DNA from: a virus
Lineage: Duplodnaviria > Caudoviricetes
DNA: 64,000 nt
IMG/VR virus record: IMGVR_UViG_3300044556_000077
Coordinates: 1 to 64,000 of that record
Direction: 5' to 3' (one strand)
In this document: positions 1 through 64,000 of the stretch, one piece after another
Numbering within the stretch: position 1 is the stretch's first letter
Layout: each line of letters opens with the position of its first letter
The notes under the pieces: model-generated
Seen by the model: only the letters and a program-made list of their open reading frames with translations
What the model was told of the DNA's origin: nothing
Database searches by the model: none
Translations under genes and position numbers: made by a program

Positions 1-460
1 CATTATCAAGACTAGCCGACTTAAGCATAAAACTATACTTAGTTTTGTCATCCCTGCGCTCTTCTGCTTCAGAACGTTCGCGTTCTGAAGTTGCGAGTGC
101 GTCAATTTTTTCCGCCCTATCACCCTGCAGTGATTCAAGGTTCAAGGTATAAATAACGCTGGAAACATTGTGTCTAATCTCATTCATTGCATTATGAGAA
201 AAATATTTTTTCTCATAACAAAATGCTGGTAATACAACTTCCTTAGATGCAATTAATTCCCCCTGCTTAGTTGCCTTAGTAAGTACAATAGGATAATTTT
301 TTACAGTAGCGCCAATCTTGACAACTTCAGAGATTTTTTTAAGCTCTGAGTTAATCCGTAACACTCTATCTTTATTGCTTCTGCAATCGGAAATATTAAT
401 ATTATTCTGATTAGCAAGTTCGATTAATTCAGCTTTTTTCATTTTCATCGTAGCTTTCAT
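1..460 (-). CDS. Leftward early gene, truncated by the window edge; N-terminus resembles a Rho-N/HeH-type helical motif
   Basis: Hand translation from ATG at 460 (RBS AAGGAG upstream) is open to position 1: MKATMKMKKAELIELANQNNINISDCRSNKDRVLRINSEL...; absent from the ORF track because no stop lies in the window. Confidence 0.75.
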   Translation of the reverse strand, partial: MKATMKMKKAELIELANQNNINISDCRSNKDRVLRINSELKKISEVVKIGATVKNYPIVLTKATKQGELIASKEVVLPAFCYEKKYFSHNAMNEIRHNVSSVIYTLNLESLQGDRAEKIDALATSERERSEAEERRDDKTKYSFMLKSASLDN

Positions 461-876
461 TTTTTGTACTCCTTTACTTCCTGATTGAGTGAAATATATA
501 TATCAAGTTACAGTCATACACTTACATGTATCTGTAACTGATTAACCGCTCATATTATTTTAGACTCGCTCACAAGCTACGAATTTTCCGGCCTTAACCG
601 GTTAACCCTGATGCAATACTTTCAATTCCTGAATCATACCTTAATATGATTCAGTATGTGAATTGATTTTTCACATGCTTGTATAGTTTGTCTCACACTC
701 TCAGACTGGAAACGCATGTCTTATACCATTGGCTTGACGGACTTTTGTTTTCACTGTTTTGTGTGTTCTTGTTTCAGATAATGGACTGATGGTATTTTGC
801 CGGGCGTTGGAATGTTCTCGATTTACTTGTCAAGTGATATCTGACTTTCAATTACCATTTCCTTTATCTTGACTAC

Positions 877-905
877 AGTCTATCACAATATGAGACTATT
901 GTCAA
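877..905 (-). promoter_or_regulatory. Sigma-A-type promoter, leftward
   Basis: Minus strand TTGACA-17 nt-TAGACT with a TG extension. Confidence 0.7.
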
Positions 906-1149
906 CACTTTATTCGAAAAAATATTAGACTTATTTTTACTGATTTTCTCAGAACTTTTATCACTTTCAGAATATTTTATACACTAATAAATTATAGTTT
1001 TCAGTGATTAATTCAATATTTTGTAACATATGTCACAAAAACTCACGGTTTCAATTTTAGTTACATATGTAACAAACCGGGGTACTTAAAACGCTAAAAC
1101 GTTGAAATTTCAACGCTCCAAGTGGTAGCTAGTCTCTTCACTAACTAAC

Positions 1150-2250
1150 TCAGAAATCTCCGTAGAGAAGAAATACCCATTCAAAGCCTCACTCCACTCA
1201 CCCCACAAGTTCATCTCACCCGCAGCAAGCTACTACCCCATACTCCCCACCCACGCTCATCACGCACTCTCACAAGCCACAAATTAAACACTTAATACAC
1301 TTACAAACTATATTAGCCATCTATCCACCAAGCCACACACCACGCGCCCACGCATTCAACCAAAAGCAACCACACATCCGCTTTGCTCCATATCCATCAG
1401 GCTGCGCCACTAGCAACCTCACTTCTCGGCTCGCATCTCCCCCTGTCTGGCAGCTATTTTCTCAGCTCACACTGCTCCCCCTTCTTAGCTCTCAACCCAC
1501 TCACCCCAAACCTACCTACCCAATTCCCGTACCCCAATACTTAGTCAAAATCAAATAAAACACGCCCAAATACGCTACGAAACCCATTTCCCAACCAATC
1601 ACCCACAACACACTTATCTCCTCTCTCAGCCTCTTAGAAACGAAATAAACAACATCAACACTACACAAACGGCAAAACTCCAACAATATGCTACACAACA
1701 CACTCACACTCCCCAATAGGGGCGGGGTACTTCCACTCTCCCCAGACAAAGCCACCTTACCCATATATAACCCTACCTCTCAAAAGAGCTACATTATATA
1801 AGCACTCCACACATCATTCTATATTAGACTACCTTCTAAAGATCCCCGGCGAGGGCACTTGCGCTTCAATAATTCGATCTGGTTTAACACACACATTTAA
1901 AAGCAATCACATCCAATAGTAATCTCATTCAGCAGCTACTCAATATCGAACAACCAACTATCCAATCACCACCCATAGCCAAGGCAAACACACTCCCCTG
2001 TCAGGATACCACGCCCCACTCACAAGTTTTCTATTTCATCTCTCTCACACCACCATAACCATCCCAATTCTATACCCCAATATTCCATGTAAATCCATCT
2101 CACAGACGCTCTAACGAACGAAAACCCATTTCTCGACCAATTACCCATCCACACATTTCGATCGCTTACAGCCTTTCAGAACGTCAAATTATCAACTACA
2201 GGCATCACAATTCACATCTCAAAATTCATTTAACCATTGAAAAATGCACG
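1150..2250. other. Non-coding C/A-rich, G-poor region containing a degenerate ~130-bp direct repeat
   Basis: Visible strand skew; no credible ORF; 1519-1645 resembles 2063-2190. Confidence 0.7.
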
Positions 2251-2551
2251 TTTCTGGCAATCAAACATTCATCGCTAAAGCTCTGCAAAGATAGCAAAAA
2301 ATTGCCTATTTAATTATTGTACTAGGTATAAAAAACATACTTTTAGGATACTTCCAGTAGAAAATTATGATCAGAAAACGCCTTAAATCCCCCACTAAAA
2401 ACGCATTTTTCTTACTTGAAATATTAATATACTATAAAAATAATGAATAAAAACGCATCAAAAACGGCTAAAAATAAAGAAAAACGCCTTGTTTTTTGCC
2501 GTCCATAAGCTATTTTATTCACAAAATGACATATTTTTTTACCTCATGGTA

Positions 2552-2580
2552 TTGACAGACTTTATAATAGATTATATACT
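2552..2580 (+). promoter_or_regulatory. Sigma-A-type promoter, rightward
   Basis: TTGACA-17 nt-TATACT. Confidence 0.75.
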
Positions 2581-2723
2581 GGACATGTACTCAAAGAGAG
2601 GGATCTTCCCTACTCTGTTTACCAATTATCCAAAATAAGCCCAATATAGAAAGCGAGGTGATAAATACGAGTCCAACAAACACTTAACACCAAAGCGCAA
2701 GACATACAAGGAAAGGAAACAAC

Positions 2724-3110
2724 ATGAATATAATGAACACAGTGGCTGCAGTGCTTCAGACTCTTGGAGGAATAGCAGCATTGATTACATGTGGCATTGC
2801 AATTTATATGCTTTACAAGTTCCTGACAGATTATTCCACTCTCAGGGTAATGGCACTGAATATGTACAATGCACTCTCCCCCATCTTCAAAGGTCATCTG
2901 ATGGATTTTCAGGATGAGGAGTTCAATGAAGCCTACAAAGAAGAAGTTGCAAATGTAACTGACAGCGATGAAGACGATCAGGAGGATGAATCTGATGAAG
3001 ATTCCGATGAGGACGATGACTTCTCTGAAGAGAACACAATAGAAGAGAACCTGACTGACAGGATCACAGCAGCAAAGAAGCTGTTTGATCTCAACGTAAA
3101 CAGAAAGTAG
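2724..3110 (+). CDS. Hypothetical membrane-anchored acidic protein
   Basis: RBS AAGGA; hydrophobic N-terminal segment; D/E-rich tract. Confidence 0.75.
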   Translation: MNIMNTVAAVLQTLGGIAALITCGIAIYMLYKFLTDYSTLRVMALNMYNALSPIFKGHLMDFQDEEFNEAYKEEVANVTDSDEDDQEDESDEDSDEDDDFSEENTIEENLTDRITAAKKLFDLNVNRK

Positions 3111-3167
3111 TCCGATAATACAGTAGCCACAAACAAACATATACCAGAAGAACCAGAAAGGAAACAT

Positions 3168-4007
3168 ATGAAACTTACAAATCCAAACGAAGCGAACACA
3201 AAGAATAGCACAAAGCATGCTGCAAAGGTATGTGGACTCGCAGTAGCAGGAATGTTAGCTGTAAATGGTGCATTCTGTGTTCCGATGGCAAGTGCTTTAA
3301 CATCTAACGAGACAAGCATTAAGAACTCTGCTTCTAATGTTGCTTTTGTGAACAACCTGAAGAACATTTCAGGTAAGGATGCAAATCTGAAATACTCTCA
3401 TGGAGCATTTGTAAATGACATCAAAGCAGAGCAGACAAAGCAAATTCATCTGAAGAATGAAAGAGTAAAAGAGTACAATAGAAATATGGCAATCAGACAG
3501 GAACAGATCAGAAAAAAGAAAGAACAGGAGAAGATGAAGAAACTTTCATCTCAGAATACCCAGATCCATTCTCTCACTCCTATCTGGCTTAAACCTACCA
3601 ATGGATCATCGGCAAAGCCGTATGAGTCCTACAGAGCTATCACAGATCCATCCTCCAAGCAGTATCGTTTTCAGATGCAGCCGAATGTCAGAGAAGACTC
3701 AAGAGGATTCCTTATGGAAGATGGAACTTGGTACTGCGTAGCTATGGGAACTTACTTTGGAGATATTGGTGCAAAGTACATTATTACCCTCTCTTCAGGA
3801 AGAACAATTAATGTAGTCAAAGGAGATAACAAAGCAGATTGTGATACTGATGCAGACAATTATCTTGCACAGGATGGACATATTATTGAATTCATGATCA
3901 ACCCAAATGCATATTACATGATTGCAAATGGAGTCATCTCAAGAGGTAATCTTAATATTCTCCCTGAATTGAATGGATCTATTACTTCCATTCAGAGAGT
4001 TAACTAG
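3168..4007 (+). CDS. Secreted/membrane protein with coiled coil and C-terminal 3D/DPBB-like (cell-wall-related) domain
   Basis: Signal-like N-terminus; C-terminal YCVAMGTYFGDIGAKYIITLSSG...KGDNKAD motif. Confidence 0.55.
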   Translation: MKLTNPNEANTKNSTKHAAKVCGLAVAGMLAVNGAFCVPMASALTSNETSIKNSASNVAFVNNLKNISGKDANLKYSHGAFVNDIKAEQTKQIHLKNERVKEYNRNMAIRQEQIRKKKEQEKMKKLSSQNTQIHSLTPIWLKPTNGSSAKPYESYRAITDPSSKQYRFQMQPNVREDSRGFLMEDGTWYCVAMGTYFGDIGAKYIITLSSGRTINVVKGDNKADCDTDADNYLAQDGHIIEFMINPNAYYMIANGVISRGNLNILPELNGSITSIQRVN

Positions 4008-4345
4008 TCATACACTAGCATTTTAATTTACTCTCTCTCGGATAACTGTCCGTAGGACGAAAGTGAAATGGATGAGAATGAGAAATATGAGACTGATAAA
4101 TACGTGAGCATGCAAATGCTCTTGTATTTACTCTCTCATATGATCAATTTAGAAAGCATGAAAATATTTTCACTCACGTATGTTACAAGCTAATTTTTTT
4201 AAAACTAGACGAAAATAATGCTTGACATAGCGTAAGCACTAGAATTCCAATTGGTTTACCTACGTACTCTCCAGACTCGGAGCAAAACGAAGTTTTGCGG
4301 AGAGTTAGACCTCATACTCTATAAAATTCATTAATATATTATACG

Positions 4346-4447
4346 GCAACTTTATGACATATAATTGTATCATAAAGTTGCTCGATAGTTAAAAACAAAG
4401 AACACAAATGTGTGCATAAAGTAGCTGATTCAAAAAAGCAACTTTTA
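4346..4447. repeat. Iteron-like GCAACTTTATG repeats upstream of the putative Rep gene
   Basis: Copies at 4346-4356 (+), 4371-4381 (-), 4415-4425 (-, variant), 4438-4447 (+, variant). Confidence 0.55.
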
Positions 4448-4501
4448 AATGTGTAAATTTCAACGATTAAAAGGATTTGTGATAATTATTATCACAAAAT
4501 A

Positions 4502-5518
4502 TTGTACAGAAAGAAATACAAAATTATGATGAAGCATGAACCTACTGAAATTTCAACGAAAGCAGCCGATACTGAGACAAAGAAAAACATTTTCACAAAA
4601 TATGACAGACAAAATTGTTTGAGAAAAGGCAATGTGGTTATTCACGAGCGTTTTATTGAAGATCCGTATTTTGAAGACCCATATACATTCTTTGTCGGAG
4701 TTTATTTGGAGAACAAAACAGCAAAGCCATGTACATTTTTATCTGTGAATGATCTTGCTTTCCTGCTTTATAATGCTAGTCCGAACCAGAGACAGAAGAA
4801 AAATGTTAGAGATGCAGTTACAAAGATGATTAATGACAACATGATTATTTGCGAAAGAAATTATGGAAATGGAAACTATCTTGTAAATATGATTAATTGG
4901 CGCGCAAAGAAATGGGAAGGCTATGAGAAAAAAGACGATCATGTAGTGGTAGAAGCTAATCCTTGGGATGACTGGGGAGAACAGATGGAAGATGATAATA
5001 ATGAGAGCAATGAAAAAAAGCCGGGTAATGGAAAGTTCACAATTATTGACGGTGAATATCCGGGATACTATGAAGCAATTCCAATGGATCTGTTTATTGA
5101 ATGTATGGAGAGTAACTCAAGAATTACAGCAAAAGCTACTAGATTGAAGTTTTTAACATTTATGGAAAAAATCACTCACCGTTGGTCGAGACAGAATGAA
5201 GATTACCAGAAGTATTTTGGAAAAGTAGCTGTATTTTCTCAGAATGAAGCTTCAGAAACTCTTGGCGTTAGCGAGACATCAATTAAGAATTATATTAGTT
5301 GGCTTGAAGAGAACAAGATTATTATTGTTGCAAGAGCTACAGTAACATATAATAAGAGAAAATATGACGATGATAAGCCATCGATTGAGAGAGCTTCAAA
5401 TGTTTATGCTTGGCATAGAAACATTGACTTTGTGAATGACTACATTCATCAGCCGAGACTCAAAGGTCAGAATTATGTCCTCTCCGGTCAGGGTAAAATC
5501 AAACTGACAGCTAAATAG
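4502..5518 (+). CDS. Winged-helix DNA-binding protein, putative replication initiator (true start perhaps ATG 4526)
   Basis: HTH-like FSQNEASETLGVSETSIKNYISWLEENKII...SNVY; preceded by repeats. Confidence 0.5.
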   Translation: MYRKKYKIMMKHEPTEISTKAADTETKKNIFTKYDRQNCLRKGNVVIHERFIEDPYFEDPYTFFVGVYLENKTAKPCTFLSVNDLAFLLYNASPNQRQKKNVRDAVTKMINDNMIICERNYGNGNYLVNMINWRAKKWEGYEKKDDHVVVEANPWDDWGEQMEDDNNESNEKKPGNGKFTIIDGEYPGYYEAIPMDLFIECMESNSRITAKATRLKFLTFMEKITHRWSRQNEDYQKYFGKVAVFSQNEASETLGVSETSIKNYISWLEENKIIIVARATVTYNKRKYDDDKPSIERASNVYAWHRNIDFVNDYIHQPRLKGQNYVLSGQGKIKLTAK

Positions 5519-5543
5519 AACCATTTAATATGTCCAATATACA

Positions 5544-5571
5544 TTGACATTTTTAGTGTTATGAGTATAAT
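5544..5571 (+). promoter_or_regulatory. Sigma-A-type promoter
   Basis: TTGACA-16 nt-TATAAT upstream of 5629. Confidence 0.65.
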
Positions 5572-5628
5572 AAACATAGATGATAATAACAGGAAAATAC
5601 TTATGATTATATTAGGAAGGAAGTTTGA

Positions 5629-6258
5629 ATGGATGAAACATTCTCTGTTGATGAATTCGTAAATAACGAAGCATATCAGGAGGATATGATTAATAATATG
5701 AAGCTTCTGCGTGAGTTGCTTGATCTGCCACACATAAAGGGGTGTAAATTTGCAACTGCTGAGTTGATTGCATCATATTATGATGTGTCTCTGAATCAGG
5801 TTAAGATGCTCCGCAGAAAGCATAAAGAAGCATTTGATATTACTGGTGTGAGATACATGTCTGCAAAGAAGATACTTTCCTTTTTTGCTAAATCAAATGA
5901 TTATGATCAATATCGTGATCTGGATTTGACCCAATACTATATACGCCCTCTTCTGATTGAGAATACCAAGAATGGAGTTATACTTGACAGAACGGCGTTA
6001 AATAGTACAAGAAATACTGTGTATAGTTACAAGTCAGTAATTCTAATGGGTGCATTAATTCACGGGTCTGAAATTGCAATCAACATGAAGTGTATTCTTC
6101 CGAATGCCAAGGAGATCTATGAGACTGATAAACAGATTAAGACTCTCTCTGCTGAGATTGCTATTTACGGAGATGATGAAGAGAAAGCAGAAAGGATACA
6201 GGAGCTTAGACATGGACTGTATGAAGAATACGGTTTGTACATTGATGATTTTAGATGA
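5629..6258 (+). CDS. Phage DNA-binding/antirepressor-like protein, divergent paralog of the next gene
   Basis: FATAELIASYYDVS and VILMGALIHGSEIA match FATINQVADYYEVD and AILLVGMLLRDSKVA of 6311-7285. Confidence 0.55.
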   Translation: MDETFSVDEFVNNEAYQEDMINNMKLLRELLDLPHIKGCKFATAELIASYYDVSLNQVKMLRRKHKEAFDITGVRYMSAKKILSFFAKSNDYDQYRDLDLTQYYIRPLLIENTKNGVILDRTALNSTRNTVYSYKSVILMGALIHGSEIAINMKCILPNAKEIYETDKQIKTLSAEIAIYGDDEEKAERIQELRHGLYEEYGLYIDDFR

Positions 6259-6310
6259 TCAATAAACACACTATAACATAAAACGAATAATTGTTTTAGG
6301 AGGTTTTATT

Positions 6311-7285
6311 ATGACAACAACAGAAGATTTCATTACAAGCAGAGAGTTTAGAGATGAGAGACTTGATCGTATTAATGTGCTTGAAAAGGTTAAATCCATT
6401 CTCCTTCTGCCGGGAACTGAGTTTGCAACTATTAATCAGGTAGCTGACTATTATGAGGTGGACAGAGGAGCAATTAAGATGCTAATTATGAGAAACAGAG
6501 ATGAATTTGATCTTAATGGACTCGCTACAATTAAAGGTAATGATATTGTTAAGAAAATTGAAGATAAGGTGGGATGGGACACGTTGTCCAATCCCAATAA
6601 CAATTGTAATTCCAATAAAGTGATAGATGGTAACATTATGTTACCAAGTAAAAATACTACTAAAAATGATAGTAATTTAATTGATTTTGAAAAAGTAAAA
6701 GGTGGAATTGAAGTAAATGGAGTTAGAGTAAATTATACAAAAAACTTCCTCTTTAATCGCAGAGCAATTCTTCTTGTAGGAATGCTTCTCAGAGACTCAA
6801 AGGTAGCAAAAGAAGTTAGAAATCAGCTTCTGAATATTGAGGAGAAAACTTCTGTAGAGACTAAGACGGAAGACATTAATAAAGAGTTTGAGTTTTTTCA
6901 GAAGTTTAATGAAGCTTTAGCAAAAGCAGATATTGAAGGGGCTATCAGAAGTCAGGTTGAACATACATACTTCATGAAACGTCATATCGCAAAGTTAGAA
7001 GAAGAGAATAAAGTCCTCGCAGGAGAGATTCTGAAGTGGGATGACAGAAGTAAACTCAACTTCATTGTTCGCAAGCTTGCAATTGCTACAGATACTATTT
7101 TCGGCAAAGTCTGGACTGATCTTTATAAGAATCTGAAGTACAAGTACCATATTGATCTGACAGCTCGTGGTAAGAAACCATATATCCAGTATATCAAAGA
7201 AGATGAATGGACATATGTTAATCAGACTTTGGCTGCTATGTGTAAGATTTACGATGTAGATCCTGAAACAACATTTGCAGCCTAA
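6311..7285 (+). CDS. Phage antirepressor-like DNA-binding protein
   Basis: RBS AGGAGG; RRAILLVGMLLRDSKVAKEVR motif typical of phage regulatory proteins; C-terminal ORF6C-like segment. Confidence 0.6.
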   Translation: MTTTEDFITSREFRDERLDRINVLEKVKSILLLPGTEFATINQVADYYEVDRGAIKMLIMRNRDEFDLNGLATIKGNDIVKKIEDKVGWDTLSNPNNNCNSNKVIDGNIMLPSKNTTKNDSNLIDFEKVKGGIEVNGVRVNYTKNFLFNRRAILLVGMLLRDSKVAKEVRNQLLNIEEKTSVETKTEDINKEFEFFQKFNEALAKADIEGAIRSQVEHTYFMKRHIAKLEEENKVLAGEILKWDDRSKLNFIVRKLAIATDTIFGKVWTDLYKNLKYKYHIDLTARGKKPYIQYIKEDEWTYVNQTLAAMCKIYDVDPETTFAA

Positions 7286-7368
7286 CATGACCAAAACACA
7301 CAATTATATAATATACACATGGGCGTAACATTAGCTGCGCCCTTCTCTATTCTTAAGAAGGAGGTAGC

Positions 7369-10237
7369 ATGGCGGGAATCAAAGTTCCACAGTATGAAAT
7401 TTTTAAGATCGGAACTACTCAGTTGAAGTATAACAACTGGGACGTGACCATTTCAAAAAAAGAGGCACACAAGTTTGATCAGATGATAGCACTTTTTGAA
7501 GGAACTGAGTTCAGACTTATCTCTAAGATCCTGAACAAGCCAACTAATGAAATCGACTTCTCGGATTACATTGTATCGGTAATCATTGACAAGAAGTCAC
7601 ATTATGGAAGAGCCTGCAGTAAGAAAGGTTTCTTCCTTAATGGAAAGCACTTTAGGAGATTTGTAGGTACTACAGGCGGTTTGAAGAATAATACTCTCCT
7701 ATTTGTAAACACGGATGTGCTTGATGAGTTGAATCGCAGATGTGAGTGTAACAGAGATAAATCTGTTCCTCTCATTCCTGCAAAGTACGAAGCATATAAA
7801 GCACTCACCTGTTCAGCCAGTCAGCCTATCTGTGAACCTAACGGAATTCTGGTTGTGAGTGATACAATCACTCAGTTCAAAGATACAGTTCTCAGATTGG
7901 ACAATACAGATGATGATGCAGAGCAGCCAAGTCTTACTTTGATGGAAGATGCGGAGCTTGAGAATAACGCTACTGACGGATTTAATCTTTGCACATATGA
8001 CTATATGAAGCGTGTGTCTGAGTCTCTTGGGCTTGACTATGTGACTTCTGGTGTGTGTCTGAGAAACGCATGGCTAAAAGGAATGATGTACCCCTTTCCT
8101 ATTGTTGAGTTTGCTGAGAAATTCAATGATGGGAATTATATGGTTGAAGATATCTGGGGGTATGAGCATGATCTCAGAGACATTGATCTGATTCTTACAG
8201 AGTCAAGTTTGAAGCTCTGGAAAGCTTACAGCTGCATTGATGAATATGTGAAGTCATACAGAGAGTGCGGTTATGGGTTCTCTGTAACGAAGATCTCACC
8301 TAAGATCTTGGATGACACTAGAGAGCTGAATTACCAGTATCTGCAGAGCTATGAATTTACAGATGAGGATATTGAAGAGCTGTGCGCCCCTACTGTTAAG
8401 TATTTGAAGGATTCGTTCTGTGGAGATTATGAGAGTACAGTTAAGTTTCTCGGAATCAATGGAAACACAGAGCGCAATACATGGCAGAGAGCATTATATA
8501 TATCACCTTATATGATGGGAGATCATCAGGTAATTGATTCTGTGCATCGGATGATTAAGAAGAAGATCAGTGAAGCCAAGATCGGTAGATTGCTTGTGCA
8601 TGGTAATTACCAGATTGCCAGTGGTGATCCATTCATTATGATGCAACATATTTGCGGATTGGAGGAAACGGGGCTGCTTAAGGCACATGAGTGCTACAGC
8701 AGTTACTGGGCTGAAGAAGACGTTGATGATATCGTTGTGTTTAGAAGTCCTATGACAATTCATAATAACATCAGAAGATGTAAAGTCAGATATGATGAAG
8801 ACATGCAATACTGGTACAGATATATGAACGGAATCATGATTATGAATTCATGGGATACGTTCTGTATGGCTGAGAACGGTTGTGATTAACTTTTAATAGT
8901 CACCTCGCACAGTGATGTGCGTGTAAAATGCTTGCGAACCTACAAATGTAGGGTGTGTAGCTTACGTATAGGAGCAATAGTAACTGATTGCTAGAAGCTA
9001 TGCCAACTGGGGAGTCTAAGGGCGAATACCTATGATAATCCAGTGCCAGCCACCTATGTGGACGGTCAAACGACTAACTTGCCTAATATTATTAGGCAGA
9101 GAGGAATGTGGTGAAACTCCGTATTCCGTAGTGCAAGACTCTTGCGGATGCAAGATGAAAATATAGTCTACTCCCCTGTCAAATATCGAGAAATCGAGGG
9201 TGTAAAGGTACGACTCAGACATACTTTTTTCAACTAATAATCCAGTGCTTGTAAGAAGACACAGAGAACTTCCCGCTGTTGATTGTGTACAGAGAGCGGT
9301 TGACAAGGAGATCGTAACAGAAAAACGTGTTCAGAAGTCTAATCTGAATGGAATGGGTTCTAAGGTTGGAACGATTACAAACAGAGGAACTTCAATGATG
9401 GAAGTTCAATCAAGATTCCCAAAAGGGTCTAAAGAATGGAATGACCTGCAGTATCGAATCGATTGTGTGCAGACTTACCAGCAAGATGAAATCGACCACA
9501 TTAAGGGAATTAAAACAAAGCCAATGCCAGCCAACTGGTTTAACATTTCAGCTTGTGAGGGAGATGAATATAAGAAGAGTATTTGTGCAGATAAACGTCC
9601 GTACTTCATGAAGTACGCCAGACCAGACTATAGCGCAAAGTACAATACATTCATTAAGAATGAGCAGATGCGTTGTAACATCAAATTTCACATGTCGGTA
9701 AAAGAATTGTTGGACAGATACTTTAATGGTGAGATTATCGGAGAGACAGAAGAAGAAAAGAATCAGCTTGAATTTGCCAGATGGTTCATTGCCAAGTCTC
9801 CTCTTGGAACAGGAGCTTGTTCGATGAACAAAGTTTGTTGGCATATTGAGGAGAAGTTAGATCCTTACAAGATTGAGCTGCATGCTACTTCAGGATTTGA
9901 CTATACAAAATTGAAAGTAAAAAGACGTTGCACAAACGAGCATAGAGAGCAGCTTAAGGATGCATACAATTATTATATGGAGCGCATGAAAGTCATTGCC
10001 AAAGATTCATCTACCGGGAAGATCGACATGAGTGAATATGTCAGAGAGCATGATTTCATGGTAAGAAATGTAAGAGAGAGAATCGAAGGACTGTGCCCTA
10101 GCGAAGAAGAAAGATTGAACATTATTCTGGATATGCGCTATAAAGACAATTGCAATCAGAGTTTTATGTGGAGCATGGTTGGATCGCTGATTTGTGACAG
10201 ACTCGCAGAGTTAGAAAGAGAGGGAGAGCTTGCGTAA
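7369..10237 (+). CDS. YonO-like single-subunit RNA polymerase (RdRP-like double-barrel family), spliced: join(7369..8886,9209..10237), 848 aa
   Basis: Motifs DGFNL, LRNAWLKGM, RSP; splicing restores catalytic NGCD|YDSD (DxDxD); position upstream of HU and head genes as in SPbeta. Confidence 0.85.
8887..9208 (+). ncRNA. Group I intron (322 nt, no ORF) in the RNAP gene
   Basis: Exon GTGAT pairs with intron GTCAC (U.G at the splice site); core AAACGACTAA and AAATATAGTC; terminal G; frame restored. Confidence 0.9.
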
Positions 10238-10985
10238 GACACTTTTCATTATGAATGAGGAAGAATTTATCAAGAATGTTATTGAAGAGAAAAAGAAGCC
10301 AGAGCAGCTTGGGATGAAAAGACTTGTTTCTCTTCTGTGCAGATATTATTATAAGTTGGGAATCAAACCAAAAGAACTGTCATACACAGTTGAGAATCAG
10401 CTTAAAGAGATTATGAGTGAAGATGAGAACTTCCGTCCATTTGAATATGTAGATTTAATCAAGTCTACTGCTTCTAAGGTTATTCATGGGAAAGTGCCTA
10501 AAGAGCTTAAAGTGCGTGAAGGTATTAAGATGTACAAAAAAGATTATGAGCTGATTGATACATTAGATACTCGTCAGGAGAAAAGATTAATGTTTACTGC
10601 AATTGCCCTCTCTCGCTTTTTCGATAATAATGGTTGGATTTATCTTGACATCAATGAATTGTTCTCTCTGGCTAATATCAAGACAAAGAGATGTAACAGA
10701 GAGCTGCTTCTCGGTGCGCTGACAGAGAAAGGATTGCTTGATATAAATATGAAAGCGGACTCTGCTGTGAATGTGCGTGTGGTTAATTACATGAAGGAAA
10801 ATGGTAGCGATAAAGATGTTCAATATACGATCACAGAGTTCAATCAAATTGGCAATCAGGGAATTGTAAGCGCAGCCCCTACTAAGTATATGATCTGTTC
10901 AAAGTGCGGAAAGCTTGTTAAAAAGCAGAGTAATTCAATGAAATACTGTAAGCATTGTGCTAAAGAAATGAAGAACATTAATTAA
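10230..10985 (+). CDS. Hypothetical protein with C-terminal zinc ribbon (possible transcription factor)
   Basis: CSKCG...YCKHC; overlaps the RNAP stop. Confidence 0.7.
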   Translation: MRKTLFIMNEEEFIKNVIEEKKKPEQLGMKRLVSLLCRYYYKLGIKPKELSYTVENQLKEIMSEDENFRPFEYVDLIKSTASKVIHGKVPKELKVREGIKMYKKDYELIDTLDTRQEKRLMFTAIALSRFFDNNGWIYLDINELFSLANIKTKRCNRELLLGALTEKGLLDINMKADSAVNVRVVNYMKENGSDKDVQYTITEFNQIGNQGIVSAAPTKYMICSKCGKLVKKQSNSMKYCKHCAKEMKNIN

Positions 10986-11068
10986 AATATTTTAATCAGT
11001 TTTATGTTCACTGCCCTTTTATTGGGTGAGAAACGGTGAGAAACGCCATTTTACCCGTAAATAGAATT

Positions 11069-11112
11069 TCGGCTGTATCCAAGTTATTGCAACGGATACA
11101 GCCGATTTTTTT
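11069..11112 (+). terminator. Intrinsic terminator
   Basis: 12-bp stem TCGGCTGTATCC/GGATACAGCCGA followed by T7. Confidence 0.75.
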
Positions 11113-11321
11113 CATAAAAACCCATTTGTATTAATGGAGATATAGAAAAGCGAAAAAATATCTCTACACAAAATAGTACACAACAGTGCAGTGTGGGTTT
11201 TTATTTCCTAATTTTAAATCCCCCTAAATATTTATTCGTTTTAACCACACTGCACTTTTGTTTAACTAAAGATGTACAATAAATAATTTTGGAACAACAA
11301 TGATAAAAAGGAGAAACTAAT

Positions 11322-11645
11322 ATGGCTACAAGAAAAAATCAGATCGTAAGTGACATTATGGAAAAGGTCAACGTTGAAGGTGAACCAAGAATCACAAAGG
11401 CAACAATTGAGAGAACATATAATGCTATGCTGGGTGTTATTGCAGAGGAACTGAAGCAGACAGGAATTTGTAAGCTGTCTGGAATCGGTACTTTCAAGAC
11501 CAGAGTAACACCTGAGAAGGATGTTATTTCTCGTCTGGGAGATGAGCCGAAGACATATCATGTTCCTGAGAAGACGGTTGTATCCTTTAAGGCTTCTGCT
11601 GTATTGAAGGATTTCATGAATAACGCAGAAGAGACATTCTGCTAA
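11322..11645 (+). CDS. HU/IHF-like DNA-binding protein (YonN-like)
   Basis: CKLSGIGTFKTRVTPEK...VPEKTVVSFKASAVLKD signature. Confidence 0.85.
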   Translation: MATRKNQIVSDIMEKVNVEGEPRITKATIERTYNAMLGVIAEELKQTGICKLSGIGTFKTRVTPEKDVISRLGDEPKTYHVPEKTVVSFKASAVLKDFMNNAEETFC

Positions 11646-11663
11646 TATTGGAGTTGATCTTAA

Positions 11664-12851
11664 TTGGTAAATCACACTTATTTAGATTATGGTGCGTCTT
11701 CCCCTATTGGGGAGGACGTTATCAATACTATGGTTGATGTAGCAAAGAATTACTATGGTAATCCATCGTCCAAACATAATGACGGAGTTGAAGCTCATGA
11801 CATTATTGCACATGCTCGTAAGACGATTATGGATTATATTGGTGGAAATGAGGATGATAATCTGATCTTCACTTCAGGAGCTACAGAAAGCAATAGTATT
11901 GCTATTCAGGGATTTTGCAGAGCATATAATAAAGTAAGGATTTTTTACACCCCACTTGAACATGAAGATATTATTCAGGCTGTTAAGTATTGTACGGAAC
12001 ACATGAGTGGTGTAAGTTCTTGTGAGATTCCTGTTGAGGAAGGAACTGGGTACATTGACATTGATGGTTTTGATAATCTGCTGTTCAATGCCAGATTGAA
12101 GCATCCGGGTGAAGTCTTCCTTATTATTATTCAGCTTGCCAATAGTGAAATCGGTACTATTCAGCTGAGTGAGATTTTATACGATGTAATTCGTGAATAT
12201 GATGATGATGATATCTGCATCATGAGTGACATTACGCAGTATCTTCCATATTATAGATTCAAAGCATTTAATCCTGACATGAGAATGTGTATTGATATTG
12301 TCACTGCTTCTGCTCAGAAGTTTGGTGGGCTTAAAGGTACAGGATTCCTTTATGTCAATAGTGGTTGGGATATTGATCCTGTTATCTTCGGTGAACAGGG
12401 AGTGCGTGGCGGTACTGAGAATGTAATTGGTATTACTGCTATGGAGACTGCGATCAAACACCTCGATAAGACAATTGAAGTTAAGCAGAAGAAACTTCTG
12501 TTCATTTATAATTACCTTAAAAAAAAATTGAGTAAGATTGAAGGGGTTGAGATAATTGGAGATCCTTTTGACCGACTTATTAATAATCTTAGTTTTGTAT
12601 GTAATACATGTGATCTTTCAGCGCAACAGATTGTTGAGCTTTGCAATGAGTCAGGGGTATCTATTTCTGCGGGTTCTGCTTGCCACAATTATAGTTCTGA
12701 ACCTTCTAGGACTTTACTTGCAATTGGATTAAGCCCGGAGAAAGCAAATAAGGTCATCCGTGTTACATGGGGTGAATATACAACAATTGATGATATTTGT
12801 ACTTTCTTGGATGTGTACAAGGAAATCCTCGCTATACATTCAAAGAAGTAA
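11664..12851 (+). CDS. iscS: Cysteine desulfurase (IscS/NifS family)
   Basis: YLDYGASSP, NPSSKH, FTSGATESN, PLP lysine in SAQKFGG, catalytic SAGSAC. Confidence 0.9.
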   Translation: MVNHTYLDYGASSPIGEDVINTMVDVAKNYYGNPSSKHNDGVEAHDIIAHARKTIMDYIGGNEDDNLIFTSGATESNSIAIQGFCRAYNKVRIFYTPLEHEDIIQAVKYCTEHMSGVSSCEIPVEEGTGYIDIDGFDNLLFNARLKHPGEVFLIIIQLANSEIGTIQLSEILYDVIREYDDDDICIMSDITQYLPYYRFKAFNPDMRMCIDIVTASAQKFGGLKGTGFLYVNSGWDIDPVIFGEQGVRGGTENVIGITAMETAIKHLDKTIEVKQKKLLFIYNYLKKKLSKIEGVEIIGDPFDRLINNLSFVCNTCDLSAQQIVELCNESGVSISAGSACHNYSSEPSRTLLAIGLSPEKANKVIRVTWGEYTTIDDICTFLDVYKEILAIHSKK

Positions 12852-12866
12852 TTAATGATGAAGTTT

Positions 12867-12896
12867 AAGAGTAGGTTTCGTTCTCTACTCTTTTTT
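12867..12896 (+). terminator. Intrinsic terminator after iscS
   Basis: AAGAGTAG/CTACTCTT stem plus T-tract. Confidence 0.6.
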
Positions 12897-12942
12897 CTTT
12901 ACTTTTGTTTCATTTTTGTACCTCCTAAAAATATAATGAAAC

Positions 12943-13543
12943 GAGAACAAGGATGCTAGAAATGAGAGCATTGTTAACTCAGTGAAGAAGCAATGTTATG
13001 CTGCTGAGATGCATTGTAATCCCAGACTGATACTTACGGATACGTTTGTTGAGGATCTGTGCAGCTATGGTGACATAGTTGCAGAAGGTAGAATTACCAA
13101 CGGTTGGATGCAGTGCTAAACTTCTGGCGATATAAAGGTACGACAAATTGACACCATGTGCAATAGACGCTCTGTGAGAAGAACCTCAAACGACATGAAG
13201 CTGGATACTTAGTGAAACGTGAGGAATTCCAAATAAGCATGGTAATGCATATAAGCGTAGCAGAAATGCCGTGAATAAAGTTCAAGAGTCGGTACGAGTA
13301 GCCTAATGCATGGCATCAAGGTTGAAGCATAGACTTGAAATCTATTGCTGATGATATGTGAATGACAGGTGAAAGTTACAGATGCCAATTCTGTATAAGA
13401 TTTGCCGTTTAACGGTGGGTATAATAGCTGCAGCTGACGGGTTGTATGCTCACATTATATTCCTTATTGACTGAATATATAAGAAGGATGTTTGAGTAAG
13501 ATGAAGGTCTAACAGTGCTTTGATTTCTGGTATCCTTGTTCTT
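12943..13543 (+). ncRNA. Large structured ncRNA (~600 nt), ROOL-like
   Basis: No ORF; 5' GAGAACAAGGATGCTAGAAAT pairs with 3' ATTTCTGGTATCCTTGTTCTT, then AGCATTGTTA pairs with TAACAGTGCT; internal hairpins; size and tRNA-adjacent phage context match ROOL; TATAAT at 12932-12937 just upstream. Confidence 0.7.
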
Positions 13544-13546
13544 TGT

Positions 13547-13621
13547 AGGTTTGTAGTTCAATTGGCAGAATGCCAGTTGTGAGAGCAACGGTAGATGCAA
13601 GTTCAAATCTTGCCGAACCTA
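13547..13621 (+). ncRNA. tRNA-like element lacking a canonical anticodon loop
   Basis: Acceptor AGGTTTG/CGAACCT, D arm GTTC-AATTGGCA-GAAT, T arm GCAAG-TTCAAAT-CTTGC; the anticodon arm is an extended stem capped by GAGA. Confidence 0.7.
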
Positions 13622-13688
13622 TTTTATGCGGGTTTCACTCCTACTATGAGTAAACACGCAAATACATTAAGAAAGGAATGAAACCTAT

Positions 13689-13877
13689 TTGTTCAAAATT
13701 AGTAAACTTGAAAGAGATTTTTTAGAAAGCAATGGATGTAAGTTCCCTTATGAGCTTCATAAGACACTTGGAACATCCAAGCATTGTACATATTATGCTT
13801 CTGAGACAAACAGAGTGCTTGATTTACTTAAGGAATACAAGGATAAACATGTTACTGAACGTCATGTTAACAAGTAG
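13689..13877 (+). CDS. Small hypothetical protein
   Basis: 62-aa ORF with GAAAGGA upstream, in operon orientation. Confidence 0.6.
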   Translation: MFKISKLERDFLESNGCKFPYELHKTLGTSKHCTYYASETNRVLDLLKEYKDKHVTERHVNK

Positions 13878-13911
13878 ATAAAGCAATTATATCGCTTATT
13901 TCATTGTTTAG

Positions 13912-15372
13912 GTGGTGATCAATATTTCATCTAAGAAGCATAAGGGCGAGAAGATCCGTGTTAGATGCGTAGGTATGTCATCTAGTGAAGTCACCGGATC
14001 TGGCTATTTAGTTGAGTGCCCTACTGGTGAACAGATTCTGCTAGATTGTGGATTATACCAATCAGGAAATGTTTACCAGTCGTATAAAATCAACAAAAGA
14101 AAGTTTGACTTTAAACCTAGAGATATTACAGCTGCTTTAATTTCACATATCAATGCAGACCATTACTGCTTACTTCCTAAGTTTGTTGCCGAAGGTGGAA
14201 ATTGTAACATCTATATATCTGAAGAGACATTAGATTTTACTAAGCCGATGCTTGAAGATTCTGCCAGAATTATGGAAAGAGATGCAGAGATGCTTTCAAG
14301 AAGGTATGGTAAAGATTTATCTCCTGTATATAGAATTGAAGATGTACAGCGCACTGAATTGCTATTCAGAGGATGTGCTAAAGATCAGATGCATAAGATT
14401 TCAGAGAACGTAAGCTTTAGATTTGTGTCTGCTGGTCATATATTCGGATCATGTCAAATTGAATTGTATATCACACTTCCGACAGGTATAGTAAAAAAGA
14501 TCTGCTATTCTGGGGATATTGGCAACTCAATGTTTGAGCATCCTTTTATTGATGATTATGAGCCTACAGTGAAATGCAATATGTTCATTGGCGAGACTAC
14601 ATATAATAATCCAAAGCGTTCTGCTAAAAAGAATCAGCGCAAGAAGGATCTTGAGACTATTGAAGAGACAATCCGAGAAACATGTTTTGACAATAAAGGT
14701 ATAGTTTTGATACCTACATTTGCTTTGCAGAGAACTGAAACGATGTTGTACGCTCTTTGGAAGATCTTTGGTGACGATCCAGAGTTTGATATTCCTGTTG
14801 TTGTAGACTCCCCTCTTGCAGTAAAACTGTTAGACTGCTTCAAAGACAATCTTACAGGTTACTGGAAAGAAGAGTTTGATGCCATGATGAAATGGAAGAA
14901 TATCAAGGTAATCAAGGACTATGATACCAGTATGGCTTGCATGATGGATACAAGCCCAAAGGTGGTATGTTCCTCTTCAGGTATGCTTACTCAGGGAAGA
15001 TCGATTCAGTATTTAAAGAGGATTCTTCCTCGGAAGAATTGTTGCATTCTGACTTGTGGATACATGGTTGAAGATAGTCTTGGATGGAAGATTAAGAACA
15101 GGTCTGCTCAGAAGACAATTACTATAGATAAGAAACCATGTAAAAACAGATGTAAGGTTAAGAGTCTGGAAAGCTTTTCATGCCATGCTCAATATCAACA
15201 GTTAATGAATACATATGTTGATGTTGCTGACCGTGGATGTGAAGTAATCTGGCTTGTTCATGGAGATAAAGGGAAAATTGATTTTAAGAAAGCGTTAGAA
15301 AGACGCATTGCTAAAATCTGTAAAACAACAAAAGTAGTAGCTACTAACAAAGATACGGTAGCACATATTTAA
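13912..15372 (+). CDS. Metallo-beta-lactamase / beta-CASP ribonuclease (YSH1/CPSF73-like)
   Basis: LDCG, SHINADH, AGHIFGS, YSGDIG, ETTY, SSGML, FSCHA, LVHG motifs. Confidence 0.9.
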   Translation: MVINISSKKHKGEKIRVRCVGMSSSEVTGSGYLVECPTGEQILLDCGLYQSGNVYQSYKINKRKFDFKPRDITAALISHINADHYCLLPKFVAEGGNCNIYISEETLDFTKPMLEDSARIMERDAEMLSRRYGKDLSPVYRIEDVQRTELLFRGCAKDQMHKISENVSFRFVSAGHIFGSCQIELYITLPTGIVKKICYSGDIGNSMFEHPFIDDYEPTVKCNMFIGETTYNNPKRSAKKNQRKKDLETIEETIRETCFDNKGIVLIPTFALQRTETMLYALWKIFGDDPEFDIPVVVDSPLAVKLLDCFKDNLTGYWKEEFDAMMKWKNIKVIKDYDTSMACMMDTSPKVVCSSSGMLTQGRSIQYLKRILPRKNCCILTCGYMVEDSLGWKIKNRSAQKTITIDKKPCKNRCKVKSLESFSCHAQYQQLMNTYVDVADRGCEVIWLVHGDKGKIDFKKALERRIAKICKTTKVVATNKDTVAHI

Positions 15373-15430
15373 TATAAAGGTTATGCTGCCTAAAAAGCAA
15401 ATATTGATATATAAGGAGATAGTGCTAAGT

Positions 15431-16898
15431 AGACAATAATATTGATATTGGTGATTAAATGTGTTTAAAGATGCTCATAGTACATGCCTAAATTGAGAAG
15501 GCTTTTTAGGGTTTTTCCTCATATTTTAGACGATGCCCAAGCGGAGAGAAGGTGAGAATGATGCTGAAAAGCTTCAAGACAGAAATTGATCCAACACTAG
15601 AGCAAAAAATCAAGATCAACAAAACTATTGGCACATGCAGATATATCTACAATTTCTACATTGCCCATAATAAAGCTTTGCATGATCAAGGCGAAGCATT
15701 TATGAGTGGCAAATCATTTAGTGTCTGGCTTAACAATGAGTATATACCTAACCATTCAGACAAAGCATGGATTAAAGAAGCTTATTCTAAAGCTGTCAAG
15801 AAATCCATTGAAAATGGGTGTACTGCTTTTACAAGATTTTTTAAACATCAGAGTGGTTTTCCAAAATTCAAGAAGAAGGGAAAATCTGATGTAAAGATGT
15901 ATTTTGTGAAGAATAACCCCAAAGATTGCATCTGCAAAAGACACTGTATCAAGATTCCTTCTCTTGGATGGGTAAAGCTAAAAGAAAAAGGCTATATACC
16001 AACAACCAAGGATGGATTCACTATTAAGAGTGGTACGGTGTCTATGAAGGCAGACAGATATTATGTTTCAGCTCTTGTAGAGCTGCCTGATCCACATCCA
16101 TCAAAATGCAGTGGCGAGGGTATTGGAATAGACTTAGGGCTAAAGGATTTTGCTATTGTTTCAAATGGCAAGACTTATAAAAATATCAATAAGTCAGCAA
16201 GAATTAAAAAATTAGAAAAGAAACTGCGTAGGGAACAAAGATGTCTCTCACGCAAGTATGAAAATTTAAAGAAAGGAGAGTCTACTCGAAAGAATATACA
16301 GAAGCAAAAGCTGATGGTGCAGAAGCTTTATCATAGGATAGATAATATCCGTACTGATTACATTAACAAGACAATCACTGAGATAGTAAAAACCAAGCCG
16401 TCTTATATAACGATTGAGGATTTAAATGTATCAGGTATGATGAATAACAGGCATCTCTCAAAAGCTATTGCATCACAAAAGTTTTATGAGTTCAGAATTA
16501 AGCTTAAAAATAAATGTGATGAAAATGGCATTGAATTAAGGGTTGTGGACAGATGGTATCCATCATCAAAACTGTGTCACTGTTGTGGAGCTATTAAGAA
16601 AGATTTAAAACTTTCAGACAGGGTTTACAGATGTGCCTGTGGATACATAGCAGACAGAGACTATAATGCAAGTCTTAATTTAAGAGACGCAAAAACTTAC
16701 AAAATTGCATAAGTAAGCAAGTGTAAGTGTGTACCAATGGCTAGTTGGGAATTAACGACTGTGGAGTGTACAAGAACTTGTGAGTAGTAGGTCACTTATG
16801 ACTACAAAAGCATACACTGTGAAGCAGTAAGTGGTGTTTGCGAAAACCCACAACATCTCAATGTGCTTGAGTATATTTGAACATATTTTGAGTAGCAG
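15431..16898 (+). mobile_element. Non-autonomous TnpB-only IS (IS607/IS200-IS605 group); left end approximate
   Basis: tnpB followed by ~190 nt omegaRNA-like right end ending ...TTTTGAGTAGCAG; no transposase ORF. Confidence 0.7.
15552..16712 (+). CDS. tnpB: RNA-guided endonuclease TnpB
   Basis: RuvC GIDLG, IEDL, DRDYNA; zinc finger CHCCG..CACG; N-terminal HTH KSFKTEIDPT. Confidence 0.93.
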   Translation: MRMMLKSFKTEIDPTLEQKIKINKTIGTCRYIYNFYIAHNKALHDQGEAFMSGKSFSVWLNNEYIPNHSDKAWIKEAYSKAVKKSIENGCTAFTRFFKHQSGFPKFKKKGKSDVKMYFVKNNPKDCICKRHCIKIPSLGWVKLKEKGYIPTTKDGFTIKSGTVSMKADRYYVSALVELPDPHPSKCSGEGIGIDLGLKDFAIVSNGKTYKNINKSARIKKLEKKLRREQRCLSRKYENLKKGESTRKNIQKQKLMVQKLYHRIDNIRTDYINKTITEIVKTKPSYITIEDLNVSGMMNNRHLSKAIASQKFYEFRIKLKNKCDENGIELRVVDRWYPSSKLCHCCGAIKKDLKLSDRVYRCACGYIADRDYNASLNLRDAKTYKIA

Positions 16899-16918
16899 AT
16901 TATTAAGCCTATGGCTAC
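16713..16918 (+). ncRNA. TnpB omegaRNA scaffold plus flanking guide (predicted)
   Basis: Structured right-end sequence GGGAATTAACGACTGTGGAG...GAAGCAG; guide predicted from 16899. Confidence 0.6.
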
Positions 16919-17687
16919 AAAATATAATGGTGATACAACTGCACTGATCACAATTCCTAAGTCTAGTGACTACATGACTGCGGAGGAGTTTGATTACTGG
17001 AAAGCAAGAAAGAATCGTATGTTCTTCATTGATTATACAATCGATGACAATTATCTGCTTGTAGAACTTGGAAAGACAATTCTCACAATGAATATGAGAG
17101 AACGTAATGTTCCAAAGGATAAGCTGAAGCCGATTTACCTGTTCATCTATTCTTATGGTGGTGATTTGTATCAGGCATGGAGTTTGATTAGCATCATTCA
17201 GGCAAGCCGTATTCCTATCATTACTATTAATATGGGAGTTGCTATGTCTGCAGGATTCCTTCTTCTGTTGTCCGGGCATAAGCGTTATGGATTCAAGTAT
17301 GCAAGTGCTATGGTTCATCACGGGTCTGCAGCTACTGAGGGAAACAGTAATGAGTTTCTTGCTGCTAGTAAGAACTATGAGAAGATGCTTGGCGTAATGG
17401 ATAAGTATGTACTGAAGAATACTAGTATTCCAGATGCTCTGTATAAGAAGCATAAGAAGGAAGATTGGTATCTCTCTCCTGCACAGCAGCTTAAGTTTGG
17501 TGTAGTTGATAAACTGATTGATTCTATTGATGAAGTGTTTAGTAATACACCGAAGTCTCCTAAGAAGAACTTCAATAGAACAAAGAAGTCAGACCCGCAC
17601 ACTCCGAAAGATGGAAAGTTTGATGTATCCAAAGGAGTTGTAAAGGTGGGCACTGAGGAAAATACAGATAAGGACGAAAGTGAGTAA
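16911..17687 (+). CDS. clpP: ClpP-like serine protease
   Basis: YSYGG, GVAMSAG (Ser), MVHH (His), EDWYLSP. Confidence 0.85.
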   Translation: MATKYNGDTTALITIPKSSDYMTAEEFDYWKARKNRMFFIDYTIDDNYLLVELGKTILTMNMRERNVPKDKLKPIYLFIYSYGGDLYQAWSLISIIQASRIPIITINMGVAMSAGFLLLLSGHKRYGFKYASAMVHHGSAATEGNSNEFLAASKNYEKMLGVMDKYVLKNTSIPDALYKKHKKEDWYLSPAQQLKFGVVDKLIDSIDEVFSNTPKSPKKNFNRTKKSDPHTPKDGKFDVSKGVVKVGTEENTDKDESE

Positions 17688-17690
17688 TAT

Positions 17691-17930
17691 ATGATTAAGA
17701 GATTTAGCAAGATTGAATATAAACAAAAAGCAATTGCATTTAAGGATGGTCATCTTGAGGATGAAGATGGCAACATCATTGATCTGGTAAATGACCTGAA
17801 GACGGTATTTGGTGCTACAGAGTTTTCCATTTCTGCTTCTAAGGGCAGTAATGATAATCTGGATATTGATGACTTTGAGCCACCGAAGGATATTGCAGAT
17901 GATCATGAAAACGATGAGAACTTCTTTTAG
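17691..17930 (+). CDS. Small hypothetical protein (YonK-like by position)
   Basis: 79 aa, directly before the YonJ-like gene. Confidence 0.55.
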   Translation: MIKRFSKIEYKQKAIAFKDGHLEDEDGNIIDLVNDLKTVFGATEFSISASKGSNDNLDIDDFEPPKDIADDHENDENFF

Positions 17931-17941
17931 GGGTTGATTGA

Positions 17942-19207
17942 ATGTCAATTGCAGATGAATTAATTGGATACGGATTCACACCAGATGTGTATGAATCCGT
18001 ATTAAATGCTTGTGACGATAAAATTCATGGTATCTCAGATGACGATTGGCAGGATATTGTAGATAAGTTTGATCTCGATATCAGTAGAGAGTCTTTGCGT
18101 AAAGCGCAGAGACTCGCACCTTTCGGTGGTAATTTCGTTAAGAGATATTATGAAGAGAAAATGAGTGATTTTGGAGTAACTGGTGAGGTTGACTCTGAGA
18201 CTAAGAAAGCTTTAAAAGCTAAGAAAGAACGTGCTAAAACACAGGCTGAAAAGGTTGAATTGAATAAATGGCTGCGTGAGAACGCAAGAGATGAATTAAT
18301 CACAGACAAGATTGTAAATGCTATTAAAACATTAGACAAACTTGATGTTCCAGAACCTATCTATAGAGAAGGAACTGCTGAAGATGAAAAAAGACCGATC
18401 CGATATGCGCTCTTCTTTGGAGATGCGCATTTTGGAGTTGAATACGAGCTGCGAGATATACACAATCGTGTGATTAATGCATATAGTCCAGAGATTTTCT
18501 ATCAAAGAATGACCGATCTTCTGGATAAAACAATTACATTTTGTCAAGACAACAATGTTCAGATTCTGGATGTTGTAGATATTGGAGACAATATTGACGG
18601 AATTATCAGGCTCACCTCCCAGCTAATGAAGCTGAGATATGGTGTAGTTGATTCCAGTGTTAAATATGCTAATTTTATGGCAAAGTGGATTAACGAACTT
18701 AGTAAACATGTTTATGTCAAATATCATATGGTCTTGGACGGAAATCATTCCCAGTTGAGAATGTGTGGTGCGCCTAAGAACGCATTCCCGGAAGACAATA
18801 TGTCAAAGGTAATTCAGGAGATTATTGAATGCAGATTAGAGGATAACCCTAATGTAGAGATTGTGAAGAATCCTACTGGTATGGTTTATTTCAAACTGTG
18901 CAACTACCCTATCCTTGCTATTCATGGTGAAGTTAAAGACATGAAGAAAGCAATTAATGAGTATTCAAGAGTCTATGAGATCCCTATTTCTTACCTTATT
19001 GCAGGACATTATCACAGCAGTAAAAGTGAAGAGCTTTATTCCTGTTGTTCTGTAATTAATATTCCTAGTATCATTGGAACTGATTCTTATGCATTGAGTC
19101 TCAGAAAGAAGAGTAATGCAGGAGCTTTACTTCTTGGTTTCAAGGACAATGAAGGTAAGGTGTTTGAATACGACATTAAACTAAGTAATGTTAAAAATAT
19201 TGGATAA
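17942..19207 (+). CDS. Calcineurin-like metallophosphoesterase (YonJ-like)
   Basis: GDAHFG, GDNIDG, GNH, HG, GHYH motifs. Confidence 0.85.
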   Translation: MSIADELIGYGFTPDVYESVLNACDDKIHGISDDDWQDIVDKFDLDISRESLRKAQRLAPFGGNFVKRYYEEKMSDFGVTGEVDSETKKALKAKKERAKTQAEKVELNKWLRENARDELITDKIVNAIKTLDKLDVPEPIYREGTAEDEKRPIRYALFFGDAHFGVEYELRDIHNRVINAYSPEIFYQRMTDLLDKTITFCQDNNVQILDVVDIGDNIDGIIRLTSQLMKLRYGVVDSSVKYANFMAKWINELSKHVYVKYHMVLDGNHSQLRMCGAPKNAFPEDNMSKVIQEIIECRLEDNPNVEIVKNPTGMVYFKLCNYPILAIHGEVKDMKKAINEYSRVYEIPISYLIAGHYHSSKSEELYSCCSVINIPSIIGTDSYALSLRKKSNAGALLLGFKDNEGKVFEYDIKLSNVKNIG

Positions 19208-19273
19208 TAACGAAAAAGGGTAGTTGTCACCTATCCTTTTTCGCAAATCATTTTGTGGGAGGATGTAGGGTAA

Positions 19274-19477
19274 ATGACAATTACATTATTTAGTACGCCT
19301 AACTGTGTTAGATGCAAGATGTTGTCTAACTTGCTTAAAGATAAGAACATTGACTATACTGAAAGTCATAATATCAAAGAAGTAATTGCTAATGGATTTA
19401 TGTCTGCTCCTGTATTGAAGATTGATGATAAGTATATGGCTATGCCAGATGCTTTAAGATGGGTTAACGAACAGTAG
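19274..19477 (+). CDS. Glutaredoxin/NrdH-like redoxin
   Basis: CVRC motif, SAPVL cis-Pro loop, 67 aa. Confidence 0.85.
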   Translation: MTITLFSTPNCVRCKMLSNLLKDKNIDYTESHNIKEVIANGFMSAPVLKIDDKYMAMPDALRWVNEQ

Positions 19478-19497
19478 AAGAACAGGCAGGAGGAACT

Positions 19498-21604
19498 ATG
19501 AGCGATTACGAAAAGTATAGAAACAATATTGATTTCATCAAAAGATACTCTAAGGCAATCAACGCATCTTCTGGAAGTGAAGTAGATGCTAATGCTAATG
19601 TAGAGAATAAGAATATTACAACATGCATGGGTGAGATTCCGAAGAGACAGATCATCGGAACTAATAGACTGCTTATGCATGATAAGATTACAGAAATGTA
19701 CGGGGAAGAGCTTGCTGATGAGTATATCAGGCAGCTTGAATCCCATGAGATATATAAACATGATGAAACGTCCATTATGCCTTATTGCGTCAGTATTACT
19801 ATGTATCCTTTTCTCTTTGAAGGACTGAAGAATATTGGTGGTATTTCCACAGCACCAACTAACCTTCAGGCTTTCTTGGGAGCTTTTATTAATCTCGTGT
19901 TTGCTATTGCAAGTCAGTTTGCCGGGGCGGTAGCAACTCCTGAGTTCTTTATGTATATGGATTATTTTATCCGCAAAGAATATGGAGATGATTATTATCT
20001 GCGCTCAGATGAGATTGTATCTCTCGGTAAACATCCAAGAACAATTGATAAAGTAATTACTGACGGATTTGAGCAGGTTGTATATTCAATGAATCAGCCA
20101 GCAGCTGCAAGAAATTTCCAAAGCGTAAACTAAAAATGCGCCTATATTAAGTAATTTATATAGAAAACTCCTTTAATTTCTGGAAACTCTTTCTGAGAAG
20201 AAAGACGATCAGAAGCGAAGCTCTTGATTACAAGAGAACGTTCAACGACTATTGCGAAAGCAAGTACACTATAAGCGTTTGATAGTGGAAATGGGGAGCA
20301 TCCTTTGTAGGATGGTGATATAGTCTGCTCTTCATGGTAACATGAAGCAGTTCATAAGAGAACGCATGTAATGTAGCGAATTACATGGAACATTAGGGTT
20401 TTGGAATGTGGCTTACTTTGATCATCCATACTTTAGCGGTATGTTTGATGGTTTTGTATTCCCAGATGGAAGTGAGCCTAAGTGGGAAAGCTTAAACTGG
20501 CTTCAGAAGAAGTTTATGAAGTGGTTTAACAAGGAAAGACTTAAGACAATTCTTACCTTCCCTGTTGAGACTATGAATCTCCTGAATGATGGGTCTGAAT
20601 ATGTTGACAAAGAATATGAAGATTTCTCCGCTGAGATGTATTCAGAGGGACATTCATTTTTTACATATACAAGTGATTCCGTAGATAGTCTTGCAAGTTG
20701 TTGCAGACTGAAGAATGAGCTTCAGGACAATACTTTCTCTTATACTCTTGGAGCTGGCGGTGTTGCTACAGGTTCTAAGGGAGTTCTTACAATTAATATT
20801 AACAGACTTGTTCAGAATGCAACAAGAAATGGTGTAAATATTTCAGATGCTGTTGCAGAACAGGTTGAGAAATGTCATAAATATCTGCTTGCTTATAATG
20901 CAATTATTACAGATTACTTTAATGCAAGACTTCTGCCTATTTATGACGCAGGATATATTTCTCTTGCAAAGCAGTATTTGACTATTGGTATTAATGGATT
21001 TGTTGAAGGTGCAGAATTCCTTGGAATTAGCATTACTCCGAATGACAGATATTTTGAGTATGGTGAATCTATTCTCAAGCCTATCTATGAACTTAACAAG
21101 GCTGCAAGAACAAAAGATATTATGTTTAACACAGAGTTTGTTCCTGCTGAGAATCTTGGTGTAAAGAATGCCAAGTGGGATAAGGAAGATGGCTATTTTG
21201 TTCCTAGAGATTGCTACAATAGTTACTTCTATCTTGTAGAAGATCCATCAACTAATATTATTGATAAGTTCATTCTTCACGGAAGAAAGCTTACTAAATA
21301 TCTTGATGGCGGTTCTGCTTACCATTGTAATCTTGATGAGCATCTTTCCAAAGAGCAGTATCTAAAACTTGGCAAAGTAGCTATTAAGACTGGATGCACG
21401 TACTGGACATACAATGTCCCAAATACGATTTGTAATGATTGCGGACATATTAGTAAGCATAGACTTGAGAAGTGTCCAAAGTGTGGAAGTGAAAATCTTG
21501 ATTATGCAACTCGTGTAATTGGCTACCTGAAAAGAGTTTCTAAGTTCTCAGCACCTAGAATCAAAGAAGAACATAAGAGGTATTATGGCAGATACAAAGC
21601 GTAG
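19498..21604 (+). CDS. nrdD: Anaerobic ribonucleotide reductase, spliced: join(19498..20126,20398..21604), 611 aa
   Basis: YKHD, PYC; splicing restores ARNFQSV|FWNVAYFD; LASCCRL, VPAE, CNDCG..CPKCG, glycyl-radical RVIGYL. Confidence 0.93.
20127..20397 (+). ncRNA. Group I intron (271 nt, no ORF) in nrdD
   Basis: P1 GCGT/GCGC with U.G; TTCAACGACTA and GATATAGTCT core; terminal G; frame restored. Confidence 0.9.
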
Positions 21605-22040
21605 ATTAAAATATTTAGGATATAGCGTTGTTATGCAGGAAGTGCCAGATGAGATTAGTCTGGTGTTTAATATAAGTGGCTGCCCTCACCATTGTGAGGG
21701 TTGCCATTCTGAATTTTTGTGGGATTATAAAGGAGATTATTTGTCTGACGACTTAGAGCGAGTAATTAATGAGTATTCTGGATTAATTACTTGTGTATGC
21801 TTTATGGGTGGAGATCAGAACATTAAAGAACTTGAATCTTGCTTGAAAACAGTAAAAGATCTTGGTTTGAAAACATGCGTGTATAGCGGATCTGATGACC
21901 AGTCTATCTTTAATGACTGCATGAAATACTTAGACTGGCTTAAGATTGGCAGCTATGATAACACACAGCTTTCTTATGACCATGTTGAATATGGCATTAA
22001 ATTAGCTTCTAAGAATCAGCATATGATCAAAGTACATTAA
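21585..22040 (+). CDS. nrdG: Anaerobic RNR activase (radical SAM)
   Basis: CPHHCEGC (CX3CX2C), FMGGD, LKIGSY. Confidence 0.92.
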   Translation: MADTKRRLKYLGYSVVMQEVPDEISLVFNISGCPHHCEGCHSEFLWDYKGDYLSDDLERVINEYSGLITCVCFMGGDQNIKELESCLKTVKDLGLKTCVYSGSDDQSIFNDCMKYLDWLKIGSYDNTQLSYDHVEYGIKLASKNQHMIKVH

Positions 22041-22128
22041 TATATAAGATAACAGGGAATGAATTACTACTCCCCTTCTTTCGTATTGGGGATATTTAAA
22101 TGAACCAATTCAGAAAGGAGAATGCAAA

Positions 22129-23454
22129 ATGAGAATACATAACGTAAATGTTTTAAATAGAGTTGTGTATATTGAGGATGTAGATTTAATCCAAGGCACA
22201 GCAAAAGAAGATAAAGTAAACCTTACTCTTGATAGCGAATGGGATGGGCTTGAAATTAAGGTGTGTTTCTCGGACGGATATAAGAACAACATTATGCCAG
22301 AGAAAGACTCTAATGGCAACTATGTTGTTCCGTGGGAAGTTATGCAGAAACCGGGTAAGGTTGTTATTTCTGTAATTGGTATTGATGAGAAAACAGAGCA
22401 GATTCTTAAGCATGCCATTGGAGATAAATTTATTGTTCATGAATCTAGTACAAGTGATATTACTGAAATGACGCAGAGAACACCAGAGACATTAAAAGCA
22501 ATGCGTGGATTCTCTGCGTATGATATTGCTAAACAGCATGGCTTTGAAGGTACAGAGGCAGAATGGCTTAGTTCCCTTAAAGGTGATAAGGGAGACAAGG
22601 GAGATCGTGGATTCTCTGCATATGAACTTGCACAGCAAGCAGGGTTTTCTGGAGATGAAGCTGCATGGAGAGCTTCTTTAAAGGGAGACAAAGGAGATCA
22701 AGGTATCCAAGGTATTCAAGGTATTTCTGCATATGAAGTAGCAAAGAAAAACGGATTTAATGGTACTGAAGTAGAATGGTTAGTTTCTCTTAAAGGTAAC
22801 AAGGGCGATAAAGGAGATAAAGGAAACACTGGAGAAAAAGGCGATACTGGTGATTCTGCTTACGCACTTGCGATAAATAATGGATTTAAAGGGACAGAGC
22901 AGCAATGGCTTAGTTCTCTTAAAGGTGATAAGGGAGATAAAGGAGATAAAGGAGATCAAGGAGATCAGGGTATTCAAGGCGTCCAAGGTATCCAAGGTGT
23001 TAAAGGAGACTCCGCTTACACTGTAGCTGTTAATAATGGCTTTAAAGGAAGTGAAACTGATTGGCTTGCTTCTCTTAAGACAGGTATTGGTTGGGCTAAA
23101 GGCTGGACAACTGGTTCTAATGGAACTAACGTTGTACTTCCAGTTAATAGAACAGACATCTCTGATATGATTGTTGTGTATTATATGACAAATGACACTA
23201 CAAATACCCCGTTTGCCTATACATATCTTCCTATGCCAGTATTTGCCAATGTGTCAAGTGAAGGAAATAATATCCCTGCTTCGATGCTTAATCCAGATGC
23301 TGAGACTAAGAACTTAAATATTACTACATCTATTGTCACGGACGGTATTCAGGTAACTGTTGCTGATGGCTCTTACGTTGCTGTTGGAGATACACATTAT
23401 ACAGTAAGTATGAATACCTATTATAAGCTAATGAATGACGGAACTAGTAAATAA
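22129..23454 (+). CDS. BppU-like N-terminus plus collagen-like fibre protein
   Basis: Five SAYxxAxxxGFxGxExxWLxSLK units interspersed with GDK/GIQ collagen triplets. Confidence 0.75.
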   Translation: MRIHNVNVLNRVVYIEDVDLIQGTAKEDKVNLTLDSEWDGLEIKVCFSDGYKNNIMPEKDSNGNYVVPWEVMQKPGKVVISVIGIDEKTEQILKHAIGDKFIVHESSTSDITEMTQRTPETLKAMRGFSAYDIAKQHGFEGTEAEWLSSLKGDKGDKGDRGFSAYELAQQAGFSGDEAAWRASLKGDKGDQGIQGIQGISAYEVAKKNGFNGTEVEWLVSLKGNKGDKGDKGNTGEKGDTGDSAYALAINNGFKGTEQQWLSSLKGDKGDKGDKGDQGDQGIQGVQGIQGVKGDSAYTVAVNNGFKGSETDWLASLKTGIGWAKGWTTGSNGTNVVLPVNRTDISDMIVVYYMTNDTTNTPFAYTYLPMPVFANVSSEGNNIPASMLNPDAETKNLNITTSIVTDGIQVTVADGSYVAVGDTHYTVSMNTYYKLMNDGTSK

Positions 23455-23480
23455 TATATAGGATAAGGGGATGATCAAAT

Positions 23481-23672
23481 ATGGATTTTGATGACGCTGT
23501 AAAAGCAAAAGACAAGATGATGTTTAAGAATATTCTTGAAGATTTTGATCTTGTCTATAATGAGGCTTCTGACCATTTCAAGGGAGAGCCATGTGGTAGG
23601 AATCAGTTTAATATGCTGCTTACTCTGTTTAGAGAGTTTGAGAGACAAAAATATAGAACTGAGAATAACTAA
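23481..23672 (+). CDS. Small hypothetical protein
   Basis: 63-aa ORF with RBS. Confidence 0.6.
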   Translation: MDFDDAVKAKDKMMFKNILEDFDLVYNEASDHFKGEPCGRNQFNMLLTLFREFERQKYRTENN

Positions 23673-23708
23673 TTAGTTTAGATTCCCAAGTGTACAGCTT
23701 GGGAACAT

Positions 23709-23792
23709 GTGAGTATGTCGGAATAGGTAGACGATGTGGACTTAAAATCCACTGGGTGTAAACTCGTGAGGGTTCGAATCCCTCTACTCGCA
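23709..23792 (+). tRNA. tRNA-Leu(TAA)
   Basis: Cloverleaf; anticodon loop CTTAAAA; long variable arm; GGTTCGAATCC; no encoded CCA. Confidence 0.92.
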
Positions 23793-23818
23793 TTGATATT
23801 TATGAAAGGAGGCTTTCT

Positions 23819-24160
23819 ATGCGTAGAGGATCTAATGCAACATTTTACTTTTCTATCCCCTACTCTAAGGATGACATCAAGACACTTTGGCTTACCTTTG
23901 CGCAGAATGGGAAGCTGATCCTTAAGAAAGAGAAAACAGATGTAAACTTTGAAGAAAGAAAAGATACTACTCAGCCACAGCAGATTAATATTACTCTGAC
24001 TCAGGCTGAGACTTTAAAGTTTACATCAAAAGATGCTAATTTCCGCTCTGTACTTGGTGAAGTGCAGTGCAGAATTTTAACAAATGACGGTAATGTCTGG
24101 GCTTCTAAGATTCATACGTTTGACGTTGATGACGTACTTGGTGAAACTGAGATCAGATAA
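23819..24160 (+). CDS. Phage structural protein (BppU-N-like fold)
   Basis: ITLTQAETLKF...VQCRILT motif; RBS AGGAGG. Confidence 0.55.
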   Translation: MRRGSNATFYFSIPYSKDDIKTLWLTFAQNGKLILKKEKTDVNFEERKDTTQPQQINITLTQAETLKFTSKDANFRSVLGEVQCRILTNDGNVWASKIHTFDVDDVLGETEIR

Positions 24161-24171
24161 GAGGTGCAGAC

Positions 24172-24636
24172 ATGGCTAGTTTAAGAGAATATTTAATGCA
24201 TCGCTTTGACGATGATGATAACTCTGTTAACTCTGATAATATCGATGAAAATATCGGTGTAAGCGATGGTTCAGACGATGGTTCTTTATCTGAAGGTACA
24301 GAAGAAACATTTAATGATAATGTAGCTGAAGCAATGAATGCACAGGATAAAGACTATAACCATCTAATTAATCACCCTTATTTGAATGGTAAAGAATTAG
24401 TTGGTCACGTTAAACTGACTGCCAATGATATTGACGGGGTTAAAGAGATAAATGACAAGGTAGATGAGATTGATAAGGAATTACCTAGCTTGATTGAAAA
24501 GACATCACGAATTAAAGACACTCCTACTGATGATACTGATTTAACTACAAAGAAGTATGTAGACAGCAAAGAGATTGATGGTCAGGCTTGGACTGATGAA
24601 GAGATTGCAAATATTGTGAATACAGCATTTCTGTAG
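24172..24636 (+). CDS. Fibre-associated hypothetical protein
   Basis: DYNHLINHPYLNGKELVG and TTKKYVD fibre-type motifs. Confidence 0.55.
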   Translation: MASLREYLMHRFDDDDNSVNSDNIDENIGVSDGSDDGSLSEGTEETFNDNVAEAMNAQDKDYNHLINHPYLNGKELVGHVKLTANDIDGVKEINDKVDEIDKELPSLIEKTSRIKDTPTDDTDLTTKKYVDSKEIDGQAWTDEEIANIVNTAFL

Positions 24637-24648
24637 GAGGTGTTTTCT

Positions 24649-24900
24649 ATGAGTTTTAGATTTTTTAACAGCACCGAGCTTCAGAACTATACAAACCTGA
24701 TTGTAACAAAGGTTAAAGCTTTAATTGCTCCAAAAGCAGATAAAGCTACTACATTGTCTGGTTACGGCATCGGAGATGCGTATACTAAAACTGAAACAGA
24801 TGCTAAAGTTTCGGGACTTGCTCATATTTATCATGGTACAACTGAGCCATCCTCTTCTCTTGGTAATGATGGTGATTTATATATATTATATTCAGAATAG
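24649..24900 (+). CDS. Small fibre-repeat protein
   Basis: KADKATTLSGYGIGDAYTKTETD and GTTEPSSSLGNDGDLYI motifs. Confidence 0.65.
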   Translation: MSFRFFNSTELQNYTNLIVTKVKALIAPKADKATTLSGYGIGDAYTKTETDAKVSGLAHIYHGTTEPSSSLGNDGDLYILYSE

Positions 24901-24913
24901 GAGTGATGATTAG

Positions 24914-25846
24914 ATGGCAACTTACGATTTAACTACGTCTACACCTACTTCTATTAAAGCAGGAGATATTTTAAACATCCCCTACTCTGGAAGAGCTATC
25001 TCTATTAAATTAAATAAAGGAAAGTATAAAATTGAATGTTGGGGTGCAGAAGGTGGATACCGATTTCATAGTTCATATAGTGGTAAAGGTGGATATTCTA
25101 TAGGTACTGTTACTACAACATCTCAGGAAATGTTTTACATATATGTAGGTGGATCTGGAAATACTGGCAAAACTAATGGCGGTTTTAACGGTGGCGGTAA
25201 ACGTAATACCTATAATGGCGGTGGCGGTGCTACTGATGTTAGGTATCAAACAGATTCATTATATGCAAGACTAATTGTTGCTGGCGGTGGTGGATCTGAT
25301 GGTGCTTCGTCTAAACAAGGCGGAGCTGGTGGCGGTGCTACTGCTCAAAATTCTGTAGCAACAGATTATGGTAATGGTGGATACGGTGGTACTCAAACAG
25401 GAAATTCCGGTGGTACTGGATGGGTTGCTACTGCTCAGTCTGCAAACACATCATCGCAAGCTGATTGTTACTCTGGATTTGGATTCGGTGGTAATGGTAT
25501 TGCTTATTCAAGTGGTTACGGCGGTGCTGGTGGTGGTGGCTGGTACGGAGGTACTGGCACTTATCCTGATGGTTCTGGTGATGATGATAAAGCTGGTGGT
25601 GGTGGCTCTGGATATATTTATACTAGTTCTACTGCTTCAAATTATCCATCTGGGTGCTTATTAAATAGTTCGTTATATTTGACTGATGCATCTACAACAA
25701 TTGGAACAAGTAGTTTTACATCGCCTACTGGTACTTCTGAAACAGGTCATTCAGGTGATGGATATGCCAGAATTACTGTAATTGAATCCACTCCCCCTAC
25801 CACATTCTACTTGAAGATTAATGGCGTTTGGAAGGTGGTTGCATGA
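24914..25846 (+). CDS. Glycine-rich domain virion protein (putative receptor binding)
   Basis: ECWGAEGG, GGGATD, AGGGG, GGGWYGG, GDGYARIT. Confidence 0.8.
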   Translation: MATYDLTTSTPTSIKAGDILNIPYSGRAISIKLNKGKYKIECWGAEGGYRFHSSYSGKGGYSIGTVTTTSQEMFYIYVGGSGNTGKTNGGFNGGGKRNTYNGGGGATDVRYQTDSLYARLIVAGGGGSDGASSKQGGAGGGATAQNSVATDYGNGGYGGTQTGNSGGTGWVATAQSANTSSQADCYSGFGFGGNGIAYSSGYGGAGGGGWYGGTGTYPDGSGDDDKAGGGGSGYIYTSSTASNYPSGCLLNSSLYLTDASTTIGTSSFTSPTGTSETGHSGDGYARITVIESTPPTTFYLKINGVWKVVA

Positions 25847-26466
25847 GTACGACTTTAATTAACTTACTTCCAAACTCGGATTTTACATCAGGATGGACAG
25901 TTAACGCTAACTGTACAATTGAATTTAGTACAGAACAACATTTGATTGGAAATAAGTCTCTTAAGTTAACTTCAACGAATACAAGTTCAACTGAAAGTTT
26001 GGTTAACAATTCAACTAATATTCCATTAATCAAAGGGCATAAATATTATGTGCGTTGTAATATTTATGTACCTAATTCTATGATAACTTCTGGAATGCAA
26101 TGCTACACGCCTATTGCAGAGCCTTTATTCGGTAATTTATATAAATCTGGTTCTACAAGTCAGAAGTTAGAATCAACTGATATAAATAAATGGGTACAGC
26201 TTAGTTGTATTAACACAAGAGATAATTGGGATTCTGGGAATTATCCTTTTAGATTTGATGTTGAAAATATTGTATCACCTAATTATGTTTATCTGGATGG
26301 TGCAATGTTTATAGATTTAACTGCTTGCTATGGTTCTGGTAAAGAGCCAGATAAAGCAACACTTGATAATATACCTTATTTTTCTGATAAAAAAGTTATA
26401 AATCAGGAAGGCGTATGGTTAAAAGTAAATAATAAATGGGTTTGTGTAAGACCCTATTATGGATAA
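25843..26466 (+). CDS. Carbohydrate-binding-module-like virion protein
   Basis: NLLPNSDF...W, GHKYY, YLDGAMFIDLT..GKEP motifs. Confidence 0.6.
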   Translation: MSTTLINLLPNSDFTSGWTVNANCTIEFSTEQHLIGNKSLKLTSTNTSSTESLVNNSTNIPLIKGHKYYVRCNIYVPNSMITSGMQCYTPIAEPLFGNLYKSGSTSQKLESTDINKWVQLSCINTRDNWDSGNYPFRFDVENIVSPNYVYLDGAMFIDLTACYGSGKEPDKATLDNIPYFSDKKVINQEGVWLKVNNKWVCVRPYYG

Positions 26467-26498
26467 CTAATCCATCTACAGTTTAAGGAAGGAGTTGA

Positions 26499-27209
26499 GT
26501 GATGGGAAAAGTTATTTTTAGAGATACGGAACTCTCGTCTAGTAATTCAACCTATGAATTAGCTGTAGCTAATGGATATAAGGGAACTAAAGAAGAGTTC
26601 TACAAAATGCTTATTACTGTCAGTGATAAAGCGAATAAGTCAGATACATATACTAAGACTGAAGTAGATACAGCTATTAATAATCATAAGATTGATGTTG
26701 ACTCTGCTCTTAGTGATACTAGCGAAAACCCTGTACAAAATAAGATTATTACTAGTGCTTTAAATGGTACTTTAAAAAAGTGGGTTGGAACTAAAGCTGA
26801 TTATGATAAGCTGACTAGTTATGATGATAACACTATTTATATTGTAACCGATCAAGATGGAGATACGAGTGTAGACAGTAAGTCATTTGCACAGCATGTA
26901 CAGAATACTAATAACCCTCATAAGGTAACGGCTTCTCAGGTAGGTGCTTTAGCTAAGAGCGATATTCAGATTGTAACTGCTACGCTTACTGCTAGTTTGT
27001 GGAGTAATAAGCAGTATAGCTTTGAGTCTACCTACCCTTCTGCTAAGTATGATGTAGAAGTTGGTATTAATGGTGATTCTGCTACAGATGATCAGTATAA
27101 AGCTTGGGCTAGTTTAAAACCTATGGATAGTATGAGTAATATTTTAAAGATTAAAGGGAAAGTGCCTACGGTGGATATTCCAGTTATTTTAAAGGTGGTG
27201 AGTAAGTAA
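26499..27209 (+). CDS. Tail/head fibre protein
   Basis: VDSALSDTSENPVQNK, WVGTKADYDKL..DDNTIYIV, NPHKVTASQVG fibre motifs. Confidence 0.7.
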   Translation: MMGKVIFRDTELSSSNSTYELAVANGYKGTKEEFYKMLITVSDKANKSDTYTKTEVDTAINNHKIDVDSALSDTSENPVQNKIITSALNGTLKKWVGTKADYDKLTSYDDNTIYIVTDQDGDTSVDSKSFAQHVQNTNNPHKVTASQVGALAKSDIQIVTATLTASLWSNKQYSFESTYPSAKYDVEVGINGDSATDDQYKAWASLKPMDSMSNILKIKGKVPTVDIPVILKVVSK

Positions 27210-28486
27210 TGGCACTTACAGTTAGAGGAGCAGGCGGCGGAGCGGCTTTTCCGAAGTCGCTTAAGGTTACTACTGCTCCAACAAAAGCAACGTATACAGC
27301 AGGAGACAAGCTCGATCTGACTGGTCTGGTCGTGACGGTCACTTACAGCGATAACTCCACAGAGACAGTCACCTGCACAGCATCACCTGCCGCAGGTACA
27401 GTGCTCTACGAATCAACCAAATCCGTCACCCTGTCATGGGCATGGCCGGACGACACGAGCGTAGTGCTGACAACGGATCTCAGCATCACTGTCAACCGTG
27501 TGCTCAGCTCCATCGCGCTGACAGCGCCTACTAAAACAACCTACTACAAGGGTGATGCAATGAACTGGACCGGCGCTAAGGTTACAGCAACATTTACATC
27601 AGGGGCTACAGCAGACGTGACCAGCTCAACAACATTTTCTCCTGCCGCAGGAGCGGCGTTAAGCACATTTGGCACGCAGACAGCAACCGCAAGCTACACA
27701 GAGAACAGCGTGACCAAGACAGCCAGCACGAGCATTAAAGTCACCGCTAAAGTCGTCACATGGTCTGCTGGAACAGATGAAGAGATCGTCAATATGGTCG
27801 GCGCAGCTGATGCAGGACTGCTCAAGCTGAGCGACTACTGGACGGTCGGCGACACGAGGAGCATCAGCCTCTCCGCCATGTCGGCAACCGGAGTTGGAGA
27901 AAGCCATGCCGCACAGTCCGCAGACTTCGTGCTCATGAACGCTGGCGGCAAGACGCTGACCAGCGGAAAGACGTGCTCCTTTGTGGTTGGAATGAAGAAC
28001 TGTCTGAAAGAAACTGGCTACATGAATTCTTCCGATACCTCAACTACAGGGTGGGACAAATGCGCAAGGCGTACCTGGTGCAATAGCGTGTTCTATGATT
28101 CAATTCCTTCTTCGATCAGAGGGATCTTCAAAAAGTGCAAGAATGTAACGGCCAGCACCGGAGGAAATACCTCAGCGAGTCTTACTACATCTGAAGATTA
28201 CTTCGCTCTGCCAGCGGAAAAGGAAATCTTCGGTGATGGATACGGCTACAGCGGAAAGGGATACGCTGCAAATACTGAGGCAGCGTCATCTGACCTTTCG
28301 CAGTTCACCTGGTATGCTACGGCGGCAAACAGAATCAAGCAAGTTAATGGGTCAAACAGTTGGTGGTGGGAGCGCTCGCCTTATGGCGGCTATGTCCACG
28401 CTTTCTGCCTTGTTCGCAGCGATGGTAGTGCCTTTAACTTCTATGCCAGCGTCGCGCACGGGCTTGCGCCTTTTGGCTGTATATAA
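27209..28486 (+). CDS. DGR target protein 1: two Ig-like (Big_3-type) repeats plus C-terminal C-type-lectin-like variable domain
   Basis: APTKATYTAGDKLDLTGLVV / APTKTTYYKGD; WWWERSP...GLAPFGCI; 3' end matches TR. Confidence 0.9.
   Translation: MALTVRGAGGGAAFPKSLKVTTAPTKATYTAGDKLDLTGLVVTVTYSDNSTETVTCTASPAAGTVLYESTKSVTLSWAWPDDTSVVLTTDLSITVNRVLSSIALTAPTKTTYYKGDAMNWTGAKVTATFTSGATADVTSSTTFSPAAGAALSTFGTQTATASYTENSVTKTASTSIKVTAKVVTWSAGTDEEIVNMVGAADAGLLKLSDYWTVGDTRSISLSAMSATGVGESHAAQSADFVLMNAGGKTLTSGKTCSFVVGMKNCLKETGYMNSSDTSTTGWDKCARRTWCNSVFYDSIPSSIRGIFKKCKNVTASTGGNTSASLTTSEDYFALPAEKEIFGDGYGYSGKGYAANTEAASSDLSQFTWYATAANRIKQVNGSNSWWWERSPYGGYVHAFCLVRSDGSAFNFYASVAHGLAPFGCI
28373..28482 (+). repeat. DGR variable repeat VR1
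   Basis: Ungapped match to TR 29094-29203; 23 mismatches counted, all opposite TR adenines. Confidence 0.95.
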
Positions 28487-28499
28487 TCTAGAATCTCAA

Positions 28500-28526
28500 T
28501 AATCCGCTGCGCTATGCAGCGGATTA
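28500..28526 (+). promoter_or_regulatory. DGR target-recognition hairpin/cruciform downstream of IMH
   Basis: TAATCCGCTGC-GCTAT-GCAGCGGATTA 11-bp inverted repeat just after VR1. Confidence 0.75.
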
Positions 28527-28603
28527 CCATAGATATGATTAAGTATAAGCCATTAATTACTACAAAATTAAACAAACTTATAAGGGTAAAAGGAGAAATA
28601 AAA

Positions 28604-29038
28604 ATGAGTGTTCCATCATGGAAACGCAATAAATCAAAGGTTGAATTTTTACGCTTACTAATGGAATTAAACATCAATTTAGGTAAGATTGTAAATAACA
28701 AACCAAAAAAATATAAAACTAATTATGGCGATCATCTGATTCAGACTGGATTAAAAGCTTTAGAACTTGCACAAATAGCTAATTCTATTTATATGACTAA
28801 AACAACAAGTATTGACGATTATAAGCAACGTAGAAATTTGTTTTTAAAAGCTAGAGGATGTGTAGAACATATATCAACCGCTTCTTATATATACTTAGAA
28901 TTATGTAAAAACTCAAATGAAGTAAAATTTGAACGAGTTTTAAAAGAAGAAGAGTATATTGGCTCTACTTGCAATGATATTTATAAAGCTATTTCAGGAG
29001 TATTAAAATCAGATAAAGCTTTAATAAAAAATAGTTAG
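28604..29038 (+). CDS. avd: DGR accessory variability determinant (four-helix bundle)
   Basis: MSVPSWKRNKSKVEF...ANSIY...RR motif; basic; between target and TR; RBS AAGGAG before ATG 28604. Confidence 0.8.
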   Translation: MSVPSWKRNKSKVEFLRLLMELNINLGKIVNNKPKKYKTNYGDHLIQTGLKALELAQIANSIYMTKTTSIDDYKQRRNLFLKARGCVEHISTASYIYLELCKNSNEVKFERVLKEEEYIGSTCNDIYKAISGVLKSDKALIKNS

Positions 29039-29093
29039 AAATATTTAAATATTAAACATATATAAGTTATTTCTTCGGTTATTTTCTGCATGA

Positions 29094-29203
29094 CGCTCGC
29101 CTAATGGCAACAATATCAACAATTTCTGCAATGTTAACAGCGATGGTAGTGCCAATAACAACAATGCCAGCAACACGAACGGGCTTGCGCCTTTTGGATA
29201 TAT
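29094..29203 (+). ncRNA. DGR template repeat (TR)
   Basis: AAC/AAT-rich non-coding copy of VR1 between avd and RT. Confidence 0.95.
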
Positions 29204-29370
29204 TTACTAGTCAGTTGAGTAGCTTAAAGTGAAAACAGTACATTCTGGATACAGGAGAGAATGACCGAGCCTTTAACGGCAAATAGAGATCATGGCTGTT
29301 TATTACAAGTTAATAAACAAAGCATTATGTTATGCGCATGATGTAAACAGGATAAGATTGAGGATGAATT

Positions 29371-30405
29371 TTGAAGGATATTAAATTTGAAGACGTAGCA
29401 TCATTTGAAGCTTTAATGAGGTCGGCAGATGAATGCTGTAAAGGTATTATGTGGAAATCATCTACTCAGATGTTTAAAGCGAATCAGATTAGATGGTGCT
29501 CTACTCTCTCAAAGCAATTGATAAATGGTGAGTATAAGCCTAGAGGATTTAATGAATTTGATATATGTGAACGTGGTAAGCAACGTCATATTATGGCAGT
29601 ACATATTACTGAACGTTGTGTGCAGAAATCATTAGTCCAAAATGCCTTGCGCCCTATTATTGAACCTAGATTGATTTATGATAACTCTGCAAGTCAGAAG
29701 TATAAAGGAACTGATTTTGCATTAATGAGACTAAAGAAACATTTAGTAAAGCATTATAAAAAGTACGGTCGCAAAGGTGGCATACTTACGATGGATTACG
29801 CTTCTTATTTTGACAGTATAGATCATAATATCCTTCTTACTCAACTAAAAGATGTTATCAAGGATGAACGAGTCTTCAATTTGACTAAACTATTCATTGA
29901 TGCGTTTCCCGGAGATACTGGATTAGGACTAGGTTCTGAAGTATCTCAGATATGTGCTATTTATTATCCTAACGAAATTGATCATTATATAAAAGAACAG
30001 CTTCATATTAAAGGATATGGACGTTATATGGATGATAGCTATTTTATCTCAGATGACATAGATTATCTAAAATATTGTAAAAATGAAATAGAAAATAAAT
30101 TATCCGAACTAAAAATATCCGTAAATAACAACATAACAAATATCACAAGGTTTACTTGTGGAAATTTCTCCTTCCTTAAAAAACGTATATGTATTACTAA
30201 TACTGGTAAGATTCTTATGAAATTGGATCGTAAGAATGTTACAAGAATTAGACGCAAATTAAAAAGTATGAAAAATAAAGGTGTGGGCTTTGACTCTGCC
30301 CATCAGACATATCAATCGTGGCGTGGATATGCCCTACATTATAACAGTTATAACACTGTAAAGAATATAGACAAGTTGTTTTACAAGTTATGGGGTGACA
30401 ACTAA
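29371..30405 (+). CDS. DGR reverse transcriptase
   Basis: ERGKQR, YFDSIDH, GLGLGSEVSQ (SQ motif), YGRYMDD, FSFLK. Confidence 0.95.
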   Translation: MKDIKFEDVASFEALMRSADECCKGIMWKSSTQMFKANQIRWCSTLSKQLINGEYKPRGFNEFDICERGKQRHIMAVHITERCVQKSLVQNALRPIIEPRLIYDNSASQKYKGTDFALMRLKKHLVKHYKKYGRKGGILTMDYASYFDSIDHNILLTQLKDVIKDERVFNLTKLFIDAFPGDTGLGLGSEVSQICAIYYPNEIDHYIKEQLHIKGYGRYMDDSYFISDDIDYLKYCKNEIENKLSELKISVNNNITNITRFTCGNFSFLKKRICITNTGKILMKLDRKNVTRIRRKLKSMKNKGVGFDSAHQTYQSWRGYALHYNSYNTVKNIDKLFYKLWGDN

Positions 30406-30703
30406 CATGCTAGAAGAAATTATGAAAGAGTTCAAGAATTACAGAGAAGCTGTATATAACAGAGTTTCTGAATTTATGAACTATACAGACGAAAAACATG
30501 AAAAAAATGCTAATAAAGTAGTATTGAATGAGAATGGCTTGTGTGAACTGACTGAAGAATTAGATGCTAGAATTTCTAGTATTGAAGACTCACTAGCTGT
30601 ACTGGCTGAAAGTGCAACAGATACAGTTAGTGATGAGTCTGTTTCTACAGATTCTGCTACTTCAAGTACAACAGATGCAACTACTTCAACAACTACTGCA
30701 TAG
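30395..30703 (+). CDS. Small coiled-coil protein with S/T-rich tail (fibre chaperone-like)
   Basis: ORF track; probable start ATG 30407. Confidence 0.6.
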   Translation: MTTNMLEEIMKEFKNYREAVYNRVSEFMNYTDEKHEKNANKVVLNENGLCELTEELDARISSIEDSLAVLAESATDTVSDESVSTDSATSSTTDATTSTTTA

Positions 30704-30724
30704 ATTTAAAAGGAGTGATTTAGA

Positions 30725-30979
30725 ATGGCTAATTATATGGCTATGATCTGGCGCAACTGCCTTGAAAGAGGATCTCAGGAATTTAGTAAATGCCCTGTTA
30801 GATATAAAAATCAGGTTCGTATTCTGCTCAAGCAGGATGTAAAAGACCAGATTATCAGAGTAGAAGATTATGAAAAGATTACTGGAGAGAAGTATGAAGA
30901 TGAAAGTGCCAATGCTAGTGCCAATACTGCATCTTCCTCTACTACTTCTACTACTTCTACAGATACTACTACTAAGTAA
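30725..30979 (+). CDS. Small phage protein (CD1375/XkdX-like) with S/T-rich tail
   Basis: FSKCPVRYKNQVR, EDYEKITGEKY. Confidence 0.6.
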   Translation: MANYMAMIWRNCLERGSQEFSKCPVRYKNQVRILLKQDVKDQIIRVEDYEKITGEKYEDESANASANTASSSTTSTTSTDTTTK

Positions 30980-31014
30980 ACAAGTGCAATACAACATCAA
31001 ATATAGAATAGGAG

Positions 31015-31668
31015 GTGCATCGTATGATTGCATATTATAAAGGACAAGAACTTGCTAAAGGTGCATCTGCCTATGACCTAGCTGTTGCGGGTGGATACAC
31101 TGGAACTGAAGCGGATTTTAATAGAGATTTGCTTGCAGTTGGAAGTGTAACTGAAAGTATTAATAGTGCTGTTAGTAATAAAGCTGACAAAGCTACTACT
31201 ATTAGTGGGTATGGAATCACTGATGCTTATACTAAGACTGAAGTAGACTCGGCTATTAACAACCATAAGATTACAGTAGATAGTGCATTAAGTAATACAA
31301 GTGAAAACCCTGTACAGAATAAAGTTATTGAAGAAAATATTGATGACATGTTACAAATTATTTCTGATATAGCTACGAAAATATTAGATTTTGCCGATGT
31401 TACTAGCTCTAGTATTAGTATTGCGACTACTGCATGGGATTCTACAGCTAAAACTGCAACTATTTCTGTATCTGGAGTAACTGAAACAAATCATGTAATC
31501 ATATCACCTACTCCCGATTCTTATGATGCATATGGAGCAGCTTCAATTAGATGTACTGCAAAAGTAAAAAATTCACTTACATTTCTTTGCAAAACCATAC
31601 CAACGCAAACAATTAATATTGATGTATTGATTCTGACTGTACAAGGCGAAGAACCATTATACAGGTAG
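31015..31668 (+). CDS. Fibre protein paralogous to 26499-27209 and 24649-24900
   Basis: KADKATTISGYGITDAYTKTEVD, VDSALSNTSENPVQNK; probable start ATG 31024. Confidence 0.7.
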   Translation: MHRMIAYYKGQELAKGASAYDLAVAGGYTGTEADFNRDLLAVGSVTESINSAVSNKADKATTISGYGITDAYTKTEVDSAINNHKITVDSALSNTSENPVQNKVIEENIDDMLQIISDIATKILDFADVTSSSISIATTAWDSTAKTATISVSGVTETNHVIISPTPDSYDAYGAASIRCTAKVKNSLTFLCKTIPTQTINIDVLILTVQGEEPLYR

Positions 31669-31685
31669 CAAGGGAGAAGTGACGA

Positions 31686-32246
31686 ATGAAATATTATAAA
31701 CAATTAAATCCAGATACGAATGCTCTCGTCTGCTATAGTATTATTTATGGAGATACAATTCCTGATGGATGCATCGAGCTTACTAAAGATGAGTATGAAC
31801 AACTTGCAGCTAGTGAAAAGGAAAGAATTGCAAAGATTCAGGCTGAAGAAAAAGCAAAAAGAGATGCAGAAGAAGCTGCTAGAAAAGCTGAAATTGAAGC
31901 CAGACAGAAAGCAATTGATGATCATAATGCTGAAGTAAAGAGTTATGTAGATGCTATTAAAGCTGGTACTAAAAAGATTGACGATGTACCTGATACTCTG
32001 AGACAGGAAGTAAATAACATTGTTAATCCACCTAAAACTCAGGCTGAACTTATTGCAGAATTAACCGCTCAGAATGAAGCTATTCAGTCTGCTATTGACT
32101 TTCTGATGAGTACAGCTGTTGGCGATATTGGATCGGATGATACTAGCACTGATGCTAATACTGATAGTGCAAGCTCAAATACTAATGATGCATCTACTAG
32201 TACTTCTACTTCCGAGAGTAAATCTGTATCAACTAGTGAATCTTAG
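31686..32246 (+). CDS. Fibre-assembly-like protein with coiled coil and S/T-rich tail
   Basis: IELTKDEYE, IDDVPDTLRQEV motifs. Confidence 0.6.
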   Translation: MKYYKQLNPDTNALVCYSIIYGDTIPDGCIELTKDEYEQLAASEKERIAKIQAEEKAKRDAEEAARKAEIEARQKAIDDHNAEVKSYVDAIKAGTKKIDDVPDTLRQEVNNIVNPPKTQAELIAELTAQNEAIQSAIDFLMSTAVGDIGSDDTSTDANTDSASSNTNDASTSTSTSESKSVSTSES

Positions 32247-32387
32247 AGTGCAAGTGCTTCAACAGTTTCTACTACTTCAGAGACTGCAACAGTTTAATAA
32301 CGTAAATAACATAGTGTAAATGATATACGGAATTATCTTATAAATTAAATATCAAAGATTAGAGATTATATATAAGGAGGAATTTAT

Positions 32388-32609
32388 ATGGCAGCATATA
32401 TTGCAATGAGAGTTGAAATGGGGAAGATGAACTATAACAAAGTATTCAAGTACAAGCTGTATCAACAGTTTAAAGAAGATTGTGATGCTATTCTCGCTGC
32501 AGATGGTTATGAGATTAATGAGAAAGGCTGGGCTGTAAAGAGTAAAAGTGATAGTGCTGAGGGTAGCGAGAGTGATGCGAGTGCTAGTGTAAGTACTACG
32601 GTTGCGTAA
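32388..32609 (+). CDS. Small phage protein
   Basis: MAAYIAMRVEMGKMNY..YQQFKEDCDAIL; RBS AAGGAGG. Confidence 0.65.
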   Translation: MAAYIAMRVEMGKMNYNKVFKYKLYQQFKEDCDAILAADGYEINEKGWAVKSKSDSAEGSESDASASVSTTVA

Positions 32610-32620
32610 GTTGGTGATTA

Positions 32621-33373
32621 TTGATGGCAATATTTGATTTGCATATGATGCAGAATGGATATGTTTCATATAAAATTGTTCCATGGTCTACTGGCACAGA
32701 CGAAGAGATAGTTGCTATGGTAAATGCTGCCGATAATGGATTAATTAAATTAAGTGATTATTGGAAAGTTGGAGATACACGATCAATTAATCTTTCTGCT
32801 ATGGACGCTACTGGAGTTGGCGAAAGTCATGCATCTCAAAGTGCTGAGTTTGTATTGATGAATGTTGGAGGTAAAAAGCTTAGTAATGACAAAGAGTGCA
32901 ATTTTGTAGTCGGAACGAAGGATAGCCTGAACGAATCAGGACATATGAATTCATCAGATACGAATTCGGGCGGATGGAATTCCTGCAAGAGAAGAACGTG
33001 GTGCAACAGCGTCTTCTATAATGCGATTCCGACGGCACTGAGGCCGATTTTTAAGCAGTTCAAAAATGTTACAGCGTCGGGTGCGTCAACATCGACCACG
33101 ACATCGACAGACTATTTTGCACTTCCTGCTGAAAAAGAAATATTTGGAAGTGTGACATACGCAAATAGCACAGCCGAATCCAGTAACTCGCAGTTTGAGT
33201 GGTACAAGACATCATCGAACCGTGTGAAGAAGGTGAACGGTTCCGCCTACTACTGGTGGGAGCGCTCGCCGGGTACGGGCAACCCCGGTTTCTGTCTTGT
33301 CGGCAGCGGCGGGAGTGCCGACTACGCCAGTTCGGGCTTCACTACTGGGATTTCGCCATTCGGCTGTATTTAA
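32621..33373 (+). CDS. Second DGR-type target domain protein (paralog of the target 1 C-terminal domain)
   Basis: WSTGTDEEIV...YWWERSP...GISPFGCI; VR-like 3' end not matching the local TR. Confidence 0.85.
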   Translation: MMAIFDLHMMQNGYVSYKIVPWSTGTDEEIVAMVNAADNGLIKLSDYWKVGDTRSINLSAMDATGVGESHASQSAEFVLMNVGGKKLSNDKECNFVVGTKDSLNESGHMNSSDTNSGGWNSCKRRTWCNSVFYNAIPTALRPIFKQFKNVTASGASTSTTTSTDYFALPAEKEIFGSVTYANSTAESSNSQFEWYKTSSNRVKKVNGSAYYWWERSPGTGNPGFCLVGSGGSADYASSGFTTGISPFGCI

Positions 33374-33410
33374 TTACATATAAAAAATATAAAGCAAGGA
33401 GTTAATAACA

Positions 33411-33665
33411 ATGAAGAATATCGATAAGGGTACAATTATCAGAACAGCCGTGCTGTTCCTCGCAATTATTAATCAGATTCTTTCTGTTATGGGCAAGTCC
33501 CCGCTCCCAATCGATTCTGATCAGCTAACAAATCTGATCTCAACAGGATTCACAACAGTTACCGCCCTGATTGCTTGGTGGAAGAATAACGATTTTACTG
33601 AGGCTGCCAGAATGGGAACTGCTAAGATGAAGAGAATTAAGACTGAAGAAAAGCAGACTGCTTAA
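33411..33665 (+). CDS. SPP1-family holin
   Basis: IDKGTIIRTAVLFLAIINQIL..GKSPLPI..AWWKNNDFT. Confidence 0.92.
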   Translation: MKNIDKGTIIRTAVLFLAIINQILSVMGKSPLPIDSDQLTNLISTGFTTVTALIAWWKNNDFTEAARMGTAKMKRIKTEEKQTA

Positions 33666-33751
33666 TGAACTATTCGGAATTTCCGAACAGTTGAATGCTT
33701 TCCAAAGTAGAAATAATCTAAACTTTTGAAACTGAATATTATGAAATTTAT

Positions 33752-33785
33752 ATCGAGTAGGGATTTCTCCCCTACTCGATTTTTT
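33752..33785 (+). terminator. Intrinsic terminator-like hairpin
   Basis: ATCGAGTAGGG/CCCTACTCGAT plus T-tract. Confidence 0.6.
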
Positions 33786-33802
33786 AGTATGGAGGTGATT
33801 TT

Positions 33803-34759
33803 ATGACAATTATTAAACCAAACTTTTATAAGCAAATCGCCTCTCCTTGGGCTTCGCACTCTAGAAATGGCTGTACTGTTGCGGGATACGCATGTGGAGA
33901 ATTTTCTGTCTTTAATATTGTTTCTCGCACAACAAAGCATTGGACAAATCCTCTTCAGGTGTGGAATTGGGCGTGGAATCATGGTCTGATTCTTAAGGGA
34001 GCTGGAACATACTGGTCTGGAATTGGTGCTATGCTCAATGCAGCTGGTATTAAAACATGGAAGACAACAACTAACTGGTCTGAAGTTCACGATGCTTTAC
34101 GGCACAATAAATGGTGTATTGGCATTATGCATCCGGGTATTTGGACTCGTGGTGGACATTTTATTGTTGCCTATTACGTAGACAAAAATGATAATATCTA
34201 CATTTCTGATAGTGCTAGTTATGCAGGATATCGTCAGTTTAATAGATGGTCTAACTTTAAAGCACAATGTAATAATGTTTGGGTTGTTGTAGATCCGAGA
34301 GATTACATTAAAGGTTCTGTAGGTAAATCCACAGGAGATCACACTGCTGTGCTTTACACAGACAACGATGAAGCTAATGTTAGAAAATCTGCTAGTGGAA
34401 ACTCCGCTCTTGTGACTACACTTAAGAAGAACGAAAAGCTTAAGCTTGACAATTATTCTGCGGGATGGTGGAAGATTATTAAAGGTAAAGGTAAAAGCGG
34501 ATGGATTCATGAATCTAATCTGTCTAAGTACAAACAGGTATCTTATACTTATAAGCTGAAATACGCTATGAATGTAAGAGATGGATATTCTACACAGGCG
34601 AAAGTGCTTGAAACAATCAAGGCTGGCACTGTACTTACTTGTAAGAAGCAGAGAGGTAATTGGGCTTACTTTAAGAAGCAAAAGGGATTAGCTAATTCTG
34701 GATGGATTAAGATTAGAGAATCTTCTGGAAAAGAATATCTCAACAAAGTAAAGAAGTAA
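33803..34759 (+). CDS. Endolysin: peptidase C39-like domain plus two SH3b domains
   Basis: FYKQ..PW, ACG, GIWTRGGHFIV, ISD; ANVRKSAS..GWIH and MNVRDGYS..GWI. Confidence 0.8.
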   Translation: MTIIKPNFYKQIASPWASHSRNGCTVAGYACGEFSVFNIVSRTTKHWTNPLQVWNWAWNHGLILKGAGTYWSGIGAMLNAAGIKTWKTTTNWSEVHDALRHNKWCIGIMHPGIWTRGGHFIVAYYVDKNDNIYISDSASYAGYRQFNRWSNFKAQCNNVWVVVDPRDYIKGSVGKSTGDHTAVLYTDNDEANVRKSASGNSALVTTLKKNEKLKLDNYSAGWWKIIKGKGKSGWIHESNLSKYKQVSYTYKLKYAMNVRDGYSTQAKVLETIKAGTVLTCKKQRGNWAYFKKQKGLANSGWIKIRESSGKEYLNKVKK

Positions 34760-34986
34760 TAATAAATTTGGGATTGAGGTGTATGTTTTAGGACTGCACT
34801 GGGAGAGTCACTCTGTGGCTCTCTGTTATAATAATAGATTTGCTAAAATGCCGTGCGGTTGTCCACACGACTTTTAGATATATTAATGTTTAGTGTTTCT
34901 ATGTGAACATCTATTCTATTAATCTTTTTTCCTTTCAATACAATTCGTTAAGGGTAGTAACGGTGTGTACTTACTACCCTTTCTGA

Positions 34987-35062
34987 TGCGGAGTGGTGAA
35001 ACGGCTAACACAATGGACTTTGACTCCATCACTCATGGGTTCGACTCCCATCTCCGTAGCCA
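34987..35062 (+). tRNA. tRNA-Gln(TTG)
   Basis: Cloverleaf; anticodon loop CTTTGAC; GGTTCGACTCC; encoded CCA. Confidence 0.95.
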
Positions 35063-35116
35063 ATTTTGAAGTTATTACAGGAATTAAAATGATACATATA
35101 TAAAGGAAGTGATTTA

Positions 35117-36607
35117 TTGGCAAAACGAGGTAGACCGAAAGGTAGTACAACTAAAAAGAAAATGCTTACCCCAAAACAGGAGCGATTACAGCTCCAAGCA
35201 GCTAATAAGAAAACTTCTCAGGAAATGACAGCTGCTGAGTCTAGAGCAGAAGTAAGAAGACTCCGTTCTATTATTCAGGACTTGAAAGATGGTGAATATC
35301 ATCAGTGTCGTATGTGCGGTGAGTATTTAAGAAATGATAAATTTTACCTTAGTACGGAAGAGGGTATTATTACACATGTTACCCCTATTTGCAAGGAATG
35401 CGCATTAGATGTTGCTATGCGTAAGGATTTGAATGGAGAGAGACATGAACCTACTAAGGAAAGCTTAATTGAAGCTCTTCAGTATTTAAATAAGCCTTTT
35501 ATTAATGTAATATACAATGCAGCCTTGCAACAGGCTAATAATTATAATGCAACACAAAGACAAACTAACTTTGCCAAGTGCTATTTTAGAATTATGCAGA
35601 TGCAGCAGTACGCAGGACTCCAGTTTGCTGATTCAGATTTCTTCAAAGATGGTCATGGTATCTCAATGAAGGAAGATGAGACTACAGGTAAAACACTTGA
35701 AGCATCTACTAGACAGCAGTTTTTACAGGATAAAGAAGATATTATCAGGTTACTTCATTACGATCCATTCTGTAACGAAGCACTTGAAGATCAGCCTTTT
35801 CTATATTCACAGCTTGTTGGATTGCTTGATTCCAGTGAAGATGCAAATGAAGATATGATGAGAAATGCAAGCTGTATTTCTATTGTTCGTGGGTTTCTTC
35901 AGGTGTCTAAGCTAGATGATGCTATTGCTGATGCGATGGCTAACAAGACAACAGTTTCTCAGAGTGCCCCTACGATTAAGAATCTGCAGGACTCTAAACA
36001 GAAACTGCTTACTGGCATTACAAAGTTAGCAGAAGAAAACTGTATCTCTCTCGCCCATTCCCGTAATTCTGGTAAGGGTGAAAATACATGGACTGGTAAA
36101 CTCAAGAAGATTAAAGATTTGAATCTCAGAGAGGCGGAAGTTAATGGTTTCGACATGGAGACATGCCGTGGCATGAGACAAGTCATGGATATGAGTAACC
36201 AGTCTATTATGCAAGCTCTCAGATTAGATGAATCAGAGTACTCTGATATGATTGCAGATCAGAGACAGATGATTACCGATCTTGAGAGAAAGAAAGAAGA
36301 TTTTAAAGAACTTTCACGTATTCTTTTGAGAGAAAATCTTGATCTTAAGGATACGATGGAAGAACATAATTTACTTCAGGGAAAGAACTTGATTGATTTG
36401 AATGAGCTGTATTCTAGGTACGCTAACAATAACCATGCAGGAGAAGAAGTACTTGAAGATGTTATTGAGGATGAAGAAGATAATAATGAAGATACCGAAT
36501 CTGAGAATAAGATTGAATTCAGTGAGAAAAGTACCGAAACCGGGAATAATTCAAACGCCGAATTTACAGAAGATTCAGTAGAAAGTGACGGTGATACAAA
36601 TGGATAG
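35117..36607 (+). CDS. YonG-like protein with AT-hook and zinc finger (candidate terminase small subunit)
   Basis: KRGRPKG; CRMCG..FY..PICKEC; immediately upstream of terL. Confidence 0.6.
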   Translation: MAKRGRPKGSTTKKKMLTPKQERLQLQAANKKTSQEMTAAESRAEVRRLRSIIQDLKDGEYHQCRMCGEYLRNDKFYLSTEEGIITHVTPICKECALDVAMRKDLNGERHEPTKESLIEALQYLNKPFINVIYNAALQQANNYNATQRQTNFAKCYFRIMQMQQYAGLQFADSDFFKDGHGISMKEDETTGKTLEASTRQQFLQDKEDIIRLLHYDPFCNEALEDQPFLYSQLVGLLDSSEDANEDMMRNASCISIVRGFLQVSKLDDAIADAMANKTTVSQSAPTIKNLQDSKQKLLTGITKLAEENCISLAHSRNSGKGENTWTGKLKKIKDLNLREAEVNGFDMETCRGMRQVMDMSNQSIMQALRLDESEYSDMIADQRQMITDLERKKEDFKELSRILLRENLDLKDTMEEHNLLQGKNLIDLNELYSRYANNNHAGEEVLEDVIEDEEDNNEDTESENKIEFSEKSTETGNNSNAEFTEDSVESDGDTNG

Positions 36608-39600
36608 TATCACAACAATGATCCAAAATAACGAGATAGATAGAAATGGCGTAATTGCAAAGGTCGAAAACGATCCTAGCAAGTTATGCATTCAGAATGA
36701 TTTAGTTTACGTGCGACCGGGAGTTTTCTCTATGTCAAAACGTAAGTTAGATTCATTAAAACACATTGCTGCTATTCAGAAGTATTATCAGTGCAACCCT
36801 GTTAGGTTTGTATCTGATTTCTTTGGAATAGAACTGCTTGACAGCCAGTCATTCATATTAACTAGAACATGGGTATGCCCTCATGTTTTACTAGTGTGCT
36901 CAAGAGGTTGACGATTTATAAAAGCCTCACTGCCTAGTAATAGGTAGATAGAAGAAAGGAAAATCGGTGAAGGCTAAGTAATAAAATTATATGCTAATAC
37001 CGAGAATGAAACAATATTTTGTAAAAACATGGAGGGGTCATATGAACCTAAATAAATATATTAAAAATGATAGAGAATTAAAAGGTGCTATAATCGGTAG
37101 TATAATGGGTGATTTAGGAATTTGTAAGAAAGAAGGAAAAAATACAAACGCTTGGTTTACAATGACACATGGAGCAGAGCAAAAAGATTATTTAAAATTT
37201 AAATCAGATATATTAGAAATGCATCCATTGGTCAAGATGAAAATGTATAAAAGAACTACACATCTAAAAAAAACAGAACGTGATTATTTACAATTTCAAT
37301 CAACATCCAATAATAATAAATATGCTACTTATTTATATAATTTAATATATCCAAATAAAAAGAAAATTGTAAATAAGAAAATTTTAGACCAAATAACGGA
37401 TTTTGGTCTTTTTTTATGGTATTTAGATGACGGATATTTAAATATTCGCAGATATCCAGATGGAAAAATTAAAGAATACCGTATTTTCTTATACACAATG
37501 AATTTTAAATTTAATGAAGTTGTAATGATTAGAGATTGGTTTATAGAAAAATATAACATATCCCCTAACATTAACAAAAAACAAAATGGTTATATTTTAT
37601 ATTTTAATTCAAAAAAGACAAGAGATTTTATGGAAATCATAAATAAGTATTATAACTTAGTACCTTGTTTAAACAGAAAATTTCTATGTGAATATATTTA
37701 ACAAAAGTTTCATTTGTAACGCATAGTGGCTGACGAATAGAATAATGCCACCACGAGTCCTTTCCATCTGACCAAGTAATGTTGAAGATGAAAATATATG
37801 CTAGACTGAATTGGAATTGACCAATTGATGAAAATGAGGGAAACTTCCAGAGCTAAAGATAAAAAACTTTAGGTTAATAACAATCGTTTGGAAAATCAAC
37901 ACTAATTGATATTATGATAATGGCTAAAGGTATGCTGTTTAACAATTACTGGAGCTACATTTGTTCTGGTTCTGGTTCTCAGGCACAGCAAACATTTACT
38001 ACTCTTGAACGTATTGCTAACAATAATATTGATACAATGGTTGGCTCTACAGGAGAGATATTTAAAGCAGAAGTTGAAATTAAAAATGCAGTTGGAGATG
38101 GATTTTCTCACTCCTCTGATGGTTTTAGATATAACCTTTATAATGGTTCGTTTACACAAACTCTAAATTCTAATGTCGATAAAAAAAGAGGTTTAAGAGG
38201 TAACGTCATCTTCGATGAGAGCGGATTCCTCTCAGAAGAAATGATGCAGACTTATGGTGCATTTGCTATTGTAAACAAATCATTTAAAACTGGTAAAAAC
38301 CGTGAAGGTAAACAGCTTGACGATATCAGGCTTAAGACTATTCCAGATGAAATCTCTAACCAACAATTTTATATTTCATCTGCATCTTCCACGGATACGG
38401 AGTTTTATCGTTTGTATAGAGATTATGCAAAGCGAATGATTATGGGTGATCCAGACTACTTTGTAGCGCAGTTCGATTGTGAAGCTTGCTTCTCCCCTAC
38501 TGTGCATGGTAAGAAAATTGCTCCGCTGCTTGAGAAATCAACGGTTGAATCTGCTATGCGTACAAATCCTGAAAAAGCAAGAAGAGAATACTATTGTCAA
38601 TTTACATCTGACGGTGGTAACAACGCTATTGTTCGCAGAGGAGTTATTGCTCGTAATGAAGAAGTAAGAAAACCTATTTTATATAACGATACTGGTAAAC
38701 GTAAGATTGTAATGGCTTACGACCCTGCTAGATCACGAGACAACTCGGTTATTCTTATCGGTGAAATCTATGACGATGGAAAAGATGGAAAGCATGATAA
38801 GAAATTGAGACTGCTTAATTGTGTTACTCTTGCAGATATTGGTAAGAAGAATCATACACCTATGCAGACTCCAGATCAGATTAAATATTTAAAACAACTG
38901 ATTCTGGATTATAACATGGGTGGAGATGATAAATACAGTAACATTGAAGGTATTTACATTGATGCAGGAGCTGGTGGATCAGGAGTTAATATTGCAGACT
39001 ATCTGATGGCAGATTGGGAAGATGAGAAAGGTGAAACACACAGAGGATTGATCGATAAAGAATACTCCGCTGATTATGTTCGCAAGTTCCCTAATGCTGT
39101 TGATAAAGTACATCTGATTCCCCCATCAAAGTTTAAATCTATTATCTATGAAGCAACAATTGAAATGCTGAATCAGGATAAAATCAGTTTTACTGCTACG
39201 TATGACAACAAAGGTTATCTTACTCTCATTAATACAAATGAAAAAATTCTCAATAGAGAAAAGAAGAAAATACTAAAGGATCTTGAGAAAGAGAATATTC
39301 CAGAAGATGAAAAACAGGATGAATTAAACAGGCGTTTACTTCAGGTATCCTGCGTTGAAACTAAGATGGAAAAACTTTCTTGGCAAGAGGAATTAGCATT
39401 GGAAAATATAGATGCTCTGAAAGAAGAGCTTGTTAATATGGTCAGAATCAAGCGAGAGAATAGAGATTCGTTTGAGTTATGTGCTGAGAAAAGGAATAAA
39501 CTGCATAAACATCGTTGTGCAGATGTGGCATAATCCATAAACCACATTAGGAAATTTAATCTGATTGACTTGGAACGCCAGAGGTGGCAGACAGGGCGCA

Positions 39601-39881
39601 AGCGTAATGGCAGCGTGAACGACTGAGTGATTAAATCTCATAGGATATTACATGAGAATGCGACAGTCTGAACTTCCGATATAACCTAACATTTATAGAA
39701 GTCGGAGATAACAAAAGCGGACGACAGATCGTACACTCTAGCTCTTTTAGGCTATTCTTTAGATCAAGCACGTAAACAAGACTATCTTAACTCACATAAA
39801 CGAGAAAAACAAACGTCTGGATTAGCAAAGTTATTTGCTTCTCAGGCAAAGAAAGCAACGAGGAAAACTGGCATATTCTAG
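36600..39881 (+). CDS. terL: Terminase large subunit, spliced: join(36600..36908,37887..39506,39720..39881), 696 aa
   Basis: Splicing restores Walker A CSRG|FGKST and nuclease LH|DDRSY; Walker B IFDESG; AYDPARSRDNS. Confidence 0.92.
36909..37886 (+). mobile_element. Group I intron (978 nt) with LAGLIDADG homing endonuclease
   Basis: P1 GAGGT/GCCTC with U.G; core AAATCGGTGAAG, TAATACCGAG, GTAACGCATA, AAATATATGC; terminal G. Confidence 0.92.
37042..37701 (+). CDS. Intron-encoded LAGLIDADG homing endonuclease
   Basis: GAIIGSIMGDLGI and LFLWYLDDG helices; RBS GGAGG before ATG 37042; AT-rich. Confidence 0.88.
   Translation: MNLNKYIKNDRELKGAIIGSIMGDLGICKKEGKNTNAWFTMTHGAEQKDYLKFKSDILEMHPLVKMKMYKRTTHLKKTERDYLQFQSTSNNNKYATYLYNLIYPNKKKIVNKKILDQITDFGLFLWYLDDGYLNIRRYPDGKIKEYRIFLYTMNFKFNEVVMIRDWFIEKYNISPNINKKQNGYILYFNSKKTRDFMEIINKYYNLVPCLNRKFLCEYI
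39507..39719 (+). ncRNA. Compact group I intron (213 nt) in terL
   Basis: P1 CTGCAT/GTGCAG with U.G; P7 GACTG/CAGTC; terminal G; restores HDDR. Confidence 0.88.
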
Positions 39882-39923
39882 TCTTCCTTTATCTAGGGAT
39901 TAATTTTAGAAAGGAGGTTTTGT

Positions 39924-41711
39924 ATGCCAGAAGTCTCAAACAATAATACTCAGAATAAGCGTAGACGGTCTAATTCAAAATATAAAAAGAAGAAGACTCA
40001 ATCATACAGCAAAGGTTCGAAGTTTCGTTCTAAGCAGAATAAAAATGCTAAAAATAACATTAAGAAACCTGATTTTGAGTTGCCGAAGCAGAATTTTAAC
40101 AAGACTATTGTTGAAAGCGAAAAAGAGATCAAGCAGAAAGAAAAAGATGAAAAGCGTCAACTCTCTGTTACCCAGTTGAGAAATTGGTATCAGAAGAATT
40201 CTAAAGAAATCGAGCGTTTCAAGAATGCCGAAGCACTTAAGCAACTTGGTATTCCTTCTAAGGAAAGAACTGCTTCTGCTACTACGTTTAGTAAGACAAA
40301 GCTGAGAACATATCTGAAGAACCCTATCAGAAACTATAAGAATCTTAGGAATCTAAGCAGATACTTAAGATATCGTTCTCAAGCTTATAGAAGATTAATC
40401 ACATACAATGCTTCAATGATTAATCTGAATTACAGAAGCGTAATCCCTCTTGTAGATATTAATAAGATGGATCGCTCTACTAATAAAAAGAAGACAATTA
40501 AGAGTTATTACAATACTCTTGAATGTCTTGAAGTAATGAATCTCCCTTTGGAGTTTTACAAGGTTTATATCACCTGTTGGACGGAAGATGTATTCTTTGG
40601 ATGTGCCTACTTTGATAAGGCGAACAATGAATTCTTTATTCTGCCATTAGACCCAGATTATTGTAAAACTATTGGTATCTACCCTACTGGTGACTTGGCA
40701 TTTGATATGGACATGTCCTACTTCGATTCAAGACAGGATATTCTTGAACTTTGGGGTGAGCCGTTTCAATCGATGTATAAAGAGTATCAGAAAGATACAG
40801 TAAATAATAAGTGGGTACAAATGCCAGATCAGTATTGTGTATGTTTGAAGCAAAATATTGATGACTGGGAAACTCCTATTCCACCTTACATTGCATTATT
40901 CAACTCTCTGATTAATTTAGAGGATCTTGTTGATATCACGGCAATTGCAGATGAACAGCAGATTTATAAAATGATTGTTGCTCAGATGGATACAATTACC
41001 GGATCTGCGGAAAGAGATGATTTTACTGTAGACCCTTATACAGCGATTGAGTATTTTAACAGATTGAAAGATCAGCTCCCTGATTATACAGAAGCTGTGC
41101 TCTCACCTCTCAAGCTTGATACGATCTCATTCGACAATGACCAGACTACAGATGTTAATAAGGTAGAGAATGCTACTAAGGCAGTATTTAATACATCTGG
41201 TGGCGCACAAGTTTTGAACTCTTCTACTATTAGTGGAACAACAGCTTGGAATGGTGCTATCAGATCGGATGAAGAATTTGCTTTGTCTTCTCTCCTTCCA
41301 CAGACAGAATCATGGATTAACAGGTTCTTGGCTTGTTATATTTCTAATCCTTCTAAGGTTAAGTTCTTGGAAACAACAAGATACACAGTGAATGACTTTA
41401 AGACATCTCTCCTGAAGGATGCAACTTATGGTCTTCCAAACAAGCTGATTATCAATTCTCTGAATGGATTGTCAGAGCTTGAAACAATCAGTCTGAATTA
41501 TCTTGAGGAAGACTGCCTTGGACTGAGTAGTAAATTCGTTCCACTTCAGAGCAGTAATACAATGAACACTGGCAACTTAAGTAACGATCCTGATTCCAAT
41601 AAGAAGACAGACCCTACTGCCAGTGATGGTTCTGAGGGAGCACCTAGTAAGGATGATACAGCATTAACAGATGAAGGTGAAGCTTCTAGAGACAAGAGAG
41701 ATCAAAGCTAG
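39924..41711 (+). CDS. Portal protein (YonE-like)
   Basis: Follows terL; LRNLSRYL, LPLDPDYC motifs; 595 aa. Confidence 0.75.
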   Translation: MPEVSNNNTQNKRRRSNSKYKKKKTQSYSKGSKFRSKQNKNAKNNIKKPDFELPKQNFNKTIVESEKEIKQKEKDEKRQLSVTQLRNWYQKNSKEIERFKNAEALKQLGIPSKERTASATTFSKTKLRTYLKNPIRNYKNLRNLSRYLRYRSQAYRRLITYNASMINLNYRSVIPLVDINKMDRSTNKKKTIKSYYNTLECLEVMNLPLEFYKVYITCWTEDVFFGCAYFDKANNEFFILPLDPDYCKTIGIYPTGDLAFDMDMSYFDSRQDILELWGEPFQSMYKEYQKDTVNNKWVQMPDQYCVCLKQNIDDWETPIPPYIALFNSLINLEDLVDITAIADEQQIYKMIVAQMDTITGSAERDDFTVDPYTAIEYFNRLKDQLPDYTEAVLSPLKLDTISFDNDQTTDVNKVENATKAVFNTSGGAQVLNSSTISGTTAWNGAIRSDEEFALSSLLPQTESWINRFLACYISNPSKVKFLETTRYTVNDFKTSLLKDATYGLPNKLIINSLNGLSELETISLNYLEEDCLGLSSKFVPLQSSNTMNTGNLSNDPDSNKKTDPTASDGSEGAPSKDDTALTDEGEASRDKRDQS

Positions 41712-41725
41712 AAAGAAGGATTCAG

Positions 41726-41947
41726 ATGGATACGAAGTTAGATAAGCGTGACAGTAATTTCATTATTGCTGCCAATGAATATACGTTAGAACGACTGTTG
41801 AAAGCGGGTTCTTGTTTGGTATCAAAGTTCAATTCTGGGAACACTGAGTATTATGTACTGACTAATACATGTTCAGCATTTGATATGGATACGTTTTCTC
41901 AGGATGAGAAGATGAACTTTGCCTACTCTAACAAGGCTTTCTTTTAA
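41726..41947 (+). CDS. Small hypothetical protein
   Basis: 73-aa ORF in the head operon. Confidence 0.65.
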   Translation: MDTKLDKRDSNFIIAANEYTLERLLKAGSCLVSKFNSGNTEYYVLTNTCSAFDMDTFSQDEKMNFAYSNKAFF

Positions 41948-41964
41948 GTAAGGAGTTTTTTATT

Positions 41965-43692
41965 ATGGCAAAAATTAAGAAGTTATTGACTTTTGACGAT
42001 TTAGTCAACTTCTGTGAAACAAGCCATTTGAAATCTTTCTCATTTAAGGATTCTGGTTATAGATTGGCATTGCAAGTTCCTTCTACTTTTGAAATTGATA
42101 ATTCTAGTAATCGTGATGGACTGTTAGACATCAAAGTAAAAGTAATGCATATTGGGAAAAATAGAAATCAATCTTACATTTCCGAAGATGCAGTGAAGAA
42201 AGCAATGTCATCTATCAAGAATCGTCCTGTATTGGGATATATTCATCAGTTAGATGATGGCAGTTATGATTTTTATGGTCATAACATTGAGATTGTTGAA
42301 AATGAAGACGGTGATAACGAGGTTGAATACCTTGAGTATCCTGTTGGAAATTTCACAGAAGATGAGCCAACTTTAGAGTATGATCCAGAGCATGATAAAA
42401 CCTATCTGGTTGCTCATGCTGTTATTTATGAGGAGTACTCTAAGGCAGCCGATATTATTAGAGAAAAACAAGGCACTAAGAATTCCTGTGAGATCATCAT
42501 TAATTCTTTTGCTTATAATGCGAAAGAAAGATGTGTTGAAATTCAGGACTTTTATTTTAGTGGATCTACATTGCTCGGATCAGATGATGCAGGAAACGAA
42601 ATCCTTGAAGGGATGGAAGGCTCAAGAGCAGACATTGTAGATTTTAGTGAACAGAATAACAGTATGTTTGCTCATAAACCAATTGATAATCCTGCATCTG
42701 AGAATGAAAGAAAGGAGGACGATAGAGTGTTAGAGGAACTTTTAAAAAAGTACGGCAAGACTGTAGAAGATCTTACTTTCGATTATTCTGAGTTATCTGA
42801 CGAAGAGCTTAAGAAAAAGTTTGAAGACGAATTCGACATTGATATTGATGATGATGACGATGACGTAGATGATGACTCCGATGACGATGATGAAGAAATC
42901 GAGGAGACTACAGAAACGACTATCGAAGAAGAAGACGATGACGATGATGATGACGATTCTGACGAAGATGAGGATGAGGATGAGGATGACGAAGACGATG
43001 ATCTTGACAATCCTGATGATGAGTTCTCCAAGAATGAAGAGCCAAAGGCAGAGCCAGATTCTTCCGAGAAGAAGTGTGGTGGCGGTAGAAAGAGAGATGT
43101 ATACGAAGTTCGCATGGACGAAATTTGGGGCATCATTTATCAGCTGACTGAGCAGTATCGTAATCCAGTTGATAATGCTGACGAGTATTGCATTCCAACT
43201 GAAGTCTATGAGACATATTTCATTATGTGCGACTACAACAGTGACAGACATTACAAGGTATCCTACTCTGTTGATGGTGACAATGTAACTATTGGTGAAA
43301 ACAGAGTTGAGGTATTCCCTGAGTGGCTGACTGCTGATCAGAAGACTGCACTCGATACACTTCAGAGTCGTTTTGAAGAAGTATCTACGGATCTTCAGAA
43401 ATATAAAGATGCTGAAGATAAGGCTAACAAGGAGGCTGTACTCGCTGACGAGGCTTATGAACAATTTGCTGATACAGAAGAGTTTAAGACGCTTCATGAG
43501 AAGATGGATGAGTTTACTCTTGATGAGCTTAAAGAAAAGGCAGAACTTGCTTTTGCTAAGTGCGTAAAAGAAGCAGGATCTTTTTCTGCTCATAAGAAAG
43601 AACCACAGAAGACGAGTACGAGATATGCTTTCTTGAATCCAAACAACACGGTTGAACATAAGAATCCTTATGGCAATCTGTTTGAGGAATAG
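41965..43692 (+). CDS. Prohead protease/scaffold-like protein (YonD-like) with long acidic tract
   Basis: HIGKNRNQS, NSCEI, GMEGS motifs; D/E tract; coiled-coil C-terminus. Confidence 0.7.
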   Translation: MAKIKKLLTFDDLVNFCETSHLKSFSFKDSGYRLALQVPSTFEIDNSSNRDGLLDIKVKVMHIGKNRNQSYISEDAVKKAMSSIKNRPVLGYIHQLDDGSYDFYGHNIEIVENEDGDNEVEYLEYPVGNFTEDEPTLEYDPEHDKTYLVAHAVIYEEYSKAADIIREKQGTKNSCEIIINSFAYNAKERCVEIQDFYFSGSTLLGSDDAGNEILEGMEGSRADIVDFSEQNNSMFAHKPIDNPASENERKEDDRVLEELLKKYGKTVEDLTFDYSELSDEELKKKFEDEFDIDIDDDDDDVDDDSDDDDEEIEETTETTIEEEDDDDDDDDSDEDEDEDEDDEDDDLDNPDDEFSKNEEPKAEPDSSEKKCGGGRKRDVYEVRMDEIWGIIYQLTEQYRNPVDNADEYCIPTEVYETYFIMCDYNSDRHYKVSYSVDGDNVTIGENRVEVFPEWLTADQKTALDTLQSRFEEVSTDLQKYKDAEDKANKEAVLADEAYEQFADTEEFKTLHEKMDEFTLDELKEKAELAFAKCVKEAGSFSAHKKEPQKTSTRYAFLNPNNTVEHKNPYGNLFEE

Positions 43693-43738
43693 AAATTTAC
43701 ACAATATTAAGATAAATAATTTAAAGGAGGAAATGTAA

Positions 43739-44209
43739 ATGGCTACAAATTTTCTGAATTTTACAAAGCATGCAATCGCTGGTAGTTCCAGATTGAAGGC
43801 TACGACTGCTGGCCATATTTATGACATCGTTGCAGATAAGAACTATGATAACGGCACTCTGATTACCAAGGGTGACTATGTAGAGAACCAGACATACAAG
43901 GCTGGTGCTGCTGCAACAGCATTTGAGGGAAAGATCATTGATATTGCTGCTAATGGCAACTATTATGTTGAGGTTGTTACTCCGGGAGATGCTCTGCTGA
44001 TCCTGACTTCCCCGCTGATCTATGAGGATTATACATCTCAGATGACAGCTGAGTCTAACTTCTTCAACGCAAAGGGAGACATTATGAGAGCTTATGAGCT
44101 GTACAAGGGTGATGTTTTCGAGCTGTCTGCTGAAGGTTTCGAAGGAGCTGTTAAGAAGGGTGACAAGGTTAAGGTTACAACTACTCTTCTGAAGCAGGCT
44201 AATGCGTAA
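43739..44209 (+). CDS. Head decoration-like protein (YonC-like)
   Basis: Between scaffold and capsid; RAYELYKGDVFELS. Confidence 0.6.
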   Translation: MATNFLNFTKHAIAGSSRLKATTAGHIYDIVADKNYDNGTLITKGDYVENQTYKAGAAATAFEGKIIDIAANGNYYVEVVTPGDALLILTSPLIYEDYTSQMTAESNFFNAKGDIMRAYELYKGDVFELSAEGFEGAVKKGDKVKVTTTLLKQANA

Positions 44210-44240
44210 TTAATTGATTAAGTGAGAGGAGGTTTATAAT

Positions 44241-45723
44241 ATGCCTATTATGAGATTTAGTAATCCGAATACAAATGCCGTAATCGAAGACTATGGCTTT
44301 GAAGATACAAAGAGACTGATGTTTGATGCTGGTGTTAATTCCCTGAAGGGTGTTTCTCCGAAAAAAGCTGATGGAAAGATCAGAGAGATTTTCCAGAACA
44401 TTTTGGGTGTTAGTGAGAATTCTTCTGCTAAAGAGCTGAGAAATGCTATCAGAAGAAATGCTATTTCTGTATATGAAGTAATCGAAGAGGTTGTTCCGCA
44501 GCTGATGAGAGTTGGTTGGGCTGAGAATCCGTTCTTCGATGCTTTTGTTGAGTATAGAAATGGTGCACTGGGTGACACTAACGAGTTCTATGTAGAGGAT
44601 GACACAATCCTGTCTGTAGCAAAGCTGTCTGGTGGACACCATGATATTATTCGTCAGAGACTCGGTGAAGGAAGTTCGTTCTCTGTTAAGACTAACTGGT
44701 ACGGGGTTAGATATTAGCTCCCAAGCATCGTGAGGTGCTTCGTAATATATAAATGCATTGAACTGCTGGAATTTCTTAAAGCTGATTACACTAAAACGTA
44801 AGTATGAAATAAGACTAGGCGTGAATGCCACGAAAGTAGAAAAAAGTAATCAGATGGTGCAAGGTTAAACCCTAAACACTGAATAATATACATAATATTA
44901 TTACAATAGAGAATCAGCATCCAAGTTCCGAATAGGAAAAGGATCAACGACTATCCCCTTGTGGGAGTAGAATTGCAAGCGATTGGTAATTCGAAGTGGT
45001 GCGCTCATTCAATGAGAATGAGAAAGATATAGTCTAATCTTTAGTGAAAGCTAAAGGGCTTAATGCCAACACAGAGTAGCGTCTGTAGTTAAATACAAAT
45101 GAAAGATCTACACAGAGTTTGAGCTGTTCATGGCAGGAAGAATTGATTGGGCTTCTTTTGTTCAGAAGATTTATGATGCTTATGACAGAATGATGAATGA
45201 TATGCTGTACAAGGCTACTATTGATGCAGCTGCAGCTGTTACCCCGGCATCCACATTCACAGCAACAGGTAAACTTGATACAACTACAGTTGATCATCTG
45301 ATCGAGGTTGTTGAGAACGTTGAGATGGCTACACAGGAACAGGCAACAATCGTAGGAACGAAGGTTGCTCTGTCCAAGCTGAGTAAGATCGTACCAGCTG
45401 AGTGGATTTCCAACGAGATGAAGCAGGAAAGACATCAGACAGGTGCTCTGGGACTTTGGGAAGGAATTCCTCTGCTTGAGATTAAGCAAGGATTTAAAGA
45501 CAGAACTTATACAACTAAGGTTGCAAAGGATGACGTTCTGCTCATTATTCCGTCTGGGGACAACAAGTTCATCAAGGTATTTGATGAGGGTGATGCTCAG
45601 ATTTATCAGGTTCAGGATTCTGCAACGAACATGGATATGACCATGACTTATGAGTATCAGCAGAAGATGGGTATTGCTACTGTTATGAATACTAAGATTG
45701 GTAGCTACACCATCACAGCTTAA
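44241..45723 (+). CDS. Major capsid protein, spliced: join(44241..44707,45102..45723), 362 aa
   Basis: FVEYRNGALGD.NEF, IIRQRL; splicing restores WYGV|KIYTEFELFMAGRIDW. Confidence 0.85.
44708..45101 (+). ncRNA. Group I intron (394 nt, no ORF) in the major capsid gene
   Basis: P1 GGGGT/GCTCC with U.G; GAACTGCTGGAA, AATCAGCA, TCAACGACTA, AAGATATAGTC; terminal G. Confidence 0.92.
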
Positions 45724-45754
45724 TTAGTAGCTATATAATTAAAATACTTGAAAT

Positions 45755-45793
45755 AAATAGAGTAAGGGCATTTTACTGCCCCTACTCTATTTT
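45755..45793 (+). terminator. Terminator after the capsid gene
   Basis: AAATAGAGTAAGGGCA/TGCCCCTACTCTATTT stem. Confidence 0.65.
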
Positions 45794-45819
45794 AATACAT
45801 GAAGAAAAGGAGTTTATTA

Positions 45820-46491
45820 ATGGCAACAGTTGGAAATAAGAAAACAACTAAGGCTACGTCCACAAAGGCTGCTACTGTCAAGAAGACAGCTACAACAGCC
45901 AAGGCTAAGACAACTCCAGTTAAAAAGGTAGAAAAGGTTGAAGAAAAAGAGCCTACTATCTCTGCAAAGGATGTGACTTCTGCGGTTGCATCTGGTGTTG
46001 CAGCTGGTGTCGAGGCAGCTATGGAGAAAACGCACAAACAGAGTAATGACAGTGATCTTATTACTTGTTGTTCTGTTACATTTGGTAAGCTGATTGTCTC
46101 TGGAAAGTCATTTGATGATGTATATATTTTCTACAACTATGGAGATACATGCGAAATCTCTGTTAAGGATTTAAAGACCCTCAGATCGACTCGTTCCAGA
46201 TTCTTGTTCGATCCAATGTTTATGATTGAAGATGAAGAGTTTCTTGAACAGCCTGAGTGGAGCAGATTAAAGAAACTTTATGATGAGCTGACTTATAAGG
46301 ATGCTGTTGAAATCCTGAATCTGCCTAATGACAGATTTGAAAAGGCACTTGGTAATCTGCCTGATGGATTTATTAAGGCTATCCAGTCTGCTATTTCTAC
46401 AGGACTGACTGATGGAACATTCGATTCAATTAATAAGGTGCGTATTTTTGACAGAGTTTGTGGAACTGACCTGAAATGCTTAATTGGTTAA
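45820..46491 (+). CDS. Head-associated hypothetical protein (YonA-like by position)
   Basis: RBS AAGGAG before ATG 45820; K/T/A-rich N-terminus. Confidence 0.6.
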   Translation: MATVGNKKTTKATSTKAATVKKTATTAKAKTTPVKKVEKVEEKEPTISAKDVTSAVASGVAAGVEAAMEKTHKQSNDSDLITCCSVTFGKLIVSGKSFDDVYIFYNYGDTCEISVKDLKTLRSTRSRFLFDPMFMIEDEEFLEQPEWSRLKKLYDELTYKDAVEILNLPNDRFEKALGNLPDGFIKAIQSAISTGLTDGTFDSINKVRIFDRVCGTDLKCLIG

Positions 46492-46503
46492 AGGAGGTTT
46501 CAT

Positions 46504-46944
46504 ATGACAAAATACACACAGATTTTTAATGTATTCTTGTCTAAGATTGAAGACTCAGACCTCCCACAGCTTTCAGAAAATGATCAGATGCTCGAACTAA
46601 ACACATGGCTTGATTCGGCTCTTGGTGAAATGGAAATCGAGGGTGTCAAGATTATGCATGACATTCACGACAGAGATTCCGTAAAAGGCATTTTTAATAA
46701 CACACTGTCCGTTGGTGAAATTGAAGTCATTGCTAGGTATATGGTCATTGCATGGTATGATCGCAAGATCAATTCGTTAGAACATATTCTTCTCTTTGTT
46801 GGTACGAAGGAAGAAAAATTTACAAACCAGAAAGACCACTTAGCAGCGTTGAAAAACGCAAGACAAGGCTATAGACAGGAAGTTAGACGGATGATCGCAG
46901 AGTATGGTTTTAAAAATAACACCTATCTGCAGGAGGAAAAGTAA
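46504..46944 (+). CDS. Putative head-tail adaptor
   Basis: MTKYTQIFNVFLSKIED motif; position. Confidence 0.55.
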   Translation: MTKYTQIFNVFLSKIEDSDLPQLSENDQMLELNTWLDSALGEMEIEGVKIMHDIHDRDSVKGIFNNTLSVGEIEVIARYMVIAWYDRKINSLEHILLFVGTKEEKFTNQKDHLAALKNARQGYRQEVRRMIAEYGFKNNTYLQEEK

Positions 46945-46946
46945 AA

Positions 46947-47270
46947 ATGCAATATAAATATGGAGAATACACGCAAGAGCAAGTTCACGATTATAAGAAG
47001 AAACTGCACAGCCTTGTGCATTGGCTTCTTATTTATAAAGAACAGAAGAGCAACAATTTAGATAATTATTTTAACATTGTACAGAGTAAGCTTGATGGTT
47101 ATGACGAATTAGTCAACCACCCTGATGTAATGGTTGAGATTATGAATCTTGTAGAGTCTGCCAGACTTGAGAGCAAGAAAGAAGATTACTCTCATAAATT
47201 ATATCGAAGCTTAATTTTAGATACACACGATCTTATTGATAAGTTACCAGAAGTAGATCAGGCTGAATAA
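46947..47270 (+). CDS. Hypothetical virion morphogenesis protein
   Basis: ORF track; operon context. Confidence 0.6.
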   Translation: MQYKYGEYTQEQVHDYKKKLHSLVHWLLIYKEQKSNNLDNYFNIVQSKLDGYDELVNHPDVMVEIMNLVESARLESKKEDYSHKLYRSLILDTHDLIDKLPEVDQAE

Positions 47271-47285
47271 TGGTGGTGATATATT

Positions 47286-48506
47286 ATGCAGGATGTATTT
47301 ATTCGCAGAATGCAAAAGAAGATCATACCTTCAACCAATGATTATAATCTGGCAAGTAGATTTATTTCCAACGCTAATATTATTGAGAATGCAACATTTA
47401 CCAATGACCCTAACTGGCATGTTGGTATGTTGTACAATCAGATGTTAGAACCATTAAGGGAAGTAGATTTTAAGATTCAGAAAAATAAAAGTTACGATCC
47501 ATCTCAGGACGTTGTTGACTATCTGTTTCAATTCAGACCGGGCTTTCATCCAGAACAGGAATTTAAATACCCTGATGGAAGAGAGAGGACTGGTTTCTAT
47601 ATTGATGTTGCTGATCCAGAAGACAGATCACATGTATGTAAATGGATAATTTATGGTAAAGATGAAAGACGCTCATTTGATAGATATGTAGGACTCCGAT
47701 GCAATTGGGAGTTTGAATGGGTGGTATCAGAAGATCCAAGATCATATAAGAAAACCTATTATCATACACTTGGGATTTTAAGAGATTCGAGTAACGAAAA
47801 CTCTACTGTGTGGAGAGATACGCTGACAGAGACAATGGCTCAACAGATTTATTTTGTTGTTCCAACTACTGATATTACAAGAACAATAGATTATAATTTA
47901 AGATTCATGCTTGGTGATAATCCATTGCATCCACGCACATTTAAAGTGACAAAGATATTTGATACCGCTCCTTTTGGTATTACAAAATTTGTTTTATCAC
48001 AGTGCTTAAGAGAGCCACATAAAGATTTTAATGGAAGTTCGGAAGACTTAAAGCAATACAAATCATATATTGATGCTTCCATGCTACCTACTTTTGATGA
48101 TTTATATGGTGGAGATTATCATCAAATTTGCGATGTTTTACGTGATAACACACAAGACTCAGCAGATACATATAGAAAAGATGAATCAAAAGAAACTAAT
48201 ATTGATAGCGGTTGGAAATTATCTGATGTTGGAGATAAATTATACATTAATGCTCAACCTGTAATTATCAAAGCAACAAACGCTAATAAAGATGCGGTAT
48301 CACCAGAATGGCATATATACATTGATGGAAATGAATACCCATTTAAGGATGGCGAATTAAAAGAATATTTCGATATTACATTGAGTGACAATACATTATC
48401 CGTCCGAGTAATTAACTATGTTATGGCAGGGTATGTGTTGAAGGTATCAATTAAAGATCAAAATGGAAAGCTTTCTGACAGCGTAGAGTTGGAGGTTGTT
48501 AATTAA
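47286..48506 (+). CDS. Putative head-closure/neck protein
   Basis: 406 aa; LRCNWEFEW; position. Confidence 0.5.
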   Translation: MQDVFIRRMQKKIIPSTNDYNLASRFISNANIIENATFTNDPNWHVGMLYNQMLEPLREVDFKIQKNKSYDPSQDVVDYLFQFRPGFHPEQEFKYPDGRERTGFYIDVADPEDRSHVCKWIIYGKDERRSFDRYVGLRCNWEFEWVVSEDPRSYKKTYYHTLGILRDSSNENSTVWRDTLTETMAQQIYFVVPTTDITRTIDYNLRFMLGDNPLHPRTFKVTKIFDTAPFGITKFVLSQCLREPHKDFNGSSEDLKQYKSYIDASMLPTFDDLYGGDYHQICDVLRDNTQDSADTYRKDESKETNIDSGWKLSDVGDKLYINAQPVIIKATNANKDAVSPEWHIYIDGNEYPFKDGELKEYFDITLSDNTLSVRVINYVMAGYVLKVSIKDQNGKLSDSVELEVVN

Positions 48507-48508
48507 TC

Positions 48509-49144
48509 ATGGAGTTCAAGGAGAAAACATGTGATGTAGTCCTGTCCCCTACTATGGATGCGTATGTAAAGAATTCTTCTTCATTACATCCTGAAGGGAA
48601 TTTTGACGAGATCACTAACATTAAATACAAAATTATGAAAATGCTTACCAGCGATGGTGATATTTTAAGAACACTGCACAACACTGAATTAGAGAAGTAT
48701 GTACCTACTTTGTATGATCCTAAATATATGAACGATCCAAAGTTAGATAAACAGCATAATGGTGATGTATATATTGATACTAATGTATTCAATTTTTTAC
48801 GTATTCCAGATATTGCGAGTGATGTAAAAACATATATTGGATTTGAAGTAGATGATGTTGAAATTCCTGATTTCAATACAAGCAGAATGACTAGAAACAT
48901 TACATTTAGGACAGTTTCTTATAAAGAAGAAAGCAAGACTAAATACGGAATCAGAAGACAGGATTTGCTTGCTTTACTGATCCGCAATAAATTTAACTGG
49001 ACTAATAAGTTTGGTCTTTCTGTTCATACAATTTGTAACGAAGGTAAACTTCTGGAGAGTGGCTATTACTACAGAGATATTATTCTGAACATGACAGCAA
49101 CGAATGATACTTATGATAGTATCAATAATAGTGGAGTTGTTTAA
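48509..49144 (+). CDS. Putative tail terminator/completion protein
   Basis: RQDLLALLIRNKFNW; position. Confidence 0.5.
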   Translation: MEFKEKTCDVVLSPTMDAYVKNSSSLHPEGNFDEITNIKYKIMKMLTSDGDILRTLHNTELEKYVPTLYDPKYMNDPKLDKQHNGDVYIDTNVFNFLRIPDIASDVKTYIGFEVDDVEIPDFNTSRMTRNITFRTVSYKEESKTKYGIRRQDLLALLIRNKFNWTNKFGLSVHTICNEGKLLESGYYYRDIILNMTATNDTYDSINNSGVV

Positions 49145-49983
49145 TGTCAGATGTTTTAAATGAAATAAGTAATACAAGTAATGCTAGTCCTACTGCTCCA
49201 GAATCACAATCACTATTTGAATACGACATGCTTCAGATGTATATGAATACGTCTGATTATCATGTGACAGATAAAATTACTATTCATCAGCCTACTATTG
49301 GTGAAATCACACAGTATGGTGAAAAGGATTTTTTTAGAATGACAGCTGCGCTGTGCGCCAATCCAACTTCTTTAAGGCTTGAGCTTTGGGATCTTGGAAT
49401 TGATTGGAACAAGATTACTGAGTTTCAATTATTTACTATGGTTGCCCCACAATGGGAGCAGAAGCAGACTGAAATTCTATTTGGTGATCTTGATTTTCAA
49501 AAGTTTAAATTAACTACTAAAGAAAATAGTGATGATCTAGTAATGGTTTATTTGCCAGATATTTCTATTCAAATAGATGAATTGGTTTATTTACAGATTG
49601 TAGATTATTTAAGGTTTATGTTTAACATACATCCAAAGGTTGAAAGAGCGAAAGGTAAAACCACAAAAGAATTTATTATAGAGGGTGATCGCATGGATAA
49701 AGCTGCTCAAGAGCGGTTAGAGCGAATGCATCCTGAAAAAAGAGATAGTGGTGTTTTGTTTCGCCTGATTTCAAGTGCAGTTAACCATCCGGGCTTTAAG
49801 TATAAAAAAAATGAACTTATCGATGTTGGTATCGTTGAGTTCTTGGATAGTGTAAACAGACTCAGATTGTATGAACAATGCACTTCTGTTATGAAAGGTA
49901 TTTACAGCGGGTTTGTAGACACGAAAGGAATGAATATACAGAAAGAAACAGACTGGACACAGGATATGTATTCTAGTGATTAG
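49144..49983 (+). CDS. Hypothetical tail-region protein
   Basis: ITIHQPTIGEI, NHPGFKY, GIYSGFVD. Confidence 0.6.
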   Translation: MSDVLNEISNTSNASPTAPESQSLFEYDMLQMYMNTSDYHVTDKITIHQPTIGEITQYGEKDFFRMTAALCANPTSLRLELWDLGIDWNKITEFQLFTMVAPQWEQKQTEILFGDLDFQKFKLTTKENSDDLVMVYLPDISIQIDELVYLQIVDYLRFMFNIHPKVERAKGKTTKEFIIEGDRMDKAAQERLERMHPEKRDSGVLFRLISSAVNHPGFKYKKNELIDVGIVEFLDSVNRLRLYEQCTSVMKGIYSGFVDTKGMNIQKETDWTQDMYSSD

Positions 49984-50060
49984 TCTGATTTTCTATATAT
50001 AATTTACAAAATATTCTTGCTTTCTAAGCAAAACAAATTCTTTAACAAAGGAGGAAAACT

Positions 50061-50888
50061 ATGAGCTTTAAGATTGATAATATCGTAATCGATCGTGTCC
50101 AGATGGCTATTGCTGAAGACACAACACCTGAGCATAATTTCCTGTACACTCTGACACAGCTGTCCGAGCCACAGATTGAGATTAACGCTGAGTCCACAGA
50201 AGCAAAGGATGCTAACGGAGTTCTGATCAGAAAGTTCTATAAGGGAAAGACTGGTACATTCACAGCTAACTCTGCCCTGATCGACTTCAACATTCTGGGA
50301 GCTACTACTGGTTCTGGTAAGGAAGTTGCATCTGATACAAAGAAGATGACAGTTCCGAAGATCATGTATGTAAAAGTTCCGACAGGAACGGCTGCACCGA
50401 TCACTCTGCCAGATTCCACAGCTAACTCTGATGTTGTACTGAAGTCTCTGAAGGTTGCTTCTGTTGCAGGAAACGGAACAATGCTGACAAAGTACAAGCT
50501 TGGTGATGGTGGATTCCAGTTCTCCGAGGGCAAGCTGACTCTGCCTACTCTGTCTGATCAGGACAAGAAGGACGGAGCTACACGTTTCGTAATCAAGTAT
50601 GACAGAGTTCTGTCTGACAACGCAGTTGCAGTTAAGAACCGTGCAGATAAGTATCCGAGCACAATCAGACTCACTCTGAAGTGCCTGTGCATTGACCCGT
50701 GCGATGCTGGTACTCTGAGAGCTGCTTACATTGTACTTCCGTCCTTCCAAGTTTCCCCGGAGACTACAGTTGAGATGAAGACAGATGCACAGCTGGCTTA
50801 CAAGGGCGACCTTCAGGTTGACTACTGCTCTGACGAGAAGACTCTGTACGAGATTTACATGGCTGAAGACGATACTGAGGAAGAGTAA
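50061..50888 (+). CDS. Putative major tail (tube) protein
   Basis: Strong RBS, biased codon usage, followed by a terminator; 275 aa. Confidence 0.65.
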   Translation: MSFKIDNIVIDRVQMAIAEDTTPEHNFLYTLTQLSEPQIEINAESTEAKDANGVLIRKFYKGKTGTFTANSALIDFNILGATTGSGKEVASDTKKMTVPKIMYVKVPTGTAAPITLPDSTANSDVVLKSLKVASVAGNGTMLTKYKLGDGGFQFSEGKLTLPTLSDQDKKDGATRFVIKYDRVLSDNAVAVKNRADKYPSTIRLTLKCLCIDPCDAGTLRAAYIVLPSFQVSPETTVEMKTDAQLAYKGDLQVDYCSDEKTLYEIYMAEDDTEEE

Positions 50889-50982
50889 TCCTAGTATTAC
50901 TAAAAACATGTAACTAAATAAGTAATATGTTTAGGGGAGAGAGCTATCTCTTCCCTATTCTACTTAAACAGGGAGTTTATTA

Positions 50983-51507
50983 ATGAAGAGAGTAAACAGA
51001 GAGTGTATTGTATGCGGAGAAAAATATGAGTATTGCGATACATGCGGTGCGCCTACAGAGGAGAAAACTGATCTCTGGAAAGCACTGTTTCATGATGAGA
51101 ATTGCAAACATATTTACGAAGCATTAAGTGCACATATGGTTGGTACAAGATCCAATGAAGAAATTGTTTCTATGCTTTCCAAGTGCAATCTTGACTCTAT
51201 TACTTTAAAGCCTACTATGCAGAGAGCTTATGAAGAAATTATGGAGATTGCTACTGCCCCTTCTAAGAAAGAAGCAGATAAGCATGAAGAGAAAGAAGAA
51301 ACTTCTGAAGTAGAAACTAAAGTTGAAGAGCCAGAAGTAAAAAAAGAAACAGCTTCTAAAGAAGCAAAGACTGAAGATGTAACAGAAACTATTGATGTTA
51401 CTGATACGAAAGCAACATCAAATAAGTCTAATGTATCTTCCAACAAATATGTGAATGGAAGAGATTCTTCCTTCCTTTATAAGTCTGGATTCAAAAGAAG
51501 CAGATAA
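50983..51507 (+). CDS. Zinc-binding hypothetical protein
   Basis: CIVCGEKYEYCDTC. Confidence 0.65.
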   Translation: MKRVNRECIVCGEKYEYCDTCGAPTEEKTDLWKALFHDENCKHIYEALSAHMVGTRSNEEIVSMLSKCNLDSITLKPTMQRAYEEIMEIATAPSKKEADKHEEKEETSEVETKVEEPEVKKETASKEAKTEDVTETIDVTDTKATSNKSNVSSNKYVNGRDSSFLYKSGFKRSR

Positions 51508-51658
51508 GAAATAATGAATAGTGATTTTTAATTAGACTTTATGCGTAAAATATTTGATTCCAAAATATAGAGCTATGCAAATATCCTATTCAGATTTTGC
51601 ATAGCTCTTTTTTTACGCATTTTAGTTTAAGTTATGTTGGATAAAATGGAGAATTTAT

Positions 51659-51889
51659 ATGAAAGAATCGATTACAAGTGAAACGACTGGTAAAACATAT
51701 TGCCCCTCTGATTGTATTCGTTTGGTCAATATGAAACAGCTTGCTGCGTACATGGCATATGGGGTTGAACTTCAGGATATTTACGCAAGCAGAGATTTTA
51801 AAACAAATGTACCTATTCTCGTAGGAATTGTTAAGAGAGAAGACAGCAAACAGGCTTATGAGAAATGGTGCAATTATGAGCTTAAATAA
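51659..51889 (+). CDS. Small hypothetical protein
   Basis: 76 aa, RBS GGAG. Confidence 0.65.
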   Translation: MKESITSETTGKTYCPSDCIRLVNMKQLAAYMAYGVELQDIYASRDFKTNVPILVGIVKREDSKQAYEKWCNYELK

Positions 51890-51909
51890 ACTTAACTATT
51901 TACATTAGT

Positions 51910-52557
51910 TTGAAACTTAGAACAACTGAAGTGATTTATGAATGGAGTGATTGTTTGATACTAGATTTAGACAGACCAGTATTACACCTGACATCCCCTA
52001 TCCCAAGGACGGTAAATCATTATATGGGGATCAGAGTGGTTAAAAAAGGAAATAAAAGTATTCCAATGACGTATGTTACGCCAGAAGCTAAAAAGTACAA
52101 GTTGGAATTCATTCATTATATAAGAAAAGAAGTTAAGAAACAAGGTTGGGATAAGGTAAATAATAAGTATCGTCATCTATATATGGATGGCGTTTTTTAT
52201 ATGCCTAAAACCAATATGGACGCTGCTAACTGTGACAAAATCCTCTCAGATGCTATTACTGAATCAGGGGTAGTTTGGGATGATGATAGCGGTATTTTGT
52301 TCAGACCACAGAGAATTTATTATGATACGCAGAATCCTAGAATTGAATTAACAATTCATCCTGTTGAGTATTATGGGATCTTTGAGTCTAAGGAATCTGC
52401 TGAAAAGTTTGAACATAACTGTAGAAAATGCAAGAGATATATGCGTAATTGCAGTCTGCTTAGAAAAGCATTTGAATGCAGAATCTGTGAAGAAATCGAT
52501 ATGAATGGCGATGAGCCAGTATGTGAAAAGTTTAATCCAAAGGATAGTAAGGAGTAG
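51910..52557 (+). CDS. RusA-like Holliday junction resolvase (true start probably downstream)
   Basis: PRTVNHY, DAANCDKILSDAI, VWDDDS, NPRIELTI. Confidence 0.8.
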   Translation: MKLRTTEVIYEWSDCLILDLDRPVLHLTSPIPRTVNHYMGIRVVKKGNKSIPMTYVTPEAKKYKLEFIHYIRKEVKKQGWDKVNNKYRHLYMDGVFYMPKTNMDAANCDKILSDAITESGVVWDDDSGILFRPQRIYYDTQNPRIELTIHPVEYYGIFESKESAEKFEHNCRKCKRYMRNCSLLRKAFECRICEEIDMNGDEPVCEKFNPKDSKE

Positions 52558-52562
52558 TAATT

Positions 52563-53456
52563 ATGGAAGAGAAGAATATGAATGTAAACGCAGTTGATGA
52601 AGAAGTTAAGGCAGTTGGGCAGGAGAATAATGATATGGAAGAAAATAAAGATATGCACGTAGAAGATATGGAAAGTAAAGAAGTAGCTGACGAGGTAGTT
52701 GAGAGTGATATTGCAGAACCAGAAGTAGATGAAGATAAGTACCCAGTAGAAGTATTCTGTAAGAAAGTTGAAATGATCATGAATGCTTGGAATGATCCTG
52801 AGACTACAGATGAAGAAAAAGAAAAGCTGAGTGACACTTATAATGAACTGATGGATGAGATTATTGAAAGAGAATATGTTCCAATTCAGTATAAGCATGA
52901 ACTGCTTTCTTCCCTTCTTGAGTCTGCTATTACAGAAGATGATCATACACAGAGAATTGATGAATTTATGTATCGGTTTGAAATGAGAATGGCTGTTGTA
53001 GTTCTGTACACTAAGCTGAGTCTTAGCTTTACAAAAGATAATGGTACAGAAGCTACTCTATTTGATGTGTATGATCTTTTGAATGAACGTGGTCTTATTG
53101 ATGCACTGATTGATTATATTGATGATAGTGAGATTCAGGAGCTGGATGACGTTGCTAAAGCTATTAAAGCTAATTTCTACGATGAGCATAATACACCAGA
53201 AGCAGTTTATTACAGGACATTAGATAATATTAAAGGATTTGGAGAGAATTTACTTGGTATTTTAGATGCAGTTCTTTCTGCAAATCCAGAACAGGTAATT
53301 TCTGTGCTTGATTCTATTAAAGAATCGTTCGTTGAGTATGTAAATGAAAATAAAGATGAAAAAGAAAGTAGTAAAACTTCCGAATCCGATGAGGATGATA
53401 ATACAGATGATAAAGAAGAAGTAGCAACTACAGAAGAAACGACAGAAGAAAAGTAG
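52563..53456 (+). CDS. Acidic hypothetical protein (tail assembly chaperone-like)
   Basis: EYVPIQYK, YDLLNERGLID; upstream of tape measure. Confidence 0.5.
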   Translation: MEEKNMNVNAVDEEVKAVGQENNDMEENKDMHVEDMESKEVADEVVESDIAEPEVDEDKYPVEVFCKKVEMIMNAWNDPETTDEEKEKLSDTYNELMDEIIEREYVPIQYKHELLSSLLESAITEDDHTQRIDEFMYRFEMRMAVVVLYTKLSLSFTKDNGTEATLFDVYDLLNERGLIDALIDYIDDSEIQELDDVAKAIKANFYDEHNTPEAVYYRTLDNIKGFGENLLGILDAVLSANPEQVISVLDSIKESFVEYVNENKDEKESSKTSESDEDDNTDDKEEVATTEETTEEK

Positions 53457-53460
53457 TTTA

Positions 53461-53490
53461 AAGGGTAGGTTCTCACCTGCCCTTCTTTTT
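53461..53490 (+). terminator. Intrinsic terminator
   Basis: AAGGGTAGGT/ACCTGCCCTT plus T-tract. Confidence 0.65.
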
Positions 53491-53513
53491 TATATAGAAG
53501 TTAGGAGGGCGTT

Positions 53514-54314
53514 ATGGGAACAAAATATGTAAAACCTTCAAAACTCAATCAGAATAAAGATTATACATCGAATGAAATATTAAATGATAATCTTAATAGG
53601 TTTTATCTAGGGGACGCTAAACATGAATATACTTTAACTAAAAAATATAAAAACGAACATCTTCAAAAGGTAAATAAGTATATAGAAATGTATAGTCCTA
53701 AAATTCCTAGAGGGGTTATAGTTCAATATACTCAAAAATTTGAAATTGAATCGTCTACCGATGTAATGTTAAAATATTTTGAAAAAATATTTGCTAATGA
53801 CTCTAAATTATATAATAAATTGCCAGATATAGCTAAAAAAGCATGGGCTAAATCAGAGGCTGCATGGGAAAAAGCAGTTGAAAGAGCGATGTATGATATT
53901 TATAGAGATATAATGAATATGGTTAGAACTGGCTTAACGGAATATTACGCTCAGTATTCTCCAAGAGTATATAAAAGAACTGGAAGTCAAATGGGAAGTA
54001 TTAGTGTGTCTATTTCTGGTAGTGGAATTAATACGAATATTGATGTTTCATATCCGGGTGGTGGTGGATATCCAAGAATCCCCGGTGTAGTAGAAACTGA
54101 ATTTATTGTAAAAAACGGATGGAGAGCACTTGGCCCGCATTCAAGAAATGGCGGGTATCCACAAACGTGGTCTTTCTCATATTCAAGCTCTATATTGGGA
54201 GCTTATATATCAAATACAATATATGGGACAATGGAATCTATACAAAATAATTTTGGAGAAATAATAAAAGAAAGAGCAAATAAATATTATGCAATTTATT
54301 ATAATATGGATTGA
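53514..54314 (+). CDS. Hypothetical protein
   Basis: YYAQYSPRVYKRTG motif; AT-rich. Confidence 0.65.
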   Translation: MGTKYVKPSKLNQNKDYTSNEILNDNLNRFYLGDAKHEYTLTKKYKNEHLQKVNKYIEMYSPKIPRGVIVQYTQKFEIESSTDVMLKYFEKIFANDSKLYNKLPDIAKKAWAKSEAAWEKAVERAMYDIYRDIMNMVRTGLTEYYAQYSPRVYKRTGSQMGSISVSISGSGINTNIDVSYPGGGGYPRIPGVVETEFIVKNGWRALGPHSRNGGYPQTWSFSYSSSILGAYISNTIYGTMESIQNNFGEIIKERANKYYAIYYNMD

Positions 54315-54331
54315 ATTTTAAGGAGGATATT

Positions 54332-57300
54332 ATGGCACTTAAAGGACAGCATTTTTCAGGAAAATCTGCGGGGGATAAAGATGAAGTAGTAAGAGAAGAA
54401 GGCTTAAAACGTAATTTAGAGGCAATTAATAAAGCACTTGGATTAAGCGAAGAAGGGGCAACTAATGCGCAAGAAAAGGTCGAATCTGAATTTACTGCGA
54501 ATATTGCGGATAATGAAACTGTATTAAGAGAAGGTGTATTAAGTGCAAAAGTTATGGGCACGGGTAAAGCATCCGGGTCTGCTACCAAAATAAATACACA
54601 AACTGAAAGTTGGGGATCAGCTTTTGGTAAAGAGGCTTCTGCAGCGGCAAAAAATATTGATGAAGCTGGGAATGCAATTGCCAATGCATTAAAAAATGTA
54701 GCATCAACAGTTAGCAGTTCTACAGCTAGTATGGGAAATACCTTAAAAGATGCTATTGCACGTGGCATGGGTAGTGCAGATAGTGCTATTAAAGCTATGA
54801 CCATTGATGGTGTTACGAGTTCTGATTACTTAGCTAAAAGAAAAGAACTTTATGAAAATGCTCAAAATAAATTAGGTCGTGAATTAACAAATAAAGAAAA
54901 AGCACAGCTTGGTAAACAGTTAGATCAATTTGCTGCGTTGTCAATTAGAGATAAACAGTTAACAGGTTCTATAGGAGATAAGAATCGTAGAAAAACGTTA
55001 TCTTTACAAGAAGGACAAATATATGCTAGAGATGAGATAGAACGGAAAAAGGTTAGAAGTGAAATGGCTAATTTATTTCCTTCTGTTAAAGATTTTCTTA
55101 CTCCAGAGGATAAAAGAGCATATGGAAATAAAAAATTATATGCGCAAATTGCCGATTCAGAATTTGGTACTGTAATTGACAACCTTATGAATTCCCTTAC
55201 GGGTGTTATTAAAAAAGGTGTAAAAAGGAATTTAAAAAAACAAGCTAGTAAAATAGAAGAAGTAAGTAAAGAAAATGGAGAAATTATTACTAAAGCATAT
55301 GAAGATGCTGTTAATAATAATGGCTCTAATGGTGCTAAAATAAAAATTGTAAATCAAGATGCAATAGATAAAGTTAACGGTACATATAGTTATAGATATG
55401 GTGTTCCTGACTCTACACTTACCAGTGGAAGTCTTTTATTTGATCTTTATGGCAAACATAAAAATAGTAACAATAAAAGTGTAAAGTTCACTAATAAAAT
55501 ATTAAGTGGAGAAAAAAGATATTTAGGTACTGGTCAGAATAATGCAGAATTTATTGTTGGCTTTGTTGACAAATTAATTGAACAAAATAAAATAAAAGAT
55601 AAATATACTAAAAAATATGGCGATTCATTTAAAACAGATAATGACTTATGGGATAAATATAAAGCAGAACGTAATTCTGTAATGACATTTTCAGAGAAGC
55701 TTAGAGGTGAAAGTTATTTGCAAAGACTTATCTCTGAATCCCCTATATATTACGATATATTAGAAAATTCTTTTAAAAAGTTTAATGCACCAATGGATTA
55801 TTTTGATCCATTTTTGTCCGTCAAAAAATTAGAAGCAAGCGAGGGAGTTCAGGGAATTGGTGATTCTTTATTTCAAGATTTTTGGTTAGAAATAAAAAAT
55901 CAGCAAGGCAAAAAAACTAAAGAACAAACTGAACCTCAAGAAACTTCCAATAAAGCTAAAGATACAGCAAAACAAGCAACAAAATCTAAAAAAGAAGCCG
56001 ACCAAGCTGAAGCTGAAGCTGATAAAGCGGAAATTAAAAACAACAACGAAAGAAAAGCGGTTGCTAAAGAAAGAAAGCAAACTGCTGAAAACAAGTCTAA
56101 AGGAAACAAGACAAAGAAAGATGAGCAAAGTGAAGAAGAACAGCTGAATATGTTTGCTCAATTGCGGGACGAGCAATTAAGAAAGACATCTGAGTCAGAA
56201 CCCCTTACTACATCTGAAAAGAAAGAAAAACGCTCATCAAATAAAAAAGATACTACTTCAGAAGAAACAAAACAAGACGCTGGAGATTTAAAGAATTCAA
56301 CAGAAGCCCATAAAGAGCATACAAAAGCTGCCGAAGAAAATGTAAAGGCCGCTGAGAAAGATGCACAAGCTACTGAGAAAGCCAATGAAGCGGAAAAGAA
56401 AGCTGCTAAAGCAAGAAATGAAAACAATAATAAAGCAAAAAGGGATACAGATAAAGTTGCTAATGAAGAATCTGTGAGTGTTGGAATAGATAAAGATGGA
56501 AATTTAATTGTGTCTGGAACACAAACTTTCTATTCTGAAAATGGAAAAAGAAAAGAATATATTGATGGTAATGGTAATATAAACAGGACTACTGAACAAC
56601 GTATTACTCCCAAAGAAGCTGACCTTCGTGTGTTAGAGCAAACCAGTAAGAATACTGATTCTTACCTTAAACAGAAAGCTAGTTTTATTAAACAAGGTAA
56701 AACTGATACATTAGAATACAAAACGGCAGTTAAAAAGCAATCAGATGAATTAAAGAAAGCTAAAACGGCAGAAGACAATTTAATAAGCAATTGGGATAAA
56801 TTAACCGATAATGACAAGAAAAGATTTGATTCTTCTAGAAAAACAACTTATCGTGGAAGCAGTTCTGCCCGTAACAAAGTCAGAGATGCTTGGAATTCTA
56901 AGGCTGATAAAGAAGCTATGACAAAAGCCAAGGCTGGCATTACTGATTTAAAGAAGATTATTAAAAATCACGAGAAAGCTTATAACGAGTACGATAAGCT
57001 TCGTGAAAGACAGTCTAAACAAGACAAAGGTATAGGAACAGCACAGAACTGGGAGAAGTTAATTGCCGATGCTCGGAAGAGAACTGAACTTTCAAAGGAA
57101 GTTCTTAAGAATGCTGCCCTTCAGCAAGAAGCAAATGCTAAATACTTTACTACAGATCAGAACAGAATTTATCAAAAGGCACGTAACTTATCTGGACTTA
57201 ACGGAGAAAAACACACATTAGATGCTCGGAAGGAAACGGATGAGATTAGAAAACAGAGAGATATTCTTAAAGAATATTACAATACTCTCAGAGAAGCTGA

Positions 57301-60300
57301 AGCTGCTAAAAAAGGATATGCTAGTAATTATGCAAAGGATAAAAACAGTTTCCTCACCAAGGGATATTATGAAGGTGCTTTAGCAAAAGAGTCTGAAGTA
57401 GCTAAACTTCGTGAGAAAGCATTAAATGCAGGTATTTCTGAAGAGCGTTTAGGCAAAGTGCAAAGTGCTGCTATTAAAGGCTCTGGTGAAGGTCTGAAAA
57501 ATAATGTTCAATCTTATGCAGATAAGCTTATCTCCTATCTTGAAAAAGAAGAACAGAAACTAGAAAGAGCTGGCAAACTTGGTAATACACTTAAGGAAAA
57601 ATATGCCAAAATAAAAAGTGATTTAGTTCAGGCTGCAAATATCAATTCTACGGGATTAAACGCCAAATCTTTAAGCAATAATTTTGAAGATTTAGATAAG
57701 ATATTCAATAGTGGTCTTGAAACTATTAATGCAACTCAGCGTACAAATAACTTTGAAGTTAATGCTCGTAATATTGAGCAGATGTACAAGAGAATCGAAG
57801 AAGCAAGAAAAAGTGCTGAAATAATTCCAGAATTGTCTGGTACAACTGGAAAAGACGTTATCTCAGAAAAATATGGTGGCGGTCTAGACAAAACAGTTAC
57901 TCTTCTTCACGAAAAGATTGCTTCATTAAAAACCGCTCAAGAAGAATTAAACAATATGCAGCTTACTGGAGCAAGAGTAACTGGAGATGATGCTCTTGCC
58001 AAAAAAGAGGCGGAAATTGAAAGATTAAAATCTGAAATAGCAAGCCTCTCCCCTACTGTTGAAAAACTTCAATCATTAATGTCTGGTGGGGGCGGTTTAA
58101 GCACTGGCATTGCAGTAAATAATATGGATGAGCTTGTAAAAGCCACCAGAGAATATGCTGAAGCATTAGATTATGTTAATGTTAAATCTGAACAAGTAAA
58201 TACGCATACAAAATCTGTAAATGCTACTTATTCCGATCAAGCGGGCAATCTGTATAAAATTTCTACATCGATGGATACTAACAACCGTCAGATGAAGATT
58301 AATAATGAGTCTATGGAGCAAAGGCAATCTGCTCTTAAGAATCTTGCTAGTTCAAGCTGGGACTTCTTTAAGATGTACTTTAGTGCATACACTGTAGTTC
58401 CTGCTGTCATGGATAAGTTTAAGCAAGGATTTGAAGATTTCTCTCAATACCAAAAGGCTCTTACAAATATTTCCTATACAATGAACTTAAACAAAAAAGG
58501 TTTAAGTCAGTTAGGACAATCTGCTGTATCTGATGCTAAAAAGATTGGTACTTCTGTAGAAAATATGACTGGTGTATACCAAATTTATTCTAATATGCAG
58601 GAGACTACCCCATCAATTTCCAGAAAAGCTAAAGCTACTGGTATCCTTGCTAACTTAAGTGGTGAGGACGCACAGACAGCAGCTGACCAGATTCAGGGTG
58701 TTATCCAACAGTTTGGAATGAAGGACACCTCTAAGAATGTAATGCATGTTGTTGATGCATTAGATAAAATTTCTGCCAATGTTCCGATTGACTACGGCAA
58801 ATTTATTTTACCGCTCATGCTAGAGATAGCATGATGATCTCAAACCAAAATCGGTGAAGACTAAACGCACGGCGCATGTTAATACCGAGGTAATATAGTT
58901 AAGTAAAATTAGCTATACACCGTAACGCATACGATTTGAAACTATATAAATAATATATAGAATAAAATAATCGCACGAGTGGTTTGTACAAATAGGTATA
59001 GCCTATTTGGAGAATACTAGTCACATTCTTCCCTAACGTTAAACGAGGGTAAAAATATATGCTAGACTGGTCTGAATTAACAGACGTATCACAGAAAATG
59101 TGTATGGAGGAAACTCCCAGAATTATAGGATAAAAAGCCTATAAGATAATAATATCGAAAGGTATACAAATCATGACTGACGCAGTTCAGAAAGCTGGAG
59201 CTGTTGCGAAGGATTCTGGAATGTCATACGAACAGTTGATGGCTATCACAGCTAGTGTATCTGCTCGTACTCGTCAGGATGGTAGCGAAATCGGAAACGC
59301 TATGAAAACGATCCTTACTCGTATTGGTAAGGCATCTAAGTTGTCAGCTTCTGGGGAAGTAGATAATGCTACCCTTTCAGATGCATCTAAGGCACTTAAC
59401 AACGTAGGAATTGACGTATATAAGCCGAATGGTCAGTTCAGAAATATTAATACCATTCTTGGTGAACTTTCTCAGAGATGGGGGTCTTTAACTGATGCTC
59501 AGAAGAGACAAATTTCATTTGCTATTGCTGCCACAAGACAGACAAACGTATTATCAGCAATTCTTGAAACCTATTCTCAATCTACCAAGTTAGCTACTGA
59601 AGCTACTAATGCACATGGCAATGCCATGAAGAACAATGAAAAATGGATGGATTCCTCTGCGGGAAAAATTCAGTCTGTTAAGACTAATCTGTCAGATTTC
59701 TGGATTCACTTCTATAACAGCAATGTAATTAAAGGTGTATTAAATCTTACTAAAGGGTTTACCACTTTATTCTCTACTATTTCACATATTCCTGGTATTG
59801 GCGGTGGATTGTCAGGCGGTTTACTTGCTGCGTTTGGAATTAACAGATTTCTTAGAGGTAAACAAGCATTCCAAAACTTTAAGAATCTTAGGACAAAGGA
59901 AGGTGCGGGCTGGACTAGTGCTGTATTTCAATCTTTGTTTGGATTACATAATTATACAGATAAAAGCGAATATAAAAATAGTATGCTCCGCAATGATGTT
60001 AACAGATTCCAAAAGATTTGGGATGGTGTTAATAAGACTTTATTTAGCGGAGATCTTATTGCATCTTTAAAAAATAAATTCAGTAAGGCTAAAGAGCAAT
60101 TTGCTCTTGGCAGAGAGGGTGCTGCAGCGGGCTATAAAAATGCTGATGAATTTTTAAATGCCAGATACACCGCAAGGACTAAAGATTATATTAGGAACGG
60201 AGTTAGGCTTGGAGATGTGTATGACAAATTATCTCAAGAAGAGATAAAAGCTGCACGTTTAAAAGAAGGTAATGCATCTGATGCAGCAAATTTAGCACTT

Positions 60301-63300
60301 AATGCAGGAATGCTTGCGGGAAATCTTAAAACTGGATTTAAAGAAACAGTTCTTCCGAATCTAATAAAATTTATTAAAAATCCTGTTGGTATTGGAGCAA
60401 TAGCAGCTGCAGTTACTTACGGAGCATTAAGGATTGCAACGTATGCAGCTCATTCAATTAATCGTAAATATGATGGAGCTGCAAAAAAAATAAAAGAATA
60501 CGAACGTGACGAGGATAAAGCACAATTAAATGTAGATAAATTAAAAGCTCAAAGAGCAAGGCACGGTACTCTTAATGCTGCTGACCAATCTACACTTGAA
60601 ATGTACCAAGCTAGAGTTAAATTTGCCAAACAACAGCAAAAGGTTCAAAAGCAGATTCAGGCAAGCAATGTTGAAGGGTCTTTTAAAGTTAAAACAAAAG
60701 GCTCTGGAATGACTTGGGACGATAAAGCTGCTTTCAATGGTATTGCTGGTGTTGGCGGTTCGACTGGATTAGCTGGAATTACAGAAGCATATTCCCAAGT
60801 TGAAAAATATTTACGTGAATATAAAGCAAAAAATAGCAAACTTGGCTTTACAGATTTTATGAAAAGGTCATCCGCACAGATGGAAGCCTTGATGAAGTTT
60901 AGAGATAAAGTTAGACAGTATGACAAGCAAGGATTAAGAGTTTCTAGTCAGGATAAACAACTTGCTAACCAAATTGATACTCTTGCTAATTCTTGGAACA
61001 AAGTTGCCATTGCTCAGTCTAAAGCTAGCTCTGGAATGGCTAAATATAATAATACTATTAATTCTGTAACAAAGAAAATGTCAAGTTGGCAGGATTATAT
61101 TAACTCTGCCCCGGCAGTTCTTGATTCAATGAATAAAGTCATTAAAGGTGCTAATGATAATGGAGCAAGCCTTAAAAGTTTCCAAGATACAATTAAGACT
61201 GTTCTTACAAATTCGGCTGATACAAAGCAAGGTACAGATCAATTCTGGACAGCTGCTGAGACAATGTTTACTAAGAAGCAACTTATTAGAAATGGTTATG
61301 ACTATACCAAGACAAGAGCTATGATGCAGCAAGAGCAGAAGTTCGCTGCTAAATCTGCAAGTGGTGCATATTCCTTCTTACAATATCTGAATCAGAATAA
61401 ATCTGCAATTGGAAAAGCTACTGCAAAATCTAAAGGTGGACAAGTTACTATTACGCAAGATAGCAGTGGAATTCATGTTAGTGGATTAAATACTAAAAAT
61501 ATTGGTGCTGTTGGCAATGCAATTGGATATAGTAAAGATTTGATGAACTTATTTGAAGATAATCTTCAAAGATATGCTCCAATGGCACTTACATATACTA
61601 AGCAAGCATTAGATAAGGTTGCTCCTAAGATTGCGGGTTCAATGGAGAATACCGTATGGAAAGGCTCTAATAAAAAAGCCGACAAGAAATGGTTGAAAGC
61701 AAATGGTAGTAGTAAAAATCCTTATGCTGATACTACTGATCTTTATACTGATTCATTACAATGGTATAAAAAAGGTGGACAACGTAGTTTAGTTAGAAAG
61801 ACATTTAAGGGATTCAACTTTAAAGAACTTGCTGACAATGTAAGTAAAGCCTCTAACAAATATAATGCTAAGAACTTAATTGGATATTCTAAGAGTAGAT
61901 ATGGTGCTACAAATAAAACTGCTCCTGTGTTCTCCGATGCTAAAGCTAAGTCAATGGAACTTAATATTGCTCAATTAGCAAGAGAGGGAAAAGCAAAAGG
62001 ATTAACTAAATCTGAAACAATTCAGGCTATTAGGTCTTTAAAGCAAGGTACTAAAGCTGCTACAGGGAAAGATGTTGGATATTATGGTAAAACAAAAGAA
62101 AATGGTAAAACCGTAACAGATTCTAATCTTTCTGCTAAAGAAATGAAGAGTATCGTTAAAAAGGCTTATGGTGATCCCGATTCTAATAAAAAGAGTAAGG
62201 TTAACATCTCTGCTAAATCCGTCTATGTAAACGGCAAAAAAGTAAAAGACCCTAAAGATGATGACAGTAAGCATCCTAAGAAGCACCCTGATAAAGATAC
62301 AAAAGATACTAAAGATACTAAAAAACATCAAGATAAAAACGGAACTAAGGGTTCTGGAAGTGGCTCTGGCGGGAAAGGCGGTGGTCACGGAAGTCGTGGT
62401 AGTTCAAGTTCAGGTGGCGGTCGAAGCTCTAGTTCTGGTTCTGGTGGTGGTCATGGTGGATCAAGTAGTCGTGGAAGTCATACTAGTTCAAGTTCAAGTA
62501 GCCATGGCAGCCACAGTAGTTCAAGTAGTAATGGTAATGGTCGTGGAAGTAAGAAAAATATTATTTCTAAATCTGCATTGCAGAACAGCTTGAACGGAAC
62601 TTCTACTAGTCATGCTAATGTTGGCAAAGGAATCAATTGGGACAAAGTTGGAAAGAGTATCGAAAGCGCAAATAAAAAAGTTAATAAATGGTTCAAAACT
62701 GGTGACACTAGCAATGGTGGAACAAAAGGCAAGCATATATTAAATCCTTTAGCTCCTATTGATAAACATCCAGAAGTTCATTATAAGGGAAACAAGGTAA
62801 TTCCTAATTATAAAGGAGCTACAAATCAAGATCCAATTTCTAAAGTATTAGGTAAAACCTCTAAAAATGTAAAAAACAGTTTAGCAGATTCATTTGCATC
62901 CTCGGATTTGTGGCGTAAATCAACAATTATAGCTAATTCAGATGCATTTACAGGACTTGGGAAACTCCCATCAGGCGGTGGTCTTTTCCCACATTCAAAT
63001 AAAACTAAAACTGCTAAAAGCATAAAAAACAGTTTAGCAGATTCATTTGCATCTTCTTTTTTATGGCGTCAATCTACAATTGCTAAAAATGCATTATCTA
63101 CATTACCTAGTCGTGGTAAAAATGCATTATCTACATTACCTAGTCGTGGTAAAAATGCATTATCTGCATTGTCTAATTCAGGTAAAAACTTACTTGGAAC
63201 ATTATTCCCAGCATGGAAATCTTCAGCATTTAAAGCTGATAGAGGGGAAAATCTTTTTAGCCGATTAGCAAAAGGGGCGAATATAGCTTTTAGAGGGGGA

Positions 63301-64000
63301 AAATCTGTTCTTGGTAAAATAGGTTCTGGAATTGCCAATGAAACTTCACTGTTTGAAGCAATGAAAGCAGGTACAGCCTCTTCAAAACAAATAAAACAGG
63401 GTTGGCTTCATCAACTAGCTTCAAAAGGGAAAGGTCTATTAGGTAAAGGCAAAGATTGGTTACTTGATGGTTTTTCTATGAGTGCAGTTTATGGTGCAAC
63501 TAAAAAAGGTTCAAGTAAATCGTCAAAAGATAACAAATCAAAAGTAAAAGTTGATGCCGACACAAAGTCATTATCTTCTGCTTTAAGAAAAGTTAAAGCT
63601 AAAATTAAAAGTCTTGGTAAAGGTAAAGCTGGCAAGATAAAGATTAAAGCAGATACAAAAGGTGTAGAATCACCTCTCAAAAAACTTAAATCTACTTTAA
63701 ACAAATTTAAGAAAACAAAGAAAATTAAAGTATCAGCTAATGTAACTGGTAAGAAAAAGATTACATCACTTAAGTCCGCTCTTAAGAGTATTAAATCTAA
63801 GAAAGCGCATATTAAAGTTACTGGTGGCGAAAGTGCATCTAAGCAAGCAAGATCTGTTAAAAGTGCATTAAAAAAGATTCCTGCATCAAAGAAAACTAAA
63901 GTTTCTGCTCCGGGTGCAACACAATCAGCAAAGCAAATTAATGCGCATGTTTCCGCTGCAAAGAAAATTCCACCATCAAAGAAAACTAAAGTATCCGCTC
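54332..64000 (+). CDS. Giant tape measure protein, spliced: join(54332..58798,59158..>64000), >3100 aa, 3'-truncated
   Basis: TP901-type core SGEDAQTAADQI...IDYG|KGIQ...RQDGSEIGNAMKTILTRI; exon 2 in frame at spot checks and at the window end. Confidence 0.85.
58799..59157 (+). ncRNA. Group I intron (359 nt, no ORF) in the tape measure gene
   Basis: Core AAATCGGTGAAG, TAATACCGAG, GTAACGCATA, AAATATATGCTAGACTG shared with terL intron 1; ends ATCG; frame restored. Confidence 0.88.
63085..63183 (+). repeat. 33-bp in-frame tandem repeat (2 exact copies plus 1 degenerate) in the tape measure gene
   Basis: AAAAATGCATTATCTACATTACCTAGTCGTGGT twice (KNALSTLPSRG). Confidence 0.85.

Follow-up and report, generated by a model that had tools for sequence, protein, structure and literature searches.

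ROOL RNAs make up a family (RF03087) described by Weinberg et al. 2017, with a mean length of 581 nt (PMC5737381). The members tested so far form hollow RNA-only cages, octameric for env-120 (PMC12286853), octameric for E. faecalis and hexameric for L. salivarius (PMC12990946); the hexamer, as against the E. faecalis and env-120 octamers, has been attributed to an ultrashort apical stem (PMC12990946). Cage structures and retention at nanomolar concentration have been reported (PMC12286853; reviewed in PMC12990946), and the structure authors suggest that ROOL encapsulates tRNAs, ribosomal particles or other cargo (PMC12286853, PMC12990946). A conserved kissing interaction, noted in earlier covariation analysis, is seen by cryo-EM to bridge neighbouring chains (PMC12286853), and an L2-L13' contact has been described (PMC12990946). 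GOLLD (RF02032) is likewise a large phage or prophage RNA found near tRNAs and forming RNA-only cages (PMC12286853), but it is unrelated in sequence and fold.

The DNA analysed here (the window) comprises the first 64,000 nt of an IMG/VR virus contig that is 132,182 bp long and, by estimate, 72% complete. We are all but certain that window positions 12943-13543 hold a complete gene for a ROOL RNA, belonging to an uncultivated phage of Clostridia-like hosts. An Rfam 15 scan of the whole window matched RF03087 to 12954-13529 at 252.1 bits (E 2.8e-56), about 2.5 times the curated gathering score of 99.1 bits. The match covered model positions 1-574 of 574, was complete rather than truncated, and occurred on the plus strand only; searching the whole 132-kb record with RF03087 gave the identical ROOL result. 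GOLLD had no match at its gathering threshold anywhere in the window. By a hand count on the NC annotation line of the alignment, ∼132 of ∼159 model pairs are canonical and ∼27 are non-canonical. The RNA measures 576 nt as modelled, or 601 nt with its full terminal helix, near the family mean. All of the family's conserved blocks are present, as read from the Infernal match line and the invariant alignment columns: GUGAAGA, GGAUAC, CAAUAGACG, AGUAGCC, UGAAUGA..GGUGAAAGUU, GAAUA and GAGUA. A sequence-only reading had called this stretch ROOL-like from size and context alone and named Infernal with the Rfam ROOL model as the check; the full-length match bears that call out. The parts of the locus are as follows.

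12867-12892, plus strand: terminator-like hairpin and T-run after a class-V aminotransferase gene (9-bp stem, then TTTTTTCTTT; -11 kcal/mol, z -3.3).
12932-12937, plus strand: TATAAT, a candidate -10 box by sequence, 5 nt before 12943.
12943-13543, plus strand: ROOL RNA, bounded by the two outer ends of terminal helix P1, with 12954-13529 as the core that the Rfam model covers.
12943-12975, plus strand: 5' arm of P1, from sequence, fold and duplex energy (columns 12-37/744-769 of alignment A1).
12978-13008, plus strand: P2 hairpin CUCAG...CUGAG with the conserved GUGAAGA internal loop (Infernal alignment; covarying helices 3 and 4).
12995-12998, plus strand: loop L2, GUUA, pairing with UGAC at 13363-13366 in a conserved pseudoknot or kissing contact (covariation).
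13038-13043, plus strand: GGAUAC loop motif, L3a-type; GAUA is invariant in 24/24 sequences.
13058-13085, plus strand: hairpin CTGTGCAGCTATG/CATAGTTGCAG with a GUGA tetraloop, the model's P3b-type, conserved in the family (sequence and Infernal alignment).
13161-13169, plus strand: conserved junction CAAUAGACG (Infernal and multiple alignment).
13170-13178, plus strand: minimal apical hairpin CUC-UGU-GAG, model positions 220-232 (Infernal alignment).
13291-13303, plus strand: conserved block GGUACGAGUAGCC, in which AGUAGC is invariant in the alignment.
13304-13357, plus strand: variable linker, the model's unstructured loop, aligned with low posterior probability and unconserved in the multiple alignment.
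13327-13348, plus strand: hairpin GCATAGA/TCTATTGC within the variable linker (sequence).
13359-13377, plus strand: conserved block UGAAUGAnnGGUGAAAGUU (Infernal and multiple alignment), the source of the IMG/VR search pattern.
13426-13450, plus strand: P18-type hairpin with a GACG loop at 13436-13439 (Infernal alignment and refold).
13499-13510, plus strand: last hairpin, AGAU-GAAG-GUCU (Infernal alignment; covarying helices 16 and 17).
13511-13543, plus strand: 3' arm of P1, from sequence, fold, covariation and duplex energy.
13546-13622, plus strand: tRNA-shaped element lacking a normal anticodon (46 bits on the Rfam tRNA model; ARAGORN 'tRNA-???', gaga).

With the rest of its family the window copy shares a full-length match, size, conserved blocks, junction architecture, a variable linker and the L2:UGAY contact, as well as a phage context and a tRNA-type 3' neighbour. 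Its P1 is longer and more stable than that of the 24 compared ROOLs (-54 kcal/mol versus -18 to -49). It further differs from a typical ROOL in its apical hairpin of 3 bp, in the GACG variant of loop L18, in lying outside a tRNA island, in having an anticodon-less tRNA look-alike as its 3' neighbour, and probably in having its own promoter rather than depending on an upstream tRNA. The experimentally characterised ROOL of the L. salivarius UCC118 megaplasmid pMP118 (L036; NC_007930.1 178263-178805, minus strand) belongs to the same RF03087 family but scores 130.4 bits against 252.1 for the window copy, which is the closer of the two to the family consensus. The pMP118 ROOL lies on a megaplasmid, not in a phage, and is without the small hairpin after CAAUA..C; that missing hairpin seems to be the 'ultrashort' apical stem tied to the hexamer. 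The same RNA is reportedly, from work by Cousin et al. in 2017, an abundant lncRNA.

The contig carries a YonO-like RNA polymerase, a head protease, a group I intron and tRNAs, and within the window there are two ordinary tRNAs besides the tRNA-shaped element. The nearest cultured relatives of the polymerase are in Enterocloster bolteae phages (∼55% amino acid identity), followed by Clostridium phage c-st. ROOL is accessory in this phage lineage, since a search of the complete genome of Enterocloster phage CB473P3, the one relative checked, found no ROOL. Upstream of the RNA is a cysteine-desulfurase-like gene, and downstream are a 62-aa ORF, a beta-CASP nuclease and TnpB.

Such neighbours could be taken for a dedicated four-gene RNA system of cysteine desulfurase, ROOL, tRNA mimic and beta-CASP ribonuclease, all four being co-oriented and beta-CASP enzymes being cutters of RNA (Pfam PF10996, PF07521). 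We consider this very unlikely. By tblastn, no homologue of the cysteine desulfurase, the 62-aa ORF, beta-CASP or TnpB was found within the available flanks of 31 other loci (29 with ROOL), many of them short. Ten neighbouring proteins were compared with the other ROOL loci in this way, and matches were limited to the ClpP-like protease and an exonuclease, both in L030 (IMGVR_UViG_3300032038_000052, 1-6239); the four-gene system was set aside on this result. L030 comes from a distant relative of the window's phage and is the sole syntenic one among the fetched loci. Its order is a YonO-like polymerase fragment, ROOL (2233-2821), tRNA-Pro (2925-2997), small ORFs, a ClpP-like protease with 52% amino acid identity to that of the window, and the exonuclease; it thus keeps ROOL without cysteine desulfurase, beta-CASP or TnpB genes. 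As they lack homologues at the other loci, these neighbours are not conserved ROOL partners, and the desulfurase and beta-CASP genes look like lineage-specific insertions, one of them beside TnpB. Non-conserved nuclease and desulfurase neighbours narrow where the function of ROOL should be sought.

TnpB and beta-CASP lie in the interval that separates ROOL from the ClpP-like protease gene; in L030 that interval has small ORFs alone. The TnpB gene, in the region 15552-16830, is of the IS605 OrfB type (Pfam OrfB_IS605, Cas12f1-like TNB and HTH_OrfB_IS605). A RAGATH-18 RNA match at 16758-16830 (69.9 bits), 46 nt after the TnpB gene, is presumably the guide or right-end RNA of the TnpB element.

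In primary sequence the window ROOL is very divergent. A blastn search with positions 12900-13650 matched none of 50,697 phage records, a scan of IMG/VR with window-specific 23-mers found no close relative, and pairwise blastn against 24 other viral ROOLs found only blocks of 19-55 nt in common. Divergence of this order would suit a large structured RNA of a new class, similar to ROOL in size and context only, a hedge that the sequence-only reading had attached to its own call. We judge a new class extremely improbable, and indeed already refuted by the RF03087 match: the ROOL covariance model is aligned over its whole length, composition bias contributes just 11.6 of the 252 bits, the invariant blocks are all in place, and the helices covary in register with those of other ROOLs. 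The hedge is therefore unsupported, and the window's ROOL is a new but ordinary member of an already catalogued family.

Relatives for the covariation analysis came from scanning IMG/VR for the conserved 19-mer TGAATGANNGGTGAAAGTT, which yielded 31 viral loci, 29 of them with a ROOL above the gathering score. Two viral contigs, L015 and L018, contained the 19-mer and no ROOL at that score, which shows that this pattern by itself does not identify a ROOL; both may have matched by chance, or may carry a degenerate or incomplete copy. Because blastn gave short blocks only, the covariation work used MAFFT, and the shortness of those blocks means that the comparison spans real divergence. Alignment A1 is a plain MAFFT alignment, made on sequence only, of 24 full-length copies (the window and 23 viral ROOLs) with 15-nt flanks.

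RNAalifold found 86 consensus pairs in A1, and 80 of these show one or more double-sided compensatory changes, strong covariation that supports the fold. The consensus includes 21 terminal-helix pairs, which extend past the paired region of the Rfam model. The counts were made on this consensus with the outer P2 helix added (91 pairs). Standard pairs filled 86.2% of cells, versus 60.8 ± 0.7% with 3' partners shuffled (0/500 shuffles as high); with partners slid by 1-3 columns the figure was 38-51%, a control over which the structure is favoured by having been derived from A1 itself, although the margin is large and A1 was fitted to no structure. Compensatory changes were seen in 585 cells versus 208 in shuffles, and the covariation score was 0.689 versus 0.239 shuffled. 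The window row forms 74 of the 91 pairs in the unfitted MAFFT alignment. Several of its misses, such as helix 13154-13159/13238-13243, are one-base register errors of MAFFT that are resolved in the Infernal alignment.

The ends of the RNA are held together by P1, in which an outer helix of 21 bp (12943-12963 with 13523-13543) is followed, after a G12964/G13522 mismatch, by an inner helix of 11 bp (12965-12975 with 13511-13521), 32 bp in total. Five of the pairs are G.U: 12943/13543, 12955/13531, 12957/13529, 12966/13520 and 12971/13515. Read from the other strand, all five would be C/A mismatches, so it is the plus-strand RNA that is complementary here. End to end, the P1 duplex has an energy of -54.4 kcal/mol, compared with -24.2 ± 3.7 when the 3' arm was shuffled 500 times (the best of these reached -39.1), and none of the other 24 copies compared has a P1 as stable. 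The minimum free energy fold of 12943-13543 (-185.1 kcal/mol, z -5.37, 0/20 shuffles as good) reproduces the P1 closure, and in A1 P1 covaries in 21/21 consensus pairs (helices 1 and 2).

The sequence-only reading had described end pairing of about 30 bp in two helices with several G.U pairs, and had taken it as RNA-level structure rather than a DNA inverted repeat. The pairing agrees with that description, and the G.U pairs and the strand-specific match point the same way. Its two named hairpins are both real (13058-13085 and 13327-13348). Its description of the interior as ORF-free was nearly right: the only ORFs that overlap 12943-13543 begin with GTG or TTG and are 45-65 aa long, none of them credible. 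A DNA-level element (mobile-element terminal inverted repeats or a recombination site) in place of an RNA has next to no chance, for although there is a 32-bp terminal inverted repeat with a TnpB/IS605-family gene 2 kb downstream, the five stem G.U pairs are mismatched at the DNA level, the ROOL match is confined to one strand, covariation of the interior helices across 24 sequences passes through G.U intermediates, there is no transposase between the repeats, and IS200/IS605-family elements are not known to have long terminal inverted repeats.

Inside the ROOL RNA, published bridges B1-B7 and the published P-numbering were mapped onto the Rfam model from text, and two elements, the L2:UGAY contact and the apical hairpin, were placed with reasonable confidence. 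In a partner scan of the P2 loop, the purine at column 68 covaried with the pyrimidine of UGAAUGAY at column 575. Across the 24 sequences these columns hold 8 G-C, 12 A-U and 3 G.U pairs and one mismatch, and the three neighbouring pairs are almost invariant. The window copy forms G12995-C13366, U12996-A13365, U12997.G13364 and A12998-U13363, and so keeps this conserved pseudoknot or kissing contact, the one such contact examined. From the published descriptions, L2:UGAY would be the L2-L13' bridge of the solved cages.

The apical hairpin at 13170-13178 has 3 bp, where most relatives have one pair more. It appears to be the element that differs in length between hexameric and octameric ROOLs, and would correspond to the published P7/P10. 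The hairpin here is minimal; if the ultrashort stem is this hairpin, the stoichiometry of the window ROOL is unpredictable.

The P18-type hairpin fits RF03087 poorly, with non-canonical marks, but it can be paired anew by means of G.U pairs and a single bulged U. Its GACG loop variant is common to about eight relatives. Published L18 is a symmetric kissing loop, whereas GACG is not self-complementary as written. Within the P18-type helix, a 10-nt palindrome AGCTGCAGCT, overlapping CAGCTG, is found at window positions 13426-13436; it may be an alternative self-pairing or dimer contact, or a coincidence.

At the 5' side, the terminator-like hairpin at 12867-12892 separates the upstream aminotransferase gene from the ROOL unit. 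The TATAAT that the sequence-only reading had noticed 5 nt upstream is there, at 12932-12937. A promoter at this position is plausible, and the hexamer would set the transcription start at ∼12943-12945, the first bases of P1. The hexamer itself is not enriched in the AT-rich window (98 found versus 86.6 ± 9.7 expected, a chance rate), and the candidate -35, TTCATT at 12909-12914, is weak (3/6). The -35 fell under the cut-off of the promoter scan, which for that reason did not report the TATAAT. Since TATAAT is common, the -35 weak and the site within a hairpin, the 5' end of ROOL could instead come from read-through and processing.

That hairpin, of 12 bp, lies directly 5' of ROOL at window positions 12900-12946 (GUUUCAUU.../...AAUGAAAC region; -8.4 kcal/mol, z -3.3); its loop contains CCUCCU and its 3' arm the TATAAT. 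Instead of being promoter DNA, it could belong to a longer primary transcript.

At the 3' side, the tRNA-shaped element begins 3 nt past P1; ARAGORN assigns it no amino acid and reads 'gaga' at the anticodon. Similar abutment is found elsewhere: 7 of 29 other ROOLs (L012, L009, L023, L011, L008, L006 and L005) are followed, 3-24 nt past their modelled 3' end, by a tRNA, and five have one 12-26 nt ahead of the 5' end. Because this arrangement recurs, ROOL ends are likely produced by tRNA-processing enzymes. In the window RNase P would likely cut at ∼13545/13546, releasing the 3' end of the RNA. The 132-kb record has four tRNA-like genes, scattered, and ROOL is not in a tRNA island.

We can propose the following course for the ROOL RNA. 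Transcription probably starts just downstream of a sigma-70-like -10 box and would run through the ∼600-nt RNA and the abutting tRNA-shaped element. Judging from the layout here and in relatives, RNase P would cleave where that element begins, so that the ROOL 3' end would lie 2-3 nt past the 32-bp helix. The model match and covariation show that the folded monomer keeps the junction architecture, the conserved loops and the L2:UGAY contact. By homology with solved members, six or eight copies would then assemble, protein-free, into a hollow, closed cage that encloses the variable linker (13304-13357).

As to what such a cage might do, our best guess, speculative and less likely than not, follows the direction suggested by the structure authors: an abundant RNA compartment or decoy during infection, holding or sequestering translation-related cargo (such as tRNAs, ribosomal particles or their enzymes). 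A more elaborate proposal strikes us as unlikely: that the anticodon-less tRNA decoy makes the ROOL 3' end and stays as a second product, that the minimal apical hairpin and long P1 give a different cage stoichiometry or gating, and that ROOL plus decoy form a unit directed against host defences that target tRNA or translation. Existing knowledge of ROOL is unchanged by the window copy; what it adds is one clearly bounded ROOL gene whose helix ends are placed exactly and which comes with candidates for a promoter and a processing signal.

Elsewhere in the window, a group I intron (RF00028, 89.9 bits) was noted at 20117-20347, between ORFs 19498-20133 and 20408-21604; it probably splits one gene.

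Follow-up and report, generated by a model that had tools for sequence, protein, structure and literature searches.

A non-decoding, GNRA-closed tRNA-like element downstream of a phage ROOL RNA: a possible handle for RNA processing

The stretch of DNA analysed here (the window) comprises the initial 64 kb of an IMG/VR phage record of 132 kb; the record has a G+C content of 36% and an estimated completeness of 72%. The window encodes a ROOL RNA that has as its sole tRNA neighbour a non-decoding but otherwise complete cloverleaf, with an anticodon arm closed by a GNRA tetraloop, and this element has been kept through a swap of the ROOL allele. That combination is new, whereas the location of ROOL beside tRNAs is already known, as are tRNA-like processing modules such as mascRNA, the phage C4 and CI RNAs, and the T4 stable RNAs. 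The favoured reading, to which a probability of roughly 0.5 is given, is that the element no longer decodes but has been kept as a tRNA-shaped processing handle for RNase P and RNase Z, with cleavage by these enzymes being predicted. The features of the locus, in window coordinates, are as follows.

11664-12851, upstream of ROOL: cysteine-desulfurase-like gene, Aminotran_5 (Pfam PF00266)
12867..12892, plus strand: intrinsic terminator of the cysteine-desulfurase-like gene, a 9-bp stem followed by a T run (terminator scan)
12932..12937, plus strand: TATAAT hexamer, read from the sequence, 16 nt 5′ of the ROOL start
12954..13529, plus strand: ROOL RNA, full length (RF03087, 252.1 bits, model positions 1-574)
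13530..13546, plus strand: 17-nt linker, GUAUCCUUGUUCUUUGU, whose last base is U(-1) and adjoins the tRNA-like element
13547..13621, plus strand: tRNA-like element (Rfam tRNA, 46 bits; ARAGORN, tRNA-??? (gaga); folding energies)
13622..13688, plus strand: structured spacer of 67 nt 5′ of the small ORF, fold of -14.3 kcal/mol
13689..13877, plus strand: small ORF of 62 aa, of no known family, kept in all relatives including those without ROOL
13912..15372, plus strand: beta-CASP metallo-beta-lactamase protein with an RNA-specificity domain (Pfam PF10996, PF00753, PF07521)

The body of the element is that of an ordinary tRNA. The Rfam tRNA model (RF00005) spans 13547-13621 end to end, from model position 1 to 71, and scores 46.0 bits where 29 is the gathering score (E 1e-6 across the 64 kb); its alignment passes over the anticodon arm as an insert of 15 nt, where 13 are expected. 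ARAGORN places its call at 13546-13622 and labels it 'tRNA-??? (gaga)', having found no 3-nt anticodon, which is the undetermined or pseudogene outcome that the sequence-only reading had expected of tRNAscan-SE or ARAGORN. The parts of the element, read from the sequence, are these.

13547-13553 / 13614-13620, plus strand: acceptor stem of 7 bp, AGGUUUG/CGAACCU, with one U.G pair
13556-13571, plus strand: D arm, stem GUUC/GAAU and loop AAUUGGCA with A14, G18, G19, and A21
13573-13591, plus strand: closed arm CC-A-GUUGU-GAGA-GCAAC-GG, 19 nt, a 7-bp stem with one bulged A and a GAGA cap
13581..13584, plus strand: GAGA tetraloop in place of the anticodon loop (sequence and closing-pair probabilities)
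13592-13596, plus strand: variable loop UAGAU, 5 nt, with G46
13597-13613, plus strand: T arm, stem GCAAG/CUUGC (including G53-C61) and loop UUCAAAU with U54, U55, C56, and A58
13621, plus strand: discriminator A

Between the arms, U8, A9, and G26 are present, and the elbow and tertiary set of U8, A14, G18, G19, A21, G53-C61, U54, U55, C56, and A58 is complete. All L-shape positions are canonical and the anticodon arm is the sole abnormality; the acceptor, D, and T arms, described beforehand as intact, are confirmed as such by the sequence, the 46-bit Rfam match, and ARAGORN. The discriminator A is followed by UUUUAU, and the element therefore has no encoded CCA. By similarity, which is weak, the body is nearest to phage tRNA-Trp and tRNA-Gln. 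The 19-mer of the D arm is generic—most of its occurrences are in phage tRNA-Trp(CCA), the others being in Thr, Asp, Asn, Gln, and Lys tRNAs—and no homologue with an odd anticodon arm was reached through a search with it. An attachment-site reading was rejected: the window holds the whole cloverleaf and not just a 3′ fragment, and there is no integrase among the neighbours scanned.

The abnormal arm had previously been read as CC-A-GTTGT-GAGA-GCAAC-GG, a lengthened stem under a GNRA cap; the sequence is identical and the closed form is the one favoured by folding. With the GAGA tetraloop closed, the cloverleaf has an energy of -18.3 kcal/mol, against -13.2 kcal/mol with an open 8-nt loop (a gap of 5.1 kcal/mol), and the pairs that close the tetraloop have probabilities of 0.999 (G-C) and 0.967 (U.G). 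The layout of a standard tRNA, a 5-bp anticodon stem with an open 7-nt loop holding a 3-nt anticodon, is absent from the element. An alternative drawing by ARAGORN, consisting of a 5-bp stem and the 8-nt loop GU-GAGA-GC, exists formally.

The RNA upstream of the element is a true ROOL, matched by RF03087 over its full length with 252.1 bits against a gathering score of 99.1. Because Rfam sets the ROOL boundary at 13529, the gap to the element is 17 nt and not 3; the earlier statement that the element abuts the large RNA thus holds as regards its position directly downstream, but not as regards the distance. No terminator-like site was found by the terminator scan from ROOL to the element, nor in the 380 nt past the element, and the tRNA-like element is the only recognisable 3′-end signal for ROOL in the window phage. 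On the other side of ROOL, the terminator at 12867..12892 sets the cysteine-desulfurase-like gene apart from the ROOL unit, and the TATAAT at 12932..12937 is a possible candidate for the -10 element of a ROOL promoter. The promoter scan makes no call at this hexamer because no -35 element is present there; a -10 role is therefore something that we infer. The four RNA libraries compared with the region consist of assembled contigs, in which read ends are not visible. One assembled contig of 8.4 kb from an RNA library spans the whole ROOL/element region, although this may be DNA carry-over, and three metatranscriptome contigs cover just 13003-13237, inside ROOL.

Downstream of the element, the spacer at 13622-13688 contains an 8-bp helix, GGGUUUCA/UGAAACCU, that stops just short of the start of the small ORF, and five of the six substitutions among relatives in this spacer cluster in one hairpin loop. 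The beta-CASP gene that follows the small ORF is on the same strand as ROOL, with no terminator ahead of it according to the terminator scan; any functional link between its product and the ROOL/element RNA is hypothetical. Homologues about 70% identical occur in ordinary bacterial chromosomal contexts (L122 and L123), and this beta-CASP/RMMBL nuclease-like gene of the phage was therefore probably captured from a host. The gene is absent in the more distant relative L158, and its relatives give a weak Pfam signal for the anti-Pycsar protein Apyc1. Further downstream on the same strand lie a TnpB gene with a RAGATH-18 RNA and then a ClpP-like protease gene. The TnpB (OrfB_IS605, with a Cas12f-like TNB domain) and its RAGATH-18 RNA occupy 15552-16830, between the beta-CASP and ClpP-like genes, and their insertion is missing from L121, L198, L199, and L202 and is therefore recent. 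The window also contains a group I intron at 20117-20347 (RF00028, 89.9 bits). Only three other tRNA genes are found in the genome by ARAGORN, Leu-UAA, Gln-UUG, and Phe-GAA, and these are dispersed. The host would be a Clostridia-type Firmicute, since the nearest named homologue of the beta-CASP protein is from Anaerocolumna and there are SPbeta-type Pfam hits.

Eight close contigs, from eight different sequencing/assembly accessions, allow the locus to be compared; five of these were found via the identical 62-aa ORF and three via members of the beta-CASP cluster. ROOL, the 17-nt linker, and the tRNA-like element are present in all eight. Linker length is the same in all nine contigs, and the only base changes in it are two in L128. 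Five of the eight close contigs have an identical element; the single changes recorded are C61>U in L129, C27>U in L198 and L199, and C56>U in L202, and each of these substitutions makes a G.U pair from a secondary or tertiary G-C pair. In L198 and L199, the most divergent contigs, the linker and element differ at 1 of 92 positions, against 176 of 2649 (6.6%) in the flanking genes and 6 of 67 (9%) in the spacer at 13622-13688; six changes in the spacer are likewise seen in L131 and L202. At the coding rate, one change in 92 has a binomial probability of around 0.014 for L198/L199, which is modest evidence of purifying selection on the linker and element from a sample that is shallow and was partly chosen for local identity. 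All close contigs have the same GAGA loop, where few changes are expected at such divergence, and its conservation is only weakly informative because the relatives with a GAGA arm are almost identical. The sequence-only reading had taken the GNRA cap to be under selection. This is not established, as the GAGA is the same in all near-identical contigs, but only in those, and the arm is missing in the next lineage (L126).

Comparison of the window with L129, L131, L198, and L202 reveals two ROOL alleles that are 72%–74% identical along the whole RNA, on phage backbones that are 95%–99% identical. Both alleles are full length by Rfam, with scores of 227–252 bits overall and 227–251 bits for the second allele. 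The promoter region, the last dozen bases of ROOL, the linker, and the element are 98%–100% identical across the allele classes, and the boundaries of the exchange fall at the outer ROOL helix. Divergent ROOL alleles between near-identical flanks would therefore mean that ROOL was swapped as a precise cassette while the element stayed; more broadly, the two alleles suggest either cassette exchange or fast, structure-preserving evolution. Since two alleles of about 73% identity share a nearly invariant element, the element appears to have outlasted the exchange.

In more distant relatives, smaller tRNA-derived pieces stand at the same site. The beta-CASP protein of L126 is 79% identical and the contig begins inside ROOL; its last 48 bases of ROOL plus linker (L126:1-48) are identical to those of L128, and divergence starts exactly at the element. 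This comparison suggests that ROOL moved horizontally from one lineage to another, the breakpoint lying where ROOL meets the tRNA. At the site of the element, L126 has a 57-nt piece made up of an 8-bp acceptor helix, a 16-nt spacer with AAUUGG, a 6-bp T stem, and a UUCAAUU loop; the piece has no D stem, no anticodon arm, and no Rfam tRNA call. L121 and L157 (beta-CASP protein 79%) carry a T arm and 3′ acceptor strand, GCAGG-UUCGACU-CCUGC-AAGAGUC-A, ahead of the small ORF, and have neither ROOL nor a tRNA call. With a T arm kept in the absence of ROOL, the tRNA-derived piece is therefore not strictly tied to ROOL. In L121, a GGCUCUU complement of 7–8 bp located 84 nt 5′ of the T arm was considered as the other acceptor strand but was not counted as conserved, because, once a tRNA 3′ fragment is present, a chance match within 140 nt has a likelihood of roughly 1%–4% or more, and because the flank is not alignable. 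L158, with an aminotransferase only 40% identical, passes directly from the aminotransferase to the small ORF, with no tRNA piece.

The T stems of the three lineages that hold a piece differ by compensated changes (GCAAG/CUUGC, ACAGG/CCUGU, and GCAGG/CCUGC), and the elements of all three end in A followed by UU. The pieces of these distant relatives therefore indicate that the acceptor/T-arm half has been retained, but not the anticodon arm. The L126 and L121 pieces can be aligned only weakly to the window element, and because homology past the T arm is weak, they may have been derived independently from different tRNAs.

ROOL loci elsewhere provide the wider context. A three-part ROOL pattern retrieved 24 IMG/VR loci, 14 of which were scored with Rfam, and in all 14 ROOL lies within co-oriented tRNA arrays. 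In 7 of the 14, the first 8–9 positions of the ROOL model overlap a tRNA 3′ end; the next tRNA begins 11, 13, 19, 39, 45, and 45 nt past ROOL in six loci, and 11 loci have one within 190 nt. All of these tRNA neighbours have normal anticodons. Among 151 sampled Lachnospiraceae genomes, ROOL is present in two, one of which repeats the tRNA-array layout, while the second has no tRNA within 1.5 kb and instead has a hairpin and T run directly 3′ of ROOL. Array ROOLs compared with this stand-alone ROOL therefore indicate two sources of a 3′ end: ROOL seems to take its end from a terminator in some loci and from the following tRNA in others. In L. salivarius, ROOL is a discrete RNA with RACE-mapped ends (PMC5643018). 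As side observations, L143 (IMGVR_UViG_3300032038_000517, positions 972-2417) holds a phage tRNA array with both GOLLD (RF02032, 173 bits) and ROOL (328 bits), around 390 nt apart on the same strand and with a tRNA match between them. Some tRNA genes of ROOL-linked arrays are themselves odd: one at L133:5831-5904 has a 6-nt anticodon loop, and those at L138:878-960, L138:1060-1140, and L139:5340-5458 have anticodon-arm inserts of 10, 11, and 42 nt. None of these has a closed GNRA-capped arm, however, and none is the sole neighbour of ROOL.

Several further searches yielded nothing or noise: a similarity search of a phage collection with the 801-nt region, exact IMG/VR patterns for the anticodon arm, the ROOL 3′ end, and the subfamily ROOL motif, an IMG/VR protein-pattern search for beta-CASP relatives, and a single-sequence nhmmer search with ROOL. 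The 15-nt ROOL motif AACNCAGTGAAGAAG gave mostly chance matches, and a single metagenome match (L127) was rejected as another. A scan for acceptor/T-arm combinations picked out one minihelix-like site on the minus strand of the window at 63247-63347 (~63347), GAAGUUU followed after 101 nt by UCAGC-UUUAAAU-GCUGA-AGAUUUC, which is probably a chance match (0.15 expected per strand).

Known systems resemble this arrangement in part. ROOL and GOLLD are located in or near tRNA arrays, including those of phages and prophages (Weinberg 2017, PMC5737381; Kretsch 2025, PMC12286853; PMC12990946), and the window shares with these a full-length ROOL near a same-strand, tRNA-shaped gene. In contrast to such loci, the window has no array and no upstream tRNA, and the single neighbour is non-decoding. 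In placement, the element resembles the mascRNA type. In MALAT1/mascRNA and NEAT1/menRNA (RF01684), a tRNA-like fold with a degenerate anticodon arm lies directly 3′ of a long noncoding RNA, and these vertebrate, nuclear modules have been proposed to give the long RNA its 3′ end by directing RNase P cleavage. The window shares with them a position directly downstream of a long noncoding RNA on the same strand (here after 17 nt) with no other 3′-end signal. There is, however, no sequence relation: RF01684 has no match at E≤1 in 12800-13800, the tRNA model is the only Rfam match by the element, and ROOL has no triple-helix end. The analogy to MALAT1/mascRNA that had been drawn from the sequence therefore stands for placement and for the missing terminator, as a functional likeness rather than as membership of RF01684.

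Some phage RNAs exploit host tRNA-processing enzymes. The C4 RNAs of P1 and P7, the CI RNA of P4, and the species 1 and 2 RNAs of T4 are matured by host RNase P and tRNA enzymes via mimicry of the acceptor/T-arm; there, the mimic belongs to the functional RNA itself, whereas here a separate, complete cloverleaf follows the RNA. Replacement of the anticodon arm by another helix, with the acceptor stem, T arm, and elbow kept, is shared with tmRNA and YrlA, the bacterial Y-RNA. The tRNA-like domain of tmRNA is aminoacylated and that of YrlA is bound by Ro60, both domains being embedded in larger RNAs. Models for tmRNA and Y-RNA have no match at the element, and Pfam identifies no Ro or SmpB gene nearby.

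As a processing handle, the element would have as its ancestor an ordinary phage tRNA that lost its decoding loop and was kept for the end-processing enzymes, to which it would present a 12-bp acceptor/T-arm stack, a D-loop/T-loop elbow, a U at -1, and a CCA-less 3′ side. It is the acceptor/T-arm stack and elbow that bacterial RNase P and RNase Z recognise, and in Firmicutes, RNase Z acts on tRNA precursors that lack CCA. A single transcript would run through ROOL, the 17-nt linker, and the element, and probably on into the downstream ORFs. RNase P would cut this at 13546/13547 to release ROOL with a short tail, which exonucleases would then trim back to the closing helix, and RNase Z or a similar enzyme would cut after A13621, thereby freeing the element from the downstream message. 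It is from the anatomy, genomic pattern, and conservation seen at the locus that we infer co-transcription and both cleavages. The sequence-only reading had proposed either an RNase P signal marking the 3′ terminus of ROOL or a decoy for anticodon nucleases; the former fits all of the comparative evidence, whereas the latter is unsupported and fits poorly because the element is without the anticodon loop that such nucleases recognise. Several points weigh against the processing handle. The D arm and the stable closed arm are not needed for it, so their retention is unexplained, and L121 and L157 hold a T arm and acceptor strand, yet no ROOL. The near-identity of the contigs with a GAGA arm and the weak alignment of the L126 and L121 pieces to the window element count against it too.

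The element could alternatively be a functionless relic of a tRNA from an array, one that came with or beside the ROOL cassette and whose anticodon loop was lost through two 1-nt insertions, with further decay still to come. The odd tRNAs of other ROOL arrays (L133, L138, and L139) would suit this explanation, as would the successively smaller tRNA pieces among relatives at the site, ending with none in L158, and the low divergence of the contigs that keep the element. It is nonetheless unlikely, for no stem or tertiary position is damaged and all three substitutions still pair as G.U; moreover, the element changes more slowly than the flanking coding DNA and adjacent spacer, it survived the ROOL allele exchange, and the T stems of three lineages have undergone compensated changes. 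Retention of the full elbow and D arm, although a minihelix suffices for RNase P, hints that the whole shape matters, and a closed GNRA arm would give a stable RNA unusable by the ribosome. Both features would be expected of a trans-acting tRNA mimic, in which the freed L-shaped RNA acts as a sponge or decoy for a host or defence protein, the candidate targets being a tRNA-modifying enzyme, the CCA-adding enzyme, an acceptor-end toxin, or a T-box leader. Such a mimic is, however, quite unlikely: any partner is hypothetical, anticodon nucleases require the loop that is absent here, L126 does without the D and anticodon arms, and the collection searches did not find the element in other phages.

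Two further explanations carry still less weight. The element might work together with the ROOL nanocage, to which the 17-nt linker would tether it or the GAGA would dock it, such that an octamer displays or encloses up to eight tRNA-shaped handles and recruits or traps host tRNA-binding machinery. GNRA loops are classic docking modules, and GAGA is one such loop; the length of the linker is also constant across the two ROOL alleles. For the cage of GOLLD, covalently linked tRNAs have been proposed as cargo (PMC12286853). This role is nevertheless highly improbable, as any receptor is hypothetical, L126 has ROOL but no GNRA arm, and the normal tRNAs of other loci stand at variable distances of 11–189 nt from ROOL; were it true, the linkage of ROOL and GOLLD to tRNAs would be a shape-based interaction and not a supply of tRNAs for translation. 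Finally, the element could be a decoding tRNA with an 8-nt loop and the anticodon GAGA, reading UCUC with a +1 frameshift. The ARAGORN layout does have U33 and purine 37 around the four-base anticodon, but the loop closes by a Watson–Crick G32-C38 pair and a U.G pair, with the gain of 5.1 kcal/mol given above, and TCTC occurs at 1 of 205 +1-register junctions of long frames in the genome, where 0.8 are expected by chance. The body also fits none of the anticodon-independent synthetases, which are those for Leu, Ser, and Ala. In A1-U72, G3-C70, A73, and the short variable loop, no identity set for these enzymes was recognised, a short variable loop being unfit for Leu and Ser tRNAs and G3-C70 unfit for Ala identity. 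A +1 frameshift-suppressor tRNA was accordingly rejected on loop energetics and the TCTC junction count, and scarcely any likelihood is left to it.

The processing handle remains the favoured reading, and the locus bears on a wider question. ROOL and GOLLD are large RNA-only cages for which the one constant genomic clue is their tRNA neighbours. The window phage is a natural separation-of-function case, in which decoding has been lost while the L-shape and exact spacing have been kept despite the ROOL swap. This argues that the linkage between ROOL and tRNAs concerns RNA processing or tRNA shape rather than codon supply. If the processing reading is right, the locus would be a bacterial-virus counterpart of the MALAT1/mascRNA arrangement.
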